A DNA stretch of 64,000 nt from Auanema rhodensis (lineage: Eukaryota; Animalia; Nematoda): NCBI GenBank assembly GCA_964057225.1, contig OZ059895.1, positions 19,096,001 to 19,160,000 of the forward strand, read 5' to 3'. The notes below the pieces were generated by a model. The model did no database searches, was not told the DNA's origin, and was given only the letters and a program-made list of their open reading frames with translations. Numbering within the stretch: position 1 is the stretch's first letter; each line of letters starts with the position of its first letter. Shown here piece by piece: positions 1-64,000 of the stretch. The translations under genes were made by a program, and so were the position numbers.

Positions 1-472
1 TTACATGGAACATGTCAAATGTTTTGTGTTGAAACATTAGAACGGGCTTACATTCCCTCGTTTAAAATATCCCAACACTAAAATCAAAAGGAATATTTAA
101 CGGAAGAGGATTTGGGCAATAATGAATGACCTCCCTAGAGACATATCTTTAGAACCTTACAACTTACGAAACTTTTGTTAAGCAGAATTGTCTATTGAAA
201 CATCTATATCTGTTCTTAACGACTTTTTGCGAAATAACGTTTTTTATTGAAGAGATTGTTAGAACTTTTATTTCCATTTGGCTTGATTAAATTAAATTAG
301 TTTATATTTTCTTTTTTCTTTTATTGTATTGAGATTTTTTTGTTGATTTTGCTTAATTATATTATGTCCTATTGATTTTCCCCTTAGGTATTTAAATATT
401 TGTTAATTTCATACTTGGAATAGAGTTGAAAGTTTAAAAATTTAATCATCTTAGTTCTTAGGGAATTCCCCA

Positions 473-3400
473 ATGGATGGCTCGCAGCCTCCATCTGAGC
501 TGCTTGTTCCGCCTGTTTTCGATGACATCGATGAGGTTAGGTTTCAGTTTCTATTGCTTTTTAAAGCGAGTTGTATTGTTTGATACAAATTCATGAGTTT
601 TCTTTGTTTTTTTTAATCACAGAAGTTTTAATTGTATATCTATAATGCTTTTAGATGTCTGCCGGTTGTGCTAGCTGGCAATTGTTATCCGTGTCACTTC
701 ATAGGGTTAGTTCTTTTTCTTTTTTATTATTTTTTTCATTTTTTCTCTTCATGTTTATCTGTCCTTTTCATGTTTTTCACCTGTTCTTATGGGAGTTCGT
801 GCTCTTTATCTAGCTTTAACATAGTATTCACTTTTTTTTTGTTTGTTTGTATACATAATATTTCATCTCAGATATTTTCACTTTTGCACAAATTATACCA
901 AAAAATGATTCTTAGTGTTTCTTGGTTTAGTGCTGTATCTTTTCTATTTAAAAGAGCTTTGGAAGTACTTGTTGATGCTTAGCGATGGACAGCCGCTTCT
1001 GGCACAGGGTCATCAACTCTTCCAACACTCGTTCACTTTACATTCTTAGAGGTTCCTAGGTCTCAAAAACCTCAACATATCTATCTAATAGTTTTTTTTA
1101 TATTTTATTTGCTTTTTTTACTAGGGTCTACATAACGGTTTTGTTTGTTGTTTTTCTTATAAATTTGTGCACTTTTCACTATTCAAGTTCTGAACCTCCT
1201 TTCTTGTCTTATAAGGATGGCTGAAGAAGTGTTTGAGTCGTATAACTAGCCGCTGATCAATGAAGAACCCATAGGGGAAAGAGGGATAAATGGTCGTCAA
1301 TAGGCCCAGAAATATAGCTAAGAAAGGAATAGTGGCTTCTGAGAGTAGAGATTAGCACATCTTCTTTATCTTCATCTTACACATAATTCTACTTGTTGCT
1401 TTCGTAAAGTATTCTCACAATTATTTCTAGGCATCTTCTCTTGGATTTGGAATAGCTGTTAGTGGTGGTAGAGATAACCCTAATTTCACTTCGGGAGATC
1501 CAGCTGTAGTTATTTCTGACGTTCTCTTAAACGGACCTGCCTTTGGACTATTACAGTAGGAAACTATAGTTATTAATTATATTATAGTGTTTCCTTATAG
1601 AGTTAATGATCGTATATTATCTGCAAACGGAGTCTCTTTCGAGAACATAGATTACGCTTCCGCAGTTGATATAATTAAAAAAGCTGAACAAATTAATATG
1701 GTAAACTTCTTTCTTTGAAGTAATATATTTTTGTTTTATTTGTATAGATTGTTAAAAGAAAAATCCCGGTTCCTGTTATGGAGTTTGAACAGAGAACCTT
1801 GAAATTTACCCTTTCAAAATCAAGAAAGAAGGAAGATTTTGGCATAGTAGTTGGATGCAAATTCTATATTAAAGAGATTAGGAATCCTAAATTAGCTGAT
1901 AAAGTTGATTTTCACAGTTAGCATTTTTGTTAAATATTATTTAAAGGATCCTGGATTGAGAGAAGGAGATTCAGTTCTCAGAATTAATGGCCAAAGTTTA
2001 GAAGGAGCTACACTTGAAGAAGTGAATAAATGGCTAGAGAGGTACATCTTTATCATAATATGTATTTACTAAAAATATTCTCAGATCCAGGGAAAAACTT
2101 TGTCTTGTTATTCAACGAGATGTGAGACGTGCTGCATCCAGATGGCCAAGCCAAAATACTGTTTACGAACGGGTTGGCTCTGTTTCTGCCACACCAAGAC
2201 ATAGTCCTAGTCCAATGTTAGCGCATCAGACATACAATAATAAGTAATTATCAAAAAATGACACAATACATCGATTTTGAATTTTTAGCGGGTTGCGGTC
2301 GTCTCATGAATATATAAATTCACCCAGATGGAGAACCGACAGTTCGGTTAGCGAAGAGAGAAGAATTAGTAGCCCAGTAATAACTGCTAATGGTAAATTA
2401 AAATTTTTTTTCAAAAATTAAAGAATTTTTGTTAAGGTGTGCATGGATTGAATGGTGAATATGAATATTACAATCGACAGCAACCTCGTCCAGATTCAAA
2501 TGGAGTTCGAACTGTTGTCTTCCGAAAGGTGCTTCTTTTTTGCCTCTTCTTTTATCTACATTGGCGTTATGTTTTTTTAGGTGGGTGGAAGTGTTGGAGT
2601 ACGAGTTATTGGTGGAAACGAAGTTGGAATATTTGTGTCTGCTGTAGCTGCCGATTCTCCAGCTGCCGTTCATGGTGTTTGCTGCGGTGATCGTATTATC
2701 GAAGTAAGTTCTGATGAATCGAAAGGAAAAGAAGCAATTCTTTAGGTCAACGGGCGTTCAATGCGAGGTGTAACTAGGGAAGCAGCTGTACAGCTGCTAT
2801 TAGCCTTAGAGGATAGGGTTACATTGCGCTTGGAACATGCGCGACAGGAGTTTGAACATGTTCGAAATAATCAACTAGGAGATAATTTTTATATAAGGTG
2901 CTTTTTTTTTCTTTTACTATTAGAAAGAAAATTTGCGATGAATAATGAGTAATTTCAAATCATTCATATCTTGACCCTAATGTTGTAATCCAACAGCTGT
3001 CCTTTCTTCTTCAATATCTGAAGGCGAAAATAATTGATGTGTTTCAAAGTGACATTTTTCATTTTCAACCTTTAAGGGCTCACTTTGCTAAAGAGAAGAA
3101 AAATTCGCCTCTTGAGCTATCAGTCAATGAAGGGGATATTTTCCATATTACGGATACGTTATTTGGTGGAACTGTGGGATTGTGGCAAGCCGCTCGTGTA
3201 TATTCATCGAATACTAATAAAGGAGAAGCAATAAAAGGAGTTATCCCGAATGAGGTACTTCAAGCTTACTTTGAAGTTTTTGATTTGTACCACCATTATT
3301 CCAGGCAACTGCTGAAACTATCTCAAGAGAGCAGAGACGCCAACAAGACAGCAAAGGGAAGGGAACATTATTAAGGCGGAAATTGGAGCAAAGAAGAACT

Positions 3401-6059
3401 AAAAGCCTTCCAAAAAATCTTCTATCTGATCCTGCGGAGCTTTCTGCTTCTGTACCTCTGCCTGCTTATGAGAGAGTAGCATTGAATACCCCAAGCTTTT
3501 ACAGGTATGGTTTTTATGTGATTTATTTGATATTTTTTTTAATTGTTAGACCTGTTGTTTTGTTTGGACCTCTGGCCGATTTAGCTAGGCAACAACTTCT
3601 TTCTCAATTCTCGATGAGATTTGCCGAGCCTGAAGGGGATGGTGGAATTATTCGTCTGGCTGCAATTGACTCTGTTATTAGCGCAGGGAAGCATTGTATA
3701 CTGGATATATCAGTAGATTCGGTACAATTAATACTTATTCTACAACATTACTTTGACTTTTAAGGTTGAAAGACTTCAATTGGCGCAATACGCTCCAATT
3801 GTTGTTTTAATTGATGTTGACAACCGATCGCGAATACGTGAAATTAGAAAAAAGGTTAGAGATTCTTGATTATATTAATAATATTTTTTTGATTTTTCAG
3901 GCGAATGCTCCTCATATATCCTCAAAAAAATTAGCCGAACAAAGCAGTAGGATCAAAAAAGGCCATTCCCATCTTCTTTCTGGTGAGCAAATTTATTCTA
4001 TCTATCAACATCATCGTTGCTTTAGCTACTGTCGATGCTAGTCATGAAGAAGGATGGTTTGACGCTCTGCGAGATCTAATAGCTCATTTGCAACAAAGAC
4101 GTCTGTGGATGCCTGAGTTCCCTCCTAATATTCCGCTGGAAGATGTACGTTGAATTTTTCCTTTTTTTTAATTTTAAATCTTCATACAGGTTCTATTATT
4201 CCCACTATCTTGCAAAACTACTAATTACGATTCTGATATGGACTCGTTGAAAGGAGAATACACAGATTTTGGTCTCAAAAGGGAAGATAGTATGTCTAAA
4301 ATGAACAATTCCATGAACAGGTGAGCTGGGTTGTCAGATATTTATTAAATAATATCTAATTTTCAGATCCATGTATGATTGGGAAAGAAATCAACATATG
4401 GGACCACCCGATCATTCAAGTGAGCAAAAAACATGGACTACTTTACCTCGTAAAGTGACCGAGCAATTAACGACTAACAGTAACCCCTCTCATGCACATA
4501 CTGCTTCTATACCTAATCAGTCTCGAATTGCTAATCGAGAACTAACAACTCCTATCAAAACTAATGTTTCCGGTGTGACAAACAATTCGTATATATTCGT
4601 ATGTTTTATTCTTTCAGAGTCCAATAATCATTCACAACAACCCGGTTTTTATCACGTAAAGCAATTACTCAATGACGACTCTCTCTATCATGATGCCAGA
4701 TTAGCAAATGAAATAGCAAATGTGCGATTACGAGAAGAAGCACGTCTAAGAGAAGAAAGAATAAAAGAAGACCAACATAAAAAAATAGCTCATCATGAGC
4801 ATGAATCATTACCACTACAACCTCCAAATTCTAATATGTATTCACCTAGAGAGGAGAGGTCCGAATCTGTTGGTGATCATGGACTGTATGTACAGATGGG
4901 TAAGAAAACGTTCCCGAGAAAATAGCTTACATTATATCCAGGTGCTCATAATGCTCGACTAGCTTCTTCTCAGCCTAATGTCCCTGCAAGACTATCTCCT
5001 CGTTTTTCGCAACCAGTATTACAAAAGCCTGTAATTGCCCCTAAGCCAAACCTACATAGTGAAAGTGTCATAAAGTATGAAACTTATTATATTTCTTTCA
5101 CAATAAAACCATTTTAGAAATAGTTGGGATGCCCAGTTAACCGAATCATTGAATAGGCTTGAAAATGTTTCCAATCAGCAACCTTATGTAAATTCTCCCA
5201 TGAATGGGCTAACAGACCAACTCGCAAAAGAGTATGTTTTTCTTACTTTTTACACGACTTCAATTGAATTTTAGAAGTCATTCGCATAGTCAAAACTCTT
5301 CACCTCTTCCAAAAAATAATTTCCGCGTTAATGGAACAAATTCTCCTCTTGTAACATTGGCAAAACCAGAAGATGCCTCAATTTCCGATGATATTGAAAA
5401 TATAGACTGTACTCATGACGAGGTAATAATTTTTTTTGTTTAAAAAATTAATTTTGAACTGAAACTATGATAATTATGTTTATCTTAATTGCTTAAAGGA
5501 ATTACAGTCTACATTACCGTTACGATTTTTTTCATAAGTTCCTAAATCGTCTTAATTCTAGGAACCAACGGTGGTTGAAGAAACCTCTGGTTTAATTGGA
5601 CATGATGGTGGAACTCTATCCTGTCCTAATTCAAATGTAGAATTAAGGATTCCTCCTGGAGCTTTACCGGAAGGACAAAAACAAGAAATCTATGTGAAGG
5701 TTGCACTTTTTCATTCATAAGTATATTATCATAATAATTGTTATCTAGGTATGCCGAGAAGGAGAATCTCCTCCTATAGATAAGACGAAAGGAGAAACTC
5801 TGCTATCCCCACTCGTAATGTGTGGTCCACAAGGATTAACTTTCCAAATTCCTTGCGAATTACGCTTACCTCATTGTGGTCCAGTGGATCAGGATGAGCA
5901 GTGGTCTTTTTCACTAAAGGTATTCACATGTACCTTAAACTGATGCATAAAGTTACTTTCAAGGCTGGAGAAGGAGGAAAGTGGAAGCATATGGAATTAA
6001 ATGGAGCTAACGCTATGGGGGATAAGAAATTTATAACTGTTCCTATAACTCATTTCTAA
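473..6059 (+). CDS. zoo-1: Tight-junction MAGUK ZO-1 homolog (3 PDZ, SH3, GuK-like, ZU5), multi-exon
   Basis: Spliced translation gives PDZ1 ([28 protein letters not shown]), PDZ2 ([16 protein letters not shown]), PDZ3 ([19 protein letters not shown]), SH3 (GDNFYIRAHF...[18 protein letters not shown]), GuK ([17 protein letters not shown]) and ZU5 ([26 protein letters not shown]...[13 protein letters not shown]), ending PITHF*. The first exon (ATG 473) is less certain than the rest. Confidence 0.95.
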
Positions 6060-6505
6060 TTTTACCGCGAGGTTTATTTACATAATCGGGTGGCTTTATC
6101 AAATTGTTTTATTTTAAATATATCTTTGGAAACTATAAAAAAATATTAACGTTTGTTCACTTTACGCCTTTACTAAAAATTGTTTTTGTTCATAATTGTT
6201 GGCACGTTTAATCTAATTTTACCTTATTTGAGGAACTTCTAGTCTTCTTTTCTTTATGTAATTACCAACGAGAATTTGGTTGAAAAACTGCTCAAGCATT
6301 TATATTTGCAATTAATTGCCTCTTGTTAATTCGTGATACAAAATGGAAGTCTTATTTATATTATTTAGATCAGATGGACAGTGAGTCCAATATGCATTGC
6401 TTCATAATAAGATTTGAAATAAAATTTAAAGACTGATTAATTCATATTATTTCGAAAGTAAATGAAATTCTGAACTAAGAACATTATTACTCTTACATAC
6501 AGAAA

Positions 6506-6729
6506 TTATTTTCTCATCATACAGTACCAAAGAGCATGGATAACGGCTGGAATCCAGAAGAGTAATAGAAGAATTATATTAATGAAAACGGGTGTTCCAC
6601 AGTCTTTATCATGGAACCAAATAGCAGCAGGCTTAAATTGAAAAGTAAAAAAGTGCTCATATATGAATACCTTACTGGAAGTAAAATAATGAGAATAATC
6701 TGAATGATCATGTCTTGGTCAGTAGCCAT
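6506..6729 (-). CDS. PMP3/UPF0057 family small hydrophobic membrane protein (59 aa, 2 exons)
   Basis: Not in the ORF track. Spliced: MATDQDMIIQIILIILLP|PAAIWFHDKDCGTPVFINIILLLLFWIPAVIHALWYCMMRK*. Carries the family LPP..., INIIL...W.P...HA.W pattern. Intron ~6675-6632 (GTAAG...TTTAAG). TTTTTAG acceptor lies 3 nt before the ATG. Confidence 0.92.
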
Positions 6730-6937
6730 TTTCTAAAAATACAAATACGAGTTAACAAAATTCTTAAGCTTGAAGAAACATTTAAAAAGTTTAGTGGAGG
6801 ATGCTGTAGATGAAAAAGCCAAGGAAAGCAATGAATGATATGAAAAATGATGTTTCAATGACTAAGAGCAAAGAAAGAATTTAACTTTATGACGAAGTTG
6901 AACACATAGAAATAAAGTTTGCATACCATGATGGAGA

Positions 6938-8478
6938 TTATTTAGCTGCTTTCAATAAATCAATACATTTATTTTCTACACAAGCGAAAGCATGACCGCA
7001 ATCTCTTGGTGCAAATGTACAGAATCTACCGACAGCTCTGACACAATTCCCGCCTTCACAATTCTCGCCAAGTTGGCAAACTTTTTTCCCACAATCTTAA
7101 ATCACACTTGAAAGTGAGGAGATTAGTTTTCACTCGCCATTTCGTCGGCACCGTCCATCAATACACTGATATGGACCCTTACATTCCGACTGACAAGGCA
7201 AACTCTCTATCAATCGGCACTGGCCGAGCCTACAGTCTTGGTCTGAGGGGCAACTATAAAAATAGCTATTTAAAATATAACGTCATTCCAACACCTTGTT
7301 TTGCATGGATCCATAACGCAAACGTTATTAATACACACAGTTCCTCCATGACAGCTATCTTCAGTGCAATCAGACCCAACCGCTTCAAGAATTGAGTACA
7401 CCTTGAGGACAATTGCAAAATAAATATTACCATTGACGCATTGTCCTTCTACACAGTAACTTCCAGGATCACAAAACACCGATAAACATTCTGAAAAAAA
7501 TTAACAAAATTGAAATAACTTATATTATTAAATAATATTGAACAATAACGTAAACATATGTAACATAGTCACTGTTAAATGAAAAAAAAAAGTGCTGCAT
7601 TTCATTTATATTTCATGGCATTCGCATGATGTACTTGAAACAGAAAAAAATTAAATTTGAACTTTTTTTAGAATCTGGAAATAACTTACGGTTATTGGCA
7701 AAACATTGTCCATGATGGCAAATTTCATAAGGTTGACAATTACATATTGGTTCAACTTTCCTAGCAAAGAAGAAAAGTGTAAAATGTCATAAAAAGTTAT
7801 TCTAAGCTCACTTCAATTGGCATTTATTATTGATACAATCTAAGTTTGGCCCACATTCGGCGTGTCCAATACAAAAGTTATCTAGTAACTTCACACATGA
7901 GCCATCTCTACAAAGTTCTCCATCCTCACAAAGAACATCTTTACATCCTAAGCAAATGTTTTTCTATAAGAAGTGAATTTGAAACAATTACGATCCAAAG
8001 CACATTGACCATTCACACATTTTCCTTTTGTTCCACAATCTGAAACTATGCTTTGAGCCTGGCCATCGGCAACGAGTATATGCCTAGAAATATACTATTC
8101 TAGAAAATTTATTCAATGAAAAAGAAAACGACCCACCTGTTGCATTTTATAGCTGATTGAGGGTAGCATTTTCCCTCAGCACAAACGGTAGACAATGGGC
8201 AAACGATCTACAAATGCTTTCATTGACCGTAACCTTTACACATTTGCAGTCACCTCGGATGTACATGTAACACTAGGAGACGAATCTTTATCAACACATT
8301 GTGTATCTTTACATGTGTAACCTGTAGGACATTCAAATTCACCAAACACTGGAGGACATCTTTAATAATATTTCAATGAACAGTCGGAATGTTTAAATGG
8401 AACACTTCGAACTCACCTATCGGCAACAGTAGTAGAAATTAATAAACTTACAAATACTAGGGAAATTAGATAATGCAT
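6938..8478 (-). CDS. Secreted cysteine-rich repeat protein (EB/EGF-like C-x5-C-x4-C repeats), multi-exon
   Basis: Signal peptide MHYLISLVFVSLLISTTVA, then repeats such as CPTGYTCKDTQC, CPLSTVCAEGKC, CEDGELCRDGSC, CDPGSYCVEGQC, CHGGTVCINNVC, CQLGENCEGGNC. Ends CVENKCIDLLKAAK*. Confidence 0.85.
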
Positions 8479-9071
8479 ATCAGCTATTTTAGTAGTTTCT
8501 GAAACACGAATGCTAAAGATGCTAAAGTTATGCCCGTGTCTTCGTAGATGACCCAATTGTTGCCTGCGGGAAGAGATACTTCGATTAGTCACCTATCTAT
8601 TATCATAGTCATATTCAATCAATTTGCATAAGTTGATCTAATTAGTTGTTTAACATTTTTCTCATTTCAAAGCATATGCTACTCTTCTATTACTTCGTAC
8701 AATAACCTCCGTATTTGCATTGCGATGCAGTTGAATGCAAGTGCGGTCAAAAATAAATAAATGGTCCCGTGACGATTCTCCTACTCACCTTGATCTGGAT
8801 CAGTCAACCTCTCTAACAGTCTCCGCAATATACATAGTCTCTCGTTCTCTTCCATTTCTTTTTTACTCTTTTTGTGGAAAATTATCTCTCAATCTCTCTA
8901 TGAAATTCAATTCTCTGCATTCCTCTCCCTCTAACCTTAGCATCCTGTAACCAGTAACTAAGCCATCGTTTGCATAAACATGTATATATTAAATTGATTC
9001 ACCATTTCAAACCTCACTTGTAAACCTAATATGAAATACATGTACAATTTAGAGGAGCAGTATATTGCTTA

Positions 9072-10064
9072 ATGAGTTACGAGGAGCAACAGTCAGAAGA
9101 AATAGAAGCTCTCGAGGCTATCTATCAAGAAGATGAATTGGAAATTATTTCTAATGAGTATCCAAATGTTGCTGTTCGTATCAATTTAAAATCTAATCAG
9201 GTAGTGTTGTTTATATATAAAAACACTTCATTCCGTTTTATTTGAAGGAAGAAAATGAATCAGCGCAAGATTTTGAACTCTCGTTGCTAATTGAATTAGG
9301 AGAACAATATCCTGATGAAGTTCCTGAGATTACCTTAGAAGGTGCCGAAGGACTTTTTACAGATGAACGTATACAAGAAGTCGTTGATGTAAGTATCGCT
9401 ATATTGCTGTATCATACTAGTTTTATTTTGAGAAATTGAATAAAGAGGCAGAAGAAAATAAAGGTATGGTGATGGTGTTCACAATTGTTAGTTCAATGCA
9501 GGTTTGATTTATCATTATATCATTTTAATATTTTATGATTTTTAGGATGAGATTGGAAATTTAATAGACGATTTAAAAAAGAAGGCTGAACTAAAAGCTG
9601 AAGAAGAAAAAGAAAAAGTTGAAGCTATAACTAGAAAGAAGTTTGAAGGTGAAAAGTAATAAATTACATTCATTTAATTTTATAAATGCAGGAACTCAAG
9701 TCACACAGGATTCTTTTCGAGTTTGGAAAGCTAAGTTTGATGCGGAACGCCAAGCTCTAGTAGAAAAGCAGGAAAAGGTTATTTTTTCCTTATGTTATCA
9801 TTTTTTATTTTTGTCAATAGGAGCGTCTAGCTGCTCTTGCTGGTAAGTTGACCGGCCGGCAACTTTTCTTGAAGGATGCTACTCTTAATCTTTCTGATGT
9901 TGCCCTGATCGAACAAAGTGTTGAAATCGATGAAACGCTCTTTGACGATGAGGTATGTGCCTTTTTGTTTTTTTATTCCTTTTATTCAAAATTTTGTTTT
10001 GTATTCAACTTTTTGTTTGTAGGACCTTGACGGTTTGGGTTTGGAAGATTCAGATGATGAGTAA
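9072..10064 (+). CDS. RWDD1: RWD domain-containing protein 1 (RWDD1/GIR2/DFRP2 homolog)
   Basis: [18 protein letters not shown]..., YPDEVP RWD motif, [43 protein letters not shown], and an acidic tail [22 protein letters not shown]. Confidence 0.93.
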
Positions 10065-10267
10065 ATTTGAATTAAAATAGCTGATATTGTTTTGTATTTA
10101 TTCGGGTTTACAGTTTTATCATCATTTCCCATTTTCAAAGTTTGTTGATTTTTTTTTTGTTAAACATTTAAATATTCATTGTCTTGCTTGTACCATTATG
10201 AGTTTATGCTCACTTGTATCTATATATTTTGTGTATTATATTTCATTTTAATTTCTATTATACAGTT

Positions 10268-11564
10268 ATGTCTCATAATTCCGATGGCCGGACTTCTAGT
10301 AGAGGGTCTGTTCACAGTCGTAATTCAGTATGTTTTAACTTTCATTATTTAATTTTAAATGTTGCTTTAGATTCAAAATGGTAGAATACCTGCAAATACA
10401 ATTCATATACACCAAACTGCCCAAAAGTTGCCTCATCCTTTGCAGGTTTGTAATAACATTTCCCTCTTTTTTTAAGATTACACTTGTTTACAGGTTAAAT
10501 CTAAGTTTGATGCTGAATGGCGAAGATTCTCTCTAGAAACTGATCCATATCCACCAACATATGACTTTTTTCGGAACTTAGTTGAAAAGCTTCATAAATT
10601 GGAAACTGTTCCATTCACTTTATGTTATACAAGTGTAATTGGAGATTTACTGCCTATCACTAATGATGAGGTATGTTGTTATAGTCGTTAGTGTATACTT
10701 AAAGATGATTTTTAGAATTTGAGAAAATCTTTCGAGTCTGCTAGACCCACACTTCGACTATTGATTCAACGAAAAGGGGAATCATGGGAAGAAAAGTACG
10801 GTTATGGAACAGACAGTGATAGGTATTCTACTGGTAGATCTAACATACTGTAATTATTTGTATTCTAGAAGAAAGAAAGGGTTATCATCTTTGATTGCTG
10901 TACAGAAAACTCCCAAAAGGAATTATTCCATTTCAAATCCTGAAGATTTCAGACAGGTAATTTCTATCTTCAATTCATTATTTTATTTTTACTTCAGGTT
11001 TCTGCTATTATTGATGTCGATATCGTACCTGAAGCTCATCGGAGAGTGCGTTTATGCAAACATGGTCAAGATAGACCTCTTGGTTTTTACATTAGGTATG
11101 TCAATTCAAATAAACCCATTCATTTGTACTATCATTGAAGGGATGGAACTACTATGAGGCTAACAGAGAGAGGTGTTTGTAAAGTTCAAGGAATATATAT
11201 ATCACGATTAGTTGATGGTGGTTTGGCAGAATCCACTGGTCTTTTAGGTGTTAATGACGAAGTAATTCAAGACAAACTAAATTTAAACTGGTCATGTATA
11301 ACTTTGATTGGTATAGGTTCTGGAAGTTAATGGAATTGATGTAGTTGGAAAATCTCTTGATCAAGTAACGGATATGATGGTTGCTAATGCTCATAACTTA
11401 ATTATAACTGGTATATATACTTGTTTATGATTGTTTTATTTGGTTTCTTTTCAGTAATTCCTGCTAATCAACGTAATACTCTGCAAAGACCTCCACGTGA
11501 AAATATCCGCCGGGAAGACCCTGATGATTCTGATTCAGGGGATGAGGTCATCGAATACCGCTAA
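10268..11564 (+). CDS. par-6: Partitioning-defective protein 6 (PB1, semi-CRIB, PDZ)
   Basis: PB1 ([28 protein letters not shown]), semi-CRIB ([28 protein letters not shown]), PDZ ([68 protein letters not shown]). Confidence 0.97.
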
Positions 11565-14149
11565 GATGGGGAACTTGTGTATTTATGTGTAAAAGAAGTA
11601 ACTGCATGTTTGAATAGTTTCCAATATTAAAAAATGTGATATAATTTATGAAAAAGTCACCTCTCCTTTTTTTAGTGACAAAATCTCAAAATTCGAACCC
11701 TTTTTATACTAAGTCTTGTAATACGTTTGTTTTATATCCTCCTTAATATGTAATGTATGATAACGTCAACACTGTGAGCGAATTGTGATATAAGCTGTGC
11801 TCTAAAACTATTTCCAAATAAGTTTTTCTCTTACTAAAATTTCACTTCTTACTTTGGTCATGTTTTGCTGAATTCAAGGCATTCCTTAGAAATGATTATT
11901 ATATAACTAGTGGCAATGTTTTATCCGTTTTCGTCTTTTCACTAATGCTCAAATTGTTTTTCTCTACTGTTCATTTGCTTATTTATCTATATCTATACAT
12001 ATATATATTTATGGCCCAAGTTTCTAAACCCTATTAATGAGAAAACTAAACTATTGCTTTGGCAGTGCCTTATTCAGTTTAGTCACTTCAAAAAGAAAAT
12101 CATTGTGATTATAACATACTCGACCTTTTGTTTCTTGACAATTCCTTTCAGGCATTCATAAAACAACATATTTTTGTCATATAATAAACGGAATTTTTTA
12201 CTAGTTGGTTTTTCATTGTATTTTCTTGAAAGTTTTGTCTTCTCTATCGTGGTTAAAGTGGAATCCATCTAATTCTCAACTTCAAGGCTGACTGTTAAAT
12301 TTATTGCCGTGATGTTGTCAAATTTGAAAGGAAGCTTCATAAATTTTAGAGCACAGCTTTATCTTTCTTTAGATCTTATCGTCAGCTCAATAATTTCGCT
12401 TCAAAAGCAATCCTATTTAAGATACTGAGAGGTTTCATTTCTTTTACGAACTTCTTAATATGAATCCATTAAGGAAGGAAAAAAGGAAGAATTAATATTT
12501 TCTTCACTTATACGAGGTAATTCTTTTTATTTTTTTCAACTTTTTTTTACTTCTTTATTTAATTGTTTTAAAAATCAATAAGTTAACGTCTACATTTTTG
12601 TATACCGTCTTTTCACTTATCTAACTACCTGCTGAATACTTATTGTGTTGTTGTTGTTGTCACCAACCAGCTGCCGTCGTTGTTACTCTTATGCACGCTG
12701 CGCATTCACAGTGCGTCGCGTATAATGCCTCTCTTTATGTTGTCAAAAGATTTGTAGTGTCTATCCCTATATGTCTATAACTTTCACGATTTTTAACATT
12801 TGATTCACTCGTCCATGAAGTTCATTTCCATGGATCCTTATTGATTTCAAGTATATGATTCATTTTACTTTTTTTCTGCTCACTTACAACTGCTATAATG
12901 TTTTCTTGGTAAATTTCATTTAAATCTAAAGTGGTTTTTATTTCTGGTTCTGTGCTCAAAAATACTGTGTTTAACACATTGGTTTCATTTCATTTCTTCA
13001 CCTCTTTCTTCACTTAACCCTAGCATCGCATCTCATAATGTTTGCTCTTTTTGTTGATCTCGTGATTGTGAACATTAAGTCTGCTATTAACATCGCTGAA
13101 GTCTGAAAGTTCCATCTGTTTCATTTGTTTGTAGGAAATTTAGATAGACCATAAACATATTGATTTCTTCTTTCTGTTTCTATTTTATGATTTTATGATT
13201 TTTTTGTTTTCAATGCAACCGACACAAAAAATATCATGTGTTCCATCGTTTACTTGAGAATTTATTCTTTTTCTTGTAGTTTTTATTTCTTTTAGAACTA
13301 TTATTTTCTGTACACAAATATTTCTTTCACCTTCGAGTACTGTGATTCATGCCAAACGATGCTATTATTTGAATTTATTTCGAAGCTATTGAATTTCCAA
13401 CGTTTATTCGCTCTACGTTGACATTGATTTACTTGTCTCCTATGTCAGATGTATGTCGTCCACTATTATCTTATCTCATTTTCAATCAGTTTGTTCAACG
13501 ATTTCAAATTTTGTAAAGCGTACTGTCTTCGAAAAGTTTTGTTGAAGTATGAAGTTTTCATTGTTCTAACACTTTACATGTTCGTATTTCGATAAAACCA
13601 CGATGATTCTTGTTTATATGATTTATAAGACATCTTCCAAAAAAAACAGGTCGCTTTTCTTTTAGATTGCTCTGTCTTTGATTTAATATGATATTTTATC
13701 AAAACATACTTTACAACTAATTCTTCTGTTTCTGCTATATTAACTTTAAACATAAGATGCTTTTATTCATAATTTTTTCTTTTCTTATCATTTTGACTAA
13801 TTGCTTTAAAAAACTTATTTAACGTATCATATGTATAATTCCTCAGAAATAATATTGCAGTGCTTGCTGTTTTCTCTGTATCAAATAACATTAGAGTTCA
13901 GACAGCACTATTTCAACTTAAAATCTCTACGGATCGACTTACTGTGGTCAAATTAGGTATGCTTATTTTATATTGATTCACAGCATGCAACCGCTTTCTT
14001 AATTGATTTGAATGAAAATGAAATTTGTATCTTAATTTGAATTGCGCGTTTTATCTGACACTGAAACGTGTTTGCTTAGACATGATTTCTTTTATCAACT
14101 TTTTTATTGAAAAAACATCTTTGTTCTGAGTAGATTTTACATATTGCAG

Positions 14150-14962
14150 CTCTCCCATGTATCTTATATGGAAGCACTGTTATTGGTCTTCTAAGACATA
14201 CTGAAGTTATCGTTGACCAAATCAACTTTTGAAATAGAAGCTCGTATTCATTTTCTTTCTGAAAAAGAACAACGAGAAGTTTGTTTTTTGTCTTTACTTA
14301 TGACACAAGTAAACGAGTTAATTTAGGGAAAAATTGGAATGGTTGCTCCCTCTTGTTGCTTGGAATATCGGCCAACAATTTATTTTTGGCTTATTATTTT
14401 CTTCATAGTATTTCCTTGCTTATATATAACTGGAAGGGTAACTTTTTATATATCTTGATCTAGTTTCGTTATTCAAATATTTTAGGTTATCACATGTGTT
14501 ATTGGTATTATTCTTCGTATTATATGCACTATTGTTACGTTTCTGTTTTGGGAACCAGAGGAAGGTGACGATACGAAGTTGTTGAAGCATCATGAAAATG
14601 AAAAGGCCCGACAAGCTCGTAAATTGGAAAGGAGATTAGAAAAAAATAATTTGAATGTCGTAACGAAGCAAATTAAGGTAGATTACTAGCCCTTTCTATC
14701 TGTTATTTTCTATTTTCAAGGCTTCTTCAACACAAACTGATAATTCCATAAGTTTTCAAATGAATTTCACGAAGAAAACTCAACCGTCAGATAATAGCGA
14801 TTCGTTGATATCAGATGATGAGGTAATTAAAATTTGTTTTTACATCTTGAAGTTTTTTTCTTTGTATTACAGATCTCTCAAACTACCACTGGAACTAATG
14901 CTCCTGAAATCTATAACGCTACTATACTACCTCACCACACAAAAAGCCGAAAAATTATATGA
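14150..14962 (+). CDS. Putative small multi-exon membrane protein of unknown function; 5' part unresolved
   Basis: In-phase exons with canonical splice sites: VITCVIGIILRIICTIVTFLFWEPEEGDDTKLL...TKQIK | ASSTQTDNS...ISDDE | ISQTTTG...RKII*. Upstream hydrophobic exons are ambiguous in frame. Confidence 0.45.
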
Positions 14963-15706
14963 AAGCGTGAAAACCGAAACTTCTCTGAATTAAAAACCAA
15001 TGTTTGACGAAAAAGTTGAAAATCTCATTCGTTTTTTGCAATTTCTCTTTTAAAGTTCTTCTAATCTCAACAAATATTATGTTGTAAATACGGGTCTGTT
15101 GCTTTGTGTAGATAGATCTCGTTCAAGTTTTCCTACTTTCTAATGTTTAGAGTTTGTAAAGCTTTATCTGTTTTTCTTAACCAACTGTTTGTTTTAGTTC
15201 TATCGGATAGAACTGTATGTAAAGGATTTGATTAAAAAAGCTCTCGAGAAATATTCCATGTAAGTGATTGTGCTCGGTTGTGTATTGATCCCAGCAATAT
15301 GTTGATATATTATTTAACCTTTATCAAAGAATTTCAATGAAAACAAAGTTTTTTTTCAAAAAATTTTCGTTATTAATTAAGAAGAGATCATAACAGAAGG
15401 ACTAGATTTGTTAGACTAAAATGAAAAGATATCGTATTGACACATCATTTGAAATCAGTAAATTTCTTAAATTGGCGTACACATTCAATTTTTTTCTCCA
15501 AACTACTCTATAAAGGTTTGAACTTATACTGATTTTGATTTCAATAAAAGTAAATGAGTCATCAAGTAATGCTTTTGGAGAATTTTTGGTTAACAAAGAT
15601 GTGTTTGGAATGAGCGAAAATTAAAACACCCGTTATCACAAAGAACTTGGTAGATAAAGTTAAGGAGAAGTTAAAATAACAAGAAATGGCTTATGTGAAG
15701 TTTGTT

Positions 15707-16103
15707 TCACGAATTGCTTCCAGAAAATAGTTTTTGCCTGTCTGATGTTGGACCAAATATATCATCATCTGAATCTGAATCAATAGCTAGTCCAGTTTGT
15801 AGTTCACTTGTAGATACGATGTCGTACTTTCGAATACGTGATCGTGAGGAATGTGTTTTTCTAAATAAAAATAAAATTGTTATATATAATTATTTTCAAT
15901 CAATACACAAATATCAGCTTTAAAACGTACCGATAACATTGGACGCCACAATATAAACCGATGAGTACCAGTAGACCGACAAAGACCACAATTGCACGAA
16001 TCCAAGCATTTTCATCCATATCAAAAGAATTAGACATTGAATGAGAAGTAGATGTTACTACTAATGTATCTTCATTTGCAGTTTGTAATTCAGTTTCGAG
16101 CAT
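15707..16103 (-). CDS. FAM174-like single-pass membrane protein
   Basis: TM helix WIRAIVVFVGLLVLIGLYCGVQCYR, then after an intron KTHSSRSRIRKYDIVSTSELQTGLAIDSDSDDDIFG. This basic-RKY plus acidic-DIF tail layout recalls FAM174. An acceptor (CTTAG) sits 1 nt before the ATG, so this is either trans-spliced or has an unfound upstream exon. Confidence 0.65.
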
Positions 16104-16245
16104 ACTAAGAGTTCAGTAAATAAGATTCATGTTTGTTACGAAAAATATCAAGAAAATAATAAACAATATTTAAAAAAATATATATATATGCTATAAATCA
16201 AAAAATATTCAATATATAATTCAATATTTCCAAAAAAAATTTAAT

Positions 16246-17570
16246 TCAGTTTTCATTATTTGGCTGGATTGTGAATAAATAGAAGAGCTGGCAGCCGGTT
16301 TTCCTCAGCTTTGGCTCGCTTCTCATTCTCCTCATATTGATTTACGAGGTCGTTAGTTGATGTAAGCACAAACTGGTAGCTTGAGGGCATGAAATTTGCA
16401 ACAGGGCATGAAATACAACATACTCTATATGGAAATTATTATTTTCAGGATAAATAAACCATTTAATTATTTCAAAGTATGAAAGTGAATATGAATGAAA
16501 GAAATAATACTATAAACATGTTGAATAACACGATGTCTAGTAAGATGCATGTTTGGTATCCTAATGTGTAAGCTGAGAGTAGGCAGACAAGTTTCAGCAA
16601 CCTGAATGTTTATCGACAACTAATCAAAAAAATATGTCAACATTACAAACATCATATAGGTTAATTGAATATAGTTTTAATTAAAATTTTCAATGATAAA
16701 ATGATGTCTTTATTATCTTTACATTGTTAGCGTTGTATACATATACACACAAAGAAAATTGTAGACTTATAAAAGATAAAGAATGCTATTTCCCAAAAAT
16801 ACACATTTCCTAACAAATAAACATGTGAGCTATATTTACTTCATAGCTTTTCAAATAAAATCTTTTATTTGACAAAGCTTTTTTTTTAAAGAAAATTGAT
16901 GTGTATATCACATAATAAAATCTTTATTATAATATCTTTATTGGCAAAAATAATTTACAGTTTGTTTTCTGTAGATGGTTTATTTCCAATATAATCTGTT
17001 TCATTAATTATATGACAAACTCGTTCCCGTTATTGCTAGATGATATCATTGGTCGGAACCAATTTTTCTGTGAGCTAAGCTAGCTCGGAATTATCACCCG
17101 AAAGAGAAGATAATATAACACAGAAAGAAAAATTAGTGAAAAACGATGCACCAGATTAGAGCTGCATAGATATATCCAACACAGAAACAGTCACCTGAAC
17201 TAACAAGTCAAGAATAAAGATTTTTCTATTTTCGAAAAAGAGAATATAAGGTGTTTGCTTACATATACAAGTCAAGAAAAGGAAAATTCACTCTTTCAAT
17301 GAAAATATAGGCATATCGAAGGTTTTTGTTAATCGGAATATTATAAAAATTTCTGTTGAGGACTAATGAAGGTCTCAGTTGGACGTCTACTTTACATCTC
17401 AGATTGAATAATATTAGAATTCTGAAATAAAGCATGTTCCGATAAATAATCGACGACACAACAAGGTTTTTACAAATCGTTAAGGAAAATAATAATAATA
17501 ACATGTCTATTTTTGTCATTGTAGTTTTCAGTGCCATATACTTGCTAATGGAGCTCAAGACCGAAGACAT
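16246..17570 (-). CDS. Putative multi-exon hydrophobic protein, unknown function
   Basis: Exon-like GC-richer blocks with acceptors: MSSVLSSISKYMALKTTMTKIDMLLLLFSLTI..., LLKLVCLLSAYTLGYQTCILLDI..., and last exon VCCISCPVANFMPSSYQFVLTSTNDLVNQYEENEKRAKAEENRLPALLLFTIQPNNEN*. The internal exon chain is not fully resolved. Confidence 0.35.
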
Positions 17571-20500
17571 TATTTCTAGAAAAGTGTGTAGTGTATTTTC
17601 TGGAGTACACATTGATCACAATTGAGTAACAATCAATATTTTATATCCAAAAGTATATGATGAATATTGCTAACATGAATAAAAAACTCTCGATTGTTCA
17701 TTGTCGATACCAATAAGGATCACAGTCGTTTTGTGAAGCTGCATCAAATTCTTTTATTTTACTTTTATTGATTAATCGATTTTATATTTTTAAATTATTT
17801 ATATTTCGATATTATTTTCTTAAGTTTAAGTTGACATATATTAAATTGTTTAATATATAGAAAAAAGCTTATATGATATGAAATATATTTTCGCTTATCT
17901 GAAAAAGAAACGATACCACCTATACATATATACATACATTTCTCAATGTGGCGGCTATCTCAATCATAAATTCATTTGATAAGATCCTCATTTTTGACGT
18001 TTTATGAATAGTAGCATATATTTCATTAATCTTTTTAGTTTTTAATTTTCGTTTTGATTTCGCTATTCACGTAAGTTCTGGTCTCCATAAACTAGTATGA
18101 CCTTCACTTCCTACTTTCCCAGTGTTGAAGTGTTGACCAAAAAGGGATGAACCGAGCGATAGAGGTGAAGAGTGAAAGAAAACACTATATAGCATACGTA
18201 ATAGAGTGTGTATTAGAGAAAAAAACGTTAATAGGCATTGGTAAAATAAGAGATGAAATAGACGATTTGGCAAAGTTTAGATATGTAATACTAAAAAGTA
18301 AGATAAAGAAAGATTCGAAACGGAATCAGAAGGAAGGAGAGAGTGATGAAGATAGAGAGAGAAAGAGATCGAGAGAAGGAGAGAGATTCAAACTTTTAAG
18401 AAAATCGAGATGGCGAGTAGGACAATGAGTAAGACAATGAAGGAAGAATGATTGGCGTAACTCTAATACGAGGTTGTGATGAGGTAAACGAAGGATAAGA
18501 AAATCCAGCGCGAATCAACAACAGCCTAAAGTTTCCTCCTAATTTCCTCTTTTGTAATATTACAATATTATCTTCATCTTCTTTTCTTACTTATTATCCT
18601 TATTACAACTTTAACTCGCAATTTTCCAGTCATTTCAACATTTCTGCAAAGCGTTCTACCTAGAGAAATAGGTGTTCTAAACAAATTTTGAAATAGAATT
18701 GACCATAACTCATCTATTGCCTTATTGTCTTTGGTATATTTCTATAAGAATGTTCTTTTCTTTATGTGCTTGAATTTTATTTTATTCATTGCTAGCTTAG
18801 GTTAATTAATTAGGCTTTGAAGTTCTTTCGACGAATGCTATACATTCTGTATATTTTCAATTTTTTTAAAAGATTAAGATGCTAGATATGATGTCGACGA
18901 CTGTCTGTCGATTCGCACACATGTTGTACATTTATTGTTTCGTGTTTTTTTGGAAAAGATGTCGGTTTTTTCTGAACTTTTATTATAACAATTGCTAGCC
19001 TTTAGTATGAAACTTGTAAAATATGTATACATTATATAGTAAATAGTAGTTATGGTAGATGCATCTTTTTCAATTTTATTTTATTTCCTATCTTCCAGCT
19101 TAATACAATGACTGACTTGTTACAGTGATTACCAATATCATCCCTCTTTCACTATATATAAACTTTTATTTTATTCTTTACTATGCTTCATTCAGATTGT
19201 ATATTTCAAGTTTATCGCGACAGCATAATACTTTATGAGAAAACTAGAGAGCAACTTTTTTTTTAATCGAAATATTGATCTAGTTGCAATTCTTTTTGAA
19301 TTCATTGTTTTTATCTATTAAAATCCTGTCTTTATATAATATATCTCTATATACGAACTAGAAAAAACATGCTTGTCTTTAACTATATATGTATAATAAT
19401 AACAGCAATATTTATAATAATAAGAACTGTTTGTATTATATATATCAGTCACAGTTTCTATATCTCAGAGGAGTCACTTTAAGTCTTCTACCTTTTTATT
19501 CCAAATTTGCATAAAATTGCTTCAACTTGTCACATTGAACTTACTACAACATGTGCATGATGTCGTACATGGGAACTATGGTATAGAAAAATATTTTTTT
19601 CGCTTACAACTAGTTTTAGACAGGCTGAAACACATGAATTTTTTTGCTGTTTCTGCCCCCCCCCACCCCATCTTTAAGACCTCGTGAAATAACACAAAGG
19701 GATTCCGAGCGATCCACTTCTCCTTCATCATCGTCATCATTGTCGTCGTCTTCTTAGCAGAGATTCGCTTTCTATTTTTCGGTTTTATTTCTCTTCATCA
19801 AACCTCATTCTACTTGTTGGCTTATTAGATCAAATCAATCGAAAAATGGATGTAAACGAAAAGCATCGCCAAAAAGCGTTATCATCTTCGATACTTAAAA
19901 CATTTAAAACATGTGTGCAGCGATTAATGGTTTATTGAACCAGCATCTCTAACTTAATCCTAAAAGTTCATCTTGAAAATATTTGAGAAGCTGGCTTTTT
20001 CCGTCTGTTATTTCTGATCTGTTGCGTGTTTGTGCGTCTATCGGTTTATTCTTAAGTCGCAAACTTTCAATGGCAAAGTTGAACAGGTTGTAACTAAACA
20101 TGTCTGACTCATGAATCCTTGAAAACTATCAGAATATTAAAATACAACCGTCTTCTATTTTAGAAAAAAAAATAGTATTATTTTTGAATGAAACTAATTT
20201 CTTCGTTATCTCTTCGCAAGCCTATCCTCTTTTATCTCTCTATCCTTCTACCTGTTTCTCATTGTCTTATTCAGTCTTCCTCATTTTAAAATATTTCCTA
20301 TTCAAGCCATTATGTTGTTCGAATAACCAAAGGAATGGAACTGATTGCCAGTTTGAAATAGAAAGCAAATGAATATTTGAGAGAATTTAGAGAAAAGGAG
20401 ATAAAGAGAAAGATGAAGTTCTGCTAATATTCAAAATCATTTTATCTCTATTATTTCTTTCTTTTTGGAATATTTGGATATAAATTGAGCGGCTAGAAGA

Positions 20501-20604
20501 TGGATAGAGAAGAAGAAGGCATTAACAATTTATTTCTGTTCTCTGTATCAATTCCAATCAGGTCAAATTTTTCTTCCTTTCTCCGTCTTCACTTCATACC
20601 TACT

Positions 20605-20626
20605 CTCTCTTTCTCTTTCCTCTCTC

Positions 20627-20657
<31 letters not shown>

Positions 20658-20673
20658 CTCTCTTTCTCTCTCT
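20605..20673. repeat. Imperfect (CT)n microsatellite
   Basis: CT tract with interruptions, directly visible. Confidence 0.9.
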
Positions 20674-23600
20674 CGCTTCCTCATATTCCTTCTCTGCCTA
20701 CCTTCTCCTCGACATCACGTGTTCTTTGCCTTGGCTATCTTCCACACCTCCTTTCTTCCCCCCCCCTATTCTATCTTTTCCATTTACCTCTTCCTCCCAC
20801 TATGCATCTCTTTACCAAAACCAAATTTCATTTATCTGTGATGAATCCAGCTGTGAAGAAAAACGGTTGTCTGTTTTCATCCAGCTGACAGTTCTCTATT
20901 TCTATATATACATGTATCTCTCTCTCTCTCAGTGCATTCAACAGAATCTGTCCGTTTTTTCCTTTGTCACACAATCATTTTTTTTGATTTCTCTTTCATC
21001 ATATCTTAATACAATTCAACTTCATATTATCCATTCGGACCCATTTTTTTCATTCATTTCATTCTATTTCCAGTTTTACTCAAATTCCCCTTTAGCTATT
21101 TCCCATATTTTTCCGAATTATTTATTTTTCTTTTTTTTTTTGCTAATGGCACAATTTCTTGCAAGATAATACTATAACATCATGAAACTCGTCCTTCACT
21201 GTAAGAGTTAAGATACAAATCGTACTTCTAACTTTTACATAACTTCTTTTCATATCATACCTTCATTAAGTCTTTCTTCAATAATTGAATTAAAGAACAT
21301 TAGTTTTATCTCCTTCTTGTTCATAGACGCCAATCTCGTTAGACTGTTCAACGTATAAATGTATATCATGATCATGATCACCACATCTGAGTTAATATCC
21401 CATTGTTCAGCCATTCACATGCTTCATTTCACATTATATTTTTGGTTTTTTTTGTCTTTTTTTCCTCATAAATATTGACGAATCTATCTTATCCTATTCT
21501 GACAGTTCATATCCACTAACAATCTACAATGCTAATGTGTCAATACCTACGGTTATTAAATAGCATGAAGATGCTGTATACGTGACCTATATAACATAAT
21601 AACTCCTATGAGGCTTTTCCTCATCTTGAACCATTTATTCCATAAACTGAGTTTGTACATCTATTCAAAAATACTATGAAAACAGTTGAGTTTCTATGAA
21701 TGTTTCCATTTGATTTGATTTATTTATTTTCTTTACTATACACTATACCATATAAATAAGCTTTTTGTCCGTTTCTTGTTGAAGTATTCAAACGATTCAT
21801 GTATCCACCATACCATCGTCATCAACTATAGATGACAAGAGTATGTACATACACAGTGTACAATTTGTTTTCCATCAAAATCCATAAGATGTCTTATATA
21901 TACTTTATAAATTTTTCACATTGTCTATTTATTATTCAATCTTTCCACATTTTTATGTGTCAAATTTTTTTTATTTATCATTGTTTTTTTTTATTTTTCT
22001 TTCTAAACGCCCTCACATCCCATCATTTTCTTCCTATTTTTCATTCTACTTTTCTCCAATGAGCATATTACATCAGAAATCATTATTTTCTCGTATTATG
22101 ACATACCTTGCCCTCCTTATCAACATTCTCATTCCACAGCAGACTACCTCACTTACATGCTTAGTAACAAGAACAAAAGGTACTACAAAACTAGCTGTTC
22201 CTCATAGGATAGATAGATAGAGAGAGACAGAGAAAGACAGAAAGAGAGAGCAAAGGAGAAAACCTCAAACAATTGCTGAGCAAAACGATTTGCAAACATT
22301 TTCAAACATTTTGATTGACGACAACGACGAATAGGTTTAACCAAATAAGGCAAATGATATTGATGACACATAAATGAAAACGACAATGTTGTATATGTTA
22401 ACTCTTAATGATTCATTCTCTTCAATGATCCATTTGATTTTCACTTTTTTGCGTCTCTTGGTTTCTAATATCTGATTGTAATAACGTTTAAATCCCTCTT
22501 CCTATCTTCTTTTCCTCTGATGGTCTGTCTTTTTCATGTTCATACTGTCACCATTACATTCTGTACTATCTCTTTTCATTCTTATTTTGTCATCCTCCTT
22601 CCTTCTCCCTTCCTCTCCTCTTTTCTCCTCTTTTCTCCTCTGCTGCTCCCTCCTCCATCTACTTATTTCGCTTCTATATTCGACTCTAAATCTGAATATT
22701 CTATTTAAGATTTTTATTATTTTTTCACTGTTTGCATTTTTCTTAGGTGTCTACTGTTCTTTTCCATTTTGGGATCCCCTTCAACGCACTAGTCCTTGTT
22801 ATGCTCTTCACGCCTCTCATATTGTACACGTGAAAAAACCCACGTGTCTCATCAAATACTTGTATATATTCATTTTAAACATAAAAAACTAAAAGAACGG
22901 TCTGCATTAAAACACAATTATTCCCATTTTTGTATATAAAAGGATCTTTTCTCGTCGGTGATATATTACTTATGTTTCTACGGTGTCGTGTTTTATCTGA
23001 ACTTCCTTGAACTTTTCAAGTATTTTCCCTTTCATATAACTGTATATCAAATCTTTATTTTCAATTTTACTTCCTGTCATCTCATCTGCCAATTCAATCA
23101 TTGCCAATAATTCCTTTTGCCTCTTATCACACACATATATTCTTATATTGATTTTTAATTTATTTGATTAAAGACATAACTTCAACACTTTTTTTTCTGC
23201 TTCCATATTGTTTTTCTTCATTTTCTTCTGTACATCACTTCAATTTATGTGTCGTTTTTGTTTTTTAAATGCTTCAATTATTCCCATTTAGTCTGCTTTG
23301 CCTACTCTCGTTTAAGCTTTCAAGTTTATTCGCATCAACATCTTTCAATTTCTTCCCTTCATTTCATCATAAACATAACTTTATATATTTCTCTAATTAG
23401 AAAACTTCATTTTTTGAATTTTGTGTAATTATTAGTTATAATTAACGTTATGATTCTTATTTAATTATATGTTATCATAAACTTTACATATAAAACCTAT
23501 CTTATCAATTAGTCATGTTGATCTAGAATATGATAATTCTATGTTCTGCATTTATTTCATTTTCCCTCTACAATTAATTTCAATTTATATTATTTCTAAT

Positions 23601-24490
23601 ATTAATAGCTTAACTATGATTATCAAAATTATTTTTTAAAAATTTTGTATAACATTTGATGTTAGCTGAAATCCAACAAAATTTAAACCTTTTTTATTTA
23701 ATCAAAAAAAAAACGTAATTAGATAATTGGCAGTGAAGTAAAACTAAAAAACCTTGCAAGAGGTCAACTTTAAGGACGTGAAGGATTATTGGCCTAACCC
23801 TTAGGTCATCCTAATCCATCTTCAAAAGGATTTTTCCTCAGAATTACAGCGTCGCCTCTCTATAAAATATAATTTAGACAAGTTGTTCATCAACTGCACT
23901 TCATATATCTATATATAACTTTAAAAAATTAAATTATTTAAATAAACGATTATACGATTTGTAATGCATACGTTTAGGCTGTTACGAACCAAAAAAGCTT
24001 TTATAGCTTGATAACCTTTAGTATGCGTAAAAATGCAATATTGAGAGAGACTGAGAAAGAAAAAGAGTCTATGGGGGGAGGGGGAGGGTGGGAGGTTTCA
24101 TCTTGTATAAGTTGATGAGCAAACATCCGCTTTTGGCTCGGAATTCTTTTCTTTGGGCTATCACAACCGTCTCAGTTAGCTTATAAATTTATCATTTATT
24201 TATATTAATTATAACAATTTTATACATCATAAAAACAATTTCTTTGTTTTTCGTAATGAAAGGTTTTGACTCACTTCTCCTCCCAACCATCCCTCCTCCA
24301 TTTTCTCTCGCTTTGTTTCTTTGGTCATTGTTTTATTCTTGTCTCATTACTTACATTACTTAACTTTCTCATCAAAGCTACTGATTTCAAAATGTAATTT
24401 CAAGACAAGTTGTTTGCTGTTCAATTTTTCTTTTTTTCATTTGTCTCATTTCCGTAATAGTTTCCAAACAATCATTCATTTCTTACAGAT

Positions 24491-27031
24491 ATGAGCGAAT
24501 TTAATTCGACAGTTTTTCTCAAAGAGTTGGATTCTTTTGGTCAGCCACCGCCACCACAAAAAATTGTTGGAAAAACATCATCTGCATCCACTATCTCTGA
24601 AAAACTTGACCAAATAAATAGGGAACGTCAAGGAGTAAGGATTTTATCATTTTTGAAATATAATTTGAATGCTTAGAAAAACATTTTTTTGAAAAATTGT
24701 TTCAGAAATTTTATATAATACCAGCTAATAATGGAATGGTCAAGTTGGGTAGTACTGTAACTGAGGAAAAAAAGAAAATTAAAGCTGAAGAAGCTAATAA
24801 ATGGCGAAGTGATGTATGTTTATTAACATAATTAAAATTTTGAAAGTTTAGTTTTTCAATATTATTTTCTCATTTTAGGTTCTAAAGGAATGTCGTCCTC
24901 GTGTTTCCTCTCATCCTGTTGACTCTGTTAGTCCTCGAGAACAAATACGGCCGATGGACAAAAAGAGCAGCCTAACTTCACGGTTTTATGATGATGATGA
25001 TGATTATTCGTCGGTAAATTTATAAAATCTCACATTAAATCTTTGAATTACTTTGCTTATGCATACATTAAGATGAAAATGTTTATTCTAGACTGAAAAC
25101 TCTCAACAGTTGCGAGTTAAAACTGTACCTCATCATGAAAGGCGTTCATCTGACTATTCTTCTGCTTCATCGACCAGTCAAAAAAGTCCTAGTCCACCAA
25201 GCCAATCATCGTATGGTTTTGCTTTTTAGTCAACTATTATCAAAAAATATTTATTAAATATCTTAAAAACTAATTATTCTAGATACTCTGATTATGCATC
25301 ATTATACAAATCGCAAACGGCTTCACCAATAACTATTTCGCCCACGGCTACAGATTATTCTGGACACTCTAATTTGAGCAGTTTCAATACAGCTTTTCGC
25401 AATTCTGGACAAGTCCCAGTTGTTGTAGCTGATACCCGAGCTAGATTCTCACCAGTAAGCCACATTTGTACCAATTTTCAATCCGATTGTCTTTTAGGTA
25501 CAACGCTCAGATAAAGTTTCTCCTACTCCAGCATACAATCCACCAAGTTTCTCATCCAAATATGGCACCAGCTTGACTCAACAGATGCGACTTACTGATA
25601 ATGCAAAGCCACCAGGACTTGCACCACAGATTAGGTAAATTATATGATTTTCATATTCATGTTACTAGATATACATTACATGTTTTAAATATTTTTATTT
25701 ATTTTAAGACCAGTTGGAAATACACAATCTACACAGAAATGGAAAGATATGAGTGCACAAATAGAAAGTGATGATCGTCGATTAGAGCTTTTGACACAAC
25801 AATTGAAAGAAGATTTAGTTACGGAACATCGTCATATCGTTGGTAAGTTCATTGAAAGATTTAAGTTAGTTATATGCAATCCAAATTATTATTTCAGGAC
25901 CTTGCAATCATTGTAATAAGAATATCAAGACCTCTGAATGTTATACCTCTGTTTCGGAAAAATTATATCATAATCATTGCTTTGTATGTGATGTATGTGG
26001 AAAGGAACTTAAGTATGTTGAATTAATAACTTTTTAATATTTTATTAACCATATCGTATAAAATATTTTTATATAATTAATTAAAAGATGTACTAATTAT
26101 TTTTTTTTTTGCAGCGAACAATTCTATTTCCAAAATAATCGTTTGTTCTGTAAACAGGACTATTTTACTGATCAAATGGTAGCTAAGAAGGAAACTTATT
26201 GCTTTAAGTGTCGTCTTCCCATATCTGAAATGGTATAAGTTTTATATTTTCAGTTATTTCTTACCTTTGTGTTCATGTTCTTAGATTCTGACTGCTCTTG
26301 ATCGTAACTATCATCCAGCATGCTTCAGCTGTACCGACTGCGGAAAATGCCTGGATGGAATTAAGTTTTCAATTGATAAGAATAATCAGGTAGATATTAC
26401 TTTCTTACTCGAAAACGCAGAATTCGAGAAAGTTGTCATGTAATAAAATTTTTCAGCCTTTCTGTCTTCCCGACTTTCATAACAGATTTGCTCCACGTTG
26501 CACAAGCTGCTCACTTCCAATTACACCACAAGCGGTTAGTATTAGATTCAAATGAAAATTGCTTTTACCATCGAGAATATTTTTCTTTTTTTATGTTTTT
26601 ATTCTTCAGGATACATTGGAAACAGTTCGTATTGTTGCTTTGGATAATAGCTATCATATTGAATGTTATTGTTGTGAAGTAAGTTCAATGTTTGAGTTAT
26701 ATATTTATAAAAAACTTGTGAAGTAAATACACCTACGTAAATCAAAATTTATATCCTTCACATACCCCGTGACTGACCATTTTGAAATAACTATTTGAGA
26801 AATCATTTTATTCCTATAGTTTTCATTGGTGCGGTTGGTTCTCAAGCTGTGTACATATAATCAAAACATTTCGTTATAATTCATTATTTCACATTTTTTT
26901 AGGGTTGTGGTATCTCATTAGCTGAAGGAGAAGAAGCTAGATGCTATCCTTTAGATAAGCATCTGCTCTGTCAAAAATGCCATATCAGTTGGGCTCGTTC
27001 ACGCAGCCAAGCTGCATCAACTGATTTATGA
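24491..27031 (+). CDS. Zyxin-superfamily 3xLIM adaptor, Ajuba/LIMD1/WTIP-like
   Basis: Ser/Pro-rich N-terminal half, then three LIM domains: CNHC...YHNHCFVCDVC...FCKQD; CFKC...EMILTALDRNYHPACFSCTDCGKCLDG...FCLPDFH; APRCTSC...ETVRIVALDNSYHIECYCCEGC...RCYPLDKHLLCQKCH. Ends AASTDL*. Confidence 0.88.
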
Positions 27032-28877
27032 GTAAACATATTTTTATGTAGCTCAATTACAAATCTGTTATCATATTTTTTTTCTATATATTATACATAA
27101 TTAATGATAATCATCATTCAAATATTTATTCTAAGCTAATTGTTTTCTTCTCAAATTTTGTAAAAATATCAATAACCAAACCACGTCATCGTCATGCTAA
27201 TCCAATCACATTTCTTTACCTCCATTTTAATTTGAAAAAAAAAACCATTTACACACACAACAACAACAGTAAAACAATCTAAGTCAAACAACCTCGGTAG
27301 GAAATTAATGAACTCTCAAGTTTGTATGAAAATAAATTTTATAAATAGTATATATACATAGATAAAACGTCAATTTGTCAACTTAAAAACTATATTTGTT
27401 TAGTTCACACTTAGTTCTTTGAGCAATAAAAACCGAATGAAACAAAATAGAATTTTTAAAATTTTTTTTCTCAATAAAAATATTTGCTCGAATAAGAAAA
27501 CAATTTGCTCAATTTCATTTGTTCTTCTTTTTGTCTTCTATGTCTTGTTTGTCCTATTATCACCAAAACTGTAATATGTAATATGAATAAAAATAGTTTT
27601 GTGCTTTACATTTATTATAATTTCAACTAAATGATTTTGAAAATCAGAAATTGAAAAACATTTCTGATTTCCGGATGAGAGTTTACATGAGATTTTTGTT
27701 TTCAAATACTAGTTCAATGCGACTTTAAAACGTATTCGACTGAACCATGAATTAATGACAAATCATTTGCTTCGGATGACAACAAACAGGAACAATAAGC
27801 TATTTCATGCGAAGGGTATGATTTAAAAGTTCGAAATTTGATGTGAATTTGACATATATTAATTGATTATCAATTCATTCCCCCCCAGGTAATTGATATA
27901 ATTGGGTAAAAATTGATGCTTCTGCTTCAACTAGTTTTACCGTTTCTACAAGAAAGAAAACAAATCAGAATACCATGTCAGAAAGATTATTGAAGTGCGT
28001 TTCTATACATCAGATACTAGCATCTAATTATCAGCTTCCACATAGTGAGGCTGTGACTGATTGTCACTAAGTCGAGCTTAGTTCAACAGTCAATTTCAAT
28101 TGACTATCCAAGACATTGCCAACTATTTTTCTCTGAGATTTCTCACGTTAGAACGAATTTATTTCCGAATTTACAATCAGTTAACGCTATAAACCTTGCG
28201 CATAATCCTAGGAGTAAAAGCTATGGAAGAGGCTATGAGAGAGAGCTTACAGATGTGTAGAGATATAGATCATATGAAAAAGAAAGGGAAGTAGAAGGCA
28301 CAAATAGAGAGAGAGAGAGACGAAGGGAAATGAAGAGTGAGAAAGTGAGTACTGAATGGCAAAATGATTAGGCTGGAAATGATACAAAGAATTGACTTCA
28401 TCATCAGCTAATTAACAAGAAAAGACCAAACTATCGCCTTGTTTAACGACCAGTTCCGTTTTGACATCAGCCCCTTCCTTTTATTCTTTTCTCTCTTTAT
28501 CTATGATACTCTCACTTATTCACTTTATACCTGTATCTCTTTCTCTTTAAATCGGCGGTCCTTTTTCTTCTATCGGATATGCTTGAAAATGCTGTTGATG
28601 AGGTGATAATGATGGGTGATAAGAGACGAATCACCGTTCAATCGTATTCCGAATTCTTGAATTATGTATTCGTGTTCCCAGATTTCAGTTTCAATATCTT
28701 CCAAATTAATTATCCGTTATATGTTTTTTATTTATTTTGAATTCTGTTCACAATGTGCAAAACGACTGAATTTAAACAGAAATTTTGTCTTTAATTTGTC
28801 TTTCTTTGCCATGTTTGTTTAAATTTTTCAATTAAAAATCATCGCAAAAAAAGTGATGACAGAAGACAGAAGACTAA

Positions 28878-28882
<5 letters not shown>

Positions 28883-28936
<54 letters not shown>

Positions 28937-28939
28937 GAG
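28883..28939. repeat. (GA)n microsatellite
   Basis: Near-perfect GA run. Confidence 0.95.
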
Positions 28940-30412
28940 AAGGTATGATCATGTACCTTCTTGCTACTTCTTCTCGTGTATCATCAATCTTCTATTGTCA
29001 TTTTATAATTTTTCCTTTTAAATCATATACATGAAGTATCTAATAGAATTTTCATATCCTTTTCTTCCTATTTCTGCCAAATAAAATATCAAGAAATTCA
29101 CACAAAATGGTTCATATAGTATTTTATGCTATATACTAATTTATTTCAAACATTGCATCATTAACTTTAGTAGTTCACTTTGCTTCAAAAAATTTTGAAA
29201 GCGGCTTAGTTTTCTGTGAGCACTTGATCAGGTGCTTAGATGCTATTCGAGATGGCCAGTTACGCTTCAATGCTTTAAAAAAAATCTTAGTTTTTTGTTT
29301 TTCTCCAACTCATTCATAACTTTAAAGTTGTAATCCAACAAGATCAAGAATATCCCATCTACTTATTCTTATATCATATTCAACTTCTCTTTCACTTTCA
29401 TATAGCATAATTATAAAATATTTCAAAAAATTCTATGTACTACTAGTCGAAACAGTTCACATTCTGTGGAATAAGATGAAACTTCCGATCTTCGTCTATC
29501 TGCTTACTGCTATGATCTTGCTTACATAGCTGCTTGTGAACTTAGACTTTTTGATCACATCCTCCGGTTGTGAACTTTTTCTTTTTAACAGCTTCTTCCT
29601 CGTTATTATCGTTTTTCATCTACTTAACTTCAAACTTAAGTTTTAAGTAAAAAATTACAAATAATTATGAAAGCAACATATAACAATTATTGATTATATG
29701 ATTAAGATATTAAAAATTAAAAAATGTATATTTCTTTAGAAACTTTCAATATTATAATTTTTTTCTAATTTAACTATATGTATATATATGAAAACATTAC
29801 ATATTTTATATTTATTATATAAAATCTCTCATCTCATGCTCTTGAATTAAAATTAAAAAAACGAGAAAGAATACTTGAAGTATAGGTATATCGCTCATAT
29901 TCTCATATTAGACATACCCTTCTGTACACAGCAGGGCTGATACGAACGATACCAGGTATGTTGCATGTTGAATATCTGACTAACTTTTAAAGTCTTCTAG
30001 TTGTGTTATTTTTGTTTAAATTATAATATTGATTTTAACTAAAATTCTGATAAAAGTCATTTCGATAATCATTGATTTTCAATCGATTTTCAATCGATTT
30101 GCATGCATTTTGAAGCCAGATGAGTCTGTTCCATTCTCTTCATTACACACTTTGTCTAAAAGATAGAGAGAGGGCGGACGAGAGAGAGAAATGAAACGGA
30201 TACAAGATATTCATCGGCAGCTGATACTTCCTATAGGAATAGCTAGTAGACATCTTATTCAATTTGATGTTTGATTTCATTTATTTCCATAAAGATTTTT
30301 GCATTTTATCATGATTCCATTCACTAAAGTATCACATTTAGCTTTTGTAACCAATAATTGCTTCAGGCTATGACTTTGTAACGGAGAATGTTTCAGCCTG
30401 TTCTCTTCTTAC

Positions 30413-30431
30413 TTCTCTCACTCTCTCTCTC

Positions 30432-30480
<49 letters not shown>

Positions 30481-30490
30481 ATATATATAT
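30413..30490. repeat. Compound (CT)n(AT)n microsatellite
   Basis: CT run followed by an AT run. Confidence 0.9.
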
Positions 30491-32074
30491 TTATCTATCT
30501 ATGTCTCATACTCCATTTCTTTCTATTTTTTCCCTCTTCTTCTCTCTAATTTTCTTTTTCTATATATCCTTCTCAAGCTATATATGCTTACAAGTTTTTT
30601 TTCTCAATTGATCTCCACGTTCTCAATATGAATAACTTGTGCGAGATTTACATAATGTAGATTATTATTTCTATTTTTATCATATTAACTATAAAGCTTG
30701 CTATACATCTTTTAATAATATTTTTCTCAATTAGAAACATATCACAACATTACTCGTTAGGCTTTACTCATGTTAGCCAATTGTTTTGGTTAATTTTCAA
30801 ATTTTTTACATTTTTACATTTACAACGCTTGATTGATGATCACTGGTTTGTTGATTGTTTGTTAAAATGACGGAAAAGTTTTAAAATCCTTAAACTATTT
30901 AAGAAAACTTTGTACTTATCTCTAAGTTATGAAAATTTGAATTGATTGTTTTTTCTCGAATCATAGTTTGGTAATTTTTGATTATCAGTTGCAAATGACT
31001 GATATACTTATCTTTCTCTTCTCTATAGTAATCATCTATTACATACTCATTATAAACGAATTAACTATATGATATAGTTAATATAAACTGTATTTGAGCT
31101 AAATAACATAAATTTGTAAAACTGCCTTTTCTTTCATTCTTGAAACTTTGCAATTTGAACACCTGACACTTCGTTTCACTAAGAACCCTTTTTCCGCCAC
31201 TAGCTCATTTACGAATACTTTATATCTTCCCCATCGTTCTTATATATTATAATAACTTACACATATTATTTCACATGTTACAAACTTTGTTTTTAGGAGA
31301 GATAGAGATAGCGAGATAGAGAAAGAGAGAGAGAGAGAGAAAGAGTTAATCTTTTCAAAAACTAATCGTATCATTCCTAATCCACATACATCTTTTCACA
31401 TCTTAATTTGAAAATATACTATTATCATTATTTTACTATATTATAGAACTTTAAAATATATTTGTGAATATAATAGTCGTATATTCAGCACAATTTTTCA
31501 TTCCCTCCACATGTTGTCGATCATCTAAAACTTTTATTCTCATCACATCCAGACAACTAGATGATCTTCCCTCTATTCTTTTCCCTAAAACCTCTATTCC
31601 TGTGTGGATTGCTCAATTGGCTTCTTTTTCAATTCTTCAACTTTCCATCTTGTATCACATCACCTTCTGTTGGAATTTGTTTTTGAATTATTCAAAATAA
31701 TAAAAGTTACCTTTATAGTTTTTCAATCTAACTTCCTTAAAATCATTCTTCAATTAGACAAATTTACCCAAATATTACACCCAGATTATAAATATTTATT
31801 ATATTATTAACTACATTAATATTAACAATAAAAGTTTGTTGAATGTTTTTATCTCTTTTAATATTAATTTATTTGTTGTTTTTCTTATTTTCTCTCACAT
31901 ATATTAATAAGTCTTAACATGTTTATTCATATTAATTTTTAAAATCTTTTTATTTTATTTATTTCAAAACAACGTTTTATTTTCAGTTGCCCTTTATACT
32001 CAACTACTTTACGTGTTAATATTTTAGTAAGGGCATCATCGAACTGAGTATTACACCTAGGATATTAGGATAAT

Positions 32075-35000
32075 ATGAGCACAACAGGCCATTATCATCG
32101 AAGGTAATAGTAATGCTTCCTCGTTTCATCTTCTTATTCCATATTTAAAATTTATTTTTAATGTATTTGTTCATCCTGACCAATGGGTCTACAAGCAGCT
32201 ACTTAAATTCCACTAAGCGTCTTTCAGATGGTCAGCCGGAACAGCTGGATCATCAGTTCCATCATCAAGCTCTTTGACCAGTACAGTTGAGCCGAGTACC
32301 TATGGCACAAGGTAATATATATATATAAGAATAAATACATTTTGCTATACATTTATGTAAATACTTTCAAGCTATCTGTTAGAATTATCAAACTTTGTGT
32401 TAACATATCCTATCTTATTCGATTTCAGTTGGAATTCAGTGAGGTGGAATAAACCAAATACAGGAACAGGCTATCGTAGTCTATCTACTTTGGCATCACA
32501 TTTTGAACCACGAGCTTCATCAACTTCTCATTATTCTCCGTCTCCTATAGGAAGAACTACAACCAAGCCGTCTAGGTAAGCAAATTATATATATATATAT
32601 AACTTCTTGTTCTACCTCTTTTACATTTTCTATTTTTCACAATCATCATTCAATCGTCCGGAAAATCATTAAGCTTTACAATTTGTTGAACCAATGTAAC
32701 TGAATTGAGTTTACTAAACAACTGAGATCAAAGAACTTCAAATCTAGACTATATGTGATAGCTTTCTTCACATTTCCTTGTTTTCACACTTTCTTTCGAA
32801 ATATTTTAGTCGGATGGCATTTTCAATAATATTTCATTAATTCAAACTACACAGAAAAGCATATGTTCTATCTCACAAACGAACAGTATTCAGCTGGAAA
32901 ACTGAACAAAATGTTTTTTTTTATATTTCAAATGAGATTTCGATTTTGATTCATCGAATTTGATTTTTTTCTGTTCAGAATTCTCAGAATATAGATAGAT
33001 ATATACGTTGTGATCAATGAGAACAGAACGGTTGAAGAGCATTTGCACATCTCTGAGATAAACTCAATAATCAGTCAACTGTTCTCATTTCTGAAAATTT
33101 TCAAAAAAAAAACAAAAAAAAACAGAGAGCTGATCTCTTTTTGAACCTCTTATTGGCATATTATCAACTTATTTATCATTCAAATAATATAACGATTTCA
33201 ATTATTATAGCTATGTTATTTTTTTTTTATTTTTAGTCGTTATAATGTAGCTATGAGTAATGCTGCTCGACATGCTGCAAACATAGCCAGGTATCGATGT
33301 TTATCGTGTAATTCCGATAATCATTAGTAATAGTATTAGAAAGTTTAAAACCTAAAACCCATATTTAATATTCAATTATTCACATTTTTCTGTGTTTTTC
33401 TCATTAAAAGATTTTTTATGTTTTACACGTCGTCTGTCATTTGTTTGAATTAAACTGTTCTATTGAGTGTCAGTTAGATTTATGATTCTTATTCTATTTT
33501 TTAAACCTTTATTCAAAAAATATATTAAATCTTTGATTTTTTTTAAAAGTTTAAATTGTTTAACATCGATAACCTCAAATTTTTTTATAACTTAAAAATA
33601 TAATTGTTTAGCTTGGGGCCATCAGTGTCAGTTCGAGCATCACGTTTTGATAGTACTATACGTGATCAAAAAGATAAATATCGGACAGAAGCTCGAGATT
33701 TAATTAATAAATGGACAAGTCGTGAACGAAATACAAACGCTTCAGGTATGTAATACTAAATATACATGAGCTTATAGCAAATATTTTGACATTTTTAATT
33801 TTTATGTGCTAAGTTCGATTATGCTTAAAAAGTTTATAATTTTTGATCTTTCATTTTATCTCAAAATATCATTTTAATGAAATTTTATTCAAATTTTCAA
33901 TAGCGCGACTGTATTTCTATTTGAATTTTATTTTTTTTTAAATATTTCCAGTTGAGCCATCATACATTTCTCGCAAAACTGACAGTTCATCATTATCATC
34001 TACAGCTTATCGTTAGTTATGAAAATATTTTAGAATTATGATACAGGAAAATATAATTAATAACATTTATATGATCTATTTAGCTTATCGTACATCAACC
34101 ATTACCCCAAGAGCTCATTCCACATCTGTATCGAGATTCTCTTCCTATGATAGACCAAGTAACTCGTACATGTCTCCTTCACCAACACCACAATCACAGT
34201 ATGTTCAATTTTATGAAACTTTAATATATATCTAATCTATTATTCCTTATTCACATATATTATATTTTTCTTTTTCAAATTTGTTTTGTTATTTGTTATA
34301 TTATTATTCAGATGGTCATTCTCTACACCTTACCTACCGTAAGTTGACGAATAAATAAGCTGTTCCTAGAAACATAATACCTCATTAGAGCTTTAAAAAA
34401 TTTTGATCTTAATAACCTCAGTATCTCCATTCATTTTAACTTTTTATTTCATTGTTTTGTTTTACATTAGAAAATATAATATAATAAGGTTTCATATTAT
34501 TTATGTAATAATCATTTTTCTTTACAGTACCCTGAAGTCCGAACGACCATGGCGGCAACGGATGGCTGAATCACAACGTATCCGAGCTACTCATGGTGAT
34601 GAAGTGAGTGCTGCTTACATGGCTTCGAGGCAGCGGCGGGCTTCATCATCACGTCGTGGAAGTCTGTCTCAGACCAGCGATATTGATGATACGCCGCTGT
34701 CATCAGCCTTACTTCTTCGAAATTTTGGTTCTACATCGAATAGCAATCGTCCTTGCAATCTAGCAAACAGTGCTTCTTCTCCTTCTTGCTCTGGGGTGCG
34801 TAGTCAGATCGGTAGTATCTCTGTAGCTTTATATCATTGCTTTCCACGTCAGTCACATTGGCTTCAACCTTATACCGTCTCTCGTTACATCATCTCGTCG
34901 TCAACGTCGTCATACTTGTGCCATCAGCTATAGGACAGCACAAGCAAATACACAAAGACATGCAAGCATATACACTTCACGTTGATGCACGAGATGCCTT

Positions 35001-38000
35001 GTTAAGAGAACTTTGATACAATCACGTGTACACGTCTACTATATCTCACCCGCATTCTGTAGTTTTGAAGTTATCTAAACCTTTTTCGTTTCACCTCTTG
35101 CTTGCATTTTTTTTAGTTTATACAGTAGATTAGTTTAGATTGGAATGAGTTTTCTATTATCATTTTGATTGCTTTTTATTTGTTCATAATATATGTTAGT
35201 TAACACAACACCCTCATTTTACAATTTCAAATGTTATTATTTTCTTTTATTATAATAATATTATAATTTTTAGTTATCATCACGACACAGAGATAGTTCT
35301 GTTTATGGACCGAATTCAAGATTTACTTCATCATTTGCTTCATATTCTGGTTATAAACCAACGGAAGATACTCCAACAAGCAAATATATGTCAAGGTATA
35401 TATTGACAATATAAAATAATTTGTATTTATTATTACATACTCATATTGTTTCATGTTTTTAGAAGTTATTCACCAATTCGTTGTTCAAGCGATGTTTTCA
35501 AAAATCCGACTTCTAGAACTGTAACTCATACTACTGAAAGGTTTGATGTTGCAATATTTATCAAACTAACTCATAATAGACTCATCTATTACTTTATATA
35601 TGTATTTCAGACAATCAAGTCAGGAGTCTATCAATAATCGTGATGATCTTAATCGTGATAAGTACGTGTCAGCTATTCCGAAAAATCCATCTATACGAGA
35701 GAGCAGTAAGGAAAAAGAATTAGATAAACGTCGATATAGCAGCAGCAAAGAGAGAAGTTTGTTGAAAAAAATAAAATATCATAATGTAGTCTAGAATAAG
35801 GTTCATTATGTGTAAAATCAATAAAATAAATGATTGGTGAACTTATAAAACAAAAAGAAAGACATGGATGTATATGGAGAGGACAGTGTCCTGCGTGTTG
35901 CCTTCACCTTTTAACCAAATTTGTAACTCATATTGATTCATATAGATCAATAAGAAGTTATTGTTCTTATCTATATTTTCTACTATTAACCATTATAATC
36001 TGGCTAAATACTACAATAATATATTCATAAATTTCAAATATAGAAGAGCACACTCAACATTTTTATTTTTTAGCTGCTAGACGTAATTCCCGCCAACGTA
36101 GCTTTAACTTGGAAACAACTTCTTCGAGTGAAGAAGACATAGCAGTGAAAGAAGAAACAAGGAAACAGAGAAGACGAAAGATAAAACGATCCGGAACAGC
36201 AGAATGTAAGTCATATTTCAAAGAATTACTTCCTATCAATTATAATATTCATTTTAGTAGCTTCATCAATTCCGCCTATCGTTTCAGTAAGTTTTTTTAT
36301 GAGAAAATGCTCTTTAAAATCTGGCGTATGCGTTCTGCGCTCTTACTATTCCTGTCTTTGTGATAGAAAAGTGGGAAAAAAATGAAAGCGTTGTTAATCA
36401 AGCGAATAACAGATTGAAATCTTCAATGTACACACTTGAAGCATTTCTCATATTGAATAGAAGACTATTAGCTTAACGCCCTGTGAATCAGCCACTAACA
36501 CAAAGAAACTACTGTTCATATCTCTAAATTACTTTTTTTTATTACAATTTTGACCAATATTTACTGATATTTGCTATTACAGAGTTTTCTTTTACATATA
36601 CATCCATACATATATGCTAGCACATGATTCTCGTCTGCATATTATATCTGATTTTAAGAGTTTCACTCATATTTCGCCAAGATACTTTCCGAACATTAAA
36701 AAATAAAGTATAAAAAAATAATAAAAAAACATTAGGTTTACATATTTAGATTTATAATTATATTTTATTTATAGACATCTCTGAATAAGCTGTCAACTAA
36801 TAATAATGAGTATGTGTTTGATTTTAATTTTAATTATATAAATTAGCAAATAATTAATATTTCATTTTAGTATCATATTGGCGCCTCAGGATACTGTTAC
36901 AGGTTCATCTTCTTTCGTTAAGTTTACCTTTGAATTCATATATAACTTCAGAAATCACAAATCAAATAGTTGATCTTGCTAATAAAGATATCCCACTATC
37001 TCCACCTACCACTCCACGTACGATACGAAAATTATCTAAAAACGGATTGTCACGGGCTCCATCTAAAAGCCAAATTATAAGTAAGTTTTAAGTTTGCATA
37101 AGTCATATAATAGATTGCAAAAATAGGAATGTTAGACATATATTTTTTTCAGAAAGCCCTTCGATCGTAGAAGTACCAGGCATCTCGAAATCGGAATCAG
37201 TGTCTAGCGTCAAATCCAACAGTTTTAAAACAGCGCCATCAGAGTCACAGAAGAAAATTTTATTGGTTTGCTTTTCTTTAAAATTCCAAAAAATTAAAAT
37301 ACTGAGAGGGATTCATTTATTTTTTTCATTAATTTCATATAATATCATTGCATGTAATATAAATTACTTGACATTCTTCTTACAATAATAATAATTAAGT
37401 TAATTTAGATTGCTTAGCAAATTCATTTAGTTTTAACAGCTTTTTCTAGAGCTGCATGTCTTACATAGTTTATATAGTATTTATCTAACATTTCAGTCTA
37501 ATTCACTCGACAATATAGATGACTTGACGTATGATAGCTGTGAGGTTGGTAGCTTGTAGTCATATCATATATGTTTTCTTTATTAATTTTGCTTCTGTTT
37601 GTTTTTATCATTTTCTCATCACAAATACTTATTACAATTTCAATTTTATTTTCTATAATTTCTTATTTCAATATAGGATGGTTCAACACAAGATGATGAG
37701 TCCCAATATAGTGCTGTTGCTCATTTTAAACCATTTAAGGTAACTTTAGTATATTATATGAAATATCATATCAATTTGTTTGCTTTAGCCAATGGTTAAA
37801 AGACTTGCTCCAGTACCTGGATTATGGAACATGGCTGGTGGAGAAGAAAATATTAGCAAAAACAAAGCTTTAAACCGGTTAGCATCAATTTGTATTTTCT
37901 GATAAACTTAATTGATTCTTCTGTTTTCAGCGAGGAATCATCTGCTTGCACTTTTCTTGTTCTTGAAGTTAAACCTAACGAGTCTTCTACAAAAAAAATC

Positions 38001-41000
38001 CGATCACCTTCCGTCAAGTCTGTGGCAAAAAAAACGGATGTGACAGGTCAAAAATTACATAAAGTTGAAACGGGTGGTACAGCTTTGAAGAGTAATGAAG
38101 AAAAAATTGAAAACTCTGAGAAAGCTAGAGAAAAACCTAAGAAGGTAAATAACATTAACATTAAATTTAAATAATTGAATTCCTTCAATAGATTTTACCG
38201 AAGAAAGTGGCAAAGGTTTCTGAAGATTCAATTTCTAAACCAACTATCAAGCAGGTGCAAACCACAGAGGTTATTCATTTCACTATAAAAATTTTATTTA
38301 ATCATACCACATTGACTTTAGATAAACAAAATATTGACACAAAAGCAGAAATCTGCCTCAGTTTCGACTATCTGGAAAGATAAGCCAAGGTAATCATTAC
38401 TGTAATAGCTTCTACCCATAAATTCTGTCTGTTCTCTTCCAAAATATTTTTTCTAATTCATTTGATTATACACTTAAAACTACATGAACATAACAGAGAT
38501 TCAGTGGCGCTGTGGTAAAGCGTTAAGTAGGACTAGGACCTTAGCTGGTTCGATTCCTGTCTATGATTAGATTATTCTACTGTTCACGTACCGATTATCC
38601 ATGAGTTTACATCCTTCTATGAGACAGAAAACAACGTAAAAATTTTGGTCTATGAAGTTTATTTTAATTTAATATACCATCACGATGAAGCATCCTTTTG
38701 TTAAGTTTGTCCTTTCAACAATGAACTTGTGTAGTTTATAAATCGATCTATTCAATTATTTGTTTATTCATGTTCTTCCTACCGAAACGTCCTTAAAGCT
38801 TAAGGCTATCTCTCGTTCTTCACGACTTTCATATGAGAAAAAGCACGATGAAGAGACTAAGAACGCGCGTACTAGCTCTATCTCCTACTGCTATTGAAAG
38901 CCCGCGCATATGTTTTAATGGGTGATGCTAATGTTGCCACTGAGCAGATTCCGCTTCAATTCCCCTGTTTTTTATTAATCTCGTCTATTTTCACTATAAT
39001 ATATTCACATATCTGTGTTTCAGAGATAAAGTAGCTTTGAGAAAAATTCGATCAGCACCAACTCTTCAAGAAATTGGACTCGACAAGACGTTAACGAAGA
39101 AATCTGTTACTATACGTATTGTCAAAGTGCATAGGCCTCCACAGTACGATTTTAAAGATGAAGAAGAAATACTTTGAAAAATTTCAATTTTTTAGAAAAG
39201 TAAATGATTCTGTGAAGCTGAACTGTAAAGAACCAACTGTCAAAGCTGTAACAACCAATGAAACAATTGCAAATAAGGAACAAGCGTGTGGAGCTCAGGT
39301 GAAGAAAAGCAGCTTGCTCAAGTTAACGTCTGAGCATCTGAAATCTCTGAGCATCTTTCCATTTGTTGTAACATATAACTTCTAATTAAGAAAATTCCAG
39401 GTAATAGTTGATACACCTCAGAAAGGAATTAATATCAGCAAACTTCGCAAGAATATCAAAGCAGTTAAGAAAGAATTGTAATTTAATATTTCATGTTAAA
39501 CAAATGTATGATCTTAATTCAGATACAAGCCTGAAATCGCTATTGAACCAACATATGACGAGAAGTTTACAACTAATTTGAATCCAACATATATTGAGGT
39601 TAGAAAAGTTTCGTTTAGATTAGCAAAAACATTTCATAGTTTTCTCCTTTGCGAGCAATATGCTAAAAACTGAAAACATATGCATCTCCCATGTTTCAGC
39701 AAGACATACGCAGGTCAGCATCCAGAGCAGCTGAAGTGTTAGATGAGATGAGAGATACGGAACCATCTATGGAGTGGAATCGGGTATGGTTGTTTAATAT
39801 TTAATGAAATTACACGAAGCTGTTTATTAACGAGTTGGATCCCTTATAAACAAAAATATCGTTAGCAAATAATATATAATATTTAGTAAATAGAACATTT
39901 TAATGTGTAGGTTTTTATAAAATAGTAAACATGATTAAGATGGAGGACAAAAGGTAACTAACATAGATAAAAAAGGGACGGGAAGTGAGAAATTGAGAAA
40001 AGAAAAGAAAGAAACGAGGAAAAGAGAAGGAGAGAGAAAGAGAGGTAAAGAGAGAGATGAAGAAAGCGATTCAAACTTATATAAAAATCAGAATATTCTA
40101 CTGAATATATACCACTCTGGCCACTTCACTATGAACAAATCATATGGTGAATATTTTTCCGAACGGAGAGATAACAGCACATAAAGGAAGAACATAGCAT
40201 ATGAATTATGCTTAAGAATGGAAGACAGATAGAGATACAACAGCGAGAGAAATGAAGAGCGAAAGAAAGAGAGAGAGAGAGAAAGAGAAAGAGAGAAAGA
40301 CATAGGTTGCGAAAAAGTAAAGGCTATGCATCAGGCTTCAGTCGTGTCACTTCCTCTGTTCTTCTCTTTACTACCACCTAGCCTATTCTCCATTTTACAT
40401 ATTTCCTCTCTCTCTAGTTATTCTCATCAGTATAACTGCCTGTTACTCTCATCTTTTGACCCTTTATTTTCCTCCTTTTCTTATTCTCTCTGACTGATCA
40501 TTTCATCTGTCTTTTTCAATCGTCTCCCTATCCCTTCAACTGATTGTTACACGAGCCGTTGCCCCCTTGTGGTGTGTACTCCCGAGAAGCTGCAACTGCA
40601 AAACATTTCAGTTCCGACGGACTATGATTACAACTTGCCTAATCTCTCAAAATTTTACTTTGTTCATTGTCTGTAGAGACTTTATTTTTCATAATCGTAT
40701 CTATAAAATCCGTTTCGGTCCTAGCGATTTGCTTATTAGTATTCCAAACCCACAAGCCAGTTTAATCATATTCAGCTTCTAATGTTCTGGTTAACCCCGA
40801 CAGCATAAATTCAAAAGAGTCTTTTCGGACCAATTGAAGAAGGGTGACGATCATAAAGTTTAGCCACATCTGCTAGGCCAATTTCTTTATTTTTTTATTT
40901 TCTTTAATTTGAATCATATGACCTTTATAACATTTTTTCTTTTTCTGCCATCATAAAAAAAAGAAAAAAACGTAATAGTTTTGAGTAGATTTTTGATTCA

Positions 41001-42789
41001 TTTTCCTGAACCTTTCTTGTTTTTTCTGCTCACATCTTTTGCGTTCAATGCTTTTATTGCTGTCAAAACATCATCCGATAACAAAAAAATAAAACGATAT
41101 GATAAGGATATTAGTAAATCCACTTGTGTGTTAAACGGCAATGATGTGTGGGAAAAAAAATGAAAAAGCTTGTATAGATAGATGAGAATGAATAAGACGG
41201 TGAGAGATAAAATAAGAAATGAGATTTTGTGAAGAAAATTCCTAAGGAAGAAGTCGAAGCACAGCTGTCTTCACCTCACATAATCTTAGCGTAAATTCAA
41301 GAAAACTGTTTTGTTTGTTTCTTGGAATAATATTTGTCAAACATAATTGCAAATAAAAGTAAAACGCTTTGATTTTTATTTATAATCTGATTTCTTTTGT
41401 ATATATAAGAGGCTATTATTTTTATTTTTTCATTAACTGCATTATAGGACGATCTTGAAAATTCCAGTGTACTTATACTTCCGGATAAGTCTGTATTAGA
41501 AGAATACGTCAGACGGTATATTTGAATTAACTTTTCTTTCTAAACATGGAAAAGAATATAATATTATTTCTTATTTAGTTATTTATTTATTTTTATACTT
41601 ATTGAAACAATATAAAATAATTTATTAAAATTAATTTTAAAACAAAACAAAACAAACAAATTCTTCATTGGCGTACACTTGTCCATATATTCTATATGTC
41701 TCTTCTCACTTTTTTCTTTTAGTAAATTTGGTGTGAACAACATATTTTCATCCAATTATATTTTTAAAAAATTATATCATATAGGTAAACTAGAACTTTA
41801 ATTTCAGGAAACGAGGTCGATTAGAGAGATTACATTCTGAGCCAATTCACGAACGTGACGAGTTATCAGATCGTGTTTCACCCTGTCCGTCCACTACCTC
41901 AGAACTTCTTCCAGCTTGCACATGTACGAATTTTAATTTTTTTTGTCTAATTTCAATGAATGTGAAATGTATATATGATTTTATTTTTTTCCCTGTTTAG
42001 CTCGAATCTTTCATCCATCATCTTATGGTCATTCGTTTATAACGACACCATCAAGAAATACATCTATTGAGCCTGTTTCAACATCAGCAACTCCAACTAT
42101 TGCTGGATCTGCTATGCTTTTGGATTCCATTCAGCCAACATCTAGTTACAATAATTTTAACTGTACTCCTCAAGGATTTCTCAGGTTTTCTCAACAAGCT
42201 TTTTGGCGTGCTCATTCAATGATTAATTTTGACTTTCAGAGCTAATACAGCAAGAGCTCAATGTGCACGTCCCATACAGTTTGAAGCTCCAAAAAGTGCT
42301 TTCGAGGAACGGATGCAAATGCAAGCAAATGTCATACGAAAAGCCTCTGTTAATTCTACAACATCAGATGATGCAAAAACAGTAAGACATTGTTACACAT
42401 TTATTCTAATAAGCCTATAATCCTTAACGTCAATACGATATTTCACTTTCTGAGCTTATTATGATCTACCTCAGTGAGGATAAGCATGTATATGAAAAAG
42501 CTGACATATATACACACAATGACAAGTCAAAATTTGCTCTTCTTTATTCTTATTCATCATTGAGTCCCTAGTTCTTTCGCTCTGCTCTTACCCACTTATA
42601 CTCGGAACTTTGTTTATTTTCTCATAGTTTTTGATAAACAAAGATTTAAAAGAGAAAATTAAATAGCCTTGTACATATGTATAATTATGATTTTGAAGTG
42701 CTATATCTCTGTTTCTCAGTTCAACATCTCGTTATGTAATATGTTGAAGTTTTTTCTCTTTATTCATGTTTACTTTTATATTATAAAAG

Positions 42790-42854
<65 letters not shown>

Positions 42855-45800
42855 GCTTACTATAACATCTCGTTTGAAGCTTCATTTTCATCTTCTTTAT
42901 AATTTGAATATATTCGTATTTAATTGATGAATCTTTGCATCAAAATCATCTACTGATTATTGTCATCTATCATCATTTCTCTTTTGTCTCTGTTGAGAAA
43001 ATGCTGTTTGTTCAAGCTTCATCATACTGCGTTCCCTTCCAGCTACCTTTTAGCTTTTTCGTTCTCATTCTTGTTTTGTCTTCTCTACCCCTTTTCTTTC
43101 TGTCTATCTTACTCTCATTCCATTTTACTCTCATTTTCTCTCTTTCCCCCTCTGTTTCTCCCTATCGTCATTCTTCAAATATCAAAAGAAAAATTAGTTT
43201 AATCATCAAGGCAATTACTTTAGTCTCTTTTCATTCATGGTTAAAGTCTTGATTATTACAGCTATCCGAGAATCAGATGACACGTCGTGGATCAGACGGT
43301 ATGAACATATCGTCCACATTTGAAGCTGCTGTAGCAGAAAAACAACAGCAAGGTGTTGGTCGTCATGAACGGTAAAAAACTTATCATCAATTATAATTTT
43401 TCATTCATATTTTTTTGGAAACTTTATTTTTAAACGCAATTGAACTTTTTATTCACTTATATGCCTCATAATCACTAATATTTTCAGATATGCTGCTCAT
43501 ATTCCCGTTCATCGTAGTGATGTCAGTGGGCGTCAAAGTGCTACAAGTGTTGATAGCTCTCAAAGGTAACTCGTTTCTTCATATTCTTTCAAATTCAACT
43601 TATTTTTACAACAAGAAAAATTTTGGAAGATTTGCTCACATCACTAAGGTCTTATATTTGCAAAAAAAAAATTCCCGCATTCAGAGTATCATTTGAAACT
43701 TTCCTTTATCACATATATCATTAAACTTTCATATCGACTGACTTTCTCTCCAATGTCATCTGACATAAGAACATCACAAGCATTTTAGCCTCATGTTCGT
43801 GATCTTTTCCTATTTACTTAGAATAACTACGCATGATATTGAATTTCTTTCTGAAATTCACTACTTTTTTTTACAAGATTTCTTATTTTATTAATCATTA
43901 TTCTCAAAATTCTTTATCCGGGTGCATCCTATAATGGCTCAAATTTTCTTGCTTACCAGGTAAAGTATAACTCTTATTTCAATATGATAAACAACTTAAA
44001 AGTGTGTAAATAGTATAATATTATTAAGTTTCAAATATACTTTGATGAGAATTGAAAAAAATTAGAATTACTTACTCACATAAGAAATCAGCTATATGCC
44101 TCGAGATTCTCTCTGGAGTGTAAACTTTTAGACGAGAAGCAACTGTCTTTGAGTGTGTTGCGTCACTTCTCAACTGTTTCAAGCAGTACTAACATATTCT
44201 ATTATCTAATTGATTAGTATCATTAATTATATTATATAATCAAGCTATAATGATTATATTCGAACACCAAACGTAAGCTGTTCAATGAAAAAAGGCAATG
44301 TCATATTTGGTGATACTGTCACCTACGGCTCTCATCATTGCATTGTATTTTTCATTTTTGTTTTTTTCTTTTCGTCCAAATTCGCGACTACCCATGATAG
44401 AAGCAAAGTGGTGAATAGTTATTTATATATATATATATATATATATACATATATACATATAGTTAAAAATATAATTATAACTAGTACATATGCATTATTT
44501 TGGAATTTTCAAAATTAATTAAATATTTATGATTAAAATAGTTTATCTTCTTATTTTCTCCCATTTTTACAGCGGTGTTCTTGAAACAGCCACGAAGCAA
44601 TTGGACCAAGTCATCGATCAGGCTCGTCATCGACACCACCAGCATCGAAGCAAATTCAAGGAAGCCATTGACTATTTAGATCAAATTTTTGAAGATTTGA
44701 AAAAAGAATGCGAGGTTAGCATATTAAACAAATAGTTAAAACATATTTTTAATATGTTTTTCCTGATGTGTAAAAAACTTATCTTTACTTTAGCCTTCGG
44801 AGGAAGCTACTGTATCCGCAAAATCATCAAAAATCGCATCAGCGAAAAAGGATCAAAGTTCAATAACGTAAGCTTTATGATGAAATATTTTCTTTTTAAA
44901 TTAATCGGACTCTTCTTTTTTTATTTTTCTCGATCGCTCAACTTCCCACCAAATAGTTTATTTTTAAATTTATCCATTTTTCTATGACTTCCACTATTTT
45001 TTCGTGACAACTCAACTGATTTTGAACATTGGATCACACGTGATATGAGTTCCAATGTACTTGAAAATCGAAAATGAACATTTCAGAGAATTTTAAGTAC
45101 TAATTTGATTTTTAAATTTTCAATTTCGCTAAATTTCTGTGAAACCTATGGTTGTCACACGTGAACGTTTTGAGAAATATAGCAGATGTTTCGATACATT
45201 TCTGCTATATATCGTTCTTAGAAACCTATTGTATGTCCTGATTCTTTTCTTTATTTTTTTGCTTTTGGGACATTTTATTTCAATTTTTTTCAGAAAGCAT
45301 TCCCAAGCTGCAAACAAGCAATCTATATCGTCTCCGCAGTCATTAAAAACAAATAGTTTGCCAACTCGTGGAAGCAAGAATAAATTCGCAAAGGTTTGTA
45401 CAAGCAAATAATTGCTATATAGAATATATCAAATAGTTAATATGATAAACGTATTAATTAGATATAAATAATGAGATTTTTAAATTTTTTTTTAAATTTT
45501 TAAATTTTAGTCCGTTCGCAATGCTTGACTTTAAAACTGAATTTCATCTTTTTTCTTTTACAGCCACCATCTCCTCTGGACGTTGTAATCACAGCGGATA
45601 CCGCATCTTCAAATAGCCTCAAGACATCAAAACCTTCAAAAGATTCATCAGAGCCACCTGCTGAATACGCCGTTACAGAAACAATTGTGTTACCCAAAAA
45701 GACTGATAAACTGGATTTCACTCGAAGGTAAATATTTACCAAACGTTATAATTTAGCACCAAATTATAAATAAACAACAATCATTTTGCAGATGGCTACA

Positions 45801-47745
45801 AGACGACTTACTGTCTATTGCACATCAAGGGCCAGTTAACCTTATTCCAGACTCGGTACGTTTCAAACTTTATTATGCCTATCAGGGAAATTTCTTATAA
45901 ACACTATCGCATTAAATATTATATCATATAAAATTATAAATTAACCTTAAATTTTAATATTTTGCATGTGGTATTACTGCAACAATAACGTGGACACACT
46001 TCCTCACGTGAATACGTCATTTTTCATTTCAAATCTTTTGCTTGCGGCTGTGTTTTATATAAAATATTCATTTCATTTTTAATATTTCAAATGTTTATGA
46101 GATTCATTTTAGGGTATTTATGGTGATGAAGATGAGCATTCTCTCGGTAGCTGTTCAGCTGAAGTTGCTGCTATAAACATTGAAAAGATACGTAAGACAA
46201 GGTATGTACTATACATTTATTATTATTATTTTCTTTTCTTAATAATATCTGTTTAATTATGTATATTGCATTCAGTAAACAACCTCAAATAGTTTTACCA
46301 CCCGGTCAACCGGCTCCAATTAGACCACAACCGTTCAGACCTCAACCTGGTTATATCAGCACTCCTGGATCTAGTAACGGGTAAGACTTAGTATATACTA
46401 AAAACTAATATATTTATTCAATTTCTTACTTATATTAGAACTCGTCATTTTCCTTTGGATTATGATAATCAGTTGAATGGTTCCTCGTTACAACGGGTAG
46501 CATCTTTTGATCATATGGCAGCTGAAAAGAGGTTATACGATAGTCATCATTGGCGATCAGGTTCCCAGGTGATTATTCTTTGATTTTTAATGTTCTGTTC
46601 TTGAAAATGAAATACTTGTTTTTTTTATTCAGGAACCATACCACACTCTGCAATCTGTTCGTTCGGATGACAGTAGACCATCACCATCAGCATTCCATGC
46701 ACTAGGCAACCGTGGTAGTAGCTTAAGAGCATCGCTGCGATCACTACCGGATGCTTCTGTTGTTCGAACTAATTCTGTTGGACGCCGAACACAACAACAA
46801 CCACCGATGTCCATTGATCAACTTGTTGCAGATTTGGAACTTAATACCGATACGCATGTAATAATTATACATAACCGCTAACCAATCTTGCTAAAAACAG
46901 AGATTTACAATTTGTATTTAGACGTTAACACCAACTGATAAACGTAGATCCTTCCCAACTACGTTAGACACAGCTGATATCCAAACATCTTCCTCTCGGA
47001 ATCATTCTTCTCAGAGAGATCGATCATCAGGGTAAACAAATATCAGCTTTATTTTATAACCAAAAATAATTGTGCTTTGTTCAGTAGCAAAATAGCTATA
47101 TTAAACAAAATAAAAAAAGAACAATTATTATTCAAACGTTTTAGATCTGGGGTACGAACATCCTATCATGCACCATCAAATCAACAGAAAACCAGCTCTT
47201 CATCTCGAGTATGTTTCAACACATACATACGCAGACATATTTCTATAATTGTAAAACTGATTTTTTATTGAAATTTCTTTATAGTATCATAATTCAAATC
47301 AAAAAGGATTGGATGAAGTAACATCATTGCTCAATACTGTTGTTGGTGATATGAATAATAGTAACGTCCAGTTACGACGAAAGCAACAGCAACAGTCTCA
47401 GCAACAACAACCAGTTAACGGAAGTAAGCTTTAACAGTACTTAATTTTGGCTTTATTTACTGTCAAATCTTTCAGATCAAATGAATCCTTTTGAAACAAT
47501 TAATCAGGAAAAAATCAATCCAAGCCGTGTTGAGGCTATGCACAATATGTTCGAGCGTGGAGGAAGCAAAAAACCTAATTCAAACAGCAACAACAGCAAT
47601 AACAATAACAATAATCGCTCAGGTTCGTTTGACTAATTTGTTGTTGTTTGATTAGTTTATAATTAATCATCTCATACTTAGAGTTCAGAATAATTTATGA
47701 CTTAATTTTAAAAAAACGAAACAGAACTAGTATCGTGTCTACAGC

Positions 47746-47781
<36 letters not shown>

Positions 47782-49671
47782 ATGAGATTGAATAACGTGT
47801 AGAATTAACTAATGGCTTAGTGATATTCTTTTTTATTTCAAAAATCAAAAATTGGGCAATCTTTAATTCCAGAACAGCTTTACTGCTGATCGTTGTTGTT
47901 GTTCTTATCAGCTATGAATCAGAAGGTTATATTCGTAATGAGAGCCAGAATCTTCAAATTATAATAACTATTTATACATATGTAAGCTATATGTATATCG
48001 TATATGCTAAGCGTTAACTTTATTCACTTAATTTTTGAAGATTTTAATCTTTTTGAACTTTCATTTTATATTTTTGTTAATCATCTTGTTTTATTTTTTT
48101 CAGTTTCAACAATCATTGCATATATTTCACTACCTTTATTAGTTATTATCAATATTTTAACCATAGTTTACAATTAATTCCTGAAATATATTTTTGACAT
48201 AGTTAGCATAGCTAATATACGGAGAAGTCTACAACGTAACATGCCCATATCACATTATGCACTGCTTTTCTGCGCACATTGTTGTTCCTACACGAAAGAA
48301 ATATTTTTGTTCCGATTTTAAATTGTCCGAAGAATATATGTTCTGTTTCAAAGTCATATTCCAGCTTTTTTTTTGTTTTCGCTTACTAAATTTAAGTTGT
48401 TATATGCTTTAGAGTAGCTTAAGTTATAATATCTCACAAGCATTAGTTGTTGTTATCTATGTTAATTTTCAATCTTAGTCCTTCGTAAAACATATTATTT
48501 TATAGGTAATTTAAATAACTCTGGATGGCGTGCGGCTGGTCCACAGCCATTCCGCCGTATTCAGTCGTCGTCGTCGCAACATCAGTCACAGTTGCAGCCA
48601 CAATTGAAACCTCACTCGCAACACTTCGATGAAGACAGCTATTATGATATTGCAGAATTTGCTGTTAAACCATACAGGGTAATATTAACTATATTTTCAT
48701 AATTTATATTTGCAATATTATAATCCAGAAAGTCTCACCTCCACGTCAAGTCATGCAGACGACGTCAGTTCGAAAATCTTCACCATCTAGAGATTCTACG
48801 CCGGCTTATCCATCTAGCCAACCACCATTATTTCCACCAACATCCAACACCACGCGAAATGGTACATACTATCTATACTATGCATATCTCAAAGAGTATG
48901 TACATTTTTCCTTCAGGTTCAGCTACATCATCTACCAACGGTGGATATTATTCATCTAGCAGCTCAATGGCCGGCGGCACAAATGGAAATCAAGTAAACA
49001 GGCGAAGCTCACTAGTTGGACATCAATCCATCTCATCACGTGCACCATCAGTTGATGATGAAGATGATGGATTCTATGATAATATTGGCGTAGTAAGACT
49101 TTCAAATTCACTAATGATAACCGACTATCTAAACTACTTTTCTTGCATAGTTTCAAATTTTTCAATTATAGTATGATGATCGAAGATATTCACATGGCTC
49201 TGATATGGATGTCAACTTTACTTCGTCTAGACCACCCGGTAATGGAAATGCTAAGAGTACACGCATTGGAAGCTTCCTACGTAAGATAGGAGGTCGAACC
49301 AATCGACCACCCGGAAGTGCAGCAAGTCTGATTTCTCTTAACAAGGTTATTTATTTAAGAAAGCACTTTTGCCTTTTTTCAATTTCAATCATACTAACCA
49401 TGCTTCAGGTTGCTAATGAAACTCCAATTCAACAAGGAATTTTACAAAAAAGCAACAGCATGAGTTCTGAACCTTGGAAAAATCATATTCTGCAACCGAG
49501 TAAGTTTAATTACAAAAATACTGGTATCAGCCATGCTTTATTCTGAATCAGAAGTTTTATAACTCTCTATTCTTTCTAGCAAGTGCAAAAGCAGAGCGTG
49601 GAAGCAGCAATGGATTAGGTACTCGTCTGAAAAATACTCTTTTTGGCTCAAAGAAACGTCTCAACGGATAA
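32075..49671 (+). CDS. Very large many-exon Ser/Arg/Gln-rich, largely low-complexity protein; no globular domain recognised
   Basis: Exons from MSTTGHYHRR to GLGTRLKNTLFGSKKRLNG*. Checked junctions are in phase (34795/35274, 38389/39024, 39783/41448, 42381/43262). Conserved-looking blocks: RPWRQRMAESQRIRA, GVLETATKQLDQVIDQARHRHHQHRSKFKEAIDYLDQIFEDLKKEC, NPFETINQEKINPSRVEAMHNMFE, DDGFYDNI. May have internal promoters or be split into two genes. Confidence 0.7.
38498..38568 (+). pseudogene. Degenerate tRNA-like sequence (tRNA pseudogene or SINE head) inside an intron
   Basis: A-box-like TGGCGCTGTGG (38505-38515), D-stem GCGC/GCGT, and perfect B box GGTTCGATTCC (38547-38557) at tRNA spacing. 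The acceptor and anticodon stems pair poorly. Confidence 0.6.
42793..42850. repeat. (TC)n microsatellite
   Basis: Perfect TC run in an intron. Confidence 0.95.
47749..47778. repeat. (AT)n microsatellite
   Basis: AT run in an intron. Confidence 0.9.
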
Positions 49672-50448
49672 AATGTTCTCTTTTTTGAGACTCAAAGAAA
49701 AGAAAATGAACAATCTGTTCCGGTTCCTGTTCTTGTTTTTTTTACTGTTTTCTATTACATGTTCATTACATCCAGTCTCAACTGTTATAATTATATATCA
49801 TTTTTATTTGCCAAGAAAACTGTTATGTTAGACAAACTACTCACGTGTCTTCCACAAAGTCTTGCTTTCCTTTTTGTTCTAATAAATAAATGATTCAATC
49901 ACATTTAAATGATAGTGTCTTGTTCTCATTTTAACTTTCTTCTTCCCAACTCATTTTCCTATCTTTTAAGTCTTGTCCGTTTTTCTAGCTTGTTTTCATT
50001 TTCCAAATATGTATATGTATACTTATTTTATTTTATTTTGTTATTTACTATATATTATAAAAATTATTTTATTTTGTTTAGATTTCTGTATTCTATCAAC
50101 AATGATAATCAGAAAAGTTAAAGTACGTATGTGTTTAATGATACATTATGCATGAATATTACTTATACAAGGTACTGCAACCAATAGACAAGAGAAGAAG
50201 TATGAAATAAATCTGAGATTAGCAGATTTACATTAAGATGTAAGCTAAGAGTACAATAGACGTGAAAAATTACAATCGAGCACTGAACCGAGTAGAACGG
50301 CCAAAACATAACAAAATATGAAATATGTCAGACATAATACACCGTTTTGGAATGTTTTGAGATCACTTTTTAACATAAATTTTTGTATAAATCAATCAAA
50401 AAATGAACTAACACAAAAACATTTAAGAAAAAAGTCGTCATTGTTAAA

Positions 50449-52236
50449 TCAAATCAATAAAAACAAAAAAACATTGACGAAAACACTAATTACAAGTCTA
50501 TAAGATTGTTGTGATGATACGTTATTTGTAAAACAATTATTAAACTCTGATATCGAATTATTATTTTTGATTGGTTCCTGTAAAAGACGACGACGTCCCG
50601 TGATATAGTGATAATGAAGAGGAAAAACTCTTTGGAAGTCATGTTGTGCATGAACAGTATTAGATAAAACGTTTTCATTACCTAGAAAAAACATAACATT
50701 CGTCTTTTAAAGAATCAAAAATCAATTTTCTTGTTAGTGTTTATCGAATTGGATTTGAAAGCTTTTACCTGTCAGAAGTAGATCATACGTGCATGTGTCT
50801 AAGAATGAATCCGTCACATTGTTGATTAGACATTTTTCTAAAAACGTTGTAATTCAATAGATGCATATATTTGAATAAATTCACAAACCTAAAGCTAAGG
50901 ATAAAGGAATTTTGATTGGAACTGAATAACATTGACTAAATGTTTCTGGCATTGATATGGTCGAAGTAAGCGGAACAACATAGTCGGGGCGACATCCAGA
51001 TGTGCATAGTTGCTGAGTTGATGAGACAGAAGCGCCTGACTGTAATGTTGCTTATAACGTTTGTTAAAGATTTTGTTTTAAAGCATTACATGTAACACAA
51101 ACTGTATCGAACGAATTGAAACACTGAGGTAGTTGCCTTGCTTTCTTATATGTATAGAAGAATCAATATATCTCAAATTCAATTCTATATAACTGGATGA
51201 TTGACGTAATACCTGAATTTTTTTTTTGAAGAAAGAACATGCATGAGAAAAAATTGTTCTAATTCAAACTTTCGAAGGTTCAAAGGTAAAAACTTGCTTA
51301 TACAAACCTCAATTGCTCTCCGATTACCATCCACATTAATAGCAGTTGTGCCATCAACAAACGAAATTGGAAGATTATTATCACTATATGAAGCAGAATA
51401 AGTTAATTGTTTTGTTAATGTACAATTATGTGGCCGGAGAATCACAGTTACCTAAATTTAGAGAAAATAAAGAAATATACTTGCGAGGTTTGTAAGATAT
51501 ACATGACTTATGAAGGATTTATAAGGATGTTTATTCATCCAGGTGTTTGTAATTTGAACTAAGAAATATCTGAATGATGACAATTATTTAATCTGAAACA
51601 GAAAATTCGTACCTATTATCAATTACAGCTTGAGATCCTGGATCTGAGCACGAATTCCATAATCCATCAAATCTACGAACATGTAGTTGTCCATAGACAG
51701 CACAGTATCGAATGTTTCGCTGAGCGGGAGCCGGTAAGAAATGACATCTAATAATAAAAAACAAAATATAAAAATTGAAGCAGTTCACAACAAAGGTAAT
51801 ACCTGTTATGATCATATTTTGATATTGAACGTATCTGGAAATTAGCACATTTCAGGTCTTTCCATTGCTTTTTCATTAAATATTCAAGTGAATGAAACTG
51901 TAGATGGCCACGACAGAATGGCAAACTGTCATTCAAGCATTTAATATATGTTTGTAGTACCTGCAAAGAAAATTCATAGTCAATAAGTACTCTGATAAAA
52001 TGAGTAATTTTGAGACTTACTTGGCAATAGCGTTCTGATGATGCTTCCACCAAATACTCATACTCCTTTGTTTTTGAATACGTTTTTGAACAATCTTCTA
52101 CTTTACAACTTTTGAATGCTTCAATAAATATAATAAATTCAACAAATTAACTAATTAATATATTCATACCATTGATGGAATGACAGCAAACAATGTAAAT
52201 CAAAATGAAATGAATTGGCCAGCCATTTGCCAACAT
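50449..52236 (-). CDS. drag-1: Repulsive guidance molecule (RGM) family BMP co-receptor, GPI-anchored type
   Basis: Signal peptide MLANGWPIHFILIYIVCCHSINA; RGM N-domain CKVEDCSKTYSKTKEYEYLVEASSERYCQVLQTYIKCLNDSLPFCRGHLQFHS; vWD-like region IDNRYFLVQITN, VTVILRPHNCT, LPISFVDGTT, IRKQGNYLSVSIR, QLCTSGC, DTCTYDLLLTG; hydrophobic C-terminal tail. Confidence 0.9.
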
Positions 52237-54762
52237 TTAGGGCAGCATATTCAACTAATGCATTCAACTTGCCTACAGGGCTGAAACAATAATATATTAG
52301 ATTCAAAAACTTATATGTTAAATTTCAAAAAGTTCGAACATATAGTCTTCAAAATAAAATAGGTATAGATTGTTTTTTATTATATTTAAACGAAAAAAAT
52401 AATCTGATAAGACGAAAACACACTTTAATTTGATAAAGAAATGGAGATTATTTCTTGAAAATCAAACATTATTCAGATATATCTTAATTTTTAAAACACA
52501 AATTTTTAAAAAAATCTTAGTCTTATACTGCATCTTAAACTGCAAATGAAAATGAAACAATTTTCTTTTTTAATGGGACTCATTGTCAAATCTTTAGAAT
52601 AAAGAAAACATTCTTATCTTTCGATAATGAAAAGCTATTGATAGGAGCATTAAAAGAATTCATAAATTTGACGGTCAGTTTTTCCTTCTCCCTTCCCCTC
52701 ACTACCTTCTATACTCTTCTTACTACCTCCTCCATACATATATACAAATATTGTAGATATACATATACAACAAACCAAATGAGATAAAAAAATTATAAAA
52801 CTGTTTTTGGAAAATTGCTAAAGGTCGATAACACATTGTTCTTAAGAAGGAATAATTTGAAAAAATATAATATTTTTTACGGGCGTTTATATTTTAGAAC
52901 AACATCCGGAAAGTCATTGGGAGACTATCCCATTTACATGAAGAATATGTCTAAACAGAGAAACAAAATAAAGAAATTAGTTAGGCTGATGAATTGAAAG
53001 AACAGAATATGTCCACCTGTTTTTCTTTTGTTAAAAACTGAAGAAGACATTACTACATGTGGTCATTTACTTTTTTTGGTGAAAACCGACAGCTATTCAT
53101 TTTCTTTTGATGTAGCCGTTACAAGTATCTCATAGTCGTCAGACAGCTGACAGAATTACAAGGGAAAATGATTTTAAATGAGGACATAGATTATAAAATG
53201 AATATTTTTCCTTTCATGGTGAACAATGAATCATAATCAGAAGACACAGTCAAAAAGAAAGAGGCACAGCTTAGGGCAAGGCCTGAAGAACGGAGATATA
53301 AAAAAAGACGAGTGTATCAGACAGATACGTAAAAAATGAAAAGAAGATTGATGGTAAGACATATATATATATACATATATATAGCTAAGTGTATATACTT
53401 GACTGTTTTACAATTAAGAAAAAAGCCTTAAAAACGTTTGTGGTGTCTCGCTTAAGTTACATATGGTTATATATTCAATATATATATATATATATGTGCT
53501 TGTAGAGTGGAAATTATTTCAAACATGTAATTTTGGATAGAAAATGAGCTAATATGATAGACAACTGATGCGCCGATCGTTGACTGAATCTGAATGACAA
53601 ACGTCTTAGTTAGCAACATGATTGATTATCTTAAATCATATTGTCGACAGAAAAATTACCCGGCACGCCTTTAACGTCTTCTAAAATCGATTAATTGATT
53701 GATTGATTAAAGATATCATATAAATATATAATTTAATAAAGACAAAATTTAGAAAACATGAAAAATAATATTATAATTATCATAAAATTGAATAATATAT
53801 CTTGTAGAAGCTATAGTCAGTGATATTATTGAGTTAAAATTGAAAAGCATTCTCTGTTCGGCATTGAGTGAAAGGCAAACGATATTATCGATTGAAATGA
53901 TAAGAAGGAGATGGAAAAGAAGAGTCCGGAGATGAACAAACAGCTACAGATTGTCAGGCCTCTCGTCTTACCAATATCATCAATGTGCTTTTCTCATGCT
54001 CATCATCTTCGCTTCGGTGTGGAACCGTGAGCACGAAGATAAACTTTCAAAGCAACATGACTGCGAATCTTTGTTTCAAGTCAATTCACACATGTAATAA
54101 TCTCTAAATTAAAAAAAAGTTATCTACCAGATCACAAAGTATATAACAGTTTTTGATTAATCTCTGGCTTCTATAAATGTACTCCGATTATGCTTGTGAA
54201 GTTCACATAGAAGATGTTTACTTTTTGAAGAAAAAAAAGGCAAAACTTAAAAACACAACCGCTTCTTATTCCCTTCACATAATTAAATGAACAATACTAA
54301 TACCTCAATACTTCACTCATTATTATTCTTATTTTTATAAGAATATTACCCTAGTGTATGTTATATTCCTACCCTATGGCATACAAAATTGAATGGTATA
54401 GATTGGCACATTATTATGCAATCCCCGATGGTAATATTAAATAGGACTATTCAAAACTTTTAGAGGCTTTGCTGGCTTATTATTGTTTTCCATGAAAACA
54501 TTTGATGGGAAAAAAAGACGCTAACTTACGAGCTTGTCTTTATAGTTCGCCAAGCATTGCATCTTTGTTAATATGCGCCCTACTTTAAATGAAATTGGTT
54601 ATATTATATTATTCCTATGTGAGTATTCTTTAATATCACTTATATTAATTATATTTTCTTCCTTCATTCATTTAATTGCCCTATATGCATATCTGAGCCA
54701 AAATGGTTGGGGAATGACCTATATCTTATCGGCGCATCAGGCATTTTCTTGTACTGCAAGTA

Positions 54763-54774
54763 TTGGCGCGAAAA
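54763..54774 (-). promoter_or_regulatory. E2F/DP binding site upstream of cdt-1
   Basis: TTGGCGCGAAAA (reverse: TTTTCGCGCCAA) matches the canonical TTTSSCGC E2F site, ~120 bp before the cdt-1 ATG in otherwise AT-rich DNA. Confidence 0.65.
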
Positions 54775-54890
54775 TGTAGCGTTCAAAAACCAAGATGCTG
54801 TCCCTACCAAAACTGCTAAATTTATGCGTATTTTTATGTTTATTTGTTGATATGTTTTGTAATTACGTTTATTATTTCAGTGTTTTCACA

Positions 54891-57749
54891 ATGTCACAAC
54901 GGGTTACTAGATCTAGAGGGGCTAAACTTATCATTAATGAAGAAGAGCAGTCAAAAATAAGAGATCACTTCACTGTAAGAGTTTATTTCTAATTTGTTTG
55001 CCACATTATACTATTCCAGGTGACAAGAAATCGACGCAATACTGTCAAGAAATTAGTTGAAGTAGGTGCACCAATTCAAACTGTTGTTAAGAATGAACCT
55101 CAGGTTTGTTTGCTTCGATGAAGTATTATGTAATATTTCATTTTTCGCAGGCAGAAACACATGCTACAGAAGTGACAAAACGTGTAAAACGTGATGCTGA
55201 AATATTTGAAAGTTCATCAACTACTGCAACACAATCACTTAAACCTGTTATTCCTAAAGTTTTTGAAAGTTATTTTCGAGTTTTTATTCGTATTTTTCAG
55301 CGTGAATTAACTAATATAGATATAGTACCCCAATCTCCACCTAGAAGAGCTCGAAAGGTTCAGATTAATTTGCTTAATAGTTTTTTAATTTTGTTTTTTT
55401 AGACTCCTACACCTAATAGCTCACCAATAGCTAAAGTATCGAATGCAAGAAAAGCGTTATTTGCTGTTGAAGAGAAGGAAAAATTACCAGAGTCACTTGT
55501 AATTGAGACGGGACCCGATATTGTGGCATGTCCAGTAAACACAGGTCAGTCATAACTTTCTGATTTGTTGACTATACAATTGTGGTTTCAGTTGAAAAAA
55601 AAGTTGCTCCAAAAATTAGGACAGTTGCTCAATTACAAGCAGCCTTAGCTGAGAAAGGTGCACTTCGAAAAATTCATGAACAAAATCTTGGAAATAAGAG
55701 TAGAGAAGTAGGTAAATCTGGTTAACTGCTGTTATGTTTTTTTTTTAGGTCGATGCACATGCAACTTTGTTGAAATCGCCCACTAAAGCTGTTCCTAGAG
55801 GGAAAGCGTTAGGATATGTATCGCCTCTTAAGAAGGCAACGTATATCAAACGGGTAGGACCACCAGTTGTGGAAACTGTGAGAACTCCTGAAAAACTTCC
55901 TGCACCCGAATATGTTCTTCCAACGTATAAAACTCCTGCTAAACAAATCGACTCAGACGAAGAAAGAGAATCAGATGAAAAGATGTACACAACAATTGAT
56001 GATTTCTCCTAATTAACTTTCTAATTTTTAGGCGCGTTTTTGATTATGGTAAAGCTTCTCGTTTAATTCCGATAGTGAAGGAAAACAGCTCTATACCTCT
56101 TCCTACAAAATATCAAAATCTTTTGGAATCATTCCAAAGTTGTGATAGAGTAAGTATAACAAATCATATTTATAAGGTTTTTTTCTTCCAGATTTTATCT
56201 ATATATGTGAGCCAGGGTCGTCGCTGTGTTGTTAACGAAATCCAGAAAAATGTGGAGAAAAATATCAAAAAGTTTGAATACCCCGGTGCTCTTTACTCAT
56301 TTCTTGAGTTTCAGGGAATTCAACTTGAAACAACTAGGCCAAGTAGTAAATGTATATCCCAGTTCGTACATTGTTAAATTAGAAGAACAAAGGCATGCTT
56401 TTGGCGGGGTTACTGCTGGTAAATATGAACATGTAATTAGTCCTGATATGGTGAATGGTATGTTTATATTGTTTTGTTTTAGCACATATATTCTTTATAT
56501 TTTCTCAGATCTCAATGAATATATGCTTCCCGATAGTCCGAAAAAAAATGCCGAAGTTCCGCTGCCGTTAGTAACCCCAGGAAAATGTATATCACCCATG
56601 AAAAGTCCAAAGAAAAAATGTGTTGCACCTCTACTAAGGTATATTATAATTAATGTGTTTAAATTAATGTTTGTTAAAGAGCTCCTGAAACTGGGACACG
56701 TGCTCGTTTAGAAGGATGGAGAATGAGCTGTAGGAGCCATGTAATGAGGCATCTTCTTGCTGAGAAAGTGAAAAAATGTTACAAAGCCTTCATGGCACGC
56801 ATTGGAGGTAGAATAAATGAACTTACTTATTGGCTACCTGCTCATTTAAGCTCCTGAGCCCAAGTTCCCTGTTCAACGTTTTCACCCTAAATTTGTTGTT
56901 AGAATTGATTCTGAATGTGCTGATCTTGAACAGGTAATGTTTCGAGTTGTATACAATTTCACGACAACTCATTTGCAGGCGCCTCTTCCTGAACCCCCTC
57001 GTAGAGATGAAAATCTAAAACAAATGCGTGACTTCATGAATTCAGTTGATGTGGAAGCTAAGATTCCAGATGTCGTGAATGTGCGATTCTTTCATCTTGC
57101 TTATCGTACTTTCTGTTTTTTTTTTCAGAAAGCTATTCAAGAGTTGAAGAGCCCTGTAAAATCATTGATGTCTCCATCTACTAACGTACCTTTATCGCCA
57201 AGGAAATTTGCTCAAATTCAAAGCTCAAAGCCAAAGGGTACCATGTCCCTTCTTGAAAGAGTAAGACTTTTTTTTGTGATATCATATAAAATTTCTTACA
57301 GATACGTGCTAAAGAGGCTGCTAAAAAACTAGCTGATTCTATGAAAAATCCAGAAGTAGAAAGAAAAAAAGCTCTTTTACAGAGACTGGAGCAAAGCATG
57401 CTTCGTTCCGTGTTGTGGTAATTCATTTTAATGATTCCTTCTTGAGTTTTATATTTCCAGCATGTATACTCAGAAGCAATGCCGATCTTTAGAATTGAAT
57501 ATAGTAGTTGAGAAGATTCTATACAATGCCGGACGTACTCTTACCAATGGTGTAATGATCTAGAACTTTATTTTATAACTTTTTATTTTAGCCGATGTGA
57601 AGCATCATCTCGAATTACTCTGTGAAATTGCTCCTGATTACTGCAGTATAAAGGAAGTCGTTTCTAGAAAATATCTCCAAATTTCAAATCCCGACTTTCG
57701 CCTGCTTGGAAATATTGTTAAAGAAGAACTTCAAAAGATTGCCGCATAA
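54891..57749 (+). CDS. cdt-1: DNA replication licensing factor CDT1
   Basis: N-terminal PIP-like QSKIRDHF, Cy motif ARKALF, SP/TP CDK sites, geminin-binding region IPLPTKYQNLLESFQSCDRILS...FNLKQLGQVVNVYPSSY, RFHPKF, SLLERIRAKE, and C-terminal VKHHLELLCEIAPDYC. TTTCAG acceptor at 54880. Confidence 0.92.
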
Positions 57750-58162
57750 TATGCAGAACAAAATTTTCTCTTTTCAAACTCATACTATTGATTTTGATTA
57801 TTGGCTTTTATATGTTTCTTTTTTTGTACAACATTTATTTTTCAGATGGTTTCTGAACCTTTCCAGTTTCTTGTATTATTCTTTATTTACTTCTTAACTT
57901 GGACTAATACTACTTTTGTAATCAATGCTCACCTGTCTGATATTTTTGAAGACAATAAATCATATTGTACATAGAGAATCTCTATTGTATTAGTAATATT
58001 TATTTTGATTTTCTCAATCGATTGGACTACGTCGTATTTAGTTGATAAGGTCAATCATGCGCAATTCACAGTCTATAATTCAATTGCGTTTTGGTTTTAA
58101 AATTGTTTTTTTGTATTCATTGCTATTTAACATTTTGAGTATTTTGTTGGATATTTTAGGTA

Positions 58163-59715
58163 ATGCCGACGGTTTGGTTGACACTTGTTAAATTTATTTT
58201 TCAATGGACTTTCGGAGCTCTAGCGTTATTAAAGCTGCTAAAAGACAAAATTATCTATGGAAAAAATAAAATAACTGAATATCCGAAACCAAAATGTTTA
58301 GAAGGCTGGGATACACGTTTTGTTGATATTGGAGTGAGTTTTAAGCTTTTGGATTTGTTCATTTTGTTGCCAGGGTCTCAAGCTTCATTACGTTCAAACT
58401 GGAGACGATTCAAAGCCTCTGTTCCTAATGTTACACGGCTTCCCTGAATTTTGGTACACTTGGCGTTATCAATTACGAGAATTTCAGAATGATTACAGGT
58501 ATTTTGTGCTATAATATTACAAAGAAAAGCTTATACTATTGTGAACGTCCCAGGTGTGTGGCCATTGATATGAGAGGATATAATTTATCTGATAAGCCTG
58601 AACATATTTCTGACTATAGCATTGATATGTTAGCTAATGACGTCAAGCTTGTTATAGAAAAATTAGGTTTTATATTTTTTCAGTTTCTGATGATATTTAT
58701 CAATTTTCAGGGTATAAGAAAGCTATCCTTATGGCTCATGATTGGGGAGCCATTGTAGCATGGCATGTAAGTACCATAAATACGATTTTATAAATATCGA
58801 AAGATTCGAAAGAGTTTGATCTGTTCAAATAAAAAGTTTGAGCAGGGAATTAAAAAACTTTTCCTTTATATGACATGTTAGCGTATTTTGTATGTTCAGA
58901 ATATCCAACACATTAATGGAAAACATTTTGTAGAAGATTTACGCCATTTAAGACTAATACGATAATTTGTATTTAAGGTATCCATGATGTTCCCGGAATT
59001 CATTGAACGTTTGATCATATGCAATGCACCACATCCTTTTGCATATTCATTGTCGTTGGAACAACTCTTTAAGAGCTGGTTAGAATCTGCTGGTTGGTCG
59101 CTGGACTTTATATTTTCGAATTTCAGGTATATGTTTATGTTTCAATCGCCACATATTGCTGAATGGAATATTGCAAATCGCGACTTCAAAATGTTGGAAG
59201 CGATGTTCCATGGCCGCACGGCTGGATTGAAGAATCGAGAAAATTTTACTGAGGAAGATATGGCTGCTTGGAAACACGTTTTCAGTCAACCAGGTTTTTA
59301 ACAAGATATTCGATGTAATACGTAATCATTACTTAAGGTGCTTTAACTCCTCCCATTAATTATTACAGAGCATTATTTTCCTATCCAACAATATTCAAGA
59401 GACCTAAATTAGTTGAAGTAAAAATTCATGTTTCTTTATGTCGCTGAAAAACATTATTTGCAGCCCCCTGTCTTGATTATTTGGGGAACTGCAGATCACT
59501 TCATAAAGAAACAGAGTGGAAAGATGAGTGTACAGGTCTTCTGAATGTTTTTGAATTCCGTCAACAAATTCCGTACGGTGTTTCAGTTCTGTCGTTCAGC
59601 GCAACTATATCTGCTGGAAGGAGTTTCTCATTGGGTTCAACAGGATGAACCAGAAAAGGTAAACATGCGTATAAGAAAGTTTCTTAATATGCCTGCTAAT
59701 TCATCCAAATTATAG
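58163..59715 (+). CDS. Alpha/beta-fold epoxide hydrolase (EPHX3/EPHX4, CEEH-like)
   Basis: HGFPEFWYTWRYQ oxyanion motif, AIDMRGYNLSDKP, nucleophile AHDWGA, CNAPHP, SWYMFMFQSP, PINYYRA, IWGTAD, and catalytic His in GVSHWVQQDEP. Ends NSSKL*. Confidence 0.93.
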
Positions 59716-60126
59716 TTTAAGCCAATTATTGAATAAATTACTCCTAAACCATTATATTTGTTATTATTTACATTTTTTTTCATTAATTTTTTTTTGGAAA
59801 AAGTAATAATGCTATTATGAAATGCTAATATGTGCAAATGTATTGGTTAGTTATTCTGAATCTTGAACATATATAGTGTACAACCGTTCTACATATTTCA
59901 TCTTTAAATAATAATAATTCTACCCATATGGCATGACGTCAGTTATTACTTTTTTTTAGTTATTACAATTCTTAAAATATTTTTTTATATAAAAGGAAGT
60001 TTTATAATCTTTATATCCTGTTTTCTTGAAAATGAATTTATTAAGCATAGTTTATTTCAATAAATAAATGATTAAATGCAAAGCACAATATGGTCTATGG
60101 ACATAGTTATAGGGTACAGAGGTACA

Positions 60127-60129
<3 letters not shown>

Positions 60130-60161
<32 letters not shown>
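60130..60161. repeat. (AT)n microsatellite
   Basis: AT run. Confidence 0.9.
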
Positions 60162-60164
<3 letters not shown>

Positions 60165-61077
60165 TGTACTGTAATGGGATAGTCACAAACAGAATACATA
60201 AATTCTTAAAAACGAAATATATAGGAACGATTGTTTCTACACACAAGGACAAGTACTCTAACCTGCACTCCAAGCGGAGGTCCCAACTTACTCTCTTTTC
60301 TCATCTTCTCGAAACAAGCAATTTCTGGAGATGATAAAAGAGAGCAAATGCCAAACAAAAATAATTTAAGTCATTATATTCATGAGAGCAAAATTGTAAA
60401 TTGCCAGAATTTTAAGGACACGATGGAGCGTGAAGAGTTACCCGGTTCTTTGTTATTACGAAAAATTAAAATAATGGAAAGTTTTGATTATTACAGAAGA
60501 AATAAGTTAGAGTTAGTTCTTTTGAGCATCGTAAGCTATGATTAGCCAAATTAGGTTTAAACTATAAGTGAAAAGATAAAAAATTGTATATATTTTTTTT
60601 CTAGCTTATGATACTCATGAGAGAAGGTTAGGTTGATTTGTTTCTACAATAATAGTCGATAAGTCAATCTATATAAGATGAATCGTCAAGCAGGCACGGA
60701 GAGTAACTGTTTGAGCGAATCGAACCCTGAAGCTACATGTGAATATTCAGAAGGATACATCGATTATTACGTTATGAAGAATTGCAAGCAGGGCAAAAGA
60801 AACATCTATAGTGGAAGATTGATCTGATGGACATCTGCTCGAGAAACAGATATCCAATACAGACCATGTACGCAACACCAGATGAACTTCAACAGATAAA
60901 AGAAGCTTAAATACAAGGACTCTTTAAAGATAAAGAAAAAAAGAAGGAGAGAGAGAGAGTGTGTTTGAACGAACAAAATTTTTTGAAAAGAGGGAAATTA
61001 GGAGAGGCAAGAGGATTTTCGGAATTATAAAAAAAGAGAAAAATGTTGGAAACAATGAAAACACATCTGAAGCAAGT

Positions 61078-62442
61078 TTAGTTGATGGTACGCAGTCCAC
61101 TTCGTGCACAGTACATGACGACATTCCAGTTCGAAAGACAGACGAGGTCGTTCTTCTCAACGGAGTTGATACGATCACCGGATGGGGCCACGTTACACAT
61201 ACGTAGGCATCTGAAATCATTAATCGTTAGATATTTAGCAGAAGTAATCATTGTTTTACTTTTGTAATAAAGAGATTGCAAAAAAAGTGAAAAAGAACTA
61301 TACCTGTCTCCGACTCCTAAATCCGAATTGGACATGCCAAGGAACTCACAACATGGTCTGTTATCTCGGTTTTGATTAGCACAATAGAGAATGTTAGAGA
61401 GGTACTGCAAGCAAATAATCCAGTTAGATCATGCAAGGAATTTTTTTTTACCTTAAGATCACATCCATCTTGTTGAACAGCAGCAATCAAGGTTTCTGCG
61501 GCAACGTGCTCACGATGCTCGTAGGAGCAAAGAGAATGACAATTCGCAGGAACCTGTCAAGAATTATATTAGAATTCGTAAAACGAGTGAAATATTACAT
61601 GCTGTTGACAGCAAGATAAGAAAAGGTCATCAACGGTTTTTCGGGATAGACATGGAGAATATGGAGGACGGCTACGTTCAGTACCACATTCAGATGTCAA
61701 ATCCGCGTCAGTGATCTCGGTAATTGGGAATTCATGGGATAGCATTTTGGCATCTCCGCCTAAAACATAGCTTCGTTACGGTGATTGATTTGATTATTTA
61801 AATGCAATGATTTTTTTAGTTTAAAGATGATATACGCACTTGTTGGTGCACGGCGGACCTCCTTTTCAACAAATTTCTCTTCAGCTGGAGCTTCGGCTGG
61901 GTTTGGAACGCGACCACGTGGAGTAAACTTTGGCTTCACCTGTAGAAATATAAATGCAAATAAGAAAAATATAAAAAATTGCGCACAAGCTCAGATTTCT
62001 TGTCGTCTTTTTCCTCTTTATCTTCTATTGTTTCATATTTATTAAGTTTATGTGGACATTTCTCCATAACATAATCGATGCATCCGGATAAACATTTCTC
62101 TGAAAAAAGATTGAAAATATAAATTGGCTGCCAAGAATATTCAGTTTATACCTAAAACACGTTCAGTACAGCATAATACTTTCGGTAAAGAATGGCACTC
62201 AGGCAATTTTATGTCACCACGAACAATAGGGGATACACATATAATGAGAAGAGATAATGTGAGAACAGTTGAAGACCTGAAAAGAAGTTGAATGAAAAAT
62301 GTGATTTTGAGATTGATGATGAAGAGAAAAAAATGATTGTGTGCAATCTATTTTTCTATTTTGTAGAGAGAAAGACTATTCTATATGTGAATAGCATAAA
62401 AGGGTTAAGAAAACATTTTGAAACTTACAAATTCAAATTCAT
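61078..62442 (-). CDS. Secreted DB-module Cys-rich protein
   Basis: Signal peptide MNLNL|SSTVLTLSLLIICVSPIVRG; CHSLPKVLCCTERVLEKCLSGC; DB module FLSCCQQHVPANCHSLCSYE...CDLKYLSNILYCANQNRDNRPCCEFLG...DRCLRMC...CLSNWNVVMYCARSG. Checked exon junctions are in phase. Confidence 0.9.
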
Positions 62443-63666
62443 TTTCGTGAGAATAATCCTCCTCCACCAGAGCTGGACGACGTGCAACCACAACCTTTAT
62501 TATCGAAGAATCCGGAGTTGGAGAATGAATCGAAGGGGCGGTCCTGAATGTTAAAATAGAAAATTTTTCAGTTTTAATTGAATAGTGTTAAAAGATGGGA
62601 GAGCACTGATAGGTCGAATGAAAGATAATTAGGGTAGGAGGTCAACTGAAAGTGAGAACAATAGAATTTGATTTCGTTTTCTCTGCTTATAGCTGATAAT
62701 CCTCTGATAATTCATCTTTTAATTAATTAATGATAAAAATTATGTAGCTATTCGGATTATCTTTCTTTGGAACTAGGATATTATGACATGAGAATCATCT
62801 CTGCGCAATCACAAAGCAGACTCTCAATAAGCATGTCTTATTTTTTACTCCTCATTTTTGCTTTTATTTCTTATTTTATGTTTAATTATAATATACCAAT
62901 CTGTTTTAAGTTTATAATATTTGTTGTAATTTCTTACATTTTGTCTGTTTCCTCCAAATAATCCTCCGTTGCCGTGGTTGTCAAATGAAGCATCACCTCC
63001 TACACCTCCGACTCCGTGAGTTGACCTTAAATATAAGAAATATTAAAAACTTAGCATAGTTACAAAGTTCTTTATGAATGTTTTGAAACAAAAAGATTTT
63101 AATTTAATTTCCCTATGAATGAGTATTGCTAATTAACTTTGCTATTTTGCATCTCTTGATAAATGTTGAAAAAGTCTTTAATATTGCCATTCAAAAATTA
63201 CTTTGAGAATTCACAAAGTAAATTAATTTTCGATAAATATGAACCTTTTCACATCTTTTCTGTTGCATGAACTTCGAGATATGAGAATGAAAAAAAAACT
63301 ATGATTAGCGATAGAACGAGAGAACTTAAGCGAATGAGAAACATGATAGGATCGTTGGAGAGATATATACAATTGCTAATCAAATAGGGATAGAGATTAA
63401 TGACAACCGTTCGTTACGCATTATCGCAATGAAATAAATTCAATTTTCATTTTGTTTAACGACGCTTAAGAACCTAGACGTATGTTTCGAATAAATAGCT
63501 AATATGACTTGTCTTAATTTGTTATATATATATATATATATATATATTAAAAGTGAACTAACCAATTTCCAGATCCAGTACCGACCGCAAATGTGGAGGC
63601 TCCAGTCTGGGGTTGCAAGTCAGATAATGCAAGAGCGGCACGTGGACATGGGCTATCAGGAAGCAT
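62439..63666 (-). CDS. 98-aa Gly-rich protein, 3 exons (63666-63563, 63025-62938, 62543-62439); stop overlaps the DB-gene start
   Basis: MLPDSPCPRAALALSDLQPQTGASTFAVGTGSGNW|STHGVGGVGGDASFDNHGNGGLFGGNRQN|DRPFDSFSNSGFFDNKGCGCTSSSSGGGGLFSRK*. Canonical donors and acceptors, matching phases, GC-rich exons, and only this frame is open in exon 2. Confidence 0.75.
63523..63547. repeat. (TA)n microsatellite
   Basis: TA run in the first intron of the Gly-rich ORF. Confidence 0.9.
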
Positions 63667-64000
63667 AATGTTTAATTGGATGCAGTAGAATAGCTTATTC
63701 GCTTGTTTGTTTATTTATGATATATTAGCTGATAAGCGTATGCGCCTTCTAGTTCAGCTAGCAGTTGTTTTGGTAACGATTTGAAGTTGATAACGGCGGC
63801 TAAGACGTAGACGATATTCAGCCGACTGCTTGGACTTGGACTGACGGACTGACTGACTGAGTTGTCGGACAATTTGAACTTGTTGACGATTTGTAGAAAG
63901 TAATCAGATAAGAGTAATGTGAGTGTCTTTTTGTGTCTATAATACAGTCAAATAATTTGTTCGTTTCCTTGTTTAGGTGAACCAAGAATAAGGTCAAGGT

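What the first reader, a model, noticed from the sequence alone, without database searches (positions are those of the whole stretch)
61078..63666. Candidate dicistronic unit: spliced 98-aa Gly-rich ORF whose stop overlaps (ATGA) the start of a secreted DB-module gene in a shared exon
Seen in sequence (minus strand): exon 62543-62429 reads ...TCA CGA AAA TGA ATTTGAATTT|GTAAG. The TGA (62441-62439) ends the three-exon Gly-rich ORF. The ATG one base earlier (62442-62440, -1 frame) starts MNLNL, which splices in phase to a signal-peptide exon of the DB-module protein. The DB frame is closed upstream within that exon (CGA TAA), so this is not a single ORF. At least three AUGs precede the DB start on the cis-spliced mRNA, making leaky scanning unattractive. 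Established knowledge: AUGA overlaps mark coupled termination-reinitiation in bacteria and some RNA viruses and are rare in animal nuclear genes. Inference, three possible mechanisms: (a) stop-start reinitiation, although no calicivirus-type UGGGA TURBS core is visible in this exon; (b) a -1 slip on A_AAA at the stop, giving a fusion; (c) the 62544 acceptor used either for cis-splicing (Gly-rich protein) or SL trans-splicing (DB protein). Option (c) fits the DB ATG being the first ATG in that exon.
Basis: partly seen in the sequence, partly recalled or inferred. Interest (0 to 1): 0.9.

Follow-up and report, generated by a model that had tools for sequence, protein, structure and literature searches.

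The report
Two-protein gene sharing one exon
In this roundworm a small, previously unnamed protein gene runs into the first exon of a secreted-protein gene and stops exactly on its start signal; the layout is kept across many roundworms and gives a testable case of how one animal gene makes two unrelated proteins.

Summary
Observation confirmed. On the minus strand a three-exon, 98-codon ORF (63666-62439) ends in a TGA that overlaps the ATG (62442) of an eight-exon, 282-aa protein with a signal peptide and a DB module. Both lie on one spliced 2.35-kb RNA contig in four public runs, with no indel. The small ORF is a real gene. Against Auanema sp. JU1783 it shows 50 synonymous and 2 non-synonymous changes (dN/dS 0.005). 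Homologues sit directly upstream of the DB orthologue in clade III, IV and V nematodes. The ATGA overlap recurs in two Auanema, Ancylostoma, Strongyloides and an unnamed rhabditid. Other lineages have AUG-free spacers of 5-181 nt. A frameshift or readthrough fusion is rejected because the relative frames differ between lineages. Leaky scanning is rejected because ORF1 is not AUG-poor. One result separates the remaining readings. The shared exon is AUG-free in every lineage through synonymous codon choice: 0 of 16 possible out-of-frame ATGs are realised, against 11 of 21 in exons 1-2 (P=4e-4). That is what a scanned leader predicts. I favour (0.5) a second, shorter DB mRNA starting at the shared exon's acceptor, by SL trans-splicing or an intronic promoter. 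Stop-start reinitiation (0.3) is not excluded. SL use could not be tested at read level.

The parts
63880..64000 (-). Promoter-proximal block and 5' end of the long transcript. About 95% identical to Auanema sp. JU1783, while most of the leader is not conserved.
   Evidence: Pairwise alignment. RNA contigs begin at 63926/63922.
63667..63926 (-). 260-nt AUG-free 5' leader of the long mRNA
63563..63666 (-). ORF1 exon 1: start ATG 63666-63664, conserved motif MLPDSP.PRAALALSDLQ
62938..63025 (-). ORF1 exon 2 (NWSTHGVGG..., GGLFGG). 18 differences from JU1783, all at third codon positions.
62544..62668 (-). Conserved non-coding block at the 3' end of intron 2, about 85% identical to JU1783 while other intron DNA is unalignable. 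It carries TAATTA-like and GATA-like motifs, folds no better than shuffles and has no Rfam match. Candidate internal promoter or enhancer.
62429..62543 (-). Shared exon: the last 34 codons of ORF1 plus the first 14 nt of the DB ORF. It holds no AUG between its acceptor and the DB AUG.
62439..62442 (-). ATGA stop-start overlap: DB ATG at 62442-62440, ORF1 TGA at 62441-62439. Context is acgaaaAUGA.
   Evidence: The same overlap occurs in L007, L008, L010 and L012.
62152..62276 (-). DB exon 2: signal peptide and the LPEC..PKVLCCTERVL motif. Synonymous sites are nearly frozen (pS 0.03).
61078..62099 (-). DB exons 3-8: 62099-61987, 61939-61840, 61759-61599, 61553-61452, 61404-61304 and 61210-61078, with stop TAA at 61080-61078. 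The DB module lies in the last four exons.
60030..61077 (-). 3' UTR of about 1 kb with AATAAA at 60056 and 60042. RNA contigs stop at the (TA)n run at about 60131-60160.

Best explanation
This is an ancient two-gene locus of rhabditid nematodes. Gene 1 (ORF1) encodes a conserved protein of about 90-110 aa. It is Gly/Ser-rich and, by eye, lacks a signal peptide, so it is probably disordered and cytosolic. ORF1 has no 3' end of its own. Its two private exons are cis-spliced into the leader exon of gene 2, a secreted DB-module protein. ORF1 reads through that leader and stops at the UGA formed by the DB start (A-AUG-A). The long spliced mRNA therefore carries both ORFs and serves ORF1. This part is shown by the structure, its presence in RNA contigs and the selection on ORF1. 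The next step is inferred. The DB protein is made mainly from a second, shorter mRNA whose 5' end is created at the acceptor of the shared exon (62544|62543). This could happen by spliced-leader trans-splicing of the same precursor, or of a transcript started at a promoter in the conserved 3' end of intron 2. On that mRNA the 101-nt, AUG-free shared exon is an ordinary scanned leader and the DB AUG is the first AUG. Some reinitiation at AUGA on the long mRNA may add to this.
For: Structure and transcript. ORF1 is a real protein. Window vs JU1783 shows 52 differences, 49 at third positions, dN/dS 0.005, against 5.8 and 1.4 in the other two frames. In Caenorhabditis there are 31 synonymous and 0 non-synonymous changes, or dN/dS 0.12-0.15. 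Eleven species share 24 invariant columns. Standalone annotated homologues exist in Bursaphelenchus, Aphelenchoides, Panagrolaimus and Caenorhabditis. Linkage to the DB gene is seen in every locus fetched. Both ORFs lie on one spliced RNA contig in five lineages. ORF1 has no poly(A) signal after its stop in any species. Evidence for the shorter DB mRNA: the exon leading to the DB AUG has no AUG in any lineage, while ORF1 exons 1-2 carry 1-5, as expected by chance. At codon junctions where a synonymous choice could create an out-of-frame ATG, 11 of 21 are realised in exons 1-2 and 0 of 16 in the shared exon (Fisher P=4e-4). In AT-rich Strongyloides the rarer C-ending codons are used exactly where a T would make ATG (P(0)=0.01). 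In B. xylophilus the single inner AUG lies 12 nt upstream of that exon's acceptor, and the following 161 nt are AUG-free. A 125-nt conserved block lies directly upstream of the acceptor in Auanema. Established knowledge: about 70% of C. elegans mRNAs are SL trans-spliced, and internal SL1 acceptors fed by intronic promoters are common.
Against: No read with a spliced leader, and no contig starting at 62543, was seen. Only assembled contigs were served, and they cannot show short SL tips. The only assembled RNA form in five lineages is the two-ORF form. A donor lies upstream (exon 2), and that normally favours cis- over trans-splicing. The ATGA overlap is kept in clades IV and V, and spacers are only 5-20 nt in three more lineages. 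This model does not require such tightness. It explains the overlap only as a frozen by-product of A-AUG-A read in the +1 frame. The AUG-avoidance statistic pools lineages whose sites are partly homologous.
Confidence: 0.5

Rival explanations
1. True translational coupling. The long mRNA is the only template. Ribosomes translate ORF1, terminate at UGA 62441-62439, and a fraction of 40S subunits restart at the overlapping AUG 62442 (termination-reinitiation) to make the DB protein.
For: The ATGA overlap is conserved in two Auanema, Ancylostoma ceylanicum, Strongyloides ratti and an unnamed rhabditid, that is in clades IV and V. Spacers are 5, 9-10 and 20 nt in Aphelenchoides, Caenorhabditis and an ascarid-like genome, and all spacers are AUG-free. 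Only the two-ORF RNA form was assembled, and at high k-mer depth. ORF1's AUG has a purine at -3 and is followed by more AUGs, so scanning cannot reach the DB AUG on this mRNA. The 22 nt up to ATGAA are identical between Auanema and Ancylostoma. The RNA around the restart site is less structured than shuffles, z +1 to +2.2 in three species.
Against: It does not predict the AUG-free shared exon, because translating ribosomes ignore out-of-frame AUGs. No UGGGA (TURBS motif 1) lies within 120 nt upstream in any of 10 sequences. Established knowledge: reinitiation after an ORF of about 100 codons is normally very inefficient in eukaryotes without a tethering element. Two lineages have 86- and 181-nt spacers. 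The 22-nt identity is not shared by L010 or Strongyloides.
Confidence: 0.3
2. An ordinary SL2-type nematode operon. ORF1 mRNA is cleaved and polyadenylated, and the DB mRNA is SL2 trans-spliced in an intercistronic region. The joined contigs would then be unprocessed precursor.
For: Co-transcription and deeply conserved linkage resemble conserved operons. In C. brenneri the intron between the ORF1 stop and the DB AUG is about 100 nt and ends 1 nt before the AUG. Spacers of 86-181 nt occur in two lineages.
Against: The window has no intercistronic region (4-nt overlap). The DB AUG lies upstream of an intron that is cis-spliced in the contigs. No AATAAA follows the ORF1 stop in any species. The Caenorhabditis intron is removed in cis in an RNA contig.
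Confidence: 0.05
3. Recoding fusion. A -1 slip on A-AAA at the stop, or readthrough elsewhere, joins ORF1 to the DB protein, as many public gene models suggest.
For: In the window the DB frame is -1 relative to ORF1, and CGA-AAA-UGA allows tRNA-Lys to re-pair. Fused models exist for more than 10 species.
Against: The frame offset of DB relative to ORF1 is 2, 0, 1 or 2 in different lineages, with spacers from -4 to 181 nt, so no single recoding event is conserved. The fused models use different ad hoc splices, or read the shared exon in a non-conserved frame. A fusion would bury the signal peptide. There is no canonical X_XXY_YYZ heptamer and no stable downstream structure.
Confidence: 0.02
4. 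ORF1 is only a long regulatory upstream ORF that throttles DB translation, and its peptide has no function of its own. In a variant of this reading, the DB AUG is reached by leaky scanning.
For: ORF1 sits in the leader of the DB mRNA and captures scanning ribosomes.
Against: The whole 98-aa sequence is under strong purifying selection, and its motifs are conserved from clade III to clade V. ORF1 is not depleted of AUGs, which argues against leaky scanning.
Confidence: 0.05

Closest known systems
Nematode operons resolved by SL2 trans-splicing (C. elegans type; conservation reviewed in PMC1657053)
   Same: Two unrelated genes are transcribed together from one upstream promoter. The linkage is conserved across Rhabditida.
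   Different: There is no intercistronic region and no 3'-end signal for the upstream gene. The upstream ORF ends inside the downstream gene's first exon, and an intron downstream of the DB start is cis-spliced on the joint RNA.
SL1-type operons, and internal SL1 acceptors fed by alternative or intronic promoters in C. elegans (own knowledge)
   Same: There is no spacer. One acceptor could take part in either cis- or trans-splicing. Processing for one product excludes the other.
   Different: Here the upstream gene borrows the downstream gene's leader exon as coding sequence, and uses the whole downstream mRNA as its 3' UTR. SL use is not shown.
Viral termination-reinitiation: calicivirus VP1/VP2 (PMC2793014) and influenza B M1/BM2 UAAUG (PMC3035654)
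   Same: Stop and start codons overlap (AUGA), after a long upstream ORF.
   Different: There is no UGGGA/TURBS motif upstream. This is a cellular, spliced nuclear gene, and dependence on upstream translation is untested.
Animal bicistronic loci such as SNURF-SNRPN, CERS1-GDF1 and Drosophila stoned A/B (own knowledge)
   Same: A small conserved upstream ORF and a larger unrelated downstream ORF lie on one mature mRNA.
   Different: Those loci have spacers and no trans-splicing option. Here there is a 4-nt overlap, a shared exon and a plausible second mRNA.
Green-algal polycistronic mRNAs translated by leaky scanning (PMC7896298, PMC11291117)
   Same: One capped mRNA carries two ORFs.
   Different: In the algae the upstream ORFs are AUG-poor with weak starts. 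Here ORF1 has a good start and a normal AUG content.

Membership tests
DB module proteins (Pfam PF01682) | Match to the DB profile above the gathering score (25 bits) | tested here: met
   Single window exons score 20 and 14.8 bits on profile positions 37-60 and 63-96. The spliced protein could not be passed by reference. Full-length orthologues P0112 and P0065, 71% and 63% identical to the window protein, score 53 and 55 bits over profile 1-96.
DB module proteins (Pfam PF01682) | Secreted: N-terminal signal peptide | tested here: inconclusive
   MNLNLSSTVLTLSLLIICVSPIVRG has the n-h-c layout by eye. No predictor was available.
Termination-reinitiation of the calicivirus/influenza B type | Overlapping or adjacent stop and start codons | tested here: met
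   ATGA at 62442-62439, conserved in four other species.
Termination-reinitiation of the calicivirus/influenza B type | TURBS motif 1 (UGGGA) about 40-90 nt upstream of the restart site | tested here: not met
   No TGGGA within 120 nt upstream of the DB AUG in any of 10 sequences.
Termination-reinitiation of the calicivirus/influenza B type | Downstream translation depends on translation and termination of the upstream ORF | not testable with these tools
   Needs reporters or ribosome profiling.
SL2-type nematode operon | Upstream gene has its own poly(A) signal, followed by an intercistronic region of about 100 nt | tested here: not met
   There is a 4-nt overlap. No AATAAA lies between the ORF1 stop and the DB start or in intron 3. 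The only AATAAA near by lies inside ORF1 coding sequence, 59 nt before the DB AUG.
SL2-type nematode operon | Downstream mRNA carries SL2 | not testable with these tools
Alternative cis/trans use of one acceptor, or an internal SL1 acceptor | Consensus 3' splice site preceded by an outron or promoter, with an AUG-free leader to the first AUG | tested here: met
   The acceptor is ttttaacattcag|G at 62544. A conserved 125-nt block lies upstream. The 101-nt leader is AUG-free, with selection against AUG.
Alternative cis/trans use of one acceptor, or an internal SL1 acceptor | Reads joining the spliced leader to the exon | not testable with these tools
Programmed -1 ribosomal frameshift | Slippery heptamer X_XXY_YYZ with a downstream stimulatory structure, and a conserved frame relation | tested here: not met
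   There is no heptamer. MFE z-scores downstream are positive. The frame relation varies between lineages.

The most novel reading that the evidence does not exclude
The long mRNA is a genuine two-protein messenger. After finishing the 98-aa ORF, ribosomes restart at the overlapping AUGA without any viral-type TURBS. This stop-start coupling would then have been kept since the common ancestor of clade IV and V nematodes. That would make it a natural, genetically tractable case of termination-reinitiation after a long ORF in an animal nuclear gene. The frozen synonymous sites in the first ~75 DB codons might be part of the restart signal.
Probability: 0.3. Interest if true: 0.85.

Novelty: new variant of a known kind. 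Interest (0 to 1): 0.62.

Why it matters
1. It defines a conserved nematode small-protein family (ORF1). The family has no Pfam entry and is missing, truncated or wrongly fused to the DB protein in the public gene models of more than ten species. These include Strongyloides ratti, Ancylostoma ceylanicum, Nippostrongylus, Toxocara, Steinernema and several Caenorhabditis.

2. It shows a gene layout that standard models of nematode gene expression do not cover. An upstream gene uses the leader exon and the entire mRNA of its downstream neighbour. This layout has been stable for a very long time.

3. It offers a clean experimental choice between two mechanisms, a dual cis/trans acceptor or stop-start reinitiation, in species with transgenesis.

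4. Earlier notes of this scan list several other stop-start or shared-exon pairs in the same genome. The AUG-avoidance test used here could be applied to all of them.

Tried and rejected
- The window's spliced proteins have no reference, and I did not type them in. Pfam on single exons gave only sub-threshold DB hits. I used DB exon 5 (53 aa) for the one exhaustive phmmer job.
- P0010 was not on record for a locus look-up.
- ORF1 gave no Pfam family (one weak Nucleoporin_FG hit at 16.5 bits) and no usable protein-atlas hit.
- Rfam on 60000-64000 found only TA-repeat noise.
- The conserved intron block is not a structured RNA (z 0.44).
- I looked for a stable RNA structure near the restart site. 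The region is less structured than shuffles.
- TURBS motif: absent.
- Leaky scanning: ORF1 is not AUG-depleted.
- Frameshift or readthrough fusion: frames are not conserved.
- Assembly indel: excluded by RNA contigs and by four other species.
- Literature searches for this locus, for the ORF1 motif, for Auanema trans-splicing and for nematode stop-start bicistrons found nothing specific.
- I could not identify a C. elegans orthologue by name. It was absent from the lists, which are incomplete by design.
- The 8-mer TCACTTTC is shared by Auanema and Caenorhabditis in intron 2. Its chance level is about 0.05, so I did not rely on it.
- An SL remnant at the 5' end of the window contigs could not be decided.
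Full report
**1. What is in the sequence**

Read on the minus strand, three exons with canonical GT..AG borders run 63666-63563, 63025-62938 and 62543-62439. They translate to a 98-aa Gly/Ser-rich ORF that ends CGA AAA TGA. The ATG one base earlier (62442-62440) opens a second frame. It runs 14 nt to a GTAAGT donor, then through seven more exons: 62276-62152, 62099-61987, 61939-61840, 61759-61599, 61553-61452, 61404-61304 and 61210-61078. The product is a 282-aa protein with a signal-peptide-like N-terminus. Its last exons hit the Pfam DB module, and its full-length orthologues pass the DB gathering score.

The DB frame has two stops earlier in the shared exon, so the two ORFs cannot be one. 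There is no in-frame Met after the ATG at 62442 until well past the signal peptide, so the DB start must lie in the shared exon.

**2. Transcript evidence**

Laid on 60600-64000, each holds a single contig of about 2342 nt with no mismatch or gap in the shared exon. Each contig skips every predicted intron and runs from 63926/63922 through both ORFs to below 60600. My spliced model from 63926 to the (TA)n run at about 60134 is 2346 nt, exactly the length of the X1 record.

The tool labels the runs 'RNA?' as a guess. The spliced structure shows the material derives from RNA.

There are limits. These are de Bruijn contigs, so linkage over several junctions is not single-molecule proof, and depth is one figure per contig. 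A 22-nt spliced-leader tip at an internal acceptor would be clipped, so the contigs cannot exclude a trans-spliced isoform. The 63563|63025 joint row was dropped at a TA repeat and is inferred from the contiguous record positions.

On this RNA the 260-nt leader has no AUG. The first AUG is ORF1's (A at -3). Three more AUGs follow before the DB AUG, including aaaAUGA at the exon 2/3 junction.

**3. The small ORF is a real, old gene**

A phmmer search with DB exon 5 returned orthologues. Several were about 100 aa too long. Their N-termini are homologues of ORF1.

One of them, from Auanema sp. JU1783, matches the window's ORF1 exactly through residue 86. I infer that the window comes from an Auanema or a very near relative (lineage).

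Comparing the two ORF1 genes (locus L007) gives 52 nucleotide differences, 49 of them at third codon positions. That is 50 synonymous and 2 non-synonymous changes, dN/dS 0.005. The same alignment read in the other two frames gives 5.8 and 1.4.

In Caenorhabditis the picture is the same. One pair shows 31 synonymous and 0 non-synonymous differences, and dN/dS is 0.12-0.15 against C. nigoni.

Standalone ORF1 proteins are annotated in these genera:
- Bursaphelenchus
- Aphelenchoides
- Panagrolaimus
- Caenorhabditis
- Angiostrongylus

Eleven species share 24 invariant columns: M, LP, PR, LALSDL, WST, GVGG and GLF. ORF1 has no Pfam family and no usable protein-atlas hit. By eye it has no signal peptide.

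**4. The linkage, and often the overlap, are conserved**

In every locus fetched, ORF1 lies directly upstream of the DB orthologue on the same strand.

| Species or locus | ORF1 stop to DB start on spliced RNA |
|---|---|
| Window Auanema | ATGA overlap (-4) |
| Auanema sp. JU1783 | ATGA overlap (-4) |
| Ancylostoma ceylanicum | ATGA overlap (-4); same 22 nt up to ATGAA as Auanema |
| Unnamed rhabditid RNA contig L010 | ATGA overlap (-4) |
| Strongyloides ratti | ATGA overlap (-4) |
| Aphelenchoides avenae | 5 nt |
| Caenorhabditis | 9-10 nt; the genomic intron inside the spacer is removed in cis in RNA contig L009 |
| Ascarid-like genome L013 | 20 nt |
| B. xylophilus | 86-89 nt |
| RNA contig L011 | 181 nt |

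All spacers are AUG-free. An intron 7-14 nt after the ORF1 stop is shared by clades III, IV (Strongyloides) and V. Spliced RNA contigs carrying both ORFs exist in five lineages. No AATAAA follows the ORF1 stop anywhere. ORF1 therefore never has its own 3' end and must be translated from an mRNA that also contains the DB ORF.

**5. Mechanisms excluded**

- *Fusion by frameshift or readthrough.* The DB frame relative to ORF1 is 2, 0, 1 or 2 in different lineages. The public 'fusion' models reach one ORF by different ad hoc splices. Some read the shared exon in a frame whose peptide is not conserved.
- *Leaky scanning on the long mRNA.* ORF1's start has a purine at -3 in all species. ORF1 carries as many AUGs as codon shuffles predict.
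- *Standard SL2 operon.* The window has no intercistronic region and no poly(A) signal.
- *Assembly error.* It is excluded by the RNA contigs and by the other species.

**6. Choosing between a second mRNA and reinitiation**

The AUGs inside ORF1 are not evenly spread. Exons 1-2 hold 1-5 per species, matching synonymous-resampling expectations. The exon that leads to the DB AUG holds none in any lineage. P(0) per lineage is 0.15-0.66, and 0.01 in AT-rich S. ratti.

I counted codon junctions where a synonymous choice could create an out-of-frame ATG. In exons 1-2, 11 of 21 are realised. In the shared exon, 0 of 16 are realised (Fisher one-sided P = 4e-4, seven lineages). There are 6 in-frame Met codons in exons 1-2 and none in the shared exon.

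In S. ratti the rarer AAC and TAC codons are used exactly where AAT or TAT would make ATG, while AAT and GAT are used elsewhere. Gly before Cys is GGT or GGC, never GGA, in the six lineages read by eye. In B. xylophilus the single inner AUG sits 12 nt upstream of the last acceptor, and the following 161 nt are AUG-free.

Avoidance of AUG is the signature of sequence that 40S subunits scan. Ribosomes that are translating ORF1 ignore out-of-frame AUGs, so reinitiation does not predict this pattern. An mRNA whose 5' end lies at the shared exon's acceptor does predict it.

The last 125 nt of intron 2 fit that reading. They are about 85% identical between the two Auanema species, although synonymous sites are saturated and the other intron DNA cannot be aligned. 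The block is unstructured and matches no Rfam family. It may be a promoter or enhancer, but that is inference.

For reinitiation speak the deep conservation of ATGA and of very short spacers, the absence of any other assembled RNA form, and the weakly structured RNA around the restart site (z +1 to +2.2). Against it, there is no UGGGA motif. Reinitiation after about 100 codons is also generally inefficient (established knowledge).

The ATGA can also be read as a by-product. The preferred nematode start context A-AUG-A contains UGA in the +1 frame, so any ORF entering the leader in that frame ends there. Once ORF1's C-terminal GLF.RK became functional, the arrangement was frozen.

I put 0.5 on the second-mRNA model, 0.3 on reinitiation as the main route, and the rest on minor rivals. 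The two main models are not mutually exclusive.

**7. Comparison with known systems and novelty**

The locus shares co-transcription and conserved linkage with nematode operons (PMC1657053). It fails their defining spacer and 3'-end features. It shares the stop-start overlap with viral termination-reinitiation (PMC2793014, PMC3035654) but fails the TURBS test. It resembles animal bicistronic loci such as SNURF-SNRPN (own knowledge) but adds a shared exon and a trans-splicing option.

My literature searches found no description of this locus or of the ORF1 family. I rate it a new variant of a known kind.

Earlier notes of this scan list several other stop-start or shared-exon pairs in the same genome. 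I did not test them and they are not evidence here. They suggest the layout may be recurrent.

**8. Unexplained**

Synonymous sites in the first ~75 DB codons are almost frozen within Auanema. pS is 0.03 and 0.16 in DB exons 2 and 3, against 0.67-1.0 in DB exons 5-7. The same holds within Caenorhabditis: 3 of 60 and 10 of 60 third-position mismatches, against about 45% further on. The frozen nucleotides differ between the two genera, and intron 3 between the frozen exons is not conserved. Neither model explains this.

Noticed in passing
window 61987-62276 (minus); L007 5115-5401; L009 337-560: Synonymous sites in the first ~75 codons of the DB ORF are nearly frozen within Auanema (pS 0.03 and 0.16) and within Caenorhabditis. 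The rest of the gene and ORF1 are saturated. The frozen sequence differs between the genera, and the region is less structured than shuffles.
   Followed up: partly
window 62544-62668 (minus): A 125-nt block at the 3' end of intron 2 is conserved with Auanema sp. JU1783. It carries TAATTA-like and GATA-like motifs. The 8-mer TCACTTTC also occurs in the homologous intron of three Caenorhabditis species (chance about 0.05).
   Followed up: partly
public proteins P0054, P0066, P0055, P0070, P0077, P0063, P0079, P0045, P0039/P0040, P0053, P0076, P0075: Gene models in more than ten nematode genomes wrongly fuse ORF1 to the DB protein. They skip part of ORF1, read the shared exon in the wrong frame, or read ORF1 itself out of frame (C. 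brenneri, C. sp. 36, C. japonica).
   Followed up: yes
L003 6254-6480 (Aphelenchoides avenae): The annotated DB gene starts at an internal Met. An in-frame ATG 5 nt after the ORF1 stop adds a signal-peptide-like N-terminus and is the likelier start.
   Followed up: partly
L013 3925-4020 (GCA_900617985.1): The DB copy of this ascarid-like genome has an in-frame TGA inside the conserved LLCCT motif. It is a possible pseudogene or an assembly error.
   Followed up: no
L002 1-10 vs L001 4840-4850 (B. xylophilus): The two-ORF RNA contig begins TGAG just where the genome has an acceptor (ctatttcag|). This is consistent with the tail of SL1 on the long mRNA, but it rests on one discordant base only.
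   Followed up: partly
window 62496-62501 (minus): An AATAAA hexamer lies inside ORF1 coding sequence (GAT AAT AAA), 59 nt before the DB AUG, in both Auanema species only. The RNA contigs run through it.
   Followed up: no
window 63513-63558 and 60131-60160: (TA)n microsatellites lie in intron 1 and in the 3' UTR. The second ends the RNA contigs and gives spurious weak miRNA hits in Rfam.
   Followed up: yes
L012 3095-3104, L010 311-320, L004 6690-6702: A pyrimidine tract followed by AG, resembling a 3' splice site, lies 3 nt before the DB AUG in S. ratti and L010, and just before the ORF1 stop in Caenorhabditis. The S. ratti public model uses it as an acceptor. Auanema and Ancylostoma have CG there instead.
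   Followed up: partly
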